Assembly (NCBI GenBank): GCA_034226945.1
Contig: CP120455.1
Location: 992,001 to 1,056,000, forward strand
DNA length: 64,000 bases
DNA from: Picochlorum sp. SENEW3
Taxonomy: Eukaryota
Reading direction: 5' to 3'
Of the stretch, positions 1 through 64,000 are shown in pieces; the stretch's first letter is position 1; the number at the start of each line of letters is the position of its first letter. Under the pieces are notes generated by a model that searched no databases, was not told the DNA's origin, and was given only the letters and a program-made list of their open reading frames with translations. Position numbers and translations under genes: made by a program.

Positions 1-122
1 TAAACGACCTTGATCCAGAGTACCATAAAAACACAAGTTTCCAGCGAGAAGTAGCTATCCAATAAGAAAAACTGAGGTCTGAGGCAACCGAAAGAGGGGA
101 AAAGAACTACAGTAGGCATAAA

Positions 123-3100
123 CTACCTGGCAAGGTCCCAGCGGTGCTCAGAAGCTCGCCAACGAATGATGGGGAGACATGTCTGAGCTGCCGACCCGGG
201 AGAAAGGCTATCTTTATAAGCATCTAATACCTCATTGAATGTGCTGATGAGGGTGTCAATAAACTGGGCAGATGTAGCGTCTGCCGAGGCCTTGAAGATC
301 TGTCGTCGAATATCATCCAAGCTATAACTGCACGCCACCACGATGAGACCCCAAGTGTCCGAGGGGTATGGAAGATGTGATGGAGGCTGATTGATCCAAA
401 TGGAATGCAACACCTGGGTGACTGGAATGCCAATACCTGTGGCAAGGTGCTGATATAGGCTACAAGCTATGCTGCATTCTGTGGTATAATAATGGTTTCT
501 ACCTGGTGTGGCATTTGAGTGGCCACAAACACATGCTTTTTCTTTCTGCGTCTTCTGAGCATTCACCTGTGTATCCATGAGGATCTCCCAGAAAGGGAGT
601 TTATAGATAGAGGGGAGCTGAAGCTGTTGCAAAGGCTTGAAGATGCTGTGGAGTGGTCTAGGCACACTCGCTATGATCTCAAGCCAGCTCCGGAGGCGTC
701 TGCGTCGGTGCTGTCTATCTACTCGTGTGAACAAGCTAGTTCCTTGCTTCACTGTATATGTATCTAATGTCATAGAGCATTTAGGGTGTATCTGCCATCC
801 TAGTTCGCCTTGAAGGCCATTCATGACATATGTTCCTGTCTCCTGATTCTGGAGTATGGCCCTCTGAAGATCTGCGAGATGGTATGCATAGATGCTAGAT
901 GTAAATAATAAGGTAGGTGGCTCGTACCGTAAATAAGCAGGCTCGTGATGGTAAACTGTGGGCTGGAGCTCAAAATTGGGAACAGCCGGGATGCCTTTCT
1001 GTAGAAGGTGGATGGGCAAACAGGCAGGTATGCCTGTATGTTGACCATCCTGCATCTTCAAAAAGATATTCCACGCTAATTGAACCCATGCTTTCTCGGC
1101 GCCACCTGTGAATAAAAGAATATACCACTTCAAATCACGCGCAGATAGGTGGGCCTGAAGGGGTAAACAGCCAAGGCCTCCTTCTGTTGGATGGGCTGCA
1201 AAAGCTGTGCTTCTCCAAAAATTGCTCTGGAGGAGTTGGCGTATGGCTGTCCAGACTTCCTTTACTTGTGCTTGAGTGGGCTTCACAACTTCTGCATAGT
1301 ATAAATCTTTAGGAAGCAGGTATGTCGAGACAATTCTCAATTTGCTAAATGGTGATAAATGTCTTGCTTTGACTTTTCGAATGGCTGTTTTCAGTTTGGC
1401 GACTCGAGTGTCCCAGTCTATGGCAAAGGCGCCTGTATGTGCCTGGACCTGGAAACCTAGGATTGTTGCTTCACTCACCACCTGTAGCCCTGCGATTGTC
1501 CGGGGGTGCTCTGCCGGCTGTCCAATGGGGAGGAGCAATGTTTTGGTCATATTCAGGACCTGTCCAGTGCCTCGTCCAAATCGATGCATGATGTTGATGA
1601 ATCGCGAGACATCCGCGTAACTACTTAATGGTACCGTGTTGTCATCTGCATATTGTAATGTAGGAATATAGAGCTCGTGAGGGCAGCGCTGTAGTCCTCC
1701 GTGAAGATAGTGTTGCATCTTGTGTGTCAGTGGCAGTCTGATGCCAATTCTGTGTGTTTCTAGCCATCTGGCGAGGATATGGCCGATCAAAAGGTACAAA
1801 TATGGAGAGACAGGATCGCCCTGGCGTACGCCTGCTTCAAATTTTCTGCGTTTGGAAAATGCTCCATTATAGTAGACCTGACTATACGTATTCTCCAGCA
1901 AGACCGCGATCCAGTGTTGGAGTGAGGGAGGCATCTGCAAGCATTGGCAAATTTTCATGAGAAATCGTCGATCAACCTTATCATATGCTTTGGAAAAGTC
2001 GCAAACCGCTAGGAAGGCTGATTTCTGCTCAAGTTGCAAGTGCTGTGGAATGAGTTGGAGAGGCCACACTTTATCCATAGGGCTCCGCCCTGGCAGAAAG
2101 GCTGTCTGTGTGGGGCTGATCAACTGCTGCAACGGTCCTTTCAATTTCGCAAGAAGTATCTGAGTAAAAATTCGATAATCTGTGTTGAGTAGGGTGATGG
2201 GTCTGTAATTGATGGCCTGATACCTCGGTCCTTTTTTGTAAATAGGGATAATGAGACCCACTAGAAAGGACTGAGGCATGTCGTGCAAGAGACCAGTGAA
2301 GACTTTGGCCAATATCGGGGTCAAGGAGTCCTTCAAGAGCCGATACGTGACAATTTTAATGCCATCTAGGCCTGCTGCCGTGGGCTTCATTCGTTTGATG
2401 GCATTCCTGACATCTTGTTCTGTGATCATGTCGGGGAAATCCTGTGCTTGAAAAACTGTTCGATCTGCTGGCGTGAGGGAGTGTAGGATTTCCTCCTGAA
2501 TCTCTTCTGATAATATGTCCTGTTGTGAAATGTCTGCATAGTGGTCAATGAGGATATTTGCACAGGCCGTCGAGTCCCCTTGTAACTGCTGGTGGCGATC
2601 TTGAAGTCTGTAATCGGTGGTGGAATATCTGTATGGGGTCAACGGCATGGCATGACTTTCTGTGTCTGCATCCCATTGTTGTTCAGCATTCGGCTGATGA
2701 TCTACATGAGCGTAGCGATGTTGGAGCTGATGACTGGTGAAAGCGCTCATGGCTGCTTCTTGCTCTCGAAGTTGTCTGACAGCCTCCAGTTCTTTACCTC
2801 GAAATTTCCGTTGTGCACTGTACGACAGGCGTGCAATGGTGCCTTTGAGGTCAAGCCATGTCGTATAATTGATCGTATCTTGTCTGGCAAGGGGGCGAAA
2901 GCGCTGAGAACATTCATCACGGAAATTCTGCAAGATGCTGGCATCGTTTCTGAATTGAGTTGGGATGCGTCTTCTGTAGGCCTTCTGCTTCGGGGTGGTG
3001 ATCGGAGTCTGGCGCCTGAGCGCCACGATAACCGCCGCGTGATCTGTGTGGACCACCGAAGATTCAATTGACTGCACTGTGATGGATTTCAGAAGTGGTT

Positions 3101-3809
3101 CCAATTGCTTTGAACCATAGAATCTGTCTAATCTGCTCTTGGTGACGCAACGTGGGTCTTGCTGTGTCACATGCTCGTGTGTATAGGCAGCTCGGTCCCT
3201 GAGGGTACTGCTGCCCAAGTCGCATATATCTGTGCTGTCAAACGCAGTGGCCCATAATTTCGCTGTGCGTCTGTATGGATGTGCTCTGTGGAGGGTGGTC
3301 GTTGTATCACGTTGATGTGAGACAAAATTATAGTCACCTCCCCAGAGAACCGGTTGGCTGTTCTCCAGTTGTTGTTTCAGGATGCGAATGCATGGCTGTA
3401 TATCCGAATCGCGTGCTGAGCCTGTATTAGGAAAATATACCGAGCTAATACGCACGTCTAATCCAGGTCCTTTGAAACGGCCTGTCAGTATCCTGCTTGG
3501 AATATCGTGCATGATGGGGCTAAATGTATAAGACTGCTCTAGTAGTCGTCTCCTGACCAAAATGGCCACTCCTTGCCGAGGTCTTGCCTTATTGGTTGTC
3601 TGGTTTAATGCACTGCCCCAGTAACATTGCCAAGGGTGGAGGGATCGTTCAATCTGACGTATGCGATGATCATCTGTGAGTAGATGGGTCTCCTGCAATA
3701 GTACAATATCAATATGTAATCTTTCCAGTTCCACGTGTAAAGCTAATGCTTTGTCAACGTTGAGACCATTAACGTTGAGACTATAGATTCTGAGTGTCTG
3801 TGGCGTCAT
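123..3809 (-). CDS. LINE ORF2: AP endonuclease + reverse transcriptase + C-terminal zinc-binding motif (~1228 aa from ATG 3809)
   Basis: SLNVNGL, LLQETH, GGDYN, SRLDRFY, TDHAAV (APE); NYRPITLLN, DFSKAYD, GVRQGDPVSP, QYADD (RT); CVCG...H...EC near the C-terminus. The track start at 3854 is TTG; the first ATG is 3809. Confidence 0.95.
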   Translation of the reverse strand: MTPQTLRIYSLNVNGLNVDKALALHVELERLHIDIVLLQETHLLTDDHRIRQIERSLHPWQCYWGSALNQTTNKARPRQGVAILVRRRLLEQSYTFSPIMHDIPSRILTGRFKGPGLDVRISSVYFPNTGSARDSDIQPCIRILKQQLENSQPVLWGGDYNFVSHQRDTTTTLHRAHPYRRTAKLWATAFDSTDICDLGSSTLRDRAAYTHEHVTQQDPRCVTKSRLDRFYGSKQLEPLLKSITVQSIESSVVHTDHAAVIVALRRQTPITTPKQKAYRRRIPTQFRNDASILQNFRDECSQRFRPLARQDTINYTTWLDLKGTIARLSYSAQRKFRGKELEAVRQLREQEAAMSAFTSHQLQHRYAHVDHQPNAEQQWDADTESHAMPLTPYRYSTTDYRLQDRHQQLQGDSTACANILIDHYADISQQDILSEEIQEEILHSLTPADRTVFQAQDFPDMITEQDVRNAIKRMKPTAAGLDGIKIVTYRLLKDSLTPILAKVFTGLLHDMPQSFLVGLIIPIYKKGPRYQAINYRPITLLNTDYRIFTQILLAKLKGPLQQLISPTQTAFLPGRSPMDKVWPLQLIPQHLQLEQKSAFLAVCDFSKAYDKVDRRFLMKICQCLQMPPSLQHWIAVLLENTYSQVYYNGAFSKRRKFEAGVRQGDPVSPYLYLLIGHILARWLETHRIGIRLPLTHKMQHYLHGGLQRCPHELYIPTLQYADDNTVPLSSYADVSRFINIMHRFGRGTGQVLNMTKTLLLPIGQPAEHPRTIAGLQVVSEATILGFQVQAHTGAFAIDWDTRVAKLKTAIRKVKARHLSPFSKLRIVSTYLLPKDLYYAEVVKPTQAQVKEVWTAIRQLLQSNFWRSTAFAAHPTEGGLGCLPLQAHLSARDLKWYILLFTGGAEKAWVQLAWNIFLKMQDGQHTGIPACLPIHLLQKGIPAVPNFELQPTVYHHEPAYLRYEPPTLLFTSSIYAYHLADLQRAILQNQETGTYVMNGLQGELGWQIHPKCSMTLDTYTVKQGTSLFTRVDRQHRRRRLRSWLEIIASVPRPLHSIFKPLQQLQLPSIYKLPFWEILMDTQVNAQKTQKEKACVCGHSNATPGRNHYYTTECSIACSLYQHLATGIGIPVTQVLHSIWINQPPSHLPYPSDTWGLIVVACSYSLDDIRRQIFKASADATSAQFIDTLISTFNEVLDAYKDSLSPGSAAQTCLPIIRWRASEHRWDLAR

Positions 3810-3850
3810 CTTGATGGTATATATATATTGATGTATGCCTGGGGCATGGG

Positions 3851-4873
3851 TCAAAGATCATCCATGATCTCAGGATTTTGCTCCAGACAGGCTGCAATTT
3901 CTTGGAGCTCCTGTGCATGGATAGCATCCTCCTGAAGCAGCGACGGTTCTGCTAGCTGTATAGGGATGGGTGCTGGCTGCGGCGGAGATTTTCTTTGTAT
4001 CTCTGGGCTGGGTCTCCGTCTGTCCATACCTCGTTGTGAGGCGTTCGAGAACAACACAGTGCGAGAACGCTTCGTAGGAGTACTCGGGTACATCGCCTGG
4101 TTGGTCATGAGAGCCTCCCGATAGTTTGTCGGGTTCTTGGACTCTGCATAGTCTGCCCTGGCTTCTGCCAGTGCCTGTCGGCCTGAGCGGAAGGGCATCT
4201 GTCTGTGTACTGCCGTTATCCTGTGGAGAGTGAGCTTCAATGATCTGTCTCCGAACATGAACTCGATCGGTTCAATTTTGGCCAGGTTATCAACTTCCAT
4301 AGTGGCAATCCATGAGGCTTGCGTCACCTGTTTGTCACCTCCCCATTGTTCCTTCTTGTGAGCGACTTTGGTGGGATGCAGTCCTGTAGCTTCCAGGGCT
4401 GCTTTGGCCATGGAGGGATCCACGATAGCCACATCAGCTTGCTGATCCCAAAGGTCCATGGAAAAATCCTGTTGACGTGTGCGATTTGGCCACACGATTT
4501 CAACGAGCTGTTCGCTTTCGTCAACAACCATTGGAATCGTATCCTCGGGAGCAAGAGCGTCAACTGTTTCGAGCATGTCCTCAAAGGTCTGAAAACCGCA
4601 TTGCAATATGGCACAATAATTGGCTGTTTTGCCGCCGATTGGGCCCCTCACGTAAAACCATTTGGTGTCACGTGGGATGGTGAAGAACGTATCTTCCGGA
4701 AGATGTTTCTCAAGGAAAGCAAGGCACGCGTCCCTGAAGAGAGACATCCGTTCTTCCACATATGAGTTCGCATCATGATGAAGGAACCAAAACTTCTGGG
4801 GATTGTGAATCTCCAGGCGGAGGTTGAACCTTACCTCACGGCGAAACGCAGGTGGAATTGCTTGGGTCGACAT
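3851..4873 (-). CDS. LINE ORF1 (putative RNA-binding/chaperone protein, 340 aa)
   Basis: Intact ATG-initiated ORF directly upstream of ORF2 on the same strand; basic, Pro-rich C-terminal region; no recognisable domain. Confidence 0.8.
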   Translation of the reverse strand: MSTQAIPPAFRREVRFNLRLEIHNPQKFWFLHHDANSYVEERMSLFRDACLAFLEKHLPEDTFFTIPRDTKWFYVRGPIGGKTANYCAILQCGFQTFEDMLETVDALAPEDTIPMVVDESEQLVEIVWPNRTRQQDFSMDLWDQQADVAIVDPSMAKAALEATGLHPTKVAHKKEQWGGDKQVTQASWIATMEVDNLAKIEPIEFMFGDRSLKLTLHRITAVHRQMPFRSGRQALAEARADYAESKNPTNYREALMTNQAMYPSTPTKRSRTVLFSNASQRGMDRRRPSPEIQRKSPPQPAPIPIQLAEPSLLQEDAIHAQELQEIAACLEQNPEIMDDL

Positions 4874-4981
4874 TCTCGATAATGCTGGTATCGGAACGAT
4901 ATAATAAACGCAAAGAGAGCGGGTTTTGATAAATTTCGTGTCTGAACGATTTTTATAGAATTAGTTATTGAGTATGCTCAG

Positions 4982-5785
4982 TTGCAACAGCAGAAGAGCA
5001 CACTCGTCCAGCAGCAGCCCAATGTGCCCAAGAATCAAGATCAAGACGACTCTGATGGCGACGAATCGTACTCCGACAAATGGGAGGAGTTTCATGGGAT
5101 CCATTCAACAGGTCGATTCTTCAAGGAGAAGAGATATTTGACCAAGGAATTTCCGCGCTTGCTTGAGCAAGACCCACGATCGATTGGACAACCCCATCGC
5201 ATCGGTGAAATAGGATGTGGATGTGGATCGGCACTGATACCAGTTTTACGAGAGAATTCTGAGGCTGTTGCTGTCGCATGTGATGTATCTTCGACTGCTA
5301 TAGGCGTATTTGATGACATGTGCTCCCAGGCTGGGATTGACAGACGTCGGGTACAACTTCATGTGCACTCTTCAGGACGGACGGAATGTGTTACTTCAAG
5401 TCCCTTTTCCAGCAAAAGCATAGATACAATGATGATCGTTTTCACCCTATCTGCGTTTCATCCACGCGATATACAGGCTGTATTGAAAGAGGCCTGGGAT
5501 TCATTAGATTCAGGAGGAATTCTCTTGTTACGCGACTACGGTCTGTATGACATGGCGCACCTGCGGTTCACCGGAAAGCAGTTGGTTGATCCAGAGTACT
5601 TGGTATATCAGCGTGCAGAAGGGACGCTGTCATACTTCTTCTCCGTGGAATCCTTGCAGAAGATGACAGAACAAGCTGGATTTGTAACTGATGAATGCAA
5701 ATATGTGACCACGTATGTTACAAACCTGAAGAAAAACAGGAAAATGAGACGGGTATTTATCCATGGCGTGTTTAAAAAACCATGA
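4982..5785 (+). CDS. METTL6: SAM-dependent tRNA m3C methyltransferase (METTL2/6-like); 5' exon and start codon not found in the window
   Basis: KWEEFH..H...FFKEKRYL..EFP, EIGCGCG, AVACDVS, FTLSA, LLRDYGLYDMAHLRF, YQRAEGTLSYFFS, MRRVFIHGVF. Confidence 0.85.
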   Translation: MQQQKSTLVQQQPNVPKNQDQDDSDGDESYSDKWEEFHGIHSTGRFFKEKRYLTKEFPRLLEQDPRSIGQPHRIGEIGCGCGSALIPVLRENSEAVAVACDVSSTAIGVFDDMCSQAGIDRRRVQLHVHSSGRTECVTSSPFSSKSIDTMMIVFTLSAFHPRDIQAVLKEAWDSLDSGGILLLRDYGLYDMAHLRFTGKQLVDPEYLVYQRAEGTLSYFFSVESLQKMTEQAGFVTDECKYVTTYVTNLKKNRKMRRVFIHGVFKKP

Positions 5786-5828
5786 TGGGGTAATGTATAG
5801 TGTACAATATTATTATTCAATAATGCTT

Positions 5829-7243
5829 TTATTGCTGATGATCAAATGTAGGACGAGGCCCTCGTGCTCTCATCATTCTTGAACCGTCTGCCAGAGTATT
5901 CGAATCTTCAGAATTATTTATCTGCTCTTGTGTACTCTGGGACATTTGATGATCTAAAGATGCACCTTCCTCATGTTCCTCTGAATCAGGTGCAGAAGGA
6001 TTTCTAGTATTTGAAGGTCCTGATGCACCACCTTCATCCTCCCATGACATTTCAATGAGCGACAAAAGTTTATCAAAATCCAATTCAGGATGCATTGCCT
6101 TTAAAACATGCAGTTTTGTGATCGATGGTGGAACAAGCTCCAGATGATGATCCGGCGTGTGTCTCTGATTAAATCTACCCAAAACATCCCCAACACCTCT
6201 GTCATAACATGTACCGCAAATATCAAAACCGACAGATTCGGGGCAATCAGTGCATTTATATCGTTTACCAAGGATAGGATACTGCCCACACGCATCACAT
6301 CCTACCCCAAAGTGGGGATAATCACTCTTATCCAGCCACGAGGTGAGGAACCTCGTCGCCATCCGCTCCACACCCTCAGTAGTAGATGTATCCGCACCAC
6401 CAAATGTCCTATCAAGCATATCATTCAAATCACTTGGATACATATCGTGAATATCAGTGTCTTCCTGTCTACTCTTGCAAAGCATGGCCGTTCGTGGAGA
6501 GGCAATCATCAAACTCTCTGGATCAATACCACTCACCTCTGAAACCTCTCGTGCTCGACTTTCACACTCCTCTCTGAAACTACATTTCATCAAGTCCCAT
6601 ATATGAGCGCACACTGCACTCTGTTTTCCAGTCGGATGGGCATGGCAACATGGGCATCCATCATCCAGAGTGCCTCGACACTCTGGAGTTGAGCATACCA
6701 CGTGCCCACAATTCAAAATTATTGGCATGAACACTACTTTGCTACAGTAATCACATGTAAAGTCCTTCCAAGACGGCTTTCCAGGTGAGCTATGCAGCAC
6801 CAAAGGCACTGTTGTCTCTGGAGAAGCAACATCACTCTCCTCCTCCTCTGTGACCACCTCAGAGGCCCGGCTCGCGTACTGCTCCGGGAAGGACGCTTTC
6901 AGGAAACAATGCAACTTATTCGCAATCTACGCGCATCAAAATATGTATGAGTATATATTATATATAATTAATGCCCCACGAAGCTGGGTGAGGCGCTTTA
7001 TCGCGACCTCTCCATCAAACAATCAGAGGTCAACAAAAGCAATCAGGAACGACATACCGCTGGAAAATGACCGTATTGAGCCCTACACAAGGGGCATTTA
7101 CTCACTGAGAATGGACTCATTGCTTTATGAGCACACCAGAAGCAAAATAAATGCCCACAGACGTTGGCCACTGGTTTGTACAAGAGCTCTTGGCAGATTG
7201 CACAGTTCCAGCTTTGCGGGTCGGAAATATTCAACTCATCCAT
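5829..7243 (-). CDS. PRT1: RING-RING-ZZ N-end-rule E3 ligase, PRT1-like; exons 7243-7058 and 6926-5829
   Basis: RING1 CAICQELLYKP..CGH.FCFWC..CPLCR; RING2 CDYC..CGHVVC..CPCC; ZZ HFGVGCDACGQYPI.GKRYKC.DC..GFDIC..C..GRFNQRH; a GT-AG intron joins the frames. Confidence 0.88.
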
Positions 7244-7631
7244 ACTACAATACCCTACAGGAACAATTTCAACTCTCAAATGTTCGGTTCGATATCAATC
7301 AGATCATGATGAGTGAATACTCAAGTATTTTGTTTTGGGCTATGCTCCCCTGGTTCCCCTTTACTTGGGCTCTGCCGGTATCTACAAAATGTCGATCTTC
7401 CTCTCTCCCCGCATGGAGAGCCAAACATCGATGATGTACATGTGATGTGGGAATACTTGTTGGGATCAGAACTTATGAAGAAGGATATTTTTTCATATGA
7501 TAAAAAATTCATGGTTACTACAGTGTCATAAATAGTCATCGGAAGGGAGTGTCGTGCTCGAATTGATACAAATTGTACCACCAATTTTCATTGATAAAAA
7601 TTGTGCAATCTTCCCAACGTTTCGATACATC

Positions 7632-7784
7632 ATGGACACCACCTCAACTGTTATATCCATTGGTGCCAGTGATGTGATTGTTTGGACCTTGGTTCTTGTC
7701 GTCGTCTACGTGTTTATTGTCAAGAGGATTTGGAATGGACTTTTTGGAAGTGGCCTGGTTTCTGTCAAGAAGAAGGCGTCATAA
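7632..7784 (+). CDS. Putative 50-aa single-pass membrane microprotein with C-terminal KKxx
   Basis: MDTTSTVISIGASDVIVWTLVLVVVYVFIVKRIWNGLFGSGLVSVKKKAS: one hydrophobic helix followed by basic residues, ending KKAS. Confidence 0.55.
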   Translation: MDTTSTVISIGASDVIVWTLVLVVVYVFIVKRIWNGLFGSGLVSVKKKAS

Positions 7785-7836
7785 GATACTGTAGCCACGA
7801 TTAAAATTTGATACTTGAAAAAAATTCATCGATAGG

Positions 7837-10722
7837 ATGAGAAAATCGTCACGGGGTGCGCTGGAGGAGAAAAAGAGGCACAAGGCACTGCTGGAACAGG
7901 TGACCTTGGTGCCCAGAACGGATACCTCACGATGGATGTGGATGGTGATGCATATGGATATTGTATTGATGGAAGGAGTGACATGTGATACGATTCGAGA
8001 GTTTGTATGTCGCTGTGAGCGCAAAGGCAATGTGCAGGGACAGAAGAGTCATGTGGCTTGCATGGTAGCATTGGGTTTGCATGCTTGTTTGCATAGAGTG
8101 CGAGAGGGTATAGGGTATTGGTTTGGATTAGAGGGAGATGGTGTACGGTTCATATCATGTGTGTGGATGTGTGGGCTGGAGTCTTGGATACTGCACATGT
8201 TGCCTTGGTTTGAGCAGGAAGGAAGATTCTTTCTGTCAATGTGTGTCCTGGACATTGTCTTGTTGCATAGTGACACCTTTGAATATCATGACAATAGGGG
8301 AGATGATCGAAAAGTACTTGATGGGGATGGTGTGGAGCTTGTGTGTTGCTCTTTGCATTTTGTGATAATTCAGTTAATGGATGGGGTGGAGGCTGCGGAA
8401 GATATGGCCCATCTTGTTGGACTCGTCGATAATGCGTTGATGGTGTTGAGTGGAATGGACGGCTCATCAGATGGATCGTCTGGCTGGCAGAAGAGAACCA
8501 TGGTGGATATTGGGAGCCTGAGTGCATGGATTGATGAGCAACACTGTGAAGGGTCTCTTGAATCGTTATTATGCCGCTTGAAGTCCCGTTTGATGCTGTT
8601 CGAGTACAAGAAAGTGGCGGATGGAACAACGAAACGTCCTGATGATGGCTGTTGCACGCTGTTGCATGACGGCGAGGAGCAGAAGGAGATTGAGGGTACT
8701 CGGAGTAGTGTCATCACCATGATGCGTGCAGCGTTTGACTCTGTTCTCTATTGGAGTGCGTCGCCGAATGATGTATCTGATGAGTATATTGCCTATGCAT
8801 GCTGGAGCGTTTCCAATACACTCTTCCTTGAGCAAACCAGCATAGTATCCAATCACCACCCTAGCCCTGTCGCAGACTACAAAATACTATGCAATACTCT
8901 GGAAAGATTGGTCGGCAATACAGAAAGAAAATCAGAGTGTGATCAGGCATTAGAACAAATAGCTTGCTGGGCCTTGTCTTCTCATGTAGATGATGTACAC
9001 ATTCAGCAGCAGCTGGTTGACCTGTATGAAGAAAAATTACACTCCTCCTCTGTTGCTCATTTGGAATCCATCGAGGATCGTCACGTGAGCCTGCAATATG
9101 AATGGGTGAGGCATCAGATGCTCTTGATGGGAAATAAATTGGCCGTGGATGATACATCTGCTGGCGGTATTGTAGTTGGACAACAGCTTGAAGCAAGAAT
9201 GAAAACCATCAGAAACCTCGTGTTTCCTGCTGTTTTGCTATGCCCATACAGCTTGTTGCATAAACTATTCAATGCTGCTGTGACAAACAGAAACGAAGTA
9301 TGGATTCTGTCCTCGATTTGTGAGGTGTTTCCAAACTTGATGCAGCTCAGGTCTGTTGATTGTCCCCCCATCTCAGAATACCACCATGGTACAGAGCTGT
9401 CCAGGCTACTGGTAGACCGAGTCATCACGTCCAAAGGTATTTCAGAGGAAGAGGAATCATCATTGTTGTACATGGTGGAGGTGTTCATGAATGCCACGCC
9501 ATCGATTTTGTCATTGGGAATGTTCAGAAATGACATTCTGCCCATGCTATCATCACCAGGTGCCTCTCCAGAGTTTGCAACAAAATTCGTCAAACGAATT
9601 TTAGAACTTTCCTCTCCGAGATCAGTTCATGATCTATTGCTCTCGGGGGAAAGCGACACCTCTTCACCATTTGCAGTCGCTGCCTTACAAACGTGCCTGT
9701 ATTACCTTGAATTTGACAACCGGTATCAGAGTCTAGGCATCAGTACGCATGACGGCATCAACTCAGATGTCATCTCAAGCTATTTTGATAAATCAGCACT
9801 TCAAAATATTCAGGATATAGTTCTACTCATCGCGGAATGTCTCATGGACTGTGATGCATCATATGCTCAACGCATCCTCACAACAGTGGAATATCAAGGG
9901 CATCCTTGGGCTCGCTTGTACTTTGGAATTGATTTCATGGAAGACGAGGCCCATTACATATTAAAATTGAATCCAAAACACAGCTGCCTTGCTGGAGAGA
10001 ATTGTTTCGGCGTAAAAAATACGGCGTTCCATCAGGCCTTTGAACTTGCTGCACTTGGATCCATCCAGGCACAGATGCTCAAACACCTTGCGCACGAGTA
10101 CAAGTCTATAGATGATCTTCGATGCGATATTGTACGCTCTGTTTCATGTATAGCATCAGTGTGCACGCCATCAGAAGCTCAACACCTCCTTCACGGGGTT
10201 GAAGTTATTGCTGGAGACGTATGCATTGGGGCACAGAACACCCCTGTCAGCAATGCTTTTGCCAAACCGTACATTCTCCAAGCATGCACACGAGCCATGG
10301 TAGCTGAAATAGGCATCAAATCCGTGCACAGCATGGTAGATCACACATATTATGCACAAGCAAGCATGGTATTATCAGATGTAGGCAGGTACTGTCTTCA
10401 AAGCATATCAGAATTTGCTCCTTCAATCAGCCCAATGCTCGCTCTCAGACTCTTTGGAGAGGTATTAGAATGTTACACGAGTCTCACGACCATTCTGAAA
10501 GAGAAAAATCTCCATCCCGACAGCATACAGTCAAGTTCCATCGAGGCCATTATATCATCCCTGGCACAGCATATTGTCAGGAAGCACAGTCGAGCACTCT
10601 CAGAGCAAGAAAACTCAATCATTGTGAATCGCGCATCCGACATGGTGAATCAAGCATCATTGAATGACACACAATATACAACACAATACATGACTGCCTT
10701 GCGCAGCTTATTTAAGACATGA
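7837..10722 (+). CDS. Large hypothetical protein, probably alpha-helical (961 aa)
   Basis: Long uninterrupted ORF, Leu-rich; no motif recognised with confidence. Confidence 0.75.
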   Translation: MRKSSRGALEEKKRHKALLEQVTLVPRTDTSRWMWMVMHMDIVLMEGVTCDTIREFVCRCERKGNVQGQKSHVACMVALGLHACLHRVREGIGYWFGLEGDGVRFISCVWMCGLESWILHMLPWFEQEGRFFLSMCVLDIVLLHSDTFEYHDNRGDDRKVLDGDGVELVCCSLHFVIIQLMDGVEAAEDMAHLVGLVDNALMVLSGMDGSSDGSSGWQKRTMVDIGSLSAWIDEQHCEGSLESLLCRLKSRLMLFEYKKVADGTTKRPDDGCCTLLHDGEEQKEIEGTRSSVITMMRAAFDSVLYWSASPNDVSDEYIAYACWSVSNTLFLEQTSIVSNHHPSPVADYKILCNTLERLVGNTERKSECDQALEQIACWALSSHVDDVHIQQQLVDLYEEKLHSSSVAHLESIEDRHVSLQYEWVRHQMLLMGNKLAVDDTSAGGIVVGQQLEARMKTIRNLVFPAVLLCPYSLLHKLFNAAVTNRNEVWILSSICEVFPNLMQLRSVDCPPISEYHHGTELSRLLVDRVITSKGISEEEESSLLYMVEVFMNATPSILSLGMFRNDILPMLSSPGASPEFATKFVKRILELSSPRSVHDLLLSGESDTSSPFAVAALQTCLYYLEFDNRYQSLGISTHDGINSDVISSYFDKSALQNIQDIVLLIAECLMDCDASYAQRILTTVEYQGHPWARLYFGIDFMEDEAHYILKLNPKHSCLAGENCFGVKNTAFHQAFELAALGSIQAQMLKHLAHEYKSIDDLRCDIVRSVSCIASVCTPSEAQHLLHGVEVIAGDVCIGAQNTPVSNAFAKPYILQACTRAMVAEIGIKSVHSMVDHTYYAQASMVLSDVGRYCLQSISEFAPSISPMLALRLFGEVLECYTSLTTILKEKNLHPDSIQSSSIEAIISSLAQHIVRKHSRALSEQENSIIVNRASDMVNQASLNDTQYTTQYMTALRSLFKT

Positions 10723-10768
10723 GACGTTTTTTACATCAATCAATCTCCTCAAACAACAATAACTACTC

Positions 10769-11556
10769 TCAAAGGGCATTCAAAATATCGTCTGCACTGC
10801 TGACAGTAAACGCACCACCCTCTTCCATATTCAAAACCTTCACCACCGAATCATCCACCAGCATGGCGTATCTACGAGATCTCATTCCCAATCCCTTGTC
10901 ATTCAAGTCAAGCTCTGCACCAATAGCCTTGGCAAACACAGCACTTCCATCAGCAAGCATCAACACCTTGCCATCAGCACCCACAGACTTGCCCCACGCA
11001 TCCATCACAAATGCATCATTCACAGAAATGCATGCAATAGTATCAACTCCCTTTCCTTTCAACTCATCAGCCCTCTCAATAAATCCAGGCAAATGCTTCA
11101 ATGAGCATGTTGGAGTGAATGCTCCTGGAACAGCAAACATCACCACCTTTTTCCCCTTTGTCAAATCCCCTACAGTGATCTCTTGCATGTTACCCTCTCC
11201 ATCAAAATAATTCAGAGTCACATCACTTGGCAACTTATCCCCTACAGACAATGCCTGCGTCTGAACATTGACCATGGTTCTTGTACGTCTTGGTGCCACA
11301 ACAGATCTCTGCACACACACACACACACACGACCATGGTAAAAAAACATGAGAGGTTGAACTACAAACCCAGAAGAGGATTTGGAAAGACACGTGTCACA
11401 CAACAAACGCATCCCTCCATCCATCCAACACACATAATTCAACCATCGTATTTCATGTACTAGTAGACATACCAAATCATTGGTTCTTTTGCTGGAGAAC
11501 TGGCGGGTCCATGACGCCACGACCACACCATTCTTGCACACACGAGCTGCCATCAT
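10769..11556 (-). CDS. PRXIIE: Type II peroxiredoxin with transit peptide (PrxIIE-like); exons 11556-11473 and 11308-10769
   Basis: [43 protein letters not shown]; an in-frame GT-AG intron adds a Ser/Arg-rich N-terminal extension. Confidence 0.9.
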
Positions 11557-11842
11557 TCTGCTCCGTCACAATCTGATATACGTAAAATAAAAGAAAATAT
11601 AACTATAGCAATCAATGATGGGTGGCGTTCGATGGATCAAGAATGAAGAATCCTCATTGTAGATTCAATTCAATCTACATGGCCGTACTTTATTATACTT
11701 TTTACGGAATTTTTACTCTGTAAATAGAAACCCATATTGGATGCACCTGCGTTCGTCATCATGCCAAAAGCTGGATGTGACACAAAAAACAAGAAGATTT
11801 CAAAAAAATACTCATGAAAATACATCCTTTGAATTGTTCAGG

Positions 11843-12622
11843 ATGCTTCGATACTGTTGTATACGAGGAAAGCAATCTATAGCATCGCTTCTGGAGCTAC
11901 AAAAAACCTGCAGTAGTGCAGCAGTGTCGGGGTATTCTACCCTCGATGGCCATCATCACTCGCATCGGCATGATCAGTCCTCTGTATCGTCCACCAGTGA
12001 CGATATCAATGCAGACATGGAGCGGATTTTTGGGTCCCCTGTATCCACCCCGGACTCCTTCTCCTCCTCTTCCTCGCCTACTGCCTCTGGCATCCCTGAA
12101 TCTTCGCCATCATCATCATCATCAGTAGCAGGTTCGAGGCAACTGACTCATACAGATCCAGATACAGGAAAAGCTACCATGGTGGATGTGTCGCATAAAT
12201 CGTCTACAGCCCGATCGGCGACAGCAACAGCCAAGGTCATCTTGGGGAAGGAGGCATTTCAATTGGTCCATGACAACCATGTGTCCAAAAAGGGTGATGT
12301 GTTGACCGTGTCTCAGTTGGCTGGCATCATGGGTGCTAAGCAAACATCGCAACTGATACCCTTGTGCCATCCTATTCTTCTCTCAGATGTGTCAGTGTCG
12401 TTGACATTGGATGAGGATGCATTGTCTGTTGGTATTTGGGCACAGGCAACCACTGTGGGTCCAACTGGTGTAGAGATGGAGGCGTTGACTGCTGCGAGTG
12501 TGGCGGCGTTGACTGTGTATGACATGTGTAAAGCTGCGAGTAAGATGATTGAGATTACAGACATTCGACTCGTTGAAAAGAAGGGTGGGAAAAGTGGACA
12601 TTGGAAGAGGCGGCATCTCTGA
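11843..12622 (+). CDS. CNX3: Cyclic pyranopterin monophosphate synthase (MoaC/CNX3) with organellar-type leader
   Basis: LTH..G.A.MVDVS.K, KKGDVL.V.QLAGIMGAK.TS.LIPLCHP, TGVEMEALTA, YDMCKA, KKGGKSG. Confidence 0.93.
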   Translation: MLRYCCIRGKQSIASLLELQKTCSSAAVSGYSTLDGHHHSHRHDQSSVSSTSDDINADMERIFGSPVSTPDSFSSSSSPTASGIPESSPSSSSSVAGSRQLTHTDPDTGKATMVDVSHKSSTARSATATAKVILGKEAFQLVHDNHVSKKGDVLTVSQLAGIMGAKQTSQLIPLCHPILLSDVSVSLTLDEDALSVGIWAQATTVGPTGVEMEALTAASVAALTVYDMCKAASKMIEITDIRLVEKKGGKSGHWKRRHL

Positions 12623-12900
12623 GAGGAGAATATTCCGTTGGAGGAGTACATCCGGCCACATAGATATAGATGTGATACCCACCGTCTTCACAGCACATAG
12701 AAATAAAATATTGTATTTATTAGTTACTAGTGAATCAACATTTGCGTCAAGAATAGTGTCATGCGTGGTAGAGAAAGCGTGGCAACATGTTGGTAGAAAC
12801 CAACTGGACACGTTCTAGTAGTTCCAAAACGGCGGCGATAAAGCCAAATAGCATTTCATCTGACTCTTTGATATCAATAGTGCGGGTACATACCTCTACT

Positions 12901-14007
12901 ATGGCGGTGAATGCGAATAGTAGTAGAGGTGGAGGCTTACGTGGCGGATGGAAACATGACCAGAGTCTAGGGATGCATTTTGACTTGGATGTTGGGTCCA
13001 AGGATGAGCATATACTGTCAAGATTTGGATTCTGTGATGAGGATGAGGATTTAGAGCCGGGAAAACTTGAGATATTGAAGAGTGATGTGATGCGGTTCAC
13101 AAGGCCAGTGAATATGTTCCATGCTCGCTTGCAGAGGGATGTCGCGTCCATGAAGCGTCGTATCGTGGAGGAGGAAGGTGATATGGATGTTGTGGTGCTT
13201 GCGACGCATTTGAGTAGTGTAGGGTATAAAGTAAGCCTGAGATCTGCGCTTGGAGGTGGGCGAGATTCAGGGATGTTTGTGAACTTGAGAAACGAATTTT
13301 TGATCGTGGAGCGCGAGATTTTTGGTACTGTTGATGATAAATATGGCAATGTGGTGAAGATTCCGCAAGGAACTGAAGAGTATATTGTAGAAGTACGGTT
13401 CAAGGAGCATTTTGCAATACCATTGCTGAATGAGTCTGTCAGGTACAGGTTTCTTTCTCAGGTTGTTCCTGAACACATTGTAGCCACGGTGTCTACGTTG
13501 AAGCCGTTGGTGGAGATGTTGTGTTATGAAATATCACTGTCGTTTGATGCATGTGGTTTGACATTGCCCCCTTGGAGAAGACACAAGAGTCTGCTGTCAA
13601 AGTGGCTTCCTTTGAAATCTCAAGATGTGGACATGTCTTCTCCGCCAGGTGGGTCACCACGTGGAAGGAGGTCTCCTGTGAATGGATCATCTCCGAACGG
13701 GGTGGTGGCAGAGGATTTGATGGAGCGCAAGTCTCCACAGGCAGCATCATGGATTCCAGAGCATGCCATGTGCGGGAAGGAGAAAGATGGTGTGGACACG
13801 AGACCAAAGCATAGTTTGCTGAGTAAGAAGCTATCATCTGGTGAAGTGCGTTTTGAAAAGCACACTGGATTCAAGTGTGCGTCTCCAAGAAATCATAGCC
13901 AAGACAAGGAACAGAGCACCAAAGATCAGACTGATGTGAAAGGTCCACCACCAAAGGATATGCCAGAGATGAAATTCAGGACTGTCCGCCTCAAGGGTGT
14001 CGCATAA
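12901..14007 (+). CDS. Plant-type DUF506 (PD-(D/E)XK-like) protein
   Basis: L...GY.V, YIVEVRFKEHFAI, VPEHIV, SF...GLTLPPWRRHKSLLSKW. Confidence 0.8.
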   Translation: MAVNANSSRGGGLRGGWKHDQSLGMHFDLDVGSKDEHILSRFGFCDEDEDLEPGKLEILKSDVMRFTRPVNMFHARLQRDVASMKRRIVEEEGDMDVVVLATHLSSVGYKVSLRSALGGGRDSGMFVNLRNEFLIVEREIFGTVDDKYGNVVKIPQGTEEYIVEVRFKEHFAIPLLNESVRYRFLSQVVPEHIVATVSTLKPLVEMLCYEISLSFDACGLTLPPWRRHKSLLSKWLPLKSQDVDMSSPPGGSPRGRRSPVNGSSPNGVVAEDLMERKSPQAASWIPEHAMCGKEKDGVDTRPKHSLLSKKLSSGEVRFEKHTGFKCASPRNHSQDKEQSTKDQTDVKGPPPKDMPEMKFRTVRLKGVA

Positions 14008-14237
14008 AACTTTCAATTTTGTTTCGAGAGATAAAAAAAAACTGTCAGAAAATAATGAATATGATACTGATGAACGTATCCCCTCTGATTGAAATGCAAG
14101 AAGAAGAATCATTATTATTCATGAGGGTCAACTAATTTTGCCTCATGTCATGTCAATACATATTGTTGTTTTGCACGTTATCATACGATATAAATAATGC
14201 ATACTATCATGAAGCATTCAGTACATGTGTAATTCAA

Positions 14238-15479
14238 TCAAATTCTCAAAGCATGCGTGGTGAGACGCTGGCCAACATACTCTCCCAGAGCAAGGCAGCT
14301 TGTCAATCCAGGAGATTCGATGCCATAGAGGCATTCGAGTCCAGGAATCCCGTGATCTTTGATGACAAAATCGGGATACTTTTGCCCGTCGTTGTTTACA
14401 ACTTTAGGTCGTACACCAGAGTATGCTGGCTCTAGACATCCTGGCTCTACATGGGTACAATACCTCTTCAAGGCATTCTCAAACTGCACAGATCTGGCTG
14501 GGTCAACCTTGTATTCTAACGTGTCAGGATCGTCGACAGTATCAATCCATTCTACATCAGGTCCAAATCGTATGGTAGAATGTGATAAATCTATAGTAGC
14601 ATGGATACCTAGCCCGCCGTCATTCGATGGGACAGGATAGACGAGATACTTTTTCGAAAACTTGGGTCCTTGTGTCAGACCCTCTTTTAAGGAGAAGTAG
14701 TTGCCCCTGACAAACGCGATTCTGGGAATGTCTTCTTTTGGAATTCCTTGAAGTCCGAGTGATATCTTCCTGGCCCATAGTCCAGCAGAATTGACCACAT
14801 TTTTGGCAATCACCTGCGTTGTTTCCCCGCTCTGGACATCCTCCATGTTGAGCACCTTTTCAGACCCACCAATATCACCCTCACGTATCCTAGTGTTGTA
14901 TGCCATAGTGCCTCCATTCGACACAATATCCCTCTCAAGAGAAGACATGAGCCCGTGGCTATCGACAATACCGGAAGAGGGAGAGAAAAACGCAGCTCGA
15001 CACCTCACATGGGGCTCCATAATATGGACTTGACTCTCTGTCAGTGGCTCCAAGTCAACCACGCCATTCAGCTCTGCAATCTGACCAATTTTCTCCAGCG
15101 TCTCGATATCTTCGTCTTCACTGGCCACGATTAACTTGCCGCATTTCTCAAACGCCACTCCATGCGATGCACAGTAATCATACAGCATGTCACGTCCTTT
15201 GACACACAGAGCAGCTTTCAAGGAGTCCACGGCATAGTATAAACCAGCATGAACCACTTCACTGTTTCTAGAGGATGTCTCCATTCCAAATGACGGCCGT
15301 TGATCCACAACAAGGACATCCTGATCACAGTGCTTTGCCAGATAACGAGCTATCGCCAACCCAACGACACCAGCCCCAACAACGACTGTCTCAACGTCAA
15401 CAGAGCCAAGGGTTTTCGTGCAGAATGGAGTATACGCAGGGGATATGAGTCTATTTCGCAATATATTTACTGTGTTCAT
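14238..15479 (-). CDS. L2HGDH: L-2-hydroxyglutarate dehydrogenase (FAD-dependent)
   Basis: VVVGAGVVGLA, ETSSRNSEVVHAGLYY, CGKLIVA, GLGIHAT.DL, FGPDVEW, YSGVRPK, GIESPGLTSCLA. Confidence 0.93.
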   Translation of the reverse strand: MNTVNILRNRLISPAYTPFCTKTLGSVDVETVVVGAGVVGLAIARYLAKHCDQDVLVVDQRPSFGMETSSRNSEVVHAGLYYAVDSLKAALCVKGRDMLYDYCASHGVAFEKCGKLIVASEDEDIETLEKIGQIAELNGVVDLEPLTESQVHIMEPHVRCRAAFFSPSSGIVDSHGLMSSLERDIVSNGGTMAYNTRIREGDIGGSEKVLNMEDVQSGETTQVIAKNVVNSAGLWARKISLGLQGIPKEDIPRIAFVRGNYFSLKEGLTQGPKFSKKYLVYPVPSNDGGLGIHATIDLSHSTIRFGPDVEWIDTVDDPDTLEYKVDPARSVQFENALKRYCTHVEPGCLEPAYSGVRPKVVNNDGQKYPDFVIKDHGIPGLECLYGIESPGLTSCLALGEYVGQRLTTHALRI

Positions 15480-16245
15480 GAGTACATATATTTAAATGAT
15501 ATTTTGGACGATAATTTCGAATGACGCGCACGGAGCGAAAGATTTATGGAGCTGCAGATGCGGCATCAAAACAGAATTTTCGTTTTTATTATTACGGAAA
15601 ATTCTCCAAGTTTGGAATATTGGCAATCTGTACATTCATGGCACATCTATGCAGTCCTGGTGGATTTGATTCGTCATCATCTGGGCAATGCTATCGCGAG
15701 TGAGCACAAAGAGAGTGGTATGATGCTGGGGTGTCCTTTGTGTCTCAAGGACACAACCGAGGCGAGCGATATGAACGGCCCACACATCACGGTCATCATT
15801 TATCGTAGGTCAGGAAAGACCAAAGGTATACAAGGATTGGGAATAGTTGAACGACAACCTATGCAGAGACAAAGACAGAGACAGGAGGTTTGAATATGGC
15901 TGTGGTTGGTCAAACGTACGTTGTATATGCCGTGCTAGGCTAGCACGAGCGTAACATTTATTCTTTATTTGAAATAACACCAGCCAGGTATTCATTTACA
16001 TTTCTCACATGCTGATTGCGATTTTATTGCGATAGATGGATTGCGTAACGTAATCGGGTTGGGTCCCACTGTCGAAAAGTGTGGCCACACTGAATGCATT
16101 CAAATCTTCGGATGGCCCGATTCCAAACTTATATGGCTCCTTAGATCACGTAAACGCATATAATCGATTTAAAAACATTTTTATATCTGTCAATTGTCCG
16201 GTGACTGATACGCGGGAGAGTCTAGACCAGATCTAGTCGACGCAA

Positions 16246-16533
16246 ATGAGGATCCTCATTCCGGATTGGGCGCCTTATGAGGCAGCTGATCAGCTGCAGC
16301 AAGTATTTCTGGACATTGATGGCGCTAAGGGCGGAGACATATCTCCAAATGATGGTACTGTGATACCCAAGGAGCGAGCAATCTACATATCCAAATGGCA
16401 AGCCCTTGTTAGAACGGGCAGCCAGATTCTGCAAAGTCTCACACTGGAAGAGATGCAAGAGTTCATTAATGACACCTCCGACTTCCCCAGGAAGGCCGAG
16501 AGACTCTTGATGGATTGTGATAATGCTTCATAG
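16246..16533 (+). CDS. Hypothetical 95-aa orphan protein
   Basis: ATG-initiated ORF with globular-like composition inside an otherwise non-coding 1.4-kb gap. Confidence 0.4.
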   Translation: MRILIPDWAPYEAADQLQQVFLDIDGAKGGDISPNDGTVIPKERAIYISKWQALVRTGSQILQSLTLEEMQEFINDTSDFPRKAERLLMDCDNAS

Positions 16534-16880
16534 CCCTCTCTTGCGTCTGATTCCCAGCCATGGGCCTGCTTTTGATCTAAAAAGGACTGCATTTGTTCCC
16601 CAGCTTTGTTTCGAAACGTGAAACATTTGTTTGGCTTAGGATTCTTACAAAAGTCTTCTTTGCATTCAAAGGATTGATCAAACGCGTAAAGAAAAGAATT
16701 TGACGAGGACGATGTACAAGGTCGAAAAGGAAAAAGAATGATGATGAATCAGCAACACAGGCGACATTATTAGCGACAGTGGGAACAACGCATTCCTCAG
16801 ACAAATGTGTGATACTGAATACGTGAACGATTGAATTGTGACGAAGGTTTGGGGCATTGTATAAGGAAGTATCATACCTA

Positions 16881-17783
16881 TCATACAAAACCAGCTAGTA
16901 TTTCCGCAAAAGAAACTGAAGCTTCCCAAATCCCTGAGACTTCCGCTCCTTCAACAACAGTAGCACCAGCAGCAGCACCAGCACCAGCACCACCAACTGC
17001 AGCACCAGCGGCAACAGCACCAATAGCAACAACACCACCAGCAATGGCCTCAGGACCCGCTAATGTCGCCTGATCGGCTGCTTGCTGCTCCGCAGCTGCT
17101 GCGCCAGCAGCACTTGCTTGGGCTTGTGCCTCCAGAACAGATTGCTGAGCCAGTGCCTCCTCCTCAGGTGTCTGCATCAGTCGACGCCTCCCCCTCGCTG
17201 CTGCCGCTGATGTCGTATTCACCAGAAACATACCATTTGCATTGATTTCAAACTCCTCGCCTGATGTCGTTGTCACTACAGCAGTCTCACCAGGAAGCAC
17301 TTGTGCAGAGGCCACGTTGTACACAGTGACAGTTGTGTCCCCATCACTGGTGTTGGTCCCGACCATGAGCTGCTCCAATGCCAACAATTCATTTAGACTC
17401 AACATTTGGTATAATAAGAGACCATCTGTCTGCTTCACCAGGGATCCAACCGCCACTGGCTGCCCAGTCGACCTGCTCACCATGATGCCATTGTCATTGC
17501 CAACCACGCTGTCCAATTTCACCACCATGTAGATGGACCCTGCGAATGCCGCCAGAAGCACCACCAGCGCCACAAGAAGCTGCATGATGATGGATCGGGT
17601 GAGCTTTCGATCATTCGCAGCACGCCTCTCGTCCACCAACAACCCAACCACGGCGTCAACGGTCACCTGGCCCTCGCTGCCCGCAGACTCCTGGAGGCGA
17701 CGTCCTACATCCCGAGGCAGCGTCCTGCACTGCAGCAGATCATCCAAAGAAACCTTGCCACCGTATGGAAGATCAGTAGCCAT
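16881..17783 (-). CDS. Hypothetical type II membrane protein with RRRL site and Gly/Ala-rich hydrophobic C-terminus
   Basis: TM segment IIMQLLVALVVLLAAFAGSIYMVV, beta-rich luminal region, ARGRRRLMQ, tail AIAGGVVAIGAVAAGAAVGGAGAGAAAG. Confidence 0.75.
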   Translation of the reverse strand: MATDLPYGGKVSLDDLLQCRTLPRDVGRRLQESAGSEGQVTVDAVVGLLVDERRAANDRKLTRSIIMQLLVALVVLLAAFAGSIYMVVKLDSVVGNDNGIMVSRSTGQPVAVGSLVKQTDGLLLYQMLSLNELLALEQLMVGTNTSDGDTTVTVYNVASAQVLPGETAVVTTTSGEEFEINANGMFLVNTTSAAAARGRRRLMQTPEEEALAQQSVLEAQAQASAAGAAAAEQQAADQATLAGPEAIAGGVVAIGAVAAGAAVGGAGAGAAAGATVVEGAEVSGIWEASVSFAEILAGFV

Positions 17784-18456
17784 CGTATGGAGCACCAAAG
17801 AATATCAGGCAACACCGCGGGTTGTGACGTCGACGAGGATCCACAACAAGTAGTAGTCTACGAATCCTGCACAGCACTTGCTTCAAAAAAGAATATATAT
17901 AGGTAAATTGAATATGTGCCTCATTGGCAGACACGATGCATGGTAGGACCTTGCAATTTGACTGCGGTGGCGAGGGTATCCAACCCCGCGGCTAGCCGCG
18001 CGCTGCTCGGGAGCGCTGCAGCGCTATCAGCCAATCGATAGGAATCTTCATGCTGGCACGCAATCTGTACCTATGGATTGGTCCATGAACAGGCATTCTA
18101 ACATAAAATAAATACTACTATATGTTTGCATTGCAGAATAGTGTGCGTGTGGCAAGATATTGCCAGACTTTTCGTTTCTGTTCGTTTCTTTCTTTTGTGT
18201 CTCTAGGACACAAGACTCAATCTTGTCTTGTCTTACAAAATATTCATCTTTATTCTTGACTTGATTATATGTATGGTGGGATAACGTGCACATTATACGA
18301 TCCTGCTTAAAGAGTTTTATGTGCATCTTGTGACTCCTATTGGTCAAAAGAGCCTTGACTCACGAGGGTCCGCATCTCAAAGAAATTGCTTTGAGTGATC
18401 CCAAATGTATCACCTAGTGTATATATTCAGGTCCTCTCGAACTATTTTGATTAAAT

Positions 18457-20259
18457 CTATTGTTTCTGATTCTTTCCGTACTGTTTCTTCTCGCCTTGCT
18501 GCTCACCATCTCCTCTCTTCTCTCCATTCTTTCCGTACTGCTTTCTCTCTCCCTCACCCTCTCCATTCTTGTCACCTTGTCCCTTTTTCTCTCCATTCTT
18601 ATTGTGGAGAAGCTTGCGGCTTGAGCTTTCCTGTCCATTATTTTTTCCGTACTGTTTCTTCTCACCTTGCTGCTCACCATCTCCCTTCTTCTCTCCATTC
18701 TTTCCGTATTGTTTCTTCTCACCATCACCATCACCATTCTTCTCGCCTTGTCCCTTCTTCCCTCCATTCTTTCCGTACTGTTTCTTCTCACCTTGCTGCT
18801 CACCATCTCCCTTCTTCCCTCCATTCTTTCCGTATTGTTTCTTCTCACCATCACCATCACCATTCTTATTGTGGAGAAGCTTGCGGCTTGAGCTTTCTTG
18901 TCCATTATTTTTTCCATATTGCTTTTTTTCACCATGCTCTACACCATCTCCATTCTTCTCTCCATTCTTGCCATATTGTTTCTTCTCACCATCACCATCA
19001 CCATTTTTCTCGCCTTGTCCCTTCTTCCCTCCATTCTTTCCGTAGTGTTTCTTCTCACCATCACCATCACCATCACCATTCTTATTGTGGAGAAGCTTGC
19101 GGCTTGAGCTTTCTTGTCCATTATTTTTTCCGTACTGCTTTTTTTCACCATGCTCTACACCATCTCCATTCTTCTCTCCATTCTTGCCATATTGTTTCTT
19201 CTCACCATCACCATCACCATTCTTGTCGCCATCTCCCTTCTTCTCTCCATTCTTTTTTCCATATTGCTTCTTCTCACCCTCACCATTCTTGTCGCCTTGC
19301 CCCTTCTGTTGCTTCTCCTCTCCATTTTTGTTATGGAGAAGCTTACGGCTTGAGCTTTCCTCTCCATTCTTTTTTCCATATTGCTTTTTCTCACCATCAC
19401 CATTCTTGTCGCCATGCCCCTTCTGTTGCTTCTCCTCTCCATTTTTGTTATGGAGAAGCTTACGGCTTGAGCTTTCCTCTCCATTCTTTTTTCCATATTG
19501 CTTTTTGTCACCATCACCATTCTTGTCGCCATCTCCCTTCTTCTCTCCATTATTTTTTCCAGTTCTCTTCTTCTGGCCTTCTTGCTCACCATCCCCTCTC
19601 TTCTCCCCATTCTTCTTTCCCTTTTGCCTCTTCTTTTCCTCTCCATGCAACAGCTTGCGACTCGTCTCCATCGAATCGTCATCCAAGAGATCTGATGTCT
19701 CCTCACCGTCATCCTCCTCAAGCTCCATCACACCTTCCACACGGTCAATCTGTGGACCCTGTGCCATCCCGTTCATTGACATATTTTTTGATCCATTCGT
19801 AAGAATTCTTCTCGTAAGCTCTGTCCCATCTGGCAAGATTGCCATATCCTCCTCTGAACAAGGCACAGTGAAGGATGACTCCACAACATACTTGTTCTCC
19901 TCACTCCCATTCTGCTCACAAGCCTCCGTCACCACCACAGTCCTCATGACATCAGTAATATTCGCATTGCATACAGAAAGAATCTCTTGGTCCTCTTCTG
20001 TCTGCAACATGGAGTCAGAAAGGTACATCTGCGTTGCCTTCTTTGCCACAGAAAACGAGCCACGCATGCCAGACTGCGTCGTCACCGGACCAAACGATCC
20101 CATAGGACCATATGATACTTGAACACATGCGTCAGTACCTTCTGAGGCGTCATCAACCTGCCACCAGTCTGGTGAACCACCCATATTGCCAGACGCGTTG
20201 GCTGCACCCAACAGTAATGGGGTGGTCAGCATGAACAAGGATGCCTTCTTGATTGCCAT
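18457..20259 (-). CDS. Secreted repeat-rich precursor-like protein (600 aa from ATG 20259)
   Basis: Signal-peptide-like MAIKKASLFMLTTPLLLGAANA, Cys-containing acidic N-domain, then G/K/E/N repeats punctuated by RKLLH. Confidence 0.8.
   Translation of the reverse strand: MAIKKASLFMLTTPLLLGAANASGNMGGSPDWWQVDDASEGTDACVQVSYGPMGSFGPVTTQSGMRGSFSVAKKATQMYLSDSMLQTEEDQEILSVCNANITDVMRTVVVTEACEQNGSEENKYVVESSFTVPCSEEDMAILPDGTELTRRILTNGSKNMSMNGMAQGPQIDRVEGVMELEEDDGEETSDLLDDDSMETSRKLLHGEEKKRQKGKKNGEKRGDGEQEGQKKRTGKNNGEKKGDGDKNGDGDKKQYGKKNGEESSSRKLLHNKNGEEKQQKGHGDKNGDGEKKQYGKKNGEESSSRKLLHNKNGEEKQQKGQGDKNGEGEKKQYGKKNGEKKGDGDKNGDGDGEKKQYGKNGEKNGDGVEHGEKKQYGKNNGQESSSRKLLHNKNGDGDGDGEKKHYGKNGGKKGQGEKNGDGDGEKKQYGKNGEKNGDGVEHGEKKQYGKNNGQESSSRKLLHNKNGDGDGEKKQYGKNGGKKGDGEQQGEKKQYGKNGGKKGQGEKNGDGDGEKKQYGKNGEKKGDGEQQGEKKQYGKNNGQESSSRKLLHNKNGEKKGQGDKNGEGEGERKQYGKNGEKRGDGEQQGEKKQYGKNQKQ
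18460..19662. repeat. Imperfect coding tandem repeat array (~1.2 kb) built from shuffled short modules
   Basis: Recurrent CTCACCATCACCATC, GAAGCTT(G/A)CGGCTTGAGCTTTC and TTTCCGTA(C/T)TG(T/C)TT blocks. Confidence 0.95.
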
Positions 20260-20824
20260 GATGTATTTCTTCAACGAGCGTGTCTCCCTCAAAATATTTT
20301 GAATATAAAATTATAAATATGGAGTACTATGAAAGGCCTTCGTGTATATGAGATCTCAGAGAAACGCGTTTACAGCCCCGTGCCTCCATGCAGTTTGTCA
20401 GACGCACGAGGATCACGTGACCCAATGGAGCACCACGACTCGGTCAACGCGTCGTGGGAAGCCATATCGACCCGGTCCCCATGGCACTCTTTTTCAACAA
20501 TTGACACGTAAAATAGAATTCTTCGGTTATGATATACCAGTATAGTAATATTCACCCTCAAAATTTCATCGAATCCATGGTTGTACATCCAAGCCTTGTC
20601 TGTTGAACGGAGCCGTTCTTCAAACGATCGGTCCTTCGATCAACGCATAGAATCGACCGTTCGTGATGCACTCGTCTCCACCACATGGCGTCAACTCGGG
20701 CAAACTCCGTGGATTGAATCGATCGAGGGATTATAACCATCGGCAAACAACTAAAACCCTTGTAAAAATATCGGTGACCTGTCGGATTTGCAAAGCATCA
20801 CAACATTGCAGTCATTTTTTCGAC

Positions 20825-21778
20825 ATGCCACCGCATGTCAATAACCAAAGTCCCCGTGGAGGACAGGAGGGACGACGGAGTTTGACATCAGTATCTCTAT
20901 CTATAGGACGTATCATACCAAAAATATTCAGATCATCCGTCAGGCGATCCTTGTCCTCCACGGGGACACTCGTCTTTGGGGCAAGTGCCGTGGCTGCAGG
21001 TGGACTATCTCTGTTCCGAAACGACCTCTTTCCTGCATCTATAGAACAATCAACTCGAGTGAGGTCTTCTGGGGGAATGAACAGTAACAATTGTAATGAT
21101 AGACGTCATAACTCACCTGGAGATATGAGAGGAGGCAAGTCGAATCAACTCATGACTGTGAGTCAGGGCTTGTTGGGGCTCAACATTCTCATGTATGGGC
21201 TTCAGGTTGCGACGCAAGATGCCATTACGGCATGGGGAGCAAAGGTGAACCAACTCATAGTTGCAGGGCAGTACTGGAGGTTGATAACGCCGGCATTCTT
21301 TCACGGAAACCTGATGCATTTGGCTGTAAACTGTTATTCCTTGTATAATATAGCACCCGCTCTGGAGCGGCTGTGTGGTAGCAAGAGGCTTGTTGTGACA
21401 TACATGGTGGCTGCTGTGGCTGGAAATATAGCGAGTTTTTATGGGAGTGCAGCGCCCTCCCTCGGAGCTTCTGGTGCTGTGTTTGGGTTGGGAGGTGCCC
21501 TGGCCATGTACTTTTATCAAAATAAATCCCTGTATGGAAAGAGATCTGATTACGTCTTGAAGCAGTTATGGCAGACATTGCTGATTAATATGGCATATGG
21601 ATTCGCAAATCCTAGAATAGATAATTGGGGGCATGCTGGAGGATTGGTGGGTGGTGCTGTGGTGGCCTACATGCTTGGACCAACATTAAAGCTGATTGAG
21701 ACCAAGAGTGGGAAACGGTACCTCACTGATTGTCCTCCAATTCCACTACTGGCGAATCCGCCCGTGCGGATTTCATAA
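20825..21778 (+). CDS. Rhomboid-like intramembrane serine protease (RBL10-like, probable plastid leader)
   Basis: GQYWRLITPAFFHGNLMHLAVN.YSL, SLGASGAVFG (catalytic S), IDNWGHAGGLVGG (catalytic H). Confidence 0.9.
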   Translation: MPPHVNNQSPRGGQEGRRSLTSVSLSIGRIIPKIFRSSVRRSLSSTGTLVFGASAVAAGGLSLFRNDLFPASIEQSTRVRSSGGMNSNNCNDRRHNSPGDMRGGKSNQLMTVSQGLLGLNILMYGLQVATQDAITAWGAKVNQLIVAGQYWRLITPAFFHGNLMHLAVNCYSLYNIAPALERLCGSKRLVVTYMVAAVAGNIASFYGSAAPSLGASGAVFGLGGALAMYFYQNKSLYGKRSDYVLKQLWQTLLINMAYGFANPRIDNWGHAGGLVGGAVVAYMLGPTLKLIETKSGKRYLTDCPPIPLLANPPVRIS

Positions 21779-21840
21779 TAATAAAAGTGTATAGACTGGT
21801 GTAATATCTCGAAACGGGTCATCGGGTAAAAGAGAATAGT

Positions 21841-23623
21841 ATGGGTGTGGAGACGACGTGGACCAAGCTTGGCAACCATGCCAGCGAGATTGCTTCAAAA
21901 ACGCATCTGAAAACCCTTTTAAAGGATGAAGAGAGAACAAAGAGTCTAACATATGCCCACAATGGGGTGTATATTGATTTCTCTAGGCAAAATGCGACTG
22001 TGGAAACGCAATCGGTAGGTTTTCAAAGACTTTATACAATGCTGTGGTTTGGTGCGAGGATTGCGATGGGAATGTGCTTGTAATATGTAGATGTTGATGG
22101 ATCTGGCGAGGGAATGCAAGGTGGAGGAGAAGATTGCACGCATGTTTCAGGGAGATCATTTGAACGAGACTGAGGACAGAGCGGTTTTGCACGTTGCTTT
22201 ACGGGCTCCTCGAGATGCGTCGATGTTTGATAAAGGAAATAATGTTGTACCGGGTGTATGGGAGGTTTTGGACAAGATCAAAGAGTTTTCTGCTCGTGTG
22301 AGGGAAGGACAGGTGACAGGGGTGACTGGGAAACCTCTGACTCAATTTGTTGCAATTGGGATTGGTGGGTCGTATCTCGGTCCTGCGTTTATTCACAATG
22401 CGTTGGAGAATGATCCAGAAGCTCTGAAGAATGCTGATGGGAGGACACTGACGTTTTTGGCCAATGTGGATCCTGTAGATTGTGTGAATGCATTAAAGCA
22501 CTTGGATCCTGAGAGGACTCTTGCTATTATTGTTAGCAAAACATTTACGACGGCAGAGACAATGCGTAATGCGAGAACTGTAAGGGCCTGGCTAATAAAG
22601 AATCTTGGGGATGAGTCGATTGCGAAACATATGGTTGCTGTGTCAACAAATCTCAAAGGTGTTGAGGAGTTTGGGATTAATCCTGAGAATACATTTGGAT
22701 TTTGGGACTGGGTAGGTGGGAGATTCTCTGCATCCTCCGCTGTTGGAGCATTGCCGTTGTCATTGCAATATGGTTTTGATATTTTTGACAAATTCTTGCA
22801 AGGTATGAGGGATATTGATGAACATGTGTCATCCTCTCCCTTGGAGCAGAATATTCCAGTGCTGATGGGCCTTTACAATGTGTGGAATACTACATTCTTG
22901 GGGCATTCAACCTGTGCTATTTTACCGTATGCGCAAGCTTTGTCACAGTTTCCTGCCCATGTTCAGCAGTTATCGATGGAGAGTAATGGAAAGGGTGTTG
23001 CCATGGATGGGTCTCCTCTCCCATACCAGGTTGGTGAGATTGATTTTGGAGAGGCTGGAACAAACGGGCAGCATTCATTCTATCAGCTTGTGCACCAGGG
23101 TCGAGTGGTGCCTGCAGAATTTATTGGAGTTTTGAAGAGTCAGCAGGATGTGTTTCTGAGCGAGGAGCAATCCTCCAGCCACGAAGAGTTGCTCTGCAAC
23201 TTTTTTGCCCAGCCAGATGCCCTAGCAACCGGAAAAAGCGCCGAAGAGCTGCGTGACGAGGGGGTTCCTGAGGCATTGATTCCTCATAAGACTTTTACAG
23301 GTAACAGACCATCAATGTCTCTGGTTCTACCTGCGCTTGATGCCTTCCGGATTGGACAACTGTTATCGCTCTATGAGCACAGGATTGCTGTCAGCGGCTT
23401 TATCTGGAACATCAACTCGTTCGATCAATGGGGCGTTGAGCTTGGAAAAGTGCTGGCTGGAAAAGTCAGAAAAGAGCTTGTACGTGCTCGAGGAGAGGGA
23501 ACGGGTGCTTCTGACGGATTCAATCACAGCACCCGTGCCATGCTCAACATGTATTTGGAACATGCAGGTGGTGTAACTCCAAAGGAGGGTGACGATATCT
23601 TCCCGACGCAATTGCTCCGATAA
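21841..23623 (+). CDS. GPI: Cytosolic glucose-6-phosphate isomerase; exons 21841-22014 and 22091-23623
   Basis: [76 protein letters not shown]. Confidence 0.97.
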
Positions 23624-23679
23624 ATTAATACATAAACTGTAATCAAGAAAAAAAACACATGCCAATTCTTTCAACCTCA

Positions 23680-25125
23680 TTAGGTATGATCGTGGAGGTG
23701 TGATTCGCTTCTTAGAAGGTCGCTCCGACAAATCTCCCTGCTATCTCCCTTTTCAAAGTTATGAGCCTTTTCGGATTCAATCCGCTGCAGTTGTCTCATG
23801 TTCCCTGCCAAACCCCAACCATCTTTACGGGTTTTATACAAACGCAGGGCGAGTACAACAAAGAGGCCTAACACAACACCAGCAGCAATTAATACCCATA
23901 GTCCATACACTTGCATGAATGTGATTTGTCCAATTTCATCCGAATTAATGCCTTGTTTCAGGCAAGGACTATCATCAAGGAGATACGTACTGCCAATTTC
24001 AGCTATTGTTCCATCTTCAAGAAGTCGTATGATGGAAAGTGAAAAAGCATCTACTATGTCTCCGTCAGTCCGAGGATTAAATGCCAGGCCATAATCATAC
24101 GGCTCGATGGATTGTGATAACAATGTTAGAGCACAATCTGGCCAGGTTGCAACCAAATACTGCGCAACTTCGGCATCAATAAGAAAGCCAGCTAAAACAC
24201 CCTGGGCAACCAGAGCAGCTTCATCCTTAATATCCTCTCCAGATGCTATCACGGCCTCTACAGTTTTTAGTCCATACCGGGAGAGAATCCTATCCTGATA
24301 CACCTCAACTGTCGAGACTGCCAGACCCTGTAGGTCATAAATGGAATTCACATTGCTAAAGCTTTTGAGCGTCAGGAATGCGGCTAAATTAGCTGTATAC
24401 GATGCACTTAAAATCAATGCCACAAATGACAGCACAATCACTACGATACGAGCACCCATCATGGATACCCCCATTGTTTCCCCTTGGATCATGACCCACA
24501 ATGTTCTCCACGTGGCCTCGGCATATCCTTTCATTGAATCTCTAAATGATACGCGCCGCTTAATACTAAGCACTTCCAAATAATAGACTATAATGGGAAG
24601 AATAATCACTGTCAGTCCGATCGCAAGCCATAGCTTCCACGTGAATGGCTTGGTCCAAGCCCAACCATCTGTCGACTTTGGCGACGACTTTGTAATTATT
24701 CCAATCGAACCAGACCAGTACGGATATGCCCACACAACCCCAGCTGCCGTTCTCTCTGATGAAATAGTTGTAGAAGCAATGAATGCATCGCACACACCAT
24801 CAGCTGGCAATATCTTTTCTTCAAGTGTTGTCGGCGTATCTGTATCAACACATACAAACTTGTAGTCCACCCCCTCAACCCAGCCCAGACCTTCTTTCGC
24901 AGCCTCTCGGAATGTGGCAATACTTAATCCAGAGAAAGAACTGGAGGCATTCGAGTTCAGGCTACATTGTGCCATGGGCTCCAAGGGAATCGTGCACACT
25001 ATAAAAGCGGTGGACGATGTCACATTCCCAGCCGCTGCTGTTAGGTTACCATTGGCTGTGGTTTCTTGTCCCCAAACAGCGACTCCTAAAGCTATTGTCA
25101 CTATGGAAAGATGTATCAATTTCAT
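23680..25125 (-). CDS. GLR: Glutamate-receptor-like ion channel lacking the amino-terminal domain (481 aa)
   Basis: Signal peptide, S1 (TISSER), KPFTWKLW + M1, pore loop LWVMIQG, SASYTANLAAFLT, S2 (YGLAF), M4 (VYGLWVL). Confidence 0.9.
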   Translation of the reverse strand: MKLIHLSIVTIALGVAVWGQETTANGNLTAAAGNVTSSTAFIVCTIPLEPMAQCSLNSNASSSFSGLSIATFREAAKEGLGWVEGVDYKFVCVDTDTPTTLEEKILPADGVCDAFIASTTISSERTAAGVVWAYPYWSGSIGIITKSSPKSTDGWAWTKPFTWKLWLAIGLTVIILPIIVYYLEVLSIKRRVSFRDSMKGYAEATWRTLWVMIQGETMGVSMMGARIVVIVLSFVALILSASYTANLAAFLTLKSFSNVNSIYDLQGLAVSTVEVYQDRILSRYGLKTVEAVIASGEDIKDEAALVAQGVLAGFLIDAEVAQYLVATWPDCALTLLSQSIEPYDYGLAFNPRTDGDIVDAFSLSIIRLLEDGTIAEIGSTYLLDDSPCLKQGINSDEIGQITFMQVYGLWVLIAAGVVLGLFVVLALRLYKTRKDGWGLAGNMRQLQRIESEKAHNFEKGDSREICRSDLLRSESHLHDHT

Positions 25126-25412
25126 TGTATGCTGACCTTTCTATCGCAGAACAGAAAGGAGTGAACGTTTACGTCTACTACTGGCCGCGGTTGAGCAGCG
25201 TGAACGGTCGATATACTACTGCTCTTTTCAGCACTGAAAACATGTGCAAACTAGGCCAAAAATACAAAAGATGACCAGTGCTTTTTTTTCTAAGAGCGAC
25301 CTTGCCAGGCTCGGGTGTGAACTTGAAAGGATGACTAACCTGACGATATCGACAATGTCGGATGCATCCGGTTGACCGGTCAAAAAATGTGGTTATTGGT
25401 ATATACCTCATA

Positions 25413-25785
25413 TATGAGGAACATTGATGATGAACATGTGTCATCCTCTCCCTTGGACCAGAATATTCCAGTGTTGATGCCTTTATACTGTGTTGAATAC
25501 TACATTCTTGGGGCATTCAAATTGTGCTATTTTTTTTACTGTATGCGCAAGCTTTGTCACAGCTTCCTGTTCAGCAGTTATTGATGGAGAGTAGTGGAAA
25601 GGGTGTTGCCATGGATGGGTCTCCTCTCCCATACCAGGTTGGCGAGATTGATTTTGGAGAGGCTGGAATTGTATGCCTCTAACGGATTCAATCACAGCAC
25701 CATGGTCAACATGTATGTGGAACATGCAGGTGGTGTGACTCCCAAGGATGATGATGGTATCTTCACCACGCAATTGCTCCGGTAA
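25413..25785 (+). pseudogene. Decayed partial duplicate of the GPI 3' region
   Basis: Aligns by eye to 22804-23060 and ~23505-23623 with frameshifting indels and a ~440-bp internal deletion. Confidence 0.92.
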
Positions 25786-25825
25786 ATAGATAGAATATAT
25801 GTACTCGAATTTTCTTGCATACAAT

Positions 25826-26692
25826 TTATGCGTGCATGAGATTGAATAACAAGAGTGCCATCGACAGAAGCATCATTCTAGGTGATGTAGCTGCTGAAGC
25901 AGTCTCAGGTGGTCCTCTGTGCATCACAGACTCCTGATCGGTCTTCATGTGAGCAAACTCGAGAATATCTGCCCATTGAATGGCGACAAAAAGAGAGGCA
26001 CTCGGAGTCAGTACCGGGACTTGAGCCACTTTGCCAGGATCTGCCAGATCCACACATAGGTCCACAATAAGATATGCATCTTCTCCTTCCGGCCCTAATG
26101 CAAAGCTTGGTGGCATCCACGTTCCTCCTGACGTCTCCTCAGCCAATAATATACGATTCACACATGGTAACGAGGTGGGCTGCGGGGATACTAGAGAGGA
26201 TACGGTGCTTTTTGTGCTGTTGACCACCTGATAAAAGGCTCCTCCAGATCCATCCACCGGGACAATGCCAGAAAGAAATGATTGCCCACCATATGCAGAC
26301 GCAAAATCGGTTGCTCTCCCACTCGTGTTTACTCCGACTTCTGCACTCCTCCAATTAGGACTAAACGTGAGGGGCTCGTGTATATTCTGGGCTGCCTGCG
26401 CTGGGCTCTGCTGCATGTCAGACTGTGCAAGTGCAGCATTGATTGCATTGGTAAGGGATTGATGCGCCTTATAGAATCCCTGAAGATCCGTATTAGGATC
26501 TGGAATTTGAAATTGACCATTGGCATTCCTCAGGGAAGGAATCAAGTCCATCAACCCTTCAGGAGAGCAGAAAGAGCTCCCTGCCTCTGGGTCAGTGTCC
26601 TGCTGCAATGGCTTGCGGGAGAGGCAAGATGGCACTGACAACACCAGAGCCAAAACAACAATCCACATCAATCGTACACTATACATAACCAT
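25826..26692 (-). CDS. Hypothetical secreted, possibly GPI-anchored protein (288 aa)
   Basis: N-terminal signal peptide; small-residue stretch (TASAATS) followed by hydrophobic C-terminus MMLLSMALLLFNLMHA. Confidence 0.75.
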   Translation of the reverse strand: MVMYSVRLMWIVVLALVLSVPSCLSRKPLQQDTDPEAGSSFCSPEGLMDLIPSLRNANGQFQIPDPNTDLQGFYKAHQSLTNAINAALAQSDMQQSPAQAAQNIHEPLTFSPNWRSAEVGVNTSGRATDFASAYGGQSFLSGIVPVDGSGGAFYQVVNSTKSTVSSLVSPQPTSLPCVNRILLAEETSGGTWMPPSFALGPEGEDAYLIVDLCVDLADPGKVAQVPVLTPSASLFVAIQWADILEFAHMKTDQESVMHRGPPETASAATSPRMMLLSMALLLFNLMHA

Positions 26693-27075
26693 GTAGTCCT
26701 TCTCTGAAAAAAGATGGAATTCTCCAAGGGTTTCGGAACAATCTCGTACTCTGTGTCACCTCAGTGTTAAATACCTGCAGGTGTTTTTCGATTTTGAGCT
26801 CTTGATCAATCTGATAGCATACCAAAGCAACAGAAGTAACTCAAACTTCTGATGAACTCTGCGATTGGAAACATGTGTGCATAAACCGAGTGGATTTTTC
26901 TGACTGCAAGTCGGTTTCCCGCGGCACTTGCCGGTTTGCAATTGCATCGATGACCTCCGAGGGAGATGGATCCACGTCGACGTGAACCTGCGCCTCGTCA
27001 GCATGCAGACCCAAAAGAAATAATCTTTTCCATGTATAATTTCGGCTATAGAATATTACGAAACAAATAAAGACA

Positions 27076-27671
27076 ATGGGTGAGAATACAGAATATCTTC
27101 CTGTAGCAAATAGTCCGCGAACACCCCTGACACCGCGGTCTCTGAGGAGTAGATACTCACTCTGGTTGTCCATAGGAGCCTTTATCTTGGCAACCTGTGC
27201 ATTAATAGGAACAATATGTCGTATGCATATGGATATCAAGAAACCCAAGGCCATCGAGGACCCATTCTACAAGAGTGATGTTAGATCGTTTTTAACGGTT
27301 GGTAGAGGACGACCCAGGTATGTGCCTCCATTAGACTCTATATACGGATTTTATTCTATAGAATATCAAGCCAAATACCATCAACGTATGTTACTCGGAG
27401 TGAGACTGACTGACAACCTGGGTGCACGCGCGTTTGCAGACCGTTGCTTATTGCGGAGGAGGACTTGTCAGTGGAGGATTTGGCAGTTATTTACGGAGAT
27501 CGCTTGGAAGATAGACAGGATTTATTGACGCGGTTGCAAAATACCGCGTCTCGTCGATTCGAAGGGTTTATGGAGAGTTGGTCAAAGCATCATGGCAAGG
27601 ATACACAGCATGGTGCTGCAGAGAAGGAGAAGAAGAAGAAGAAGAAGCACGATGATATCCAGCATTCGTAA
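27076..27671 (+). CDS. Hypothetical single-TM protein; exons 27076-27317 and 27440-27671
   Basis: A GTATGT...TTTGCAG intron joins two ORFs in frame; TM LWLSIGAFILATCALIGTIC; Lys-rich tail. Confidence 0.6.
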
Positions 27672-27724
27672 CATGCCATGATGTATCAGAAAAATGAATG
27701 TAACAGTATTGTCTAGGACGAGCG

Positions 27725-29096
27725 TCATGATTCCAATTCTGCCGCGTATCTCTCTAACCGAGCTTGCTGCTCCTCTTCTGTTTCCTCAAGAGCATGCTGT
27801 TTGACCAAAAAGTCTGTGATACCATCCCACGCCTCTGCGGTGATCTGTCTCCCTCCAAACCATCTTCCATGCATTGTTTTGATACATGACTTGCAATCAT
27901 CGGGATTCTTATATTTCACGACAATAACTCCCTCTGGGTTTGTATGAAACACGCGCACTTTATCAACAGGACCAATTCTGTTGCACTCATCCCTCACATC
28001 CTCTTGCAATTCATGCTTCAAATCCACATTCTCAGCCATCTCTTCCAATGTGAACATGTATTTCAGAACCACAGTCACCAACTCTGGCTTTATTTTATCA
28101 TCAAAGCCTTTCCAACCAAGCGCCTTTCTCTCCTGCATCTCTGCAATCTGCTTCTTCCTCTTCTTGGACACTGCATCCTTCTTCACAAAAGTATTTCCCT
28201 TTTGCTCAAACTTGGCCTCGCTAATACTCATGGTTGTATCCAAACCATATCGCAATGGTGTACCATCCAATATATCAATGGCCAACTGGACACTAGGAGC
28301 CTTGAGATATGTCACCAACCCATCCCCTTTGAGCACATCATTGTGCTCTTTGTCTCTATACAGTTTTATCCGAGGCCCATTCGTCTCGGGATCTATTTTA
28401 ATCACTCCACATTTGCTAAACACCTGTTCCATCTCCTGAACAGTAACATCCTGAGGAAGCCCTTGAACATACACGCTTGTATTCTTCTTGGCATCAAACC
28501 ATTGTTCATTCCTGGCCCTTGCCTGCTTCCCCTTCTCCGATCGCTCTTGCGCTGCGAGCAACGCAGCTTTCCGCCGTATCACATCTTCATTACCGTCATC
28601 TGATGGACCCGCCCCTCCATCAGGATACACCATATCATTCACAGAATACCCCGTGTTCTTGTCCGTCTCCTCCTGCTGCATATCAGAAGGGATGTATTTC
28701 CCCGCAGCAGCATCCCACTCATATCGAGTTCCATCGTCATCTACAAACGCTTCATGCTCGTCTACTTCGTTTCCGGTCGTCCCAGCATGTACATGGGCAC
28801 CAGTGCCTATAATCTCGGGAACAGCAGAGACTGGCTTCCACTCCTGCCCAAACTCCCGTCTCCATACGAGGGCACGAACATTCCCAGATGGGCCTAACAG
28901 AATTTCTATAATCACATATGGTATTAGTAATAGTATCAGATCAATCGCAATGAAAGAACTCGTGTGGCATTACAATTGTTGAATACAAGTCTTTCTTGGC
29001 AACGACACACATACCTCGAATAGATGCAGCAGTCACAGGCCCCTGAAGCATATTATCTTTATCTACGTAATACCAACAACGCGCTTCTTCCTGCAT
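27725..29096 (-). CDS. HTATSF1: Tat-SF1/CUS2-like splicing factor (GYF_2 + RRM + UHM); exons ~29096-29015 and 28893-27725
   Basis: WYYVDKDNMLQGP (GYF_2-like), NTSVYVQGLP.DVT, PRIKLY, KGDGLVTYLK.PSV.LAI, VVLKYMF, MHGRWFGGRQI. Confidence 0.9.
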
Positions 29097-29259
29097 TGTT
29101 CAGTGCTTCCTACAGGACCAACATGTCACATGTGAACGCCTGTCTCAGAAAGCTGATACACTGTTCATTTGAGATGCGCACCCAACAATTCTTCTACTAC
29201 TTTTGATCAATGATGACAATACTTATGGAATGGATTCATTCAATCGCGCACATCTATGC

Positions 29260-30108
29260 TCATTCTCCAATGGCATCTCTGCCAGGCTGGCATGGGTATT
29301 CCTTATGGTGTATTTTAAAAGTACGCATGATGCGCTTGATAGCACGACGCACGCGTCCATGAGGTATCGGTTTTGAAAAAGGTTCGTACTGCTCGACTCG
29401 AGGATACAAATACCCCGGCTGCCATGGCATATCCGACATGCCATGGACTCGCTCATATACCTGCCCAGTCTCTCGGTGCCTCCATGTCATGGTCACAGAG
29501 TAGGTGCCACGATGCTTCAGAAACATATCACATATTCGACATGACAATCCGTATGGTCTATAAAAGTCACCCTGTGGGCCCGCATATTTCAAGACGCGCG
29601 AGGTGACGTCCTCCTCTGTGCCCATTGACAACCCATAGAATCTGCGCAACACAGCCTTCTGAAGTGTCACAGTCCCAGCCATGCCCGTGGAATGAAACAC
29701 AGTATCGAGTGACGACAACAACGATTTCTTATATCCTTCTATGAGCGCATCGCCGCGCAACACGATTCGATACTTTTTACCCCGAAACTTGTACCGAACT
29801 TCCGCGCTGCTGGTTCTGCCGCCCCTGTCCAAGAGCTTGCACAGCAGCCCTGTAAAACAACTCGCCTTCTCCTTCCATTGCTGCGTGCAATCACGGACGA
29901 AACCAAACCTTGTTCTCATGCATATTTTATACAGGTATAGATCAGTATATCCCGGGCATCTATACAATATTCGCGGTGGTTTTCTCATGATGCCCTTCAA
30001 GAGAGGAAGGTTCCCTTGCATGCTTTGGCGCAGCACGCCTTGAGACTGTTGCAGAACGACAAGCACATGCTGCAGCAATTGCTGCAGCCAATACATCCGG
30101 AGCAGCAT
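29260..30108 (-). CDS. Hypothetical protein resembling a conserved Nucleocytoviricota family (KYAGP.GDF motif)
   Basis: VRYKFRGKKYR ... TLQKAVL ... DVTSRVLKYAGPQGDFY; intronless; AT-rich leader before ATG 30108; the family resemblance is from memory. Confidence 0.6.
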   Translation of the reverse strand: MLLRMYWLQQLLQHVLVVLQQSQGVLRQSMQGNLPLLKGIMRKPPRILYRCPGYTDLYLYKICMRTRFGFVRDCTQQWKEKASCFTGLLCKLLDRGGRTSSAEVRYKFRGKKYRIVLRGDALIEGYKKSLLSSLDTVFHSTGMAGTVTLQKAVLRRFYGLSMGTEEDVTSRVLKYAGPQGDFYRPYGLSCRICDMFLKHRGTYSVTMTWRHRETGQVYERVHGMSDMPWQPGYLYPRVEQYEPFSKPIPHGRVRRAIKRIMRTFKIHHKEYPCQPGRDAIGE

Positions 30109-30690
30109 TGTATCTATTTCTCTATATAAAATATATTGAATGTCCAAACTCTCAGGATGATGAAGAATGTATCGAGGCGAGCGTGAGCGCTTTCCTGTGT
30201 CTTGTTCTCAACAACAAAGTGGACACTCACTGTCCTCCTCCTCATTGTCCCTCATTCTGATTCTCCATACAATACTTGCCATATAATTAATCTTTTTATA
30301 TACTATAGGGGTCGCAAAGGAAGAATGATTCTCTTTCTCAAGGGTAGCACGGACCCTATCAAAGATGTGGGTGTCCACTTTAATGTGGACCGACAATCAC
30401 CAAAATCATATTGCTCCTTGCAGCACACCTCGACACCCAAGCAATAGTTACGTGATAGCACTCTATTGCAATGATGAGACGTCATGAATGACACATGCGA
30501 AACCCAATGGGATCTTGCAAGAGAGAGTACTATTCATATTCAAATTTGAAACATTGAAAAAATTCAACTGTTTTATAAAATCATTCGCAATCAATCCATA
30601 TGCGGTATATTATTTATATATCGATATTCATTATTGAATATCGAACAATACTTCTAAGGAACAGTTTGCTCAATTCCAGCAAGGTTTATC

Positions 30691-31086
30691 ATGTCTCGTT
30701 CATATCAAAGAGAGCTTGAGTATCTCGAGAAACTTCTCGAGAAGGGTGTCAACGCCACCGCCAAACACTGGATTCAATATCTTATTAAAAATCCTCATGA
30801 AATCGAATTCGAGTTACTGACCAGTGGGAACGCTGGCGCGTGGCTAGCGAAGACTCCCGCCATCTTGCAAAAGTGGAACAACCAACTCATGTTTGTTCAA
30901 TTTCTTGATGGAAACACGTGGAACTGTTCTCCACTGAATTTGAGGATGACCTCACTCCCTGTTATTTTGAATCAGTGGGATGACGAACACTGGAGAACTG
31001 ATTGGGATCTGGAACTGAATGTATCCGAAATTCAACTCGTTTTGAATCCCAACTGGAGACATGGTCTTGTCATGAGAAGGAATTAA
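30691..31086 (+). CDS. Hypothetical 131-aa Trp-rich protein with degenerate HNH-like motif, possibly of giant-virus origin
   Basis: VQFLDGNTWNCSPLNLR resembles V.H.DGN..N....NL; WRTDWDLEL; clean ATG..TAA in an AT-rich context. Confidence 0.6.
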   Translation: MSRSYQRELEYLEKLLEKGVNATAKHWIQYLIKNPHEIEFELLTSGNAGAWLAKTPAILQKWNNQLMFVQFLDGNTWNCSPLNLRMTSLPVILNQWDDEHWRTDWDLELNVSEIQLVLNPNWRHGLVMRRN

Positions 31087-31528
31087 TCTGCATGATTGCA
31101 TGATGATGATGAAATTTCTCGTATATTTTTGTAACACTCTCATCGTATGCATATTCTATTATAATTCAATCTACTATTTTTGAATTATGTTGAAATCAAT
31201 TCCATTTCAATCAATGATGACAAACAAGAACACTGAGAAAGAGACTTGAGTCTCTTTTATTCTTCTATTCTAGGAAAAAGAGAGACCTTTCGAGGCAATC
31301 CCTGCAGTTGAAGCATCAACAATCCCCTTGTGGCTGATACAGATGAGTAATCAATCCCATTATTTACAAATGTATGCATACTAGCAACTCTCTAGGAGCG
31401 GATCCTCATATTGTGTTGTTCATCCGAGTCAACGGGGACATTGTGCCACGCACACACAGTTCACTCCTCGCAGGTGTACAGCGTTTCTGCGAGTTAGATA
31501 GATTTGGTTTATGCATATATAGGCTACA

Positions 31529-33246
31529 ATGGCTAGAAAAATTGTATCTAAACTCCGACATGTGGATTTCTATCGGAAGATTCCGAGGTAGGTTCTGCAA
31601 AGTGCAAAAGATGCCGATCTGCCGCTGGCTTTTAGGATTATGTTGCTGTTATGGATGAATATTGTGCTTTTCTATCAATACTACACGTGTAGTTGTATAT
31701 TAATGGGTCCCCTTGTATCTGTGTAGTGATCTGACGGAGGCCACGTTGGCGGGTGGTTCCCTGTCTATTGCAGCAGCTGTGTTTATTGCATTTCTGGTCG
31801 TGGCTGTACGTGTCGGATCATTGATGTATTCTTCATATCAATATAAGATGAATAATGGCCTGATTATTACAGGAGTTTAAATCGTTCATGGCGTTGGAAA
31901 CAGAGAGCCATATGGTTGTTGATAGAAGTCCTCCTGGGGAGTTGTTGAGGGTTAATTTCAATATTTCATTCCCTGCTCTCTCCTGTGAGTATGCCACATT
32001 AGATGTGAGTGATGCGATTGGATCGAAAAAGCTTAATCTGACGAAAACAGTGCGGAAGACGGTGATTGATGAGGTGTCCCTGAGGAGGGTTGGGCGCTCT
32101 GTGGAAGACTTCCAGAGGCCAGAGCCAAAGTATGACGACGCCGTGGTTGACTTTGACGATGAGGATTTTGATGAAGAAGACTTTAAGCAGTCGTTGAATG
32201 AAAAGACGTGGGATGCTCATATGAAGCATTATGATGTGGTGGTTGTGAATTTCTTTGCTCCGTGGTGCTCATGGTGCCAGCAGTTGTCACCAACATGGGA
32301 GGCTGTCACCCAAGCTATTCACGAGAAGTATCCAGAGAGCGATGGGCGTATTCGTATGGCAAAAGTGGATTGCGTGGCGAATAAAAAGCTGTGTGTTGAA
32401 CACCAGATTACCGCATATCCATCGATTCGAATCTTCATCCATGGGTCTGATGATGTTACGGTACGGTACACGTGTGGTAGTACTCACTATTCGTATGTTT
32501 TGCATCTCTGAGCGCTTGTCTTGTGTATGCAGAATGTCATGGGTCAACACATGCATCTTGCGTATTATGGAGACAGGACGATGGAGGCGTTGACAAGATT
32601 GGCAGAGCAGGCTGCCGTGGCACAGGGCAAACCCCATCACGGAATCACACAAGCAAGCACGGTAAGCCAAGAGGGAAGTGGATGCAATTTCCAGGGAATG
32701 ATTTTAGCCAAAAAGGTGCCAGGCACGCTTCATTTTTCAGCCAGAGCACCCGGCCATTCCGTCGATTACATGAACATGAACATGTCCCACCACGTGCATC
32801 ACTTTTACTTTGGCAACAAACCCACCCCTCGTCGCAGAAAAGCCTTGGTCCAGTACCACCCATTAGGATTGACCTCAGATTGGTCTGATAAACTCTCAGG
32901 AATGGCATTCGTGTCCAACTATGTCGGAGCCACATTTGAACACTATTTACAGACAGTCTTGACATCAATTCAGCCAAAGAAGAACAAGTGGGCCCGGTTT
33001 GATGCTTATGAATACACTGCTCAAAGCCACACGTATGATACCGCAGACCACGCGTCTGTCAAGTTTACATACAAAATGTCGCCGATTCAAATCGTGGTGA
33101 ACGAAAAGTCAAAGCCTTTGTATCATTTCATTACCGCCATGTGTGCTGTTGTCGGTGGAGTCTTTACAGTCTTGGGAATGCTGGATTCGGCAGTCTATTC
33201 GGCAAAATCGTTGAAGAAAAAAGTTGATCTGGGAAAGCAGGGATGA
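31529..33246 (+). CDS. PDI-C / ERGIC (Erv41/46-like) protein with thioredoxin domain; exons 31529-31587, 31727-31805, 31873-32460, 32533-33246
   Basis: LRHVDFYRKIP.DLTEATLAG, VNFNISFPALSCEYATLDVSD, FFAPWCSWC, KKVPGTLHFS, CAVVGGVFTV.G, KKVDLGKQG. Confidence 0.9.
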
Positions 33247-33392
33247 TGGCGTATATGTAATTTTATATATGTAATCATTGTTAGTAGAGGTACATATACG
33301 ACGTAGATTTTCATGGTATGACGAGCTGCAGGAGAGAATAAAGAAAAAAGCATTTGTGTGATTTTCCACAGAAGAGACCAAAAAACGTCACG

Positions 33393-34136
33393 ATGGATGA
33401 GGAAAACCCAGGGAATACGCTATATGTGAATAATTTATACGAAAAAATAACGCAGGATGGTACGTGTGCATTCTCTGGAGACGAATCAGACAGGAATACA
33501 AATCACATGAGGCGCTTTTTTTTTGTAGATTTGATGCAAGCTTTGCGCTGCATGTTCCAGCGATATGGCACTATTCTAGATATCATAGCTCGAAAGACGT
33601 ATAAACTGCGAGGGCAGGCGTGGGTTGTGTTTGCGCGCCCCGAGGAAGCTCAAGCAGCGAAGGAGCAGCTGGACGGCTTTCCTTTTATGAATAAACCTAT
33701 TAGAATCGCCTTTGCCAAGACAAAGTCGGATGCTGTTGCTCGACAAGATGGTACATATGATGAGAAGAAGGTGGAAGAGAGGAAGAAAATGCGACGGGAT
33801 GCATGGGAGGCAAAGGTTCAGGCTGCTTTGCAAAAGGAGCAGGAGGCTGTTGGTGGTAGAGCACCAGGTGCGAAGAAAGAGCAGGCGAGCAATCCGCGCT
33901 GTACTATTTTGGTGGAGAATATTCCCAAAGAGGCTAATGAAGGCATGCTTTTACTCGTGTTTCAACGTTTTGCTGGGCTTAAAGAAGTTAGAATGGGACG
34001 TGGGTCCAAAGCAGAGACTGCCCATGTTGAATATGACAATGAGGAGGGTGCATCTGCAGCTGTTGCTGGGCTGCAAGGTTTTAAATTAGCGACGGATAAG
34101 CCAATGAAGTTGACCATTATAGAAAATGCACCATAG
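33393..34136 (+). CDS. U1A/U2B''-family snRNP protein (two RRMs); intron ~33460-33528
   Basis: NTLYVNNLYEKI, YG.ILDI.A.KT.KLRGQAWVVF, GFPF.NKP.RIAFAKTKSD, second RRM ILVENIP. Confidence 0.9.
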   Translation: MDEENPGNTLYVNNLYEKITQDGTCAFSGDESDRNTNHMRRFFFVDLMQALRCMFQRYGTILDIIARKTYKLRGQAWVVFARPEEAQAAKEQLDGFPFMNKPIRIAFAKTKSDAVARQDGTYDEKKVEERKKMRRDAWEAKVQAALQKEQEAVGGRAPGAKKEQASNPRCTILVENIPKEANEGMLLLVFQRFAGLKEVRMGRGSKAETAHVEYDNEEGASAAVAGLQGFKLATDKPMKLTIIENAP

Positions 34137-34414
34137 ATATTGTTTCTCTTCTTGTAGTGCATTGTGCACTGCACTGACTGACATTCATCAGGAGCACATT
34201 GTTTGTGTTTTCCATGATTCTGCTTGTTACAAATCTATCTTGGTATATATATCTGAGATGGTTGAAATATCGTTCGACTCTCGAGTCGAGAATGAACTGG
34301 TAAAACCGGACTTGACACTGTTAAAAAAGGTACATGACCACCATCATGGTGTCTAGAACAAGCCACCATGATGTGCAGGATGGCTAGAACAAAGCTGGAC
34401 ATCCACGCGCATGG

Positions 34415-34699
34415 CTAATCATCAAAATCGTATTCGCTTCTCATATAACATTCCCTCGTTTCCCCATCACAATCGCACGAGCAGGTTGTCTTTCCACTGC
34501 TGTCAGTAGAAAGGTCTTGAGTGCAGCCATTGTCACAGCGGTAGCACACCCCGCCAACTGAATTTCCTCCGTTGCAGTACTGGTTCCAATCATCATCATC
34601 CCAGTCGTCATCATCCCAGTCGTCATCAGCGAGGGACGGACGGGCCATCGACAGCACCACGAGGAGGAAGAAGAGCAAGGCAAGAAGATGTCTTGACAT
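34415..34699 (-). CDS. Small secreted acidic cysteine-rich peptide (94 aa)
   Basis: Signal peptide, DDDW-DDDDW-DDDDW, eight Cys in the mature part. Confidence 0.75.
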   Translation of the reverse strand: MSRHLLALLFFLLVVLSMARPSLADDDWDDDDWDDDDWNQYCNGGNSVGGVCYRCDNGCTQDLSTDSSGKTTCSCDCDGETRECYMRSEYDFDD

Positions 34700-35234
34700 G
34701 GCTGGCTGTAAAATAGTTTTCAACAAATATTGTGTCCTGAATGTTGTTTGGGTTTTTTGTGACACGATCGCATGAATAAGATTCTCACTTTATCCGTTCC
34801 GATGTTCTTCCATTCATGTCGTAGCGTAACGATGGAGGTGGGCCAATCCAATAATCCAATGAAATTTTCTTCTCCATGTTGTACATGGATGCACCTGTAC
34901 TGCATAATAAGGCAACATATCTGAATGATCCAGGCCCACTCGTTCATCATATACTACTGTCTATACATGGTAGATTCGCCCATGGATAGTGCATATATAC
35001 TGTAGCATACATGTATGCACAAGTCATGTGAATGCCACGTGGCATTGAGCACTCTCACTGCAGTACCAGAGTGGCACTACCTGAATCATGATCTACTTCA
35101 TCCACCTCATATTTAATGCGTTAACAATACACTATTGAGACAAAGATAGTGATCAGATAGTCATATGAGATGTGAGAATAGAGCATTTTGAAGCAGAAGA
35201 TATTTTTTCAATGTTCAATTCGCTTTGAGATCAC

Positions 35235-35936
35235 ATGAGGCTTGTCGGTTTGACTGGAGGGATTGCGTGTGGGAAAAGTACCGTATCTAAATATATTAGA
35301 GATCTTGGGATTGCTGTGATCGATTGTGATGTGATTGCTAGGGACGTTGTTCGTCCTGGGAGGTGGGGATACTCTCGAGTCGTGGCTGCATTTCAGGGCG
35401 ATCCATCGTATTCTGAGAAACTGTTTCATCCTGATGGGTCACTGGATAAAGAAGCTTTGGGTTCACTCGTGTTTCGGAACAAGGAGGCGAGGAGAAGGTT
35501 GAATGCAGCGACCCATCTGCCGATTTTGCTTCGGATTCTGCAAGACATTGTGCAGCACTGGATCTTCTGTAGACGACTCGTGGTCATTGATATGCCGTTG
35601 CTTTTTGAGACTGGATTTTATCATGTGACCAAACCATATAATATTGTGGTGGCTTGCGCCAGAGATGTTCAGATTCAGAGGTTGATGGAGAGAGATGGGT
35701 TGTCTGAGGCTGCCAGTGTTCAGAGAATTGATGCTCAAATTCCTATTCAGAAGAAGCAGAGCATGGCGAATTATGTGATACAGAATGGGCAGGATATGTC
35801 ACTGGATGGTCTGAAAATTCAGGTGGAGAAAATGATGATGACCATCCGTCGGAAATCCGTTGTGCACTCGTTTGTGACTTCTCCATTTGGTGTGTGTATT
35901 GGAATCTTCATCATTGGGAGGATGATATGGGGGTGA
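35235..35936 (+). CDS. DPCK: Dephospho-CoA kinase
   Basis: MRLVGLTGGIACGKSTVS, IDCDVIARDVV.PG, LNAATH, VVIDMPLLFE, QIQRLMERDG. Confidence 0.95.
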   Translation: MRLVGLTGGIACGKSTVSKYIRDLGIAVIDCDVIARDVVRPGRWGYSRVVAAFQGDPSYSEKLFHPDGSLDKEALGSLVFRNKEARRRLNAATHLPILLRILQDIVQHWIFCRRLVVIDMPLLFETGFYHVTKPYNIVVACARDVQIQRLMERDGLSEAASVQRIDAQIPIQKKQSMANYVIQNGQDMSLDGLKIQVEKMMMTIRRKSVVHSFVTSPFGVCIGIFIIGRMIWG

Positions 35937-35986
35937 CGTCTTGTTGGTTACAAAATTCTAATAGGGTCTTGAATAGTAGTAATAAT

Positions 35987-36784
35987 TTATGGAATCAAAA
36001 CGGAGTCGATAAAGGTGATGTATCCTTTGCATGCATTCACATCAGATTGAATCACTGTGGCCTCGTTGGTTGCTCCAGAGATTGTAAATCCAGTCAGGCC
36101 TCCTTCCCATGTCGTGTTCTTGGGCAACACAAACTTTGATGACTTTAATGGGCCCGCATCAGTGAGGCTCGTTGTCATTTCGGGACCCAGAGACATGAAA
36201 GGAGTACTCCAAAGAGCATTGTATTGCTCATTGGGTGGTAAAATGTGGTATCGGAGCACCCTAGAAATATCAATGTTTCCGTTTGCTTTTGCTTCTTGTA
36301 CAGCTTGGTTGCTTGGAACAAGAACGGTTGCCGCAAATCCTGCTTCTTTCAGCATATCGGCAATTTCCGAGTCCTGATCCACAAGAGACAGGAATTCATT
36401 GCCCCCATACTGTTGAATTAATGAATAGAAATCCTTGCAGCAATTGCATCGTCCGCATGTAATTTGACAATAGTGCTCTGGTATAAGATCTGCATCTCCT
36501 CCAAACATGAGATTATTCCAGCAAAGGCCTTGCTTCTTTGCTTCGAGGCATGAGGAATAAATCTTTCCATCACCATACAATCTGGGCTCTGCATCAGAGC
36601 ATTGGCAAGGAAGCTCTACTGGATCGCGAGTACCATCATCGGGCCCTTTGATTGGAACTTCTCCTCTACTCACGCCCTGTCCATTGTAACAGCATTCGCC
36701 CCATGTATCGCGAGGATTGCGTGCAAGGACTTGATGGGCACAGAGCACCATGGCAAGCACAGGCAGAAGGCGAAGGACAGGCAT
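35987..36784 (-). CDS. Secreted protein: Cys-rich (ShK-like) module + fasciclin (FAS1) domain
   Basis: Signal peptide; C..AK..GLC....YCQITCGRC; TVLVPSNQA, VLRYHIL, ACKGYITFIDSVLIP. Confidence 0.8.
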   Translation of the reverse strand: MPVLRLLPVLAMVLCAHQVLARNPRDTWGECCYNGQGVSRGEVPIKGPDDGTRDPVELPCQCSDAEPRLYGDGKIYSSCLEAKKQGLCWNNLMFGGDADLIPEHYCQITCGRCNCCKDFYSLIQQYGGNEFLSLVDQDSEIADMLKEAGFAATVLVPSNQAVQEAKANGNIDISRVLRYHILPPNEQYNALWSTPFMSLGPEMTTSLTDAGPLKSSKFVLPKNTTWEGGLTGFTISGATNEATVIQSDVNACKGYITFIDSVLIP

Positions 36785-37176
36785 TCTCGCTTCTCCGTGT
36801 ATGCGAATGTAGATTGTTGATTAATGATTGAAATAGCCTTCAAAATGTATAGACAGTATTGTATCACGTGTGGGTGTCATGGGAAAGATGGCTCACGCGT
36901 CGTCCTAGGCACGGGGCTTCTTGGAGGGAACGATGTGAGCTATAATGAAAAGCACTCTTGTTTGACTTTGAAGATTCAAATATGCTGTGGTCCCCTCCCC
37001 TCCGATGATGCCAAGACATGGAATTATCGTTCAAACTGCTGCGTTGAGAAATGCGAGTCCCCAGACTATTTGATTCGCGAATCGCTGGTGTACACAGGCC
37101 GTTGACAGTTGTGGGCTGCAGCTTGTTCCTGCATGTACAGCATCACCAGTGTATGAGAATAACAATGTCATAGTAA

Positions 37177-37932
37177 TTAAATGGCGTTGCCTCTATATAT
37201 GTAAACGCACCGTATTATCTCTGTGTTTCGAAAAGAATGTCTCCCGCGACTTTGCTGGCTTGGCAAGGTAGATCTTTGGCGAGGATTTGCTGCCGTCCCA
37301 CTAGAGTCCTGGGGACGAAATGCCTGTACACGTGCTCTGTTCTCTTGCACTGGACGCAGAGCACCGTCCCTCTTTTTCTTTGGCGTATCTTTTGAAGTAT
37401 TTGATGATGGACTCAAATGATGGTTCAAATGTTTGAATGAGCTTTGTAGTGCTTCATACTGCTCCTTCAGCTTGATGATTTCTTGTGTCATTTGACTCGG
37501 CCTTCTTGTGGTTGTCTTGGATTGTGATGCACTCTTATTGAGTTTTGAAGAGCATGCCATACCTTTCGGTGATGCATTGGATCTTGGTGCCACCTGCTTG
37601 CATGATCCGGATGAATGGAGCACCCACGAGTCCCCTTGCACACCAATCCTTTTCATTGGTTGAGTCCTTGGTCCAAAGTTTTTTCTAGCGCACGGGTTTT
37701 CCGAGACGCGCTCCTCTTTTCTGATACAAATCTCTTCCTTTACATCTGCTACATAGTTCTTTGGGTGATAGGCTTCTTCTTGGGCATCCAATCCACTGTG
37801 AATAGTGCTCACGGTTAATGGTACCGGGGCTCCCTGGACATCACCAGCCATTTCTTCATCTTGGTCGACTCGGTCATCGTATGTCGAACTTTTCAAGCCT
37901 AGACATCTCATAAATATACGTGGAATCATCAT
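37177..37932 (-). CDS. Hypothetical basic low-complexity protein with short coiled coil
   Basis: 251-aa ATG ORF; EIIKLKEQYEALQSSF heptad; the 3' end may be spliced. Confidence 0.55.
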   Translation of the reverse strand: MMIPRIFMRCLGLKSSTYDDRVDQDEEMAGDVQGAPVPLTVSTIHSGLDAQEEAYHPKNYVADVKEEICIRKEERVSENPCARKNFGPRTQPMKRIGVQGDSWVLHSSGSCKQVAPRSNASPKGMACSSKLNKSASQSKTTTRRPSQMTQEIIKLKEQYEALQSSFKHLNHHLSPSSNTSKDTPKKKRDGALRPVQENRARVQAFRPQDSSGTAANPRQRSTLPSQQSRGRHSFRNTEIIRCVYIYRGNAI

Positions 37933-38268
37933 CGTGCGGCTGAAAGGAACGGTCGCTCGAATAGGCGACCAGTTGTACTTTTCTGAAATTCAGATGCCAA
38001 CCAGGTATAACGCAGATACGTCCTTTGGGCCACGCGGAGATGAACTCTCACAAATTGTTCCTATAGTACTCGATCAAAATAATGTGTACGACACTGTCAT
38101 CATAAATTAATAGTCCATGGATACGAATCGACGTTTCAGATCGTTGTCGACGTTCAACGTTTGTTGACCAGGGCCTAAAAAAAAAAGTCCTTTGGGGGTG
38201 TGGTCCATCCATGGATTCGGTTGAGCCGGTGGCAATTGAGGCGAGGAATACACCAATTTACAAGGAAT

Positions 38269-41200
38269 TCATGTATCATATGATGATAAAATAGGGTCAG
38301 GTTTCCTCTGCAACGTTCCAATTTTGCTTGTGGGTTGCTGCACTAGAGCTGTGTCTGACGTACAAGGCTCTTGGATGAGTTTGAACATGCCGGTGCCAGT
38401 GGGCATTGGTATACCCATGATGATGCTTTCACTCACACCAGTAACTTTATCAACTCTTCCATGCAGAGCCGCATCGAATAAATGATCTGTTGTCTTCTCA
38501 AAGGATGCGAGCATCAGAACAGACTCTTTCATCTTGGCAATACCAAAGCGGGTAATACCCAACACCTCTCCTCGATTGGTCATGCAGTCGGCGAGCAGCA
38601 TTGTGTGCCTCGAGTCAATTGACATGCCGTGTTGACTCATAGTATATTGTATTTGCTCAATGATCGTTTCTCTAGCAGCCTCAATTCCTAAAACTGATGC
38701 AACTTCCATGATATTGTTGTTTCTCACACGATCGCCAGCAACACCTGCTGTGCCCATGACGTCAAGCATTCCTGTACCTTCCACATAAAGAACAAATTGA
38801 GATTTCGTATCTGATCCAGCTGCGGGATGTGAGATGACTGCTCGGGAGATTGTCGATATTCCAGAGATGACAACATCTGGTACCAGGCTCATCAAGTTTT
38901 GCAAAATGACATCAATGGTCTTCTTCTTGGCATTTTCTTTGTCATCCACAACTGGATGAATTCTTATATGATTCTTCGCCTGAGCAAATACCTGGTTTGG
39001 TTTGAGCTTTAGTTTGGAGTTTTCTAGAATCTTGTAACGTATATCAAATGCATCAAACTCCAATTGCAGTGCTTCCATTGCCTCCATGTCGAGGTATATG
39101 TCCAGATATGCATCATTGGCTTTGCATTTTTGCACTATGCGAGAAGAGATCTGCCCAAGCGTGGTCTTTTCAAGCCTCCCTTTCACAAGTCTGGCTCGAA
39201 CTTCAGCATCCTCAGCTCTGCCGGTCACTTCACCCTTTGACTCTTCGAGTTCAACAAGCATCAGTGGTGTCTGAATATTGCGACTTGCATTTATAATCTC
39301 TTTAATCCTTGGTACACCCAATGTAACATTCATTGAGGCGACACCAGCAAAATGGAATGTTTTGAGGGTCATTTGAGTCCCTGGTTCGCCAATGGATTGG
39401 GCACCAAATGCACCAACTGTAGATCCAGGATCGACAATCTTGCTCCGGTGGCGGTTCTGACACATCTGCAGGAAATATTTCAACTGGGCCTTGTTGAATC
39501 CAATAGGCTTCAAAAGCCTTTCCAATTCAGGTGGACCACACTTATTCAGAGGCAATCCAAGATTCTTTCTAGCAACAGTGAGGTTTTCATGAACTCTTTC
39601 CAGAAAGCTAACAAGGTCCTGGTAGAATTTCTCACTGCATCGTATTGCACCCTTGACCGCCATGCTCGGATCTCTGAGAGGATGAATTTCTTTTGAATCC
39701 GCATTGTATCTCAGGAAATGATTCTGTATCTCTGATTTGATAACCTTCTGTAATTCATTTGGACGAAGAGGGGTATTATCTGCCAAATCTGACTCGGACT
39801 CTGTCCCATCAGAAACCGTTTGAAGGTACTCTAAAGATGACGTAAGATTGAAGAGTCTGTCAAAAGCAATTGGCATACCATCCTTGCCCTCCATTGCCAC
39901 CGGATCCAAACTGTCATCGCCGTACTGGATCTGCATGATTGCGCCCGCGGCATTCCTGACACTCCCATCATAGTGAACGTACAGGTCTTCTAATGCTTTC
40001 ATCAGTCTTCTAGACATGTACCCAGTCTCTGCTGTCTTCACCGCTGTGTCAACGAGACCCTCCCTCCCGGCCATAGTATGGAAGAAAAATTCCGTAGGTT
40101 CGAGGCCAGAGTAAAAGGAGTTTGCTACAAATCCTTTTCCTTCAGGGGTGCGATCACCACGCTTGAAGTGAGGCAAAGTTCGCTCTCTAAATCCATTTGG
40201 CGTACGACTGCCTCCAACAGATTGCTGACCAACGCACGCAACCATTTGAGCAATGTTGATTGGGGATCCCTTTGAACCACACTGCGACATGATCAGTGGG
40301 GAATTAGTTGCATGCAAGGTTTTCATACACGCCGAGGCAGCTTTCTCGCGAATGGAGTTTAGTTCTCCAGTCACGACATTCTCTAGTGACGTTACTGCAT
40401 CACAGCCAGGTGCCAATTTCAGGAGGCCTTTCTGAAAGTCTTTGATGTACTCTTGACACTGACTATATCCTCTGTCAACTGCATCTTTCTTTTGCCTTTG
40501 AAGCTCCTCTGCCGGTGTCACATCATCAATTCCAATACTAAATCCTTTCTCTCCTATAAGTTTTGCACTAAGCTTGGGTAATCTATTCATAACTCTTGCT
40601 GCTGCAACGGGTCCATAATCAGCCGAGAGCACTTGGAACAAGCCAGATTTATTGCCACCACCCAAGGTTGCTTTTCCAAGCCTTCCACAAATCAAATTAG
40701 AACCACGGAATAGAACATATCCATCAGCTAAATCCATGCAAGCTTCGGACGACAAAGAAGATTCCAATGAGCCAAAAATCTTTTCCTTTGTCTCCAACGT
40801 CACATATATTGCATCCTGAATGCGGGGCCGTATAATGAGCGAAAACGCTTGCTTGCCGGTCCACATCTCAACAGGTTTGAATATAGCTGGCGGAGGCAAG
40901 TCCAGTAGTTCTCCAGATTGATTAAAGTCTGCATCAAGATTGAATACACCACCGCTCAATAGATTGTTCAAGAAAAACTCACAACTATCCAACATACCTA
41001 AAAAGTATGAAGCAATCCGACAAATATCTGGCCGTGCCAAAAATGTATCTTTGCAACTCAACAAGAAAGAACAAGTCAGAAAATCCTGAGTCGCCGCAAC
41101 AAGGATTTCTCCACTCTTTGGTGTTGACAAGTTTGCAGTCACACCCAGAAGCTCACGTGCTTCTGCTCTGGCTTCTTCAGTTTGCGGAACATGAAGATTC

Positions 41201-42924
41201 ATTTCATCCCCATCAAAATCTGCATTGTATGGGGCGCATACACACTCATTAAATCGCAATGTTCTTCCTTCAAGCACTCTCACACGATGTGCCATGATTG
41301 ATAACCTATGCAGAGAAGGCTGCCTGTTGAACAGAACAATGTCACCATCTGCAGAGAAACAGCAGGCATGTTAGATACCACGAATATACACTATTATAAA
41401 TAGTCTATCGTACCTTCGAGATGGCGTTCAACGACATCGCCAATGTTGAGCTGAGCTGCAATTCTTCGTCTATCCCCAAATTTAAGAAAAACCTTGTCTC
41501 CAGAGGGAAATACTACAAAATTTGCCCCAGGATGCTCACTTGCTCCTGTTTCAACTCGCTTTCGTAGCTTTTCAATATTACTCCTGGTCACTTTTTCCGG
41601 ATATGTCAACGTCATGGCCATCAAACGAGGGACTCCGACCTCTTCAATTCCCAAGGTGGGATTTGGTGAGATGACAGTTCTGCCAGAGAAATCCACTCGT
41701 TTTCCACTCAAATTTCCCCTAAATCTCCCCTGTTTTCCTTTTAATCTCTGAACAAACCCTCTTGTAGGCTTTCCAGGTACCTGATACATCGACGTCACGC
41801 CAGGAAGATCCGAATTGATGTACACAGCACATTGAACCTGCAAAAAGTCCCAGTTCTCTGCAATATTGGAAATGGGAAGACCCCTCTCCAACCCCTGCCT
41901 CAATATATTATTAACCTCTACTATTTGCATCAACTTGACCGTCAAATCATCTTCATTCGACCCCGCCCCAGCATCCATCTCCACACTCGGTCGAATACAC
42001 ACAGGAGGCACTGGTATAGCCGTGAGCAACAAATCTTCAGGCCTGCCAGTCAAATCCAACAACTCACAGTCTTCATCTGGAATTGCACGAAACAGCCCTT
42101 GAACACGCAATGGATTTAAATCATCCATTGCAGCCTTCAAGTTGGCCTTGAGCGCTTCATTCATACTCGCCGCCTTGTCAAACTCCCGCCTGTATTCCTC
42201 TGCAGCCTCCTCAGACTTGTGAAACTGATCATGAATCAACTTCAACGACGACGGTGCCTTCTTCACCGGTCCATTAAGCTCTCCACAATGTGGGCAAATC
42301 CTTACACGCTTACACCTGTCCAGCACACGCTTGAACAAGTTCTCTCTCCTCACACGCTCCATGGAACTATTCCTAAACTTGCGAGCTGCCATTCTCCTCT
42401 CATTATCACTCAACAAAACCCGTGCACAACACTTGCACACACACTGAAGAATCTGAAGAGTACTTCTAAAATACCCAATATGAAACACCGGCAACTCGAG
42501 CTTGATATACCCAAAGTGCCCAGTACAATCAGCAAGCATCTGCCCGCACGTCTCACATGTTGCTCTCTTACTACTAATCCCAAGCCTAGGATCCAGCACC
42601 CCATTCTTCTGCGGCCGCCGCTCCGGCATTTTATACAATGCTCTTTCAAACACCTGAAACTCGCCGGAATTCATAATCTCCACCGAGTTCATAATCCCAA
42701 AAGAGATCTTCTCACTGCAAGCATTAAAAAAACAATTGAGAACAATACAGTAATACAATGAGTCAGCGATCGATGCCACTCCAGTCGAGTCTGCTCTGCG
42801 TATAAAATACTACACATGTGATGATGATACAATTCACAACGCACATCCTCCTTGGAACCCCAGTCTCCTCCACTGGCAATTTGGCCGTGCCATTGCCAAT
42901 GCTGGCACCAGCCTCCCCCGTCAT
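38269..42924 (-). CDS. RPC1: RNA polymerase III largest subunit; exons 42924-42845, 42714-41414, 41348-40998, 40928-38269
   Basis: CETCG..LADCTGHFGYIKL, QRLKGKQGRFRGNLSGKRVDFSGRTVISP, NECVCAPYNADFDGDEMN, QSIGEPGTQMTLKTFHFAGV, GITRFGIAKMK.SVL.LASFEKT; no CTD heptads. Confidence 0.95.
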
Positions 42925-43347
42925 GCCACGCTTTCCTTTCTCACTCCACTAAATTGTTTATAGCAATCTTTAAATAAATATCTGCTATCCAAAGGGCTAA
43001 ATCAATCTATTCCAAAGCCAATACACGCGAGAACATTTGTTCATGCATGACACGCACATATCCGTCATCTACTGGATACATGCATCATTTTCATTGATAT
43101 AAAGCAATAATATGAATAGATTGAGTATATTCTCAAGGTCAACCGTACATTCATGCATGCCATCAAAATCTCCTAATTAGACTATATAAAAACATTACAA
43201 TGTTTTATATTGGGAATGCACCATGTGCTGAGCATCCTACCCTGCGTGTTACTGTCCAAAATATAATGTATTTGTGTACATAGGAGAGTGGCTGCGTGAT
43301 TGAAGACATACAGAGCGAATACGGGAGTCATCCTTCTTTCAACAACT

Positions 43348-46300
43348 ATGGAGGGAGAGGAGTTGAGTGGAGTTGAAAAGAATGGTGCTGCCATCGTCTC
43401 TCGACGATCTACAGAATTTGATTTAGATCCAATAATATCACGTCGTAGTTCTGCGTACTTTGATGAGGAGGATTTGCTGGGGTATAAGATTTGGGTGGCG
43501 GAACTCGAGTTGCTCGTGGGGCAAAAGACAAAAGGCAAGGTGGATTTCAGGGCGTGTTACATTTTATTACAAAAGCTGAATGCTACTATTGAGAAGACGA
43601 GTGTTGAAGAGTTGAAGGAGTATCAGCGGCGATGTGAGGATGCATTGGTTGATATTTTGTTAAAGGGTGCTCCACCTCCTGTACGTGTGTATGGTTTTCA
43701 ACAAGGGGTTTTGCTTTGTATTCTTGATATTCTTACTTCATATTGCATCTATATATATATAGGCTCGGCGTTTAATATGTTCGTCTTTGAGTAAAATGTA
43801 TGGGAAGGGGGATCAGTTGCCATTGTTTTCACGGGTGAGTTCACTGCAATTGTTCCTTGGGACAAGAGAGGCATTTGGGTCGCAGACATCTGAGGATATT
43901 CGACTGGGGGCTATGGAGTTGATGACCGAGCTGTATTATTCTCATGGGAGGTCGTTGGCTGTCGGTGTGTTGGAGACGTGCTTGATTGCGGTGAAGTATT
44001 GTTCTCGTTCGTGTTTGAATTCTACTCGACAGGCTGGGTTGAGGTTGCTATCTGCAACCATTGAAGGGGTGGGGTATCAGCACAGAGAGGCTGATCGGGT
44101 TCAGAGTGAAGGATTGAAATGTATAGAGAAGATCATGAAGGAGAAGAATAGAGGTGATCCGGTGAGCCTTGGGGTATCTGATGTGCTGCGAGCAGTAGCT
44201 GCCTGCGTGCCGGTGGAGTTGTGGCTGAGTGGGAGTCTAAGCCACGACACGGCGCGAACATTATGTTTGAGTGGTATTCGTGATCCATCTTCAGCAGTAC
44301 GGTATTCTTTTAGTGTAGCATTGGGGCAATTAGTTGCGTCTGCGCATAGCATTGATGATGAGAGTGCAAAGGAGATTGTCTCACATAAGAATGCCACTAT
44401 GGAGCAGTGTCTGATAGCACCTCTGGCTGAGGCGTTGTTATCAGAAGATAGGCATGCAAGTATAGCTCTTTCTCAGGCGTGGGTGTACTTTTTACGTTAT
44501 ATTAAGACGCATAATGGCATTGATGATTCAGCATTGTTGCAATTGTCAAAGGGTCCACTGGTGTCTGTCAGGGTTGCGAGTGCGACATCAAGCAGCCTTC
44601 ATATTGAAAAAGGTCCCACAGGCCCTGACGTTGGGTTGGGTGCAAGTTTGAGTACGGGAGAAAGGCCATTCTCTCAAGCATGTGCCATGTATATTTTGCG
44701 TTGTGGGATCATTGAGCAGTTGGGTGAATTTGGTCAGCGAGAGATGTTGTTAAACTTGGTTGATGCCCTATTGCACTCTATCAAGGATTTTCCCCCATCC
44801 CTGATTATTGTGGAATTGGAATGTATGTCCTACTTGATGGAGGTGTTGGGTGAAATTGGGGATGAAGCTTCTGAATCAGTTGAAAAGTTATTGGCGACTT
44901 GTCTGTCGCATGATTCTGCTGTCGTTCGATGTCGAGGGGGTTCCACATTGGCGTCGCTTGCTATTGCCGAGCCAGGGCGGGCTGCGCGATTGTTTGGATC
45001 ATCTCTGAATGCACTCAAAAATGCTGCTGATGCTCTAGTTGATATATCGAGTTCAGTCAGTGATAAATCCCGAACGCAGCAGGGAATTCCTCGATGGGCG
45101 GGATCAAGTAAATTTGGAAAGGAGATTCATGCTCTTCATGGGTGGTCTTGTGCTGTGACGTGCTTGGTTGGGGCCGTGCCATCGCTTCCTCTCGGCATAC
45201 CATCACAGTATCTCAAAGTGACGAGCCAAATCGCTGCGGCACTTATTGAGTCGCCCAGATGCGATCACCCTGGTGCCAGATGTGCAGAGCTGGAAAGTGG
45301 CTACATGATTCTTGGGTCTCTTTCCAAGCATGCTTTGTCTCAGTTTGCAGCCGTTTATTGCGATCCTATTTTGAATATATGGCTTCCTGTGTTTGATGAA
45401 TCTCCTATGAAAGATTTTCAGAGCGTATTAGACACGAAAGATGTGCGTGTCTGTGTTTGTTTGAGTGTATATTTGAGGTATTCAGTTCCTCTGACAGTTG
45501 TGTTGTTGTGTACAGGAGCAAGCATCATCTGCAGAGATGTGGTGGAGAGCAGAAGCACTCCATGCTCTGAGCTCGTATATTTCATCGAATTTGGAATATT
45601 TCAGTGCAGACGAAAAGCATACTCTTTATGGATGGTTGACTGCCATGGTTAAGGTCGTCCTTGACAATCACGTGATCTGTCAGTCCACAATGAATGCCTC
45701 TAGGTCTGGGTTCAGCCAAGTACAGGCATGTGCTAGTCTTTTTCAGACTCGCCTCTTCAAAATTTTATCTTTAATGCCAAGTGAATTTTGGGCAGACGAG
45801 GCTTTGTCAGCATTATGCAACAATTGTGTCGAGGGTATAGCTAATTCTGCAAATAGTGTTCTGTCAGTGTCCGGATTGAAGCATTTCCTCACTTTCCTGC
45901 TCGATAATGATGATGAACTCATTCAAAGATTCTTTTTCAGTAAAGATATATTCGAAAGGGATCTCATGCGGTTTTCAGGTGCTTCAGGAGGTCTCGAAAG
46001 GGATATTATGAGCCTGCAGGTTTCCTCTGCATCTGCTGGGGAGCCCTCATTTTTCCAGTCTGTTTCGTTACCTGAGGCCCTGCTGATCGCCAGGGTCGTG
46101 ATTATATCGTGCGTTTTGATGCACAGCTCTGAAGATGAGCGATCTGACATCGTGAAAAGATTGGTAGACTTGCCTTCGATGGTGAGGAAAGATAAGACTG
46201 GTTCCAAGAGGTTGGCATTGGCTATGGTTGCTGCCTCCCCTCTGATACTAGGCTTCGGGACAAGTGAAAGTCCCAAATCGCTGCCCATGGAATGCATCCA

Positions 46301-49300
46301 AAAGATTGAAAATATGGCTGAAAATTTGGTTTCGGAGTCCTCCAAAGGATTTTGGGTACAAATCACGGCATCTAATCTATACTCTGCCATATCAAACTTG
46401 ATTGACATTCAACACTCATATCAGCTGCTCTCGGCTCTCTGCGAGAATGCTGTCAGTACGCCTTCACTGGATCAGAGAGCGACATACGTCCTTTCTATTG
46501 GAAGCATCAGTCGTGCTCTCGGAGGTCTTGGGCTCGCATCGCTTTTGCCGCAGATTGTTCAAACATTGCATGCCCTTGCAAAAGCTTCAGCAAGTTCAAT
46601 ATCTGCGTTAATTGCGCACGCGTTGACGGTCGCATCTTCATCATCCGGTCCAGCATTTTTACCCTACGTAAAGAAGACTTTAGATATAGCTCAAGAGATG
46701 ATACTGGATGATAGCATCTATTCGACTGCTGGCTTGCTTCCAAGCATTGGCCGGCTGGGGAATGCCATGGTGGCTTGTCTTGGACCAGACTATGTACCAG
46801 GCAGCGATGCATATGCTATTTGCCGTTCGATTGTCTCAGAACTTCGAGCACCCGACTCTAGTGGTGTTCGACTGAAGGAGGATATTCTATCGGGAGCTCT
46901 GGAATCAGTTCATTATGTGCAGATGCTTGTGCTATTTGTTCCCAATGCTCTAACAACAGCACAGCATGTAGCTGTTCTCGTAGGAACGTTGCCCTCGAGA
47001 CAGCCCAATCTGCGCAGAGCAGCGGCTGATACTATTCGACATCTCACAGAGAAAGAAACAAAAGATGTTCTGCAGCAGAACATACAGGCCAGTCTGTTTG
47101 CAGCTCTTGATGGAGAGACAGATCTATCAACCACAAGGCAATTAAAACAGACAATAGAGGTGCTTCTTGAGAATGGAGCTGCCAAGAGTCCATCCGATTG
47201 GATTAGACTTCTTGGAGGCATTTCTACTGCTGCATTACCAAAAAGGCAGGAAGATTCGTCGAGGGAAATTTTTGGGATTGATGATGACGATGACACCCCT
47301 GAGATTGAGGTTCCCAAGGAAAGGGAAGATGCCTCTGTCTTGAGACCAAGACTAAAAACACGTATCTTTGCTGCGGACTTGCTTTCCAGAATACCTCGTC
47401 TCGCGTCTCAGTCTTCAAAAGTTCATTTGGATGCAATTGAAGCGGAGAGACATCAGGGCGACTGGCTGGTCTTATCTGGAGCAGCATTGGTAGACATTGG
47501 ATTCAAACTGGCATCAGGGGATGTGGATGGTCTGCGATCTAGAGGAGTTCAACTACTTGTCGAAACTCTGGATGCGTTAGGTTCATCAAAAGATCCTCTG
47601 TCCCCAGAGGATTTGCTCATGGTACAATTTCAGGCACAATTTGTTTCAGCGCTGCGATTGTCCCTATCGAAAGGCGCATCACCAGCTGTCAATGCTGCTG
47701 GTTGCTCTCTGGTAGCATCGTTCCTCGAGAAGGGTATTTCATCAGGTGATAATGCACTCATGGAAAAAATTTTGGGGCTTTTGTGCGAACCGCTGAGCCT
47801 TTGGTCGTCTGGGTCTCCAGATCAAACACAGAACGCATACTCTGAATGGGTGGCAGCTGGTGCTCGAGTGGCCTTATTAGAGTCACATGCAATCTGTGCG
47901 ACTTTGCAGGAAAGTTTGGAGAGTTCTCAAGGCTCTCGATATAGCGAAATCGTCACCCGTTCCCATGGCCCTTTCTACACCATTCTTGTAGAATGCTGGA
48001 CAGGTCTTTTAGAGGACACTGTAGTTTTGCTCAAGGAGGAGCCAGCACATCATGCATCATACACTCTCAGCCTCTATGGCAGGCTTGGAGCCTCAAAAGC
48101 TCCTACTCTCAAAGATGCTAAACGAGGAATTGAAGAGCCAATGAGGAAGGCATGGCCAAGGATTCTTGATGCAGCAACCCTAGTCATGGCACAGGACAGG
48201 ACTGTATCGCATGGTAATTCTGGACAAGCGCGATATTGCTCACTTTTTGAGCTAGCAGTTGCTTGCTCAACATTTGATGCTTCTTTTGGGCATACCAAGG
48301 TTTCGATTTTGAGATCTTTTGCCCGTCTGACAAAACCACAGTATGCTACTCAAGGGTGGGTCGATGATGTCATGATTGACGAAGCTGCCATGGTTGCATT
48401 AGAAATAATGAAAGATTACAGAACATCAGGTGACGAATTGATTGAAATTTGCTCACTAGGTAGTGAGATAATCAGCAACATTGTGGAGATATCAGCCAGA
48501 AAGCGAGTTCCTGGAGGACTGGAGTCTCGATTCTGCTGGGCAATTGAATGCATCCATCTGTCCGCTGCCTCAGCATCTTCTTGCCTCGAGAAGAGCCTAG
48601 AAATTCCTCGAAAAGCACTTGGAATCCTTGTCTCTAGTGCCGCAGCACCAGAGGAGGTTTGCTATTGTCTGTATCACTCCTTAAAGTGTGCCACAACTCT
48701 CTTGTCTAGCAGTCCTCCAGAAAGAATCACATCCCTTGCATACCGACATATAACTGAGGCTGCAAGCATTGTATCCGGGGAAAAGACTGATACTCTGGAT
48801 AAAGCAATGGCCATTGATCTAGACGTGCCATCTATATCTGAGATCCTCACATGTGCATTCTCGGAGATGACATTGAAATTCATAGAAGCATGCGATCAAA
48901 ATGAGTCTGTTGAGCACTTGTTGCATGTTCTACTCTTTTTGGGACAAATTGTGTCCCACCAAGACTCTAAAACAGAGGCAGGAATCTCAGAATGCCAAGG
49001 GACATTCCTAGGATGCCTTCAAGCCGCCATGTCAACCTCACAAGCAAATCTTCGACAGACAATGGTTGCAGGCATAGATGTGTGGATTGAAGAAAATCCT
49101 CCCGCGACTCCTTGGGTACTACAGTGCTGTTCAGTAATATATCCTGCCATCATTGGAGATCTGTTCGAGTATGCTACAGCAGATGGGACCACAGCATTCA
49201 ATCCTGAGCACATTCAGATGGCAATCCAAATATGCACAGGATTCTGCACTGTGCGCGGAGAATCATACTTGCCCAGCATTTTACCTATTCTGGTTCGCAT

Positions 49301-49565
49301 TGCTTCACAAGGTGAGGAGAAGAAAGTCACAACGGCAGCAGTTGCAGCCTTGCTGCATATTGCTCAAGGCCCACTCTCTTCCTCATTCAAATCCCTCATG
49401 CTTCATTTACCAGAAGAGGAAAGATTGAGCCTTCACAAGGTACTCACGTCAGGCTCTTCTCCGCGCCATGAGAGAAAGCCCTCAGGGACAACAACAGGCA
49501 ATCCAGCCAGTGCCCCCGTGTTGAAAGGTTTTCAAGCACTTGACCTTTCTCGCTTCAAGAAATAA
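43348..49565 (+). CDS. HEATR5: HEAT-repeat protein, HEATR5/SWEETIE-like; exons 43348-43680, 43763-45442, 45516-49565
   Basis: GAPPP.R...C..L..MY.KGD..PLFS, LPLGIPS, VQMLVLFVP, LRRAAADTIRHL, LF..LDGETD, PR.KTR.FAA, GDWLVL....LVD.GF.LAS, QFQAQFVSALR. Confidence 0.85.
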
Positions 49566-49599
49566 AGTCATTATATTGTATCTACATAGTAAAGTACTG

Positions 49600-50402
49600 T
49601 CACTTTTGGATCACTGCACACATATGCTTCATAGAATCCTCCTTGAATTTGTTCTGGTACACTCTCAACAGAGGATATGCCAACAAGGCAACCAATGTAT
49701 CAGGGCGCGACACGGTCTGAACTCCATACCACACACTCCCATCTTTCTTCATATCTACCACGAAAGTTTCCTCTCCAGCCAACTGATGCCCTTCTAGGGT
49801 CCTATGACAAAACGATACTCTATTTCGTCCAATCTGCTTGGAGCACACACGCAGTGGATTGATGGTCCACAACCCCAATGCTCGTGCCACGACAACAACA
49901 GGGGCCCCAACACGCACATCAGGACTATTCGTATACGCCCATCCGAGTCGAAAATGCTCCCAGGATAGAATCATCTGTGAAGCCTTCTTGAACGCCTTCC
50001 TTCCACTGCCAAGCCGAACTTGAGAGGAATCCTCTGAGAAGAACACAGATGAGGCAATTGTTTGAACAGCTCTATCAACAGCATTCTTCTTCTCGTTCGT
50101 CCTTGCATCTTGCCCTTCTTTCTTTACCGTACTGCGACGATTGTCGTAGTTCCATGGCAACCTGCATCATCCAACCTAAATGTTGTCAACCTTTTTTTCT
50201 GAGAGCAAAACAAAGGCACACATCACATGATCGCGATCAAACACCCTGTGGAATCATGTGATGCCCATAGAACAACAGCACCAACATCAGCAGTCGCAGT
50301 CGCATTATAAATTCCGTACCGAGGGACCTGCTGAACAACCTCTTCCTGTTGCTCTCTGCTCGGCTGACCAATATAAAAAGGACCAATTCGGCACCCAGGC
50401 AT
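49600..50402 (-). CDS. DUF1990 (UPF0548) family protein; exons 50402-50320 and 50161-49600
   Basis: WNY, RLGSGRKAF.KA...I.SWEHF.LGW, W.INPLRV, TLEGHQLAGEETF.V, VSRP. Confidence 0.85.
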
Positions 50403-50675
50403 TTGATGGGTATGGATGGTAGATTATTGGGGTCCAATATTCATTAAGTAAACAATATTTGTCAGTTAGATGCGTCCATCACGCATGTTCATAGCATAAA
50501 GAGACTGAGACAAACCACATGAAAATTCCTTCAAACGAATATATAAAAAGGCCTTTTCCTAGGAAAACAGGCTGCTCTTAACGTTTGTAATCCCTTTCTA
50601 TAGACTTGATGATTCACCAGATACACTGGAATTCTTTTTTCTAGCGACACACGTGTGTAAATTTGACGGTAGATC

Positions 50676-51665
50676 ATGACAAGATTGTCAATTCGACGAC
50701 TGCCGCATTGGCTGGGACAAGGATTCCAAGGCAATTCTTGGCCTCTGCTGAGCACTGTCTCCGATAGGCTTGTTTCTAGCATCTCAATACACGATTGTAT
50801 CAATACTGGGCATCAGCAGACTGATAGACGGTGTGTACATTCGAGTACACGCACGAATAAGGACGAGTCAGAAACAAACCCGAGCTCGTCTGCACCAGAG
50901 GGGGAGAGCGGGACGACAGGAACGGATCAGGCGAGTACTACAGAGAAGGAGCAGACGCCGGGGGAGATTGCGAGGCAGCGAGCAGAGTATTGGGTAGCAA
51001 AAGGGTTTACACCCAGGCAAGCAGCCTGGTTGAGTCCTGATCCGGACAAGGCAAGGAAGCCTCGACTGACGCGGAAAGAAGCTGGTAGTTATGGGCGACC
51101 AGATATGGTGGCAGAGTATGTGAGAGAGGTGCAGGATGGGTTCATGCTGCCAGAGGGTGTTTCCATGTATAATTTGGATGAAGCAATACCAGAGATTATG
51201 GAGCCCAAATGCCCCGAATTTGATATGATGATGTCGATCAGAGAGCAGAATCCGGATGTGAGTGTGATTGATGCAGCGAGAATGGTGGGGTTGGATATTC
51301 CAGAGTCTATTATGGAGCAGGAGGAGCAGTTGTTGAGAGAGGAGAAGGAGGGTGTGCCTCATGTCTACTGGACGTATCGTAATGTGTTGACGCCGGCGAC
51401 CATTGGAGAAGAGCATCCTGTGAATAAAAAGGTCAAGTGTGAGTTTCGCTTGAAGACGTTACAAGAGGTTCATGGTCTGTCGGATGAGGGGGCCGAGTAT
51501 ATTGCATTGATTTGTGACAAGAGGTATAATCCAAAGACTGGCATGGTGACCTTGGTGTCAGACACGTGTCCTGATAGACAGGGGAATACAGAGAGGATTG
51601 AAAAGATCATTAAAGATTTGGTCGTGGAGGGTAAACGCGTTGGTCAGAAACAGCGTGCCTCGTAA
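50676..51665 (+). CDS. MRPS35: Mitochondrial ribosomal small-subunit protein mS35-like
   Basis: Mitochondrial-type leader; C-terminal EHPVNKKVKC.F.L..L....GLS......I..IC.KRYNP.TG.VTLVSD....R..N. Confidence 0.75.
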   Translation: MTRLSIRRLPHWLGQGFQGNSWPLLSTVSDRLVSSISIHDCINTGHQQTDRRCVHSSTRTNKDESETNPSSSAPEGESGTTGTDQASTTEKEQTPGEIARQRAEYWVAKGFTPRQAAWLSPDPDKARKPRLTRKEAGSYGRPDMVAEYVREVQDGFMLPEGVSMYNLDEAIPEIMEPKCPEFDMMMSIREQNPDVSVIDAARMVGLDIPESIMEQEEQLLREEKEGVPHVYWTYRNVLTPATIGEEHPVNKKVKCEFRLKTLQEVHGLSDEGAEYIALICDKRYNPKTGMVTLVSDTCPDRQGNTERIEKIIKDLVVEGKRVGQKQRAS

Positions 51666-51713
51666 TTATATTTGCTTTTACAAACATGTAATTGATCGAT
51701 TGCAACAGCCATG

Positions 51714-54700
51714 TTAGACAATATCTGAAAATGGCATGTATGGTCCTGCAGCCAAAATTCGAGGACTCTCTGGCGTACCATGGTCAGGGATTGCTCTGTG
51801 CTTTACGCTAGAGTAATGCTGGCTAGCTTTGATTGAATGATTTGGATATGTTGGTGTCTTTTCTGCTGATACAGGTGAAGGGGAAAAGTCACCAATGTCC
51901 AAGAGTTCTGTGTCCAAATCAATAGACTCATCATTCTCTAGGTCTGAGATGGAAAACTCAGAAAATGAGAGAGATTCTGCTGCTGTGGATCCTTCGGACG
52001 CTTCTTTCGTTGAAAGGAGGTACTGAAGAGGTTCCAGTACGTGCAGCTCGCGCTTTGGAGGTGTCAGTGCATGGCCTGGCGACATGCTACTTTGTTGCAG
52101 TGCATGTCGGACCTTCACTGATAATTCTTGCCTTTTTTGTTCGAATGCTTCCGAGATACTGTCCAGATCGAAATTAGATGCGAATGTATTCTTCTCATAT
52201 GAGACTCGTTCGTGTGAGTTTTTCTCCACAACATGTTCGATGCTGTTGTCGGCATCCACTTCGGTTGCAGTGTCCTCAAGCATGGCTCCTAGAGTCTCTT
52301 GAAGTTCCTCATCAACATTTTCCCAGTATGATTGACGATAAAGATCGTATGCAATTTTCTTCTGAAGAATGCAGTGCTCAAGTTTCTTACGGATGCGAAT
52401 TTGTTCCGCAGAATGGTCCCTCCATGCTTTGAATGCCACACCAAGCCTTCTTCTGAATGACTCTTCCATCATCTCGACCATTGCCATTCGCCTCTCCTTT
52501 CTCTCAAACGCCGCAATTCGCCAAGAGAAGAATGACTGTTTCATGAGCTTGAAAGATAAACGGTCCACAGCATGGAGCACCACGAGACTGTTTCTAGTTT
52601 GAACTTGTGTTTCATACCTCCATGCAATAAAGACGTCTGTGATACACTGCGATGCTCGCTTTTGTACAATCATCCTGAAACTCTTCTGGCGTTTGAATGC
52701 ATCGTAAGAAGCCTGATGATTCCAGGAGGAAAACGCAATCCGTTTCGTTGCTTGCAACTGCTGCTGGCGTCGTTGATCAAAGGCTGCGACGCCACTCTGG
52801 ATGTTCTTCAATCGGCATCTCCAGGCAGTAAATGCCTCTTTCAATTCATGTCGCCTGTTTCGTTTCATATAGATCACTTCCATTCTATTGAGGTATATGG
52901 ATTTTCCTGCCGCATCCTCAGATACTTGACGCCAGTGCTGGAACGCTTGGCGGGAGCGCACCTCGGACAACTTCAAAATAGCTCTATGCAGTTGAAGAAT
53001 ACGTGCTGACGAGTCATCGCACTTATTCTTCCAAGACGTGAAAGCTGCCCTTTGTAGTCTCTCAGCATAACCGTCCATGATTTGATAGGCACTTTGTGCC
53101 AATGACTTGTTGTATGCCGCCAGACTTTTCCAGAATGTAAACAGTCGAGCCCTCATCTCCACAGTCTTCCGTTCAAACAAGACATCACAGGTATACGACA
53201 CGTCCTTCATGATCTCTGTATGGGACTTCCAACCCTTTACGACTCTATTCATAGTTTTCATTACTCTCCAGGCATCGGCCTTTTGTTCCTGCAAGCGATC
53301 TGAAATTTGACTCCGAGACACTTGGAGCCAAACACCAAAAGCCCATTGAGCCCTTGATTCATCAACACGTGCCTTTCCGGTCAGGGCAACATTGTTGAGA
53401 TACTTTTCCATCGACGTGTGCCTTCTCCAAGATACAAACACTTGATTTATCGAGTGCCACTCTTTTCGAAGCTTGAAATTGTGGCAATTTGCATTTCTGC
53501 CAGATGTTTCTTCAACCTCAAACATCCATGATTGCCATACAGCTCTCTTCAATTTTTGATCCATCTGACACTTGATATTCTCAAGACATGCTTTAAATCT
53601 ATTGTGATTCTCAACAGCGGTACCAAGTGCCCAGAATGCCCGAGCGCAGAGCCTACCAGAGTGCCAATGTGCAGCCTTGACATGCAATGCATGCTCCCTC
53701 ATATTTTCCTTTGCATTATTGCGGAGCACATCAAACGCACTCCTCATACGCTTCTTAGACCATACATCAGTATAGTTGATCAAATTCATAAAAGTGCGAT
53801 TCGATTTCTGATTGGTCGCCCTCCACGCTGCAAACGCATCCTTCACCTGTTTGCGTTCTCGGCGCTGCACACAAAGTCCTACAAGTTTCCTATGCATCTT
53901 GCCTTCATGGGCCAGGGATCGCCACCATGCTAGCGCATCATATTTGATGAGTTGATCTCTCTTCTTTTGAGCAGCATCAATGTGCAGTCGAGCGCGGGTC
54001 TTGTACGCTGCGTGCTCCTTCCAGAACCACAATGCCTTTTCCATGCACCGTTCTGCTCTCGATTGCACAAACTCGATGAGCTTCCTACGACGCTGGCATT
54101 TGAAAGCCGTTCTATTCCTCCAAAGTTTACACGAATGATGCAGAAGTTCTTGCATGCGACGGTGTTCCAAATCCGCAACATGGCTTTCAATGACAGCAAC
54201 CTGTGCCAATCTCTCTTTCCATGCAGCAAACACTCTCCTTCTCGTCCAAGCAACATCGAAATTGACAGATCTTTCATACTCAATCTTCTCAGCATGCACA
54301 TCGTCAACAGTTACCCTCCAAATTCGCAATATATCAGCTTGCTGCTGACGTCTCTGTCGCATACTGACTCTATGCTCCAGGCATGCAGCCTGGATTTTGA
54401 TCTCCACTGTCCTGTTTCTCCATGCTCTAAAGACAGATGCACTTAGATTTTCCTCATACCGCATACCAGCAAATACAAGAATCCTTTGGGCTTCTCGACT
54501 TCGCGCACTCCTCTTTTTCCATGCAGAGAATACCCTCTTTGCTAGTTGCGATTGTGCAATCAAAGTTGCATCATTGTTCAAGCTTTCCTCTGCCCTTGCT
54601 TTATCCCGCGATTCCTCACTCACTCGCCTCCATTCCACAAAAGCATTCTGCATCCTCAAAACCGACATTCGCCGAACTCCCACCCTCAATTTCCTACGCC

Positions 54701-55724
54701 TCTCAGCCTTTTCCACAACCCGCTCACCCCATGCATCAAGAACCCTCAATGCCATCCTGACTTGGTTTCTCCGTCTCATTTTCAACACGACAGTGTCACA
54801 GTATTTCGACCTGGCTGCCAGCATCTTCCATGCAATGAGAACACGACGGCCCAAAATGGTAGCCTTTTTTGTCTCCAGCAGAGCAGCTCCCCACTGAATC
54901 CTAGTAGTAAGACGCGCATGCACATCCGCCAACGCTTCATTCTTATCATTTAACGCCTCCAGAAGCAGTTCAATTTCCTCTTGAACATCCTTCCGAGCAC
55001 ACTGAACCTGCTGCGCTGCCCACTGACGAAGGCCTTCAACATCCTCAACAGCCTTTTCCACCCGAGCTTCGAGTACCATTCTCCTTTGCTTTTCCTTCTC
55101 AACAAACCGAATCCATTCTTGAACCATCATACCTGACATGGTTTGAATCGATCCAGTTTCCAAGCTACTCGTCAGATGGCCCTTGTGTACCAGACTACTA
55201 CCAGACGTATACTCCACCACACCAAGTCGATGCATCTGCACCCTCATCTCACAATGAGTCAATTTCCTATTCTGCAATGTCACCACCGTGGAATTCCAGT
55301 GGATCCTATCCAGCGCACTTCCCTCTACAACGTTCCATTGCTCATAAATCCCAAAACGAGGACTATAAAACGCAATCTTATGCATTCCCTTTTTCTTTGC
55401 CTGAAGCATGGCATTATTGGCAACCATGCTCCGAAACCCGACCCACTCTCCATGCCGAACAATCTCCAAGTGCACCGACACATCCTCTGGATCAGCATTC
55501 TCACACGGAGCAAGGGTATACAAGTCCCCACAACCACTGGAAGATTCAGACGATGCAATTGGAATCTGCACCGCCGCAAGGTATACTCCCTTCACTTTAA
55601 ACGCCACCACATCTCCCGAGTTCAACCCAGCCCTCGCCAACGTACTCTTCACAAATGATCGGCCCATCCGGGTCTCCTCACCACCGCCATACTGGCGCCG
55701 GTCGTGCTGTTCCGCCATACTCAT
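51714..55724 (-). CDS. SFI1: SFI1-like centrin-binding repeat protein (start uncertain, may extend to ~55820)
   Basis: Many F..W[RK] repeats (RVFSAWK, AFVEWR, AFAAWR, AFQHWR, AFKAWR) after a coiled coil. Confidence 0.7.
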   Translation of the reverse strand: MSMAEQHDRRQYGGGEETRMGRSFVKSTLARAGLNSGDVVAFKVKGVYLAAVQIPIASSESSSGCGDLYTLAPCENADPEDVSVHLEIVRHGEWVGFRSMVANNAMLQAKKKGMHKIAFYSPRFGIYEQWNVVEGSALDRIHWNSTVVTLQNRKLTHCEMRVQMHRLGVVEYTSGSSLVHKGHLTSSLETGSIQTMSGMMVQEWIRFVEKEKQRRMVLEARVEKAVEDVEGLRQWAAQQVQCARKDVQEEIELLLEALNDKNEALADVHARLTTRIQWGAALLETKKATILGRRVLIAWKMLAARSKYCDTVVLKMRRRNQVRMALRVLDAWGERVVEKAERRRKLRVGVRRMSVLRMQNAFVEWRRVSEESRDKARAEESLNNDATLIAQSQLAKRVFSAWKKRSARSREAQRILVFAGMRYEENLSASVFRAWRNRTVEIKIQAACLEHRVSMRQRRQQQADILRIWRVTVDDVHAEKIEYERSVNFDVAWTRRRVFAAWKERLAQVAVIESHVADLEHRRMQELLHHSCKLWRNRTAFKCQRRRKLIEFVQSRAERCMEKALWFWKEHAAYKTRARLHIDAAQKKRDQLIKYDALAWWRSLAHEGKMHRKLVGLCVQRRERKQVKDAFAAWRATNQKSNRTFMNLINYTDVWSKKRMRSAFDVLRNNAKENMREHALHVKAAHWHSGRLCARAFWALGTAVENHNRFKACLENIKCQMDQKLKRAVWQSWMFEVEETSGRNANCHNFKLRKEWHSINQVFVSWRRHTSMEKYLNNVALTGKARVDESRAQWAFGVWLQVSRSQISDRLQEQKADAWRVMKTMNRVVKGWKSHTEIMKDVSYTCDVLFERKTVEMRARLFTFWKSLAAYNKSLAQSAYQIMDGYAERLQRAAFTSWKNKCDDSSARILQLHRAILKLSEVRSRQAFQHWRQVSEDAAGKSIYLNRMEVIYMKRNRRHELKEAFTAWRCRLKNIQSGVAAFDQRRQQQLQATKRIAFSSWNHQASYDAFKRQKSFRMIVQKRASQCITDVFIAWRYETQVQTRNSLVVLHAVDRLSFKLMKQSFFSWRIAAFERKERRMAMVEMMEESFRRRLGVAFKAWRDHSAEQIRIRKKLEHCILQKKIAYDLYRQSYWENVDEELQETLGAMLEDTATEVDADNSIEHVVEKNSHERVSYEKNTFASNFDLDSISEAFEQKRQELSVKVRHALQQSSMSPGHALTPPKRELHVLEPLQYLLSTKEASEGSTAAESLSFSEFSISDLENDESIDLDTELLDIGDFSPSPVSAEKTPTYPNHSIKASQHYSSVKHRAIPDHGTPESPRILAAGPYMPFSDIV

Positions 55725-56277
55725 TTTTCCCACAGAGATACACTGAGCACGATCACAAAGCCCTGTAAAATAAACAGTGGTACATGACATACCGAAGCAC
55801 CCGAAGAAACACCCCAACAAAACTCAGTTCAGCCGAGGTCGTTACACGGTCGTTGGAATTGTTGACAATCATCCCACAAGACTGTTTCAACTCGCACTAT
55901 ACGGGCATACACACGCACCAAAAGTCTAAAAAAGATATATAAATTGTATCCTATACCAAAAGCAGCAAGACACTCGTTTTCAGAGTCGCACGGTGAAAGT
56001 CACGAACGACAACGCCCTACTGGCCATCTCTGCTAGAGCATATTCACCATGCTGAAGGAACCCAATGCCATATAGTAAGATATACTCTGCTCTGAAATTC
56101 ATACTGCATTGCTATGAAGATCAAACGTGACACGGCGGAGTGCCTGAAGCCATGACGTGTCCGTAAATCGATACATAAAAATCACACACCCAGCCCATTT
56201 GTCCTTTTGTTCCCAAGGCGGTAGATTGAATGGGCAGAATTTATACTAGAGAATTTTGCATTCAAAATTGTAATAGC

Positions 56278-58041
56278 ATGGCGACGCTTCGGAAATTGCA
56301 AGCGGAGATTGAAAAAACGCTCAAAAAAGTCGCGGAGGGTTTGGAGGAATACGATGACATTTTTGAGCAGTTGACGACGACAGAGAATTCAAATGCAAGG
56401 GATAAATATGAGTCTAATTTGAAGAGCGAGTTGAAACGGTTGCAAAAGTATCGAGAGCAAATCAAATCATGGATTGGGAATAATGATGTCAAGGAGAAGG
56501 ATGATTTGCTGATGGCTCGTCGGGATATTGAACGTCGAATGGAACGGTATAAAGCATTTGAAAAAGAGGCCAAGACAAAGGCTTACAGTAAGGAGGGTTT
56601 GCAGGCAGCAGCGGCCAAGTCGGATCCCAAAGAACGGGCCAAACAGGAGGCAAGGGAGTGGTTGAATGGTACAGTTGAAACTATGTCGACTCGAATTGAT
56701 GAAATAGAAGTTGAGATAGAGGACATTCATGGTGGTAAGTCGAAGAAGAAGAGCAAGTCTTCGCCCCGTGTGACACTGCTCGAAGACACTATGGAAAGGC
56801 ATCAGTTGCACGTTGCGAGGTTGGAGCAGATGCTTCGGTTGTTGGATAATGATGTGATTCAGGTGGAGGATGTGGAGGATATTCAAGAGTTGGTGGATGA
56901 TTATTTGGAGAGATGTGAGGAGAGTCCTGAAGAGTTTGTCAACCCAGATGATATATATCTTGAGATGCTTGATATTCTAGAGGCGCATCAGGATTTGGGG
57001 GTTGTATCTGGTCCAAAAGAGAAGAGTTGGAAGGAGAAAGAGAAGGAAAAGGAGAGAGAGAGGGAGGAGAAGGAGAGGGAAAAACAAAAGGCAGCTGCAG
57101 CTGCTGCCAAGGCATTGCTGGCTGCGCAGGGGAATTTGAGACTGGTGAATGATGACAAGCCTGCTGTGACTCCATCAAAGGTGGCTCCTGTGGCGGCAGC
57201 AGCAGCAGTAGCACCGGTTGCAGCAGCAGCACCGGTTGCGGCAGCAGCACCGGTTGCGGCAGCAGCACCGGCTGTGCCACCTCCACCTCCACCACCTCCG
57301 CCTCCTGCTGGAAGTAAGAAGGAACCAGAGTCGCCCATGTCTGGGTCTGGGGCACTATCAGCACCTGGAACACCAGTGCATGCATTTGCAGCGGTTGCGG
57401 GTGCTGCTGCTGGAGCTGGTGTGAAATCGACGGACTCATTTCCTGCTCTCGGTGTGCCATCTGAGCGAGATGTCAAGAGCCCCAAAGCAGCAGACTTTAA
57501 TGAGCAGCCTGCTTTTGATAGCTCAAAACTGGAAAAAGGATTGAATAAGGTGATGGATTTGATGGAGAATATGAGGATTAAAGACTCTAAAGTGGAGTTG
57601 TCGTTGCCTCAGAAACTCCAAATGCTCCAGATTTCAGCACCACGATCAATCCCTCAAGTCAGTGATTCAAGGTGGACCTTACCATCACAAAGACCTGTGC
57701 CATCTCCAGTGCCTCCCCCTCCGTCGTATCCCAGTCAGAAGCTCCCTATTTATGAGGCTCCAGCGTTGTTTGACAAATTAGATACCGAAACATTGATGTA
57801 TGCATTCTACTTCCAGCCAGCATCAATGCAGCAGTTGTTAGCAGCGCGGTCGCTGAAGAATAAATCATGGCACTTCAATGAAAACAGCCAGCGCTGGTAC
57901 ACATCAGCAGATGTTAACCCATCCGTTGCATCCCTCCCAAAGCATCGTGGGGATGGAAGCGCCAGCAACCAGCAGAATATTTATTTCGATCCCATGGTCC
58001 AACCAAACAGAGAGGGATGGGCATTCAAATATGGATCATAA
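56278..58041 (+). CDS. CNOT3: CCR4-NOT subunit NOT3/NOT5
   Basis: RKLQAEIEKTLKKVAEG, KYES.LK.E.K.LQ.YREQIK.W, E.KTKAYSKEGL; NOT-box LF.KLDTETL.YAFYFQP...QQ.LAA..LK.KSW. Confidence 0.93.
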   Translation: MATLRKLQAEIEKTLKKVAEGLEEYDDIFEQLTTTENSNARDKYESNLKSELKRLQKYREQIKSWIGNNDVKEKDDLLMARRDIERRMERYKAFEKEAKTKAYSKEGLQAAAAKSDPKERAKQEAREWLNGTVETMSTRIDEIEVEIEDIHGGKSKKKSKSSPRVTLLEDTMERHQLHVARLEQMLRLLDNDVIQVEDVEDIQELVDDYLERCEESPEEFVNPDDIYLEMLDILEAHQDLGVVSGPKEKSWKEKEKEKEREREEKEREKQKAAAAAAKALLAAQGNLRLVNDDKPAVTPSKVAPVAAAAAVAPVAAAAPVAAAAPVAAAAPAVPPPPPPPPPPAGSKKEPESPMSGSGALSAPGTPVHAFAAVAGAAAGAGVKSTDSFPALGVPSERDVKSPKAADFNEQPAFDSSKLEKGLNKVMDLMENMRIKDSKVELSLPQKLQMLQISAPRSIPQVSDSRWTLPSQRPVPSPVPPPPSYPSQKLPIYEAPALFDKLDTETLMYAFYFQPASMQQLLAARSLKNKSWHFNENSQRWYTSADVNPSVASLPKHRGDGSASNQQNIYFDPMVQPNREGWAFKYGS

Positions 58042-58111
58042 ACTCTTGTCTTTTTCTGTGTACTTGTAATATGATTGCCGTGGCATAGAAATCTCCCATT
58101 CTCTTCAACCC

Positions 58112-59136
58112 ATGACAAAAATTGGATTCATCGCTGACTGCCAATATGGCGACCTGGTGCGACGATATGCCACATGTGTCGCCATCTATCAACATATAAT
58201 CATATAATGCATATTCTGCAGGACGATCAGCATCAGGAAGGAAGGGTCCAGAGATTTCGACAGGTCCCTGACAAACTGAAAAGGGCCCTCGAGGCCCTGT
58301 CGGATTGCGACTTTGTGGTGCACTTGGGCGATATTATCCAGAGTCACACGTCGAAAGAGGTAACTGAGGATGAATTCAACCTCATTTGCTCGATATTTGA
58401 GGAACATGCGCCCCACATGGAACGTGTACATGTCTTGGGCAACCATTGTATACAAACTCTTGGGAGGGAGACTGTCATGGAAAGGTTGAGAATCCCAGAA
58501 CCTGGATACTACACGCGAGATATTGCGGCTAATTGGAAATTCGTAGTTCTAGATACGACAGAAATGAGTGGTCACAGTCAGTTTCCAGATGACTCGGATC
58601 AGGTTCTGGAAGCCAATGCATACTGGGAAGAGCATCCCCTGTCACCTTTTGATGCCCACATGGTGTCATGGAATGGTGGCATCACGGCTAGGCAGCGAGA
58701 ATGGCTTGAGAATGAATTAGAATGTGCCCAATCATCGGGTACATGCGTGATTATTGTTGCTCACCATCAGGTCTGTCCTGGAGCAGCCAGAATGACACAT
58801 TTGGCCTGGAATCATGGGGAGATTTTGGAAACGATTACCAAGTACAGTGCCGTGAAATTGTTTTTGGCTGGACACGATCATATAGGAGGAGGAAACGCGT
58901 TATGTTTACGGGCCAAGGCCAGGAACCTGCAGTACTTTGTGACTGTCCCAGCCATCCTAGAAGCCCCAGAGGGTTCCAATGCCCATGTTGCAATTGATTT
59001 GGACATGTTCCATGAGCAGGGCTGTACTATACAAAAGCCTTCGTCCGCCGATGATGATGGTACAATGCCCATCATACCATTCGGGGCGAGATGCCATCAC
59101 ATCATGGAGCACTTGGGTGACTTGAGCACATCCTGA
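58112..59136 (+). CDS. ADPRM: Mn-dependent ADP-ribose/CDP-alcohol diphosphatase-like metallophosphoesterase; exons 58112-58156 and 58222-59136
   Basis: IGFIADCQYGD, VVHLGDII, HVLGNHC, WNGGI...Q..WL, AHH, AWN, FLAGHDH.GG, PAILE. Confidence 0.85.
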
Positions 59137-59913
59137 GCAGGCGGAGAGAATCTCTCAAAATGGCCTGGGCCATCAATCGTGCTGGGCAATCGGCGATTGA
59201 TCGAAAAATGTTCACCCTCTCAAAATCTGTTACTATTGCAAAATAAATATTATATTAGGTAAGAATTGACATAAATGAAGTCGACGATTCATGTCGAGGC
59301 GTGTATTTGGGTTTAGACGCGTCGCTTTCAATCAAATGCCTTCAATCTCTGAAAGGCGCTGTTGTGCCATTTGGGACTATGTAAACCATTAAAATGGTTT
59401 GATCATCTTTTTAAATAAAATTTTGATCGAGTTTATTGCATTTTCTTGGTGAGATGGAAGGGGTTATTGACGTTTGTGAAAGGCGTGCGAATGCCGGGCT
59501 GCCAAGTTGCGTACGGCAGTCTCAGGCAGAAATACGTTTCGGGGGAGGTGATGGGTTGATATATGTATCCTTTGGGGTGACAACAGGGCCATGACGTGGC
59601 AGGCTGTCGACCATCTGCTGACGGTCGCTATGGTAGGGTGAGGCGTGGGTGTTTTGTAGTGACCTTCGATCGGGGGATAGGGTTGACCGGGGATTGTTTG
59701 GGATGTCCATGTTTGAACTTGTGTGATTGACGACGCATGTGTGGTGCTGCAGAGACGATACCATCCTTTATGCGAATAGTTTGTGCTCGAAAACAGGGAA
59801 TGGAGCACCTGTATTCAGCCATAGTAGTGCACTGGTGATATCAAGAGGCCTGATTGATGTAGACTGGCCAGTGTTGCAGAGTAAAACCTGAAGATAGATT
59901 GATTTGTTCAGAG

Positions 59914-62900
59914 ATGTCGGGATCACAATCAAATGCGGAAATGGATGCCCTCATGGCATTGGGAGAACTTGCTCATGCGGCATCGTACGTGGATTATATA
60001 TATGATGATGATTGTGTCCTTGTGTTGTCAGTGCGTGACATTGTGTCTTGTTGTTGCAGTGGAGATCCTGGAGCTATTGACATGAGAGATCACGGTGTCG
60101 GAGATGCAGAGGTTCGGCCCCATGTTGATTTAATGGGTCGTGAGTTACAGAAATGGATCCAGTGCTGTCAGTGTGAGAAATGGAGAAAGGTTCCATATTC
60201 TGTCGATGCAGATCAGATTCCTGACAGTTGGACGTGTGCTGACAACGTGTGGGATCCCGTGCATAATTCTTGTGACATAGATCAAGAACTTAGTGACGAT
60301 AAGATTGACGAAATTCTCCAGGTGCAAGGAGAGCAGGAGCTTGCATATGCACAAGAACAAGCTCTGCTGCCCCCCAAGGCTCCAGAATATGCTGGGGCGT
60401 ACGATGATCCGTATGATGATGATTATTATGAAGATAGTGGTAAAAGAGGAGGAAAGAAAGGAAGATGGGGCCGAGGTAGAGGTCGTGGAGGAAGAGGGCG
60501 GACAAATGGGTCTGGGAGGCAGAAAGGAAGGCGTGAGGAGGCTGGCCGAGGTCGAGGAGGTAAGGTTCAAAGTGGTAGGATAGCACATGATGAGGCTGCG
60601 GAAGCTCTTTTAGGCATGGTGGGCGGTGAGCGAGATGCAGTGATGAGGAAATCAGGGGAGCGGTACTATCCTGGGCGCCTGGTGTGGGCAAAAGTAGAGG
60701 GACATGATTGGTGGCCTGGAAAGGTGGTTCGGCGAAGAGCTGTTCCTCGAGAAGTAGGATTACCCGAGGACGGACCCACAGCTTTCAGGTATCAGATTCC
60801 AGTTGTATTCTTCACACCAAAGGGGATTCCAGGGGAGACTGCATCACCCCAGACAGGTTTGGATGGAATAATTGAGGCCCTGAAGCCTTTATCTACTGAA
60901 GAAGCGGCAAATGAAGATGAAGCAGAGTATGCTTGGCTTGTGGCAGAAGCATTAAAACCATTCAAAGCTGGGGACACGTGTGGCTCTCCAGAGAACCCAC
61001 CAACTGATGAACTCTTGATACGGTGCATTGAAGCTGCAAATCGAGCCGCAGAAGTGCTGGAAAAGGTGAAAGAAGAAAATGGTGAGCAATATTATAGTAG
61101 CGATTCTGATGGCGGCTGGGGGCCCCAGGTGCATTCAAATACTATATCTTATCGCGGAAGGCGTGGGGGCCGAGGAGGCAGGGGTAGAAAAGGTCGATCC
61201 ACCAGGCGAGGCAGGGGCAGAGGGAGATGGGGAAGAATGGATGAGGATATGGGGTCTGATGAAGATTATGAGCCAGGTTACGTAGGAGGCTCAGTGGATT
61301 ATGGATCTGGCGCACCTAAAATAATTGTTGAATCTATTTTGGGGTGGAGATGGAGAGAGCCATTGTCAACAATGAAGGATCCCAAGAAGACAGAGGAAGA
61401 CGTTGCTATGGAATCAGCTGTAGATGCATTGCTTGCTGCAGCTGATGATGGAAATGATAAGAGCATGGAGTTTTTGGTGAAATATATTGGAAGGAGCCAT
61501 ATCCATGATGAATGGGTTGCAGAAGCTACTTTGATGCAAATTGCGAAAAGGAAGGTGCTGAATTTCAAAAAGCGTTATGGATGTGACCTTCCTGATGCTA
61601 CTCCAGTGTCATTGACAAATGAATCTTGGAGCATTCCAGAACGGTTTATTTCCCGACGTGCTGCACCTCATGGTCCAGGCTGGGAAATATTGGTAAAATG
61701 GACTAACCTAGGCATAGAAAATGCCACCTGGGAGTCTGAATCAGAATCATTCATGTCTCGCGCTGACTGTATTCAACTTACAAATGAATTGTGGATTAGG
61801 CAGGCTAATGCGTTGAGGCGCTCAACTCCAGAGTCCCAGAGTAGGTCTGAGGAATTATATGAACAATTCAGTGCAAATATAACGGATCTGAAAGAGTCTC
61901 CAGACTATACTGATTGGGAATTAATGCCTCACCAAGTGGAAGGCTTCAACTGGCTCAGACGACACTGGGCAACCAGAGAAAATTGCTTTTTTGCTGATGA
62001 TCAGGGTCTTGGAAAGACAGCTACAGTACTGTCTTTCATTCGATCATTAAGAAAAGACTTTGCATGCCATAAGCCAATCCTTATCATCGCACCCTCCTCT
62101 TCTCTGGCATTTTGGGAGGGTGAATTCCTCCAATGGCTGGGAAATGACATTGATACCGTAACATATTCTGGCTCAGCAGTAGCAAGGAATATTTTGTTAG
62201 ACCATGAACTGTGGCTATCTCCCTCAGCTTTGGATGGCAGGGTGGTACATAAAAAGACATTGAATGACAGGGTTCCTAAGTGTGATGTTGTTCTGACAAG
62301 CCATGAAGCATTTGCATCAGACTCGGTTGAGCTGTCTGCTATGAAGTGGGAACTCGTTGTATTTGATGAGCGACACCGCATTCAAAGTGCTGCATTGAAA
62401 GCTCACCAATTCATTAACGAGATTGACTCGGCACACAAAGTACTCCTCGGATGGCCATCACTGCCAAGCAATGTCCAGGAATTGATGGCCGAAGTTAGTT
62501 TCATCAAGTCTCAGTACCAGAACCTCGAGGATCTACCTGGAAATCTCGATGAAGAGGAAGAGAATGTGCAAATTAAGGCTCTAAAAGCAGAATTGGAGCC
62601 TGTGATGCTCCAACGGCCCAGATCTATAATTGGGGAAGTCATTGCACCTTCCTATGAAGTTAGAATACCTGTGAAGCTGAGAAAAGAACAGATAGAGTCG
62701 TATAAATCTGTCCTTACAAAATCATATGAAGTTTTAGGGGATCCTAAAGCTAGCAGGTTCTCTGGGTACAGAGCTGTTCAACTCAGAGGTGTTGTGAGTG
62801 ATCTTCGAGCTGTTTGCGCTCACCCTGGTATTGATAGTGGAGATTCTCTCGATGCCAATCGAATTCAACTCAAACATCAGGATGATCTTGATGAAGCTTT

Positions 62901-64000
62901 GGGCTTGAGTGAGAAACTTGAGTGTTTTGACATGCTCTTGCAAGCAGAGAAATCTGTGAATAGACGAGTAGCAGTGTTTGCACATTCTTCAACAGTCCTC
63001 TCTCTCCTGAGTGAATGTATGAGAGTAAGGTTTGGTGAAGGAACCTATCGTACGATAACCTCCACAACGCCCTCATTAGATTGTCGCAAGGCAATCAACT
63101 CATTCAATGAAGATGAGTCACATGTATCGTTCATAGTAATGCACCCGATTGCTTGTGGTCTTGGTATGAGCTTAGAGAAATTGGATACAGTCATATTCTT
63201 CGATTCAGACTGGAGCGTGACCTCGGATATAACTGCCTTATGTCGAGCTAGAAAACTGGGAAAGGCTGACTCTCTTCGACTCTACCGCCTATATTGTGAG
63301 GACACGATAGAAGAACGTTTGATTGCTCTTGCCGAGAAAACAAAAGGAATGGAAATCGCACTTCGCCAGAGCCATGGCCGTGCATATTCTCGAGGGGCCA
63401 AAGTGCTGGACGAGATCTTACGGGCTGGCGTTGAGCAAATGTTTTCCGAGGATGCAGCAGGTGGGAAGGACCCTGAAATCAAGCAAGAAGAGCCTGATAG
63501 TCTAGAGTTGGCGAAGGATGGCAAACCAAATGATAAGGAGCAGAAAGAGTCAATTTCAAACGAATACTTCAGAGGGGATAACATCAAAATGTTGGTGAAT
63601 ACTGACCCTGCAGAGGCATTTGAGAAAAACAAGGGTGATGCCGCACAATGCAGACTGAATGAAGCATTACCTGGGACAACCGTTATCGACTTGACACCTC
63701 TAAAGCCAAATACAACTCCACAAGAACCACCGTCTGCAGAAGAAGAGTTGTCTGGAGAAGAAGGGGCTGATCCAGATGCTCATTCGAGGGCAGAGGCGGC
63801 GCTTCTTGCTTCCAAGTTTTGGTCTTCCCTTCTCCAGGAGTCCTGGCAAAAGTATCAAAAAGAACGAGGCGCGCTTCTTGATGCCAGTGTAGAAGATGAC
63901 GAGGAAGATGAAGAAGAAGATACCGGCCGAAGAATATCGGCGTCTTTGGGTGGTGTATCATATGAAGAAGAAGAGGACATACATAGAAGGAGAGGCAGAG
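59914..64000 (+). CDS. CHD-like chromatin protein: zf-CW, RG-rich, PWWP, two chromodomains, divergent SNF2 ATPase; exon 59914-59984, then 60060 to beyond the window end
   Basis: My translation: WIQCCQCEKWRKVP..WTCADN.WD...NSC; LVWAKVEGHDWWPG; EFLVKYIGRSHIHDEW; ILVKWTNLG.ENATWE; FADDQGLGKT; FDERH; FFDSDW. Absent from the ORF track because the frame is open to the end. Confidence 0.9.
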   Translation, partial: MSGSQSNAEMDALMALGELAHAASYVDYIYDDDCVLVLSVRDIVSCCCSGDPGAIDMRDHGVGDAEVRPHVDLMGRELQKWIQCCQCEKWRKVPYSVDADQIPDSWTCADNVWDPVHNSCDIDQELSDDKIDEILQVQGEQELAYAQEQALLPPKAPEYAGAYDDPYDDDYYEDSGKRGGKKGRWGRGRGRGGRGRTNGSGRQKGRREEAGRGRGGKVQSGRIAHDEAAEALLGMVGGERDAVMRKSGERYYPGRLVWAKVEGHDWWPGKVVRRRAVPREVGLPEDGPTAFRYQIPVVFFTPKGIPGETASPQTGLDGIIEALKPLSTEEAANEDEAEYAWLVAEALKPFKAGDTCGSPENPPTDELLIRCIEAANRAAEVLEKVKEENGEQYYSSDSDGGWGPQVHSNTISYRGRRGGRGGRGRKGRSTRRGRGRGRWGRMDEDMGSDEDYEPGYVGGSVDYGSGAPKIIVESILGWRWREPLSTMKDPKKTEEDVAMESAVDALLAAADDGNDKSMEFLVKYIGRSHIHDEWVAEATLMQIAKRKVLNFKKRYGCDLPDATPVSLTNESWSIPERFISRRAAPHGPGWEILVKWTNLGIENATWESESESFMSRADCIQLTNELWIRQANALRRSTPESQSRSEELYEQFSANITDLKESPDYTDWELMPHQVEGFNWLRRHWATRENCFFADDQGLGKTATVLSFIRSLRKDFACHKPILIIAPSSSLAFWEGEFLQWLGNDIDTVTYSGSAVARNILLDHELWLSPSALDGRVVHKKTLNDRVPKCDVVLTSHEAFASDSVELSAMKWELVVFDERHRIQSAALKAHQFINEIDSAHKVLLGWPSLPSNVQELMAEVSFIKSQYQNLEDLPGNLDEEEENVQIKALKAELEPVMLQRPRSIIGEVIAPSYEVRIPVKLRKEQIESYKSVLTKSYEVLGDPKASRFSGYRAVQLRGVVSDLRAVCAHPGIDSGDSLDANRIQLKHQDDLDEALGLSEKLECFDMLLQAEKSVNRRVAVFAHSSTVLSLLSECMRVRFGEGTYRTITSTTPSLDCRKAINSFNEDESHVSFIVMHPIACGLGMSLEKLDTVIFFDSDWSVTSDITALCRARKLGKADSLRLYRLYCEDTIEERLIALAEKTKGMEIALRQSHGRAYSRGAKVLDEILRAGVEQMFSEDAAGGKDPEIKQEEPDSLELAKDGKPNDKEQKESISNEYFRGDNIKMLVNTDPAEAFEKNKGDAAQCRLNEALPGTTVIDLTPLKPNTTPQEPPSAEEELSGEEGADPDAHSRAEAALLASKFWSSLLQESWQKYQKERGALLDASVEDDEEDEEEDTGRRISASLGGVSYEEEEDIHRRRGR

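Follow-up and report, generated by a model that had tools for sequence, protein, structure and literature searches.

The present study indicates that a gene pair on contig CP120455.1 of Picochlorum sp. SENEW3 probably goes back to an old virus-to-alga gene acquisition and is now an ordinary host gene pair, the repeat that flanks it being younger. We propose that the two genes, ORF1 and ORF2, which are divergent, intronless and single-copy, are resident and vertically inherited in this Picochlorum-type trebouxiophyte, between ordinary cellular genes. They lie in the window, that is, the whole stretch of 64,000 nucleotides (nt) that was analysed (forward-strand positions 992,001 to 1,056,000, assembly GCA_034226945.1), in the following arrangement:

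27725 to 29096, minus strand: 5' part of a Tat-SF1-like gene flanking the interval (predicted gene model)
27725 to 28915, with a short first exon whose ATG is at 29094 to 29096, minus strand: putative exons of the Tat-SF1-like gene, the former being a large exon ORF
29260 to 30108, minus strand: ORF1 (coding 29263 to 30108, plus stop), 282 aa, with a DUF5772-like domain
30109 to 30690, no strand: AT-rich spacer of about 580 nt between the divergent start codons, GC 0.375
30691 to 31086, plus strand: ORF2, 131 aa plus stop, lineage-restricted
31130 to 31134, plus strand: TGTAA, 44 nt past the ORF2 stop, candidate polyadenylation signal
31529 to 33246, plus strand: PDI-C-like flanking gene with ERGIC_N, thioredoxin and COPII-coated ERV domains (predicted gene model)
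31529 to 31531, plus strand: ATG of the PDI-C-like gene, read from the sequence

The Tat-SF1-like gene has an RRM_1 match in a Pfam scan (E 1.9e-16), and its ATG and GT intron start are visible in the sequence. The gap between its ATG and that of the PDI-C-like gene is 2432 nt, and subtraction of 2004 nt leaves 428 nt. The two ORFs between the flanking repeats are divergent, intronless and free of internal stops, and the spacer separating them is presumed from the gene arrangement to be a shared bidirectional promoter. Among 16 neighbouring ORFs scanned within 18–41 kb, nine matched Pfam families, all of cellular type (including rhomboid, PGI, ligand-gated channel, ERV, RRM proteins, CoaE, fasciclin and RPC1), seven had no match, and no viral hallmark gene or viral gene block was detected. 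Scans across 28.0–32.5 kb returned no Rfam families or tRNAs. The GC3 values of ORF1 (0.56) and ORF2 (0.50), compared with 0.42–0.53 for six neighbouring genes, show that the base composition of the interval is host-like, unlike that of a recent foreign insert.

The original prediction had described both ORFs as giant-virus-like orphan genes, and the viral part of this description holds for ORF1. A single-protein scan of viral contigs with ORF1 gave no match, and its match to Pfam DUF5772 (PF19080; 19.2 bits, E 0.0012, 23 residues) is below the gathering cut-off of 26.9 bits; all five Picochlorum-type members match DUF5772 weakly (best E 0.00064). A profile built from Picochlorum-type sequences only retrieved, among 1.84 billion representatives, 28 distant proteins (E 3.6e-8 to 6.7e-4), 18 of which match DUF5772 at E ≤ 0.01, two of them above the family cut-off, and two of the 28 are NCBI-named chlorovirus proteins. 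A profile without any Picochlorum row in turn recovered ORF1 from the window's ORF set at E 5.6e-19, and hhalign comparison of the ORF1 alignment with 22 viral or unnamed members gave 99.3% (E 9e-21, 116 columns). The family is present at 17 IMG/VR loci, three of which are on records of 331–369 kb, where it occurs as tandem pairs, and PF19080 appears in the precomputed annotation of 8/21 proteins from a wider search. Across the 1.84 and 5.8 billion proteins searched, the named proteins of the family were from chloroviruses and Picochlorum only. With homology demonstrated in this way, ORF1 is assigned, on sequence comparison, to a chlorovirus/phycodnavirus family as a diverged, DUF5772-like member.

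Chlorovirus DUF5772-type proteins (for example, the NCBI-named PBCV KS1B_475L, CvsA1_554L and CviKI_537L) and phycodnavirus-like metagenomic relatives have two conserved blocks in common with ORF1, E-V-R-Y-x(3-4)-G-K-K-Y-R-x-V-L-R and D-V-T-x-R-V-x-K-Y-x-G-P-x-x-D-F-x(4-5)-G-L-x-x-x-V-x-D-M-F, and the profile matches between them and ORF1 are reciprocal. Unlike the viral proteins, ORF1 is a chromosomal, syntenic algal gene on a long branch; it is counted as longer (282 aa against about 150–290 aa), and the viral F-P-F-D-D-H tail is replaced in it by a Picochlorum-specific C-terminal region, TMTWRHRETGQVYER...PWQPGYLYP. As regards function, PHROGs and NCBIfam gave no match for ORF1, PDB sequence profiles reached E 0.12 and 0.44 at best for the two ORFs, the best ESM Atlas scores were 0.88 and 0.80 (low recognition), and the AF2 model of ORF1 is of low confidence (pLDDT 47.6). 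An N-terminal membrane anchor was considered as a family trait and dropped, a 19-residue stretch with mean hydropathy of at least 1.6 being found in 7/32 rows. A literature search found no paper on DUF5772, and in PMC6141220 virus terms occur in the reference list only.

We infer that virus to alga is the most likely direction of transfer for ORF1, and we propose that ORF1 entered the algal lineage from a chlorovirus- or phycodnavirus-like virus before the sampled Picochlorum-like lineages split. The opposite direction, in which the family is native to green algae and was captured by chloroviruses or phycodnaviruses, ORF1 being a fast-evolving algal gene, is considered unlikely. It would accord with the tree, where a long stem (1.34) leads to the Picochlorum clade within an open polytomy and no supported viral clade encloses it, and with the origin of most family members from unnamed Logan, ENA or JGI contigs that are possibly algal. 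Trebouxiophytes are hosts of chloroviruses, with gene exchange known to take place between the two, and this was also counted in favour of a native algal family. The row nearest to the Picochlorum clade in the tree (P0034) was not found on any IMG/VR contig. However, the named members are confined to chloroviruses and Picochlorum, with no other annotated green alga in the 1.84 and 5.8 billion proteins searched; the family is diverse in viral contigs (the 17 loci), with tandem paralogues in large chlorovirus-type records; and midpoint rooting places viral rows on both sides of the root.

The evidence that ORF1 has long been resident in the alga starts from its gene model. ORF1 is longer than the minimal ORF, and its start at 30108 is backed by the NCBI model P0003 and by locus L001, which has Val where ORF1 has an internal Met. 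L001, from a diverged relative whose Tat-SF1 is 82% identical to that of the window, was the sole locus returned from 76 pattern matches. In L001 the ORF1 homologue (531-1355) is directly upstream of Tat-SF1 (1760-2560) on the same strand, the placement seen in the window, and the Tat-SF1-like ATGs of the two loci align; the synteny demonstrated in this relative covers ORF1 and the left junction only, as L001 ends before the expected ORF2 start. Between the window and L001, the Nei–Gojobori dN/dS of ORF1 is 0.25 (dS 0.84, 268 codons) and that of its N-terminal 58 codons 0.26, compared with 0.13 (dS 0.63) for Tat-SF1, and the dS of ORF1 is in line with that of this neighbour. Selection is likewise demonstrated by these ratios, at the level of sequence comparison, and ORF1 is under purifying selection; we propose that it has been kept by such selection since its entry, as a fast-evolving host gene.

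Homologues of ORF1 in Picochlorum-like assemblies show 94, 77 and 68% identity, the closest of them being annotated as a hypothetical protein from Picochlorum sp. BPE23; those of ORF2 show 93, 90, 75 and 58%, with start and length conserved; the identity tiers of the two genes match, and the reading frames are intact in all homologues of both. The two ORFs are lineage-restricted but no orphans in the strict sense, having homologues at 58–94% identity in Picochlorum-like assemblies. The filled form of the locus is covered by contigs of three DNA runs, and relatives' contigs bridge its junctions (X5 28612-29293 and 30690-31258; X16 31180-31397; X18 31156-31428). In none of the four runs did a contig join across the interval, contigs being a form of data that drops rare variants, and a recently mobile state, as first supposed, receives no support from these contigs. 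In the oligo-dT RNA run X18, short contigs cover portions of ORF1, ORF2 and the right junction and leave other portions uncovered, and RNA-library contigs, which may derive from DNA, cover 29764-30091 and 30659-31428. Because RNA libraries can contain DNA and the contigs carry no strand, we claim neither expression nor silence of the two genes.

ORF2 is a lineage-restricted protein in these comparisons, and its origin was not traced to a virus. No viral relative of ORF2 was found by a single-protein scan of and an alignment search against viral contigs, or by an alignment search against three viral records, and no ORF2-like gene was detected beside viral ORF1 homologues (best E 2.4); the giant-virus label does not extend to ORF2. 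Its conserved motif, V-x-F-L-D-G...N-C...N-L, resembles HNH_3 without the catalytic His. The match to HNH_3 (PF13392; 17.9 bits with E 0.0024, covering positions 19-38 of the 46 in the profile) is below the cut-off of 24.8 bits, such sub-threshold matches occur in 4/5 ORF2 members (best E 0.0017), PHROGs gave an HNH endonuclease at E 0.073, NCBIfam gave no match, and hhalign against six chlorovirus HNH_3 segments gave 11%. ORF2 and HNH_3 homing endonucleases have in common a collinear H-x-I...F-L-D-G-N-x-x-N-C-x-x-x-N-L-x-x-T/S pattern at the HNH_3 core, where the ORF2 model is predicted to have two strands and a short helix; the viral HNH_3 proteins are 320–500 aa in length, against 131 aa for ORF2. 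In an alignment of uncertain register, the catalytic His position corresponds to F71, which is invariant in 5/5 ORF2 homologues, and in the hhalign and Pfam registers, which are equally uncertain, Q-F of ORF2 stands opposite D-H of the viral V-D-H-I-D. The AF2 model is of low confidence (pLDDT 61.5); with it, Foldseek returned no PDB match at E ≤ 0.001, and a wide structural search with the same model (VIA) reached a best Z of 3.0. I-HmuI was discarded as a fold relative, since rank 7, E 8.4 and 28 columns amount to no evidence. HNH_3 homing endonucleases are abundant in chloroviruses, one 369-kb record having 22 matches, 17 of them over the cut-off. The TGTAA downstream of ORF2 is what we take to be the green-algal (chlorophyte) polyadenylation signal.

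The two genes are bracketed by a repeat composed of the following parts:

29193 to 29219, no strand: left direct-repeat copy, comprising a 13/14 segment (29193 to 29206) and an exact 14-mer (29206 to 29219)
29225 to 29236, no strand: left inverted arm, just downstream of the ORF1 stop codon
31170 to 31183, no strand: first segment of the right copy, 13/14 to 29193 to 29206
31194 to 31205, no strand: right inverted arm, inside the 26–27 nt that interrupt the right repeat copy
31210 to 31223, no strand: exact 14-mer of the right copy, followed by ACAA, which is hence tandemly doubled

The window contains exactly two copies of the 14-mer ATCAATGATGACAA (29206-29219 and 31210-31223), to which a search allowing one mismatch adds none, and the left repeat copy lies within the 163 nt separating the ORF1 stop codon from the Tat-SF1 ATG. 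The inverted 12-mers, ATGGAATGGATT on the left and AATCAATTCCAT on the right, match at 11/12 and, with one mismatch allowed, are found in the window only at each other's positions; they do not abut the repeat, being separated from the 14-mer by five unmatched nt (TACTT) on the left and four (TTCA) on the right. The 14-mer pair, the inverted 12-mers, the two divergent ORFs and the arithmetic of the 428-bp gap, all reported in the original prediction, were borne out from the sequence. Upstream of both 14-mer copies, there is a further match of 13/14 between TCTACTACTTTTGA (29193-29206) and TCTACTATTTTTGA (31170-31183), the right-hand segment being on the inner side of the right inverted arm. The left 27 nt thereby recur on the right at 26/27, broken there by 26–27 nt containing the inverted 12-mer.

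A lone 14-mer pair is unremarkable. When maximal exact direct pairs of at least 14 nt were counted, with tandem and duplicated parts of the window masked, 2 of the 19 pairs were spaced 500–5000 nt apart, against 1.0, 1.5 and 2.1 expected from Markov models of order 1, 3 and 5 (60 simulations each). The ATCAATGATGACAA pair is an outlier because a 13/14 upstream match and an inverted pair accompany the 14-mer. The extra 13/14 match was obtained in 0/2500 random and 0/2500 AT-rich control site pairs, and the 11/12 inverted match in 0/3000, 4/3000 and 3/3000 random pairs at spans of 20, 30 and 40, respectively. When 15 sporadic pairs of at least 14 nt were compared, the extras occurred only at the bracketing pair, the other 14 reaching at most 10/14 and 8/12. 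The end similarity taken whole is thus demonstrated by these statistics to be beyond chance. This similarity, together with the fact that the repeats bracket exactly both lineage-specific genes, counts against the reading of the locus as a resident gene pair.

The flanking similarity could also be pure coincidence, without any history, in AT-rich, slippage-prone intergenic DNA, which we consider quite unlikely. Short tandem duplications (ATGGA ATGGA, TTCA TTCA, ACAA ACAA) abound at both ends, one or two 14-mer pairs so spaced are expected in the window, and the pair was selected from a very large scan, in which one-in-a-thousand extras turn up somewhere. However, the two extras are independent, each is seen in at most 0.13% of control pairs, AT-rich ones included, and neither occurs at any of the other 14 sporadic pairs. 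Coincidence is also opposed by the motif TTCAATCAAT, which is not enriched in the window (15 seen against 12.1 expected) and was on that account dropped as a shared regulatory word. The 12-mer matches located near 11.6 kb lack collinearity with the right junction, which led us to judge them as chance.

The age of the repeat bears on how the genes arrived. Between the left copy and its orthologue in L001, identity is 11/14 over the 14-mer and 72% over the region. Because the 26/27 identity within the window far exceeds these values, the repeat is younger than the gene arrangement; the probability of at least 26 of 27 matches at 0.72 is about 0.002 (hand binomial). Relatives X5 and X16 differ from the window in the left copy (29212 G>C, 29217 C>T), and position 29212 is C in X5, X16 and L001 and G in the window. 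The exact 14/14 of the window thus rests on a derived base, as two close relatives and L001 carry C there. Convincing-looking repeats at the ends may postdate the genes that they bracket, so that repeats alone neither date nor prove an insertion.

The original prediction took the interval for a non-autonomous mobile cassette or small endogenous viral element, inserted with short inverted termini and a target-site duplication, which would be the 14 nt or the 27 nt identified here. As an insertion would leave, the repeats bracket exactly two lineage-restricted genes; the ends, taken together, are alike to an outlying degree, the family of ORF1 is a giant-virus one, and a 428-nt divergent gap remains once the 2004 nt are removed. 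We nevertheless judge this origin improbable. ORF1 was beside Tat-SF1 before a split corresponding to dS 0.63–0.84 and is under purifying selection, and in a duplication of that age decay to about 72% identity would be expected in place of the 26/27 observed; the arrangement is conserved in L001 even at the Tat-SF1 dS of 0.63. Further points against it are the dependence of the exact 14/14 on the derived base, the position of the right inverted arm, which is inside the interrupted right copy and on the wrong side of its first segment, the lack of a transposase or integrase, the lack of a contig across the interval in the four runs and the host-like composition. No other insert with the same termini was found in the 64-kb window, where both ORFs and the 12-mer pair are single-copy. 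No eukaryotic cut-and-paste superfamily is known to us that makes target-site duplications of 14 or 27 nt. The locus is similar to MITE-like TIR elements in that a 2-kb unit lacking a transposase is bounded by a short inverted pair with a direct repeat beyond it on either side. It differs from them in that unmatched nucleotides separate the inverted arms from the repeat, the right arm being within the interrupted right repeat, and in that the unit is single-copy in the window, with an interior of two protein genes that we regard as selected and an arrangement older than the repeat. The result that the original prediction named as contrary to it, namely synteny of both ORFs across trebouxiophytes with cellular best hits and no empty site, was obtained in part: ORF1 is syntenic, in Picochlorum-like lineages only, and no empty site was seen, while the non-Picochlorum relatives are viral, not cellular.

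Considering these results, the flanking repeat is best read as a real similarity and not as the target-site duplication of the genes' arrival. The right-hand patch is a mosaic of direct and inverted pieces from one contiguous 44-nt stretch of the left end, and the flanking repeat most likely results from a small local copying event over 2 kb, such as template switching in break repair would give. A different scenario, in our view highly improbable, sees in the locus the domesticated two-gene remnant of one giant-virus integration, with a DUF5772-type gene and a homing-endonuclease derivative of HNH_3 type, catalytically dead, forming a co-regulated divergent pair, for example an antiviral or virus-sensing module, and with the 27-nt repeat and its inverted 12-mer as the scar of integration, whose copies conversion, or a role as recombination core, has kept alike.

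Under the favoured reading, an old acquisition with a younger repeat, the locus adds a small and clean example to the giant-virus genes already known in green algae. PMC11633385 reports Nucleocytoviricota-signature regions in Picochlorum assemblies and describes the green-algal giant-virus regions as having a median length of about 15 kb and the hallmark genes polymerase B, packaging ATPase and primase-helicase. The present locus resembles the regions described there in that a Picochlorum-type nuclear genome holds a gene akin to those of giant viruses; it differs from them in that one small viral-family gene stands among cellular genes, with host-like composition and purifying selection. A chlorovirus-family gene that is fixed, syntenic and selected in a compact alga of the 13-Mb class would make the DUF5772-type family approachable by experiment in a fast-growing, transformable host, and the locus hints at a history of Picochlorum with chlorovirus-like viruses. 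The right end of the interval also varies among relatives, X9 and X16 having a 4-nt deletion at 31220, by which one unit of ACAAACAA is gone and the right 14-mer is left intact.

The interval between the Tat-SF1-like and PDI-C-like genes carries two divergent intronless genes, ORF1 and ORF2, which on the sequence comparisons made here we interpret as a resident, selected and syntenic gene pair (synteny seen for ORF1), not a mobile cassette. The features are as follows.

29094-29096, minus strand: putative ATG of the Tat-SF1-like RRM gene, left flank
29206-29219 and 31210-31223: 14-mer direct repeat ATCAATGATGACAA, exact copies
29225-29236 and 31194-31205: inverted pair, ATGGAATGGATT and AATCAATTCCAT, matching at 11/12
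29225-29245 (minus sense) and 31190-31205 (plus sense): extended inverted alignment of the 12-mer region
30108 (ATG) to 29260-29262 (stop), minus strand: ORF1, 282 aa
30691-31086, plus strand: ORF2, 131 aa
31529-31531, plus strand: putative ATG of the PDI-C-like gene (ERGIC_N, thioredoxin and ERV domains), right flank

The start of ORF1 was set at 30108 because the NCBI model of its closest homologue begins there, the upstream 63 residues are kept in all homologues, and the internal Met (29919) is Val in a relative. With the putative flanking start codons, the predicted 428-nt divergent gap left after removal of the insert is arithmetically correct. The neighbouring genes are of cellular type, both ORFs have host-like GC3, and searches of the locus for RNA families and tRNAs found none. 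The AT-rich spacer between the ORFs contains a 23-nt inverted repeat (30208-30230 and 30367-30389, 83% complementary, 136 nt apart).

The closest homologue of ORF1 is a hypothetical protein of Picochlorum sp. BPE23 (94% identity), followed by homologues at 77% and 68%; those of ORF2 show 93, 90, 75 and 58% identity. The homologues agree in start and length and share many invariant Trp, Asp, Asn and Pro positions. The Tat-SF1-like protein, used as query against metagenome contigs, hit a single locus, L001, from a diverged Picochlorum-like relative (82% identity, residues 1-273). There, just as in the window, Tat-SF1 (1760-2560) is immediately preceded on its own strand by the ORF1 homologue (531-1355); L001 stops short of the expected ORF2 position, and its synteny covers the ORF1/Tat-SF1 side. 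Between the window and L001, dN/dS was 0.25 for ORF1 (dS 0.84), 0.26 for its N-terminal extension and 0.13 for Tat-SF1 (dS 0.63). These ratios and the synteny thus indicate that ORF1 is a real selected gene, present at this site before the two lineages split. Assembled contigs of relatives, from three DNA-type runs and an RNA library, also contained the interval, with the left junction bridged by X5 28612-29293 and the right by X5 30690-31258, X16 31180-31397 and the oligo-dT RNA contig X18 31156-31428. No contig in these sets joined across the interval as an empty site would, which speaks weakly against an empty allele, since contigs can overlook rare alleles. In L001 2560-4030, the Tat-SF1 match ends at residue 273 of 396, and about 340 nt past it a 316-aa ORF (2900-3850) with no Pfam match replaces the C-terminal RRM part; an insertion, an ORF carried within an intron and a chimeric contig are all candidate explanations.

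Both predicted end repeats were found. The 14-mer occurs at its two sites in the whole window, with no third even at one mismatch, and the inverted 12-mers match as described. The observation proved even stronger than first noted, since TCTACTACTTTTGA (29193-29206) and TCTACTATTTTTGA (31170-31183) match at 13/14. Together with the 14-mer, this makes 27 nt of the left end that reappear on the right (26/27), where the copy is interrupted by 26-27 nt containing the inverted 12-mer. The right end looks like a mosaic in which segment A is followed after 10 nt by segment C in reverse complement and, after a further 4 nt, by segment B, all three segments coming from a single contiguous 44-nt left-end stretch (A-B-5 nt-C) that has an orthologue in L001.

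Coincidence is a possible explanation of this end similarity. Repeat pairs were counted after masking of the tandem array and of the window's duplicated part; 19 maximal exact direct pairs of at least 14 nt remained, two of them spaced 500-5000 nt, and simulation predicted means of 1.0, 1.5 and 2.1 such near pairs (Markov order 1, 3 and 5; 60 each). The 14-mer pair alone is thus nothing special. Over the 40 nt preceding each site, a 13/14 match turned up in 0/2500 random and 0/2500 AT-rich pairs, and the 11/12 inverted match just inside in 0/3000, 4/3000 and 3/3000 control pairs (spans of 20, 30 and 40 nt); among 15 sporadic pairs of at least 14 nt in the window, either extra occurred only at this one. 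Being nearly absent from control and other sporadic pairs, these extras argue that the two ends are genuinely related in sequence.

Between the ORF1 stop and the Tat-SF1 ATG, the window aligns with L001 right through the left repeat copy at 72% identity overall, and the left 14-mer matches its orthologue at 11/14. Copies as old as the L001 split should be no more alike than this, so that the 26/27 agreement within the window (P ~0.002 at 72% identity, calculated by hand) argues against the repeat being a scar of the genes' arrival. At 29212, X5, X16 and L001 all carry C, and the window G, which makes the 14-mer match exact, is thus derived; X5 and X16 also differ from the window at 29217. The flanking repeat therefore appears younger than the gene arrangement, and the proposed mobile cassette with a target-site duplication is not upheld, ORF1 being moreover selected and syntenic. 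That the repeat was kept by selection is a possible alternative reading of the likeness of its copies. Under the preferred reading of a late-formed repeat, template switching during break repair may have assembled the right-end mosaic from pieces of the left 44 nt. The anatomy likewise speaks against an element with terminal inverted repeats: 5 and 4 unmatched nt separate the direct repeat from the arms, and the right arm lies within the interrupted right copy. The inverted 12-mer, AATC[C/A]ATTCCAT, stands in the same sense 3' of both stop codons of the diverging ORFs, 24 nt past that of ORF1 and 108 nt past that of ORF2, and might serve the gene pair as a common 3' signal instead of marking an element terminus.

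The original prediction also held that both genes were giant-virus-like, which stands for ORF1. Searched by itself, ORF1 matched DUF5772 (PF19080) below threshold (19.2 bits; cut-off 26.9). A profile of five Picochlorum-type sequences, searched against 1.84 billion representatives, reached 28 proteins beyond its own kind (E 3.6e-8 to 6.7e-4), all over the same core; two are NCBI-named chlorovirus proteins, and 18 match DUF5772 at E<=0.01, two above the cut-off. ORF1 and these relatives share two aligned blocks, EVRY..GKKYR.VLR and DVT.RV.KY.GP..DF....GL...V.DMF. A profile without any Picochlorum sequence recovered ORF1 from the window's ORF set (E 5.6e-19), and hhalign of ORF1 against the family gave 99.3%; the homology to the chlorovirus family is thus secure. 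A pattern scan of IMG/VR gave 17 viral loci with a family member; three lie on records of 331-369 kb, with tandem-paired copies 78-85% identical to a named chlorovirus protein. In the large chlorovirus-type records of L002-L005 (~3960-5230 in each), the DUF5772-type gene is two adjacent same-strand paralogues, whose duplication predates the divergence of these viruses, as the two copies form separate clades in the tree. A quick ML tree recovered Picochlorum as a monophyletic clade (99) with a long stem (1.34), within an unresolved polytomy. Transfer from virus to alga is tentatively favoured, because viral contigs hold a diverse set of family members and the only named cellular proteins in the family are those of Picochlorum, although most members come from unnamed contigs. 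A literature search found no paper with 'DUF5772'.

For ORF2, the viral affinity was not borne out, the searches for a viral relative and for a fold match finding neither. Four of five family members gave a match below cut-off to the homing endonuclease family HNH_3 (PF13392); hhalign against chlorovirus HNH_3 segments was collinear and insignificant (11%), and it aligned the catalytic His position with an invariant Phe of the ORF2 family. The 369-kb viral record holding L004, which is one chlorovirus-type genome, contains 22 HNH_3 matches (loci L019-L024), of which 17 exceed the Pfam cut-off; open frames of 320-500 aa often carry two.

The original interpretation as a captured viral cassette is thus retained for one gene of giant-virus kinship and not for mobility, the pair being apparently resident and the repeat later than the arrangement. 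According to PMC11633385, Picochlorum assemblies contain Nucleocytoviricota-signature regions with a median of ~15 kb and hallmark genes; compared with the regions described there, the present locus is much smaller and older-looking. It adds to the already known phenomenon of virus-derived genes in green algae.

Elsewhere in the window, imperfect tandem repeats are densely arrayed (18460-19550; exact shared blocks up to 92 nt; spacings of 57, 69, 117, 126, 216, 267 nt and more) within a minus-strand ORF (18460-20310). This 617-aa frame has no Pfam match and looks like a gene for a repetitive, low-complexity protein. Further along lies the following gene.

22091-23620, plus strand: phosphoglucose isomerase (PGI) gene

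Several exact blocks of this gene (14-48 nt, from 22816-23620) recur collinearly 2162-2614 nt downstream at 25428-25781, which points to a probable direct duplication of part of the PGI sequence, lying past the ligand-gated-channel gene.
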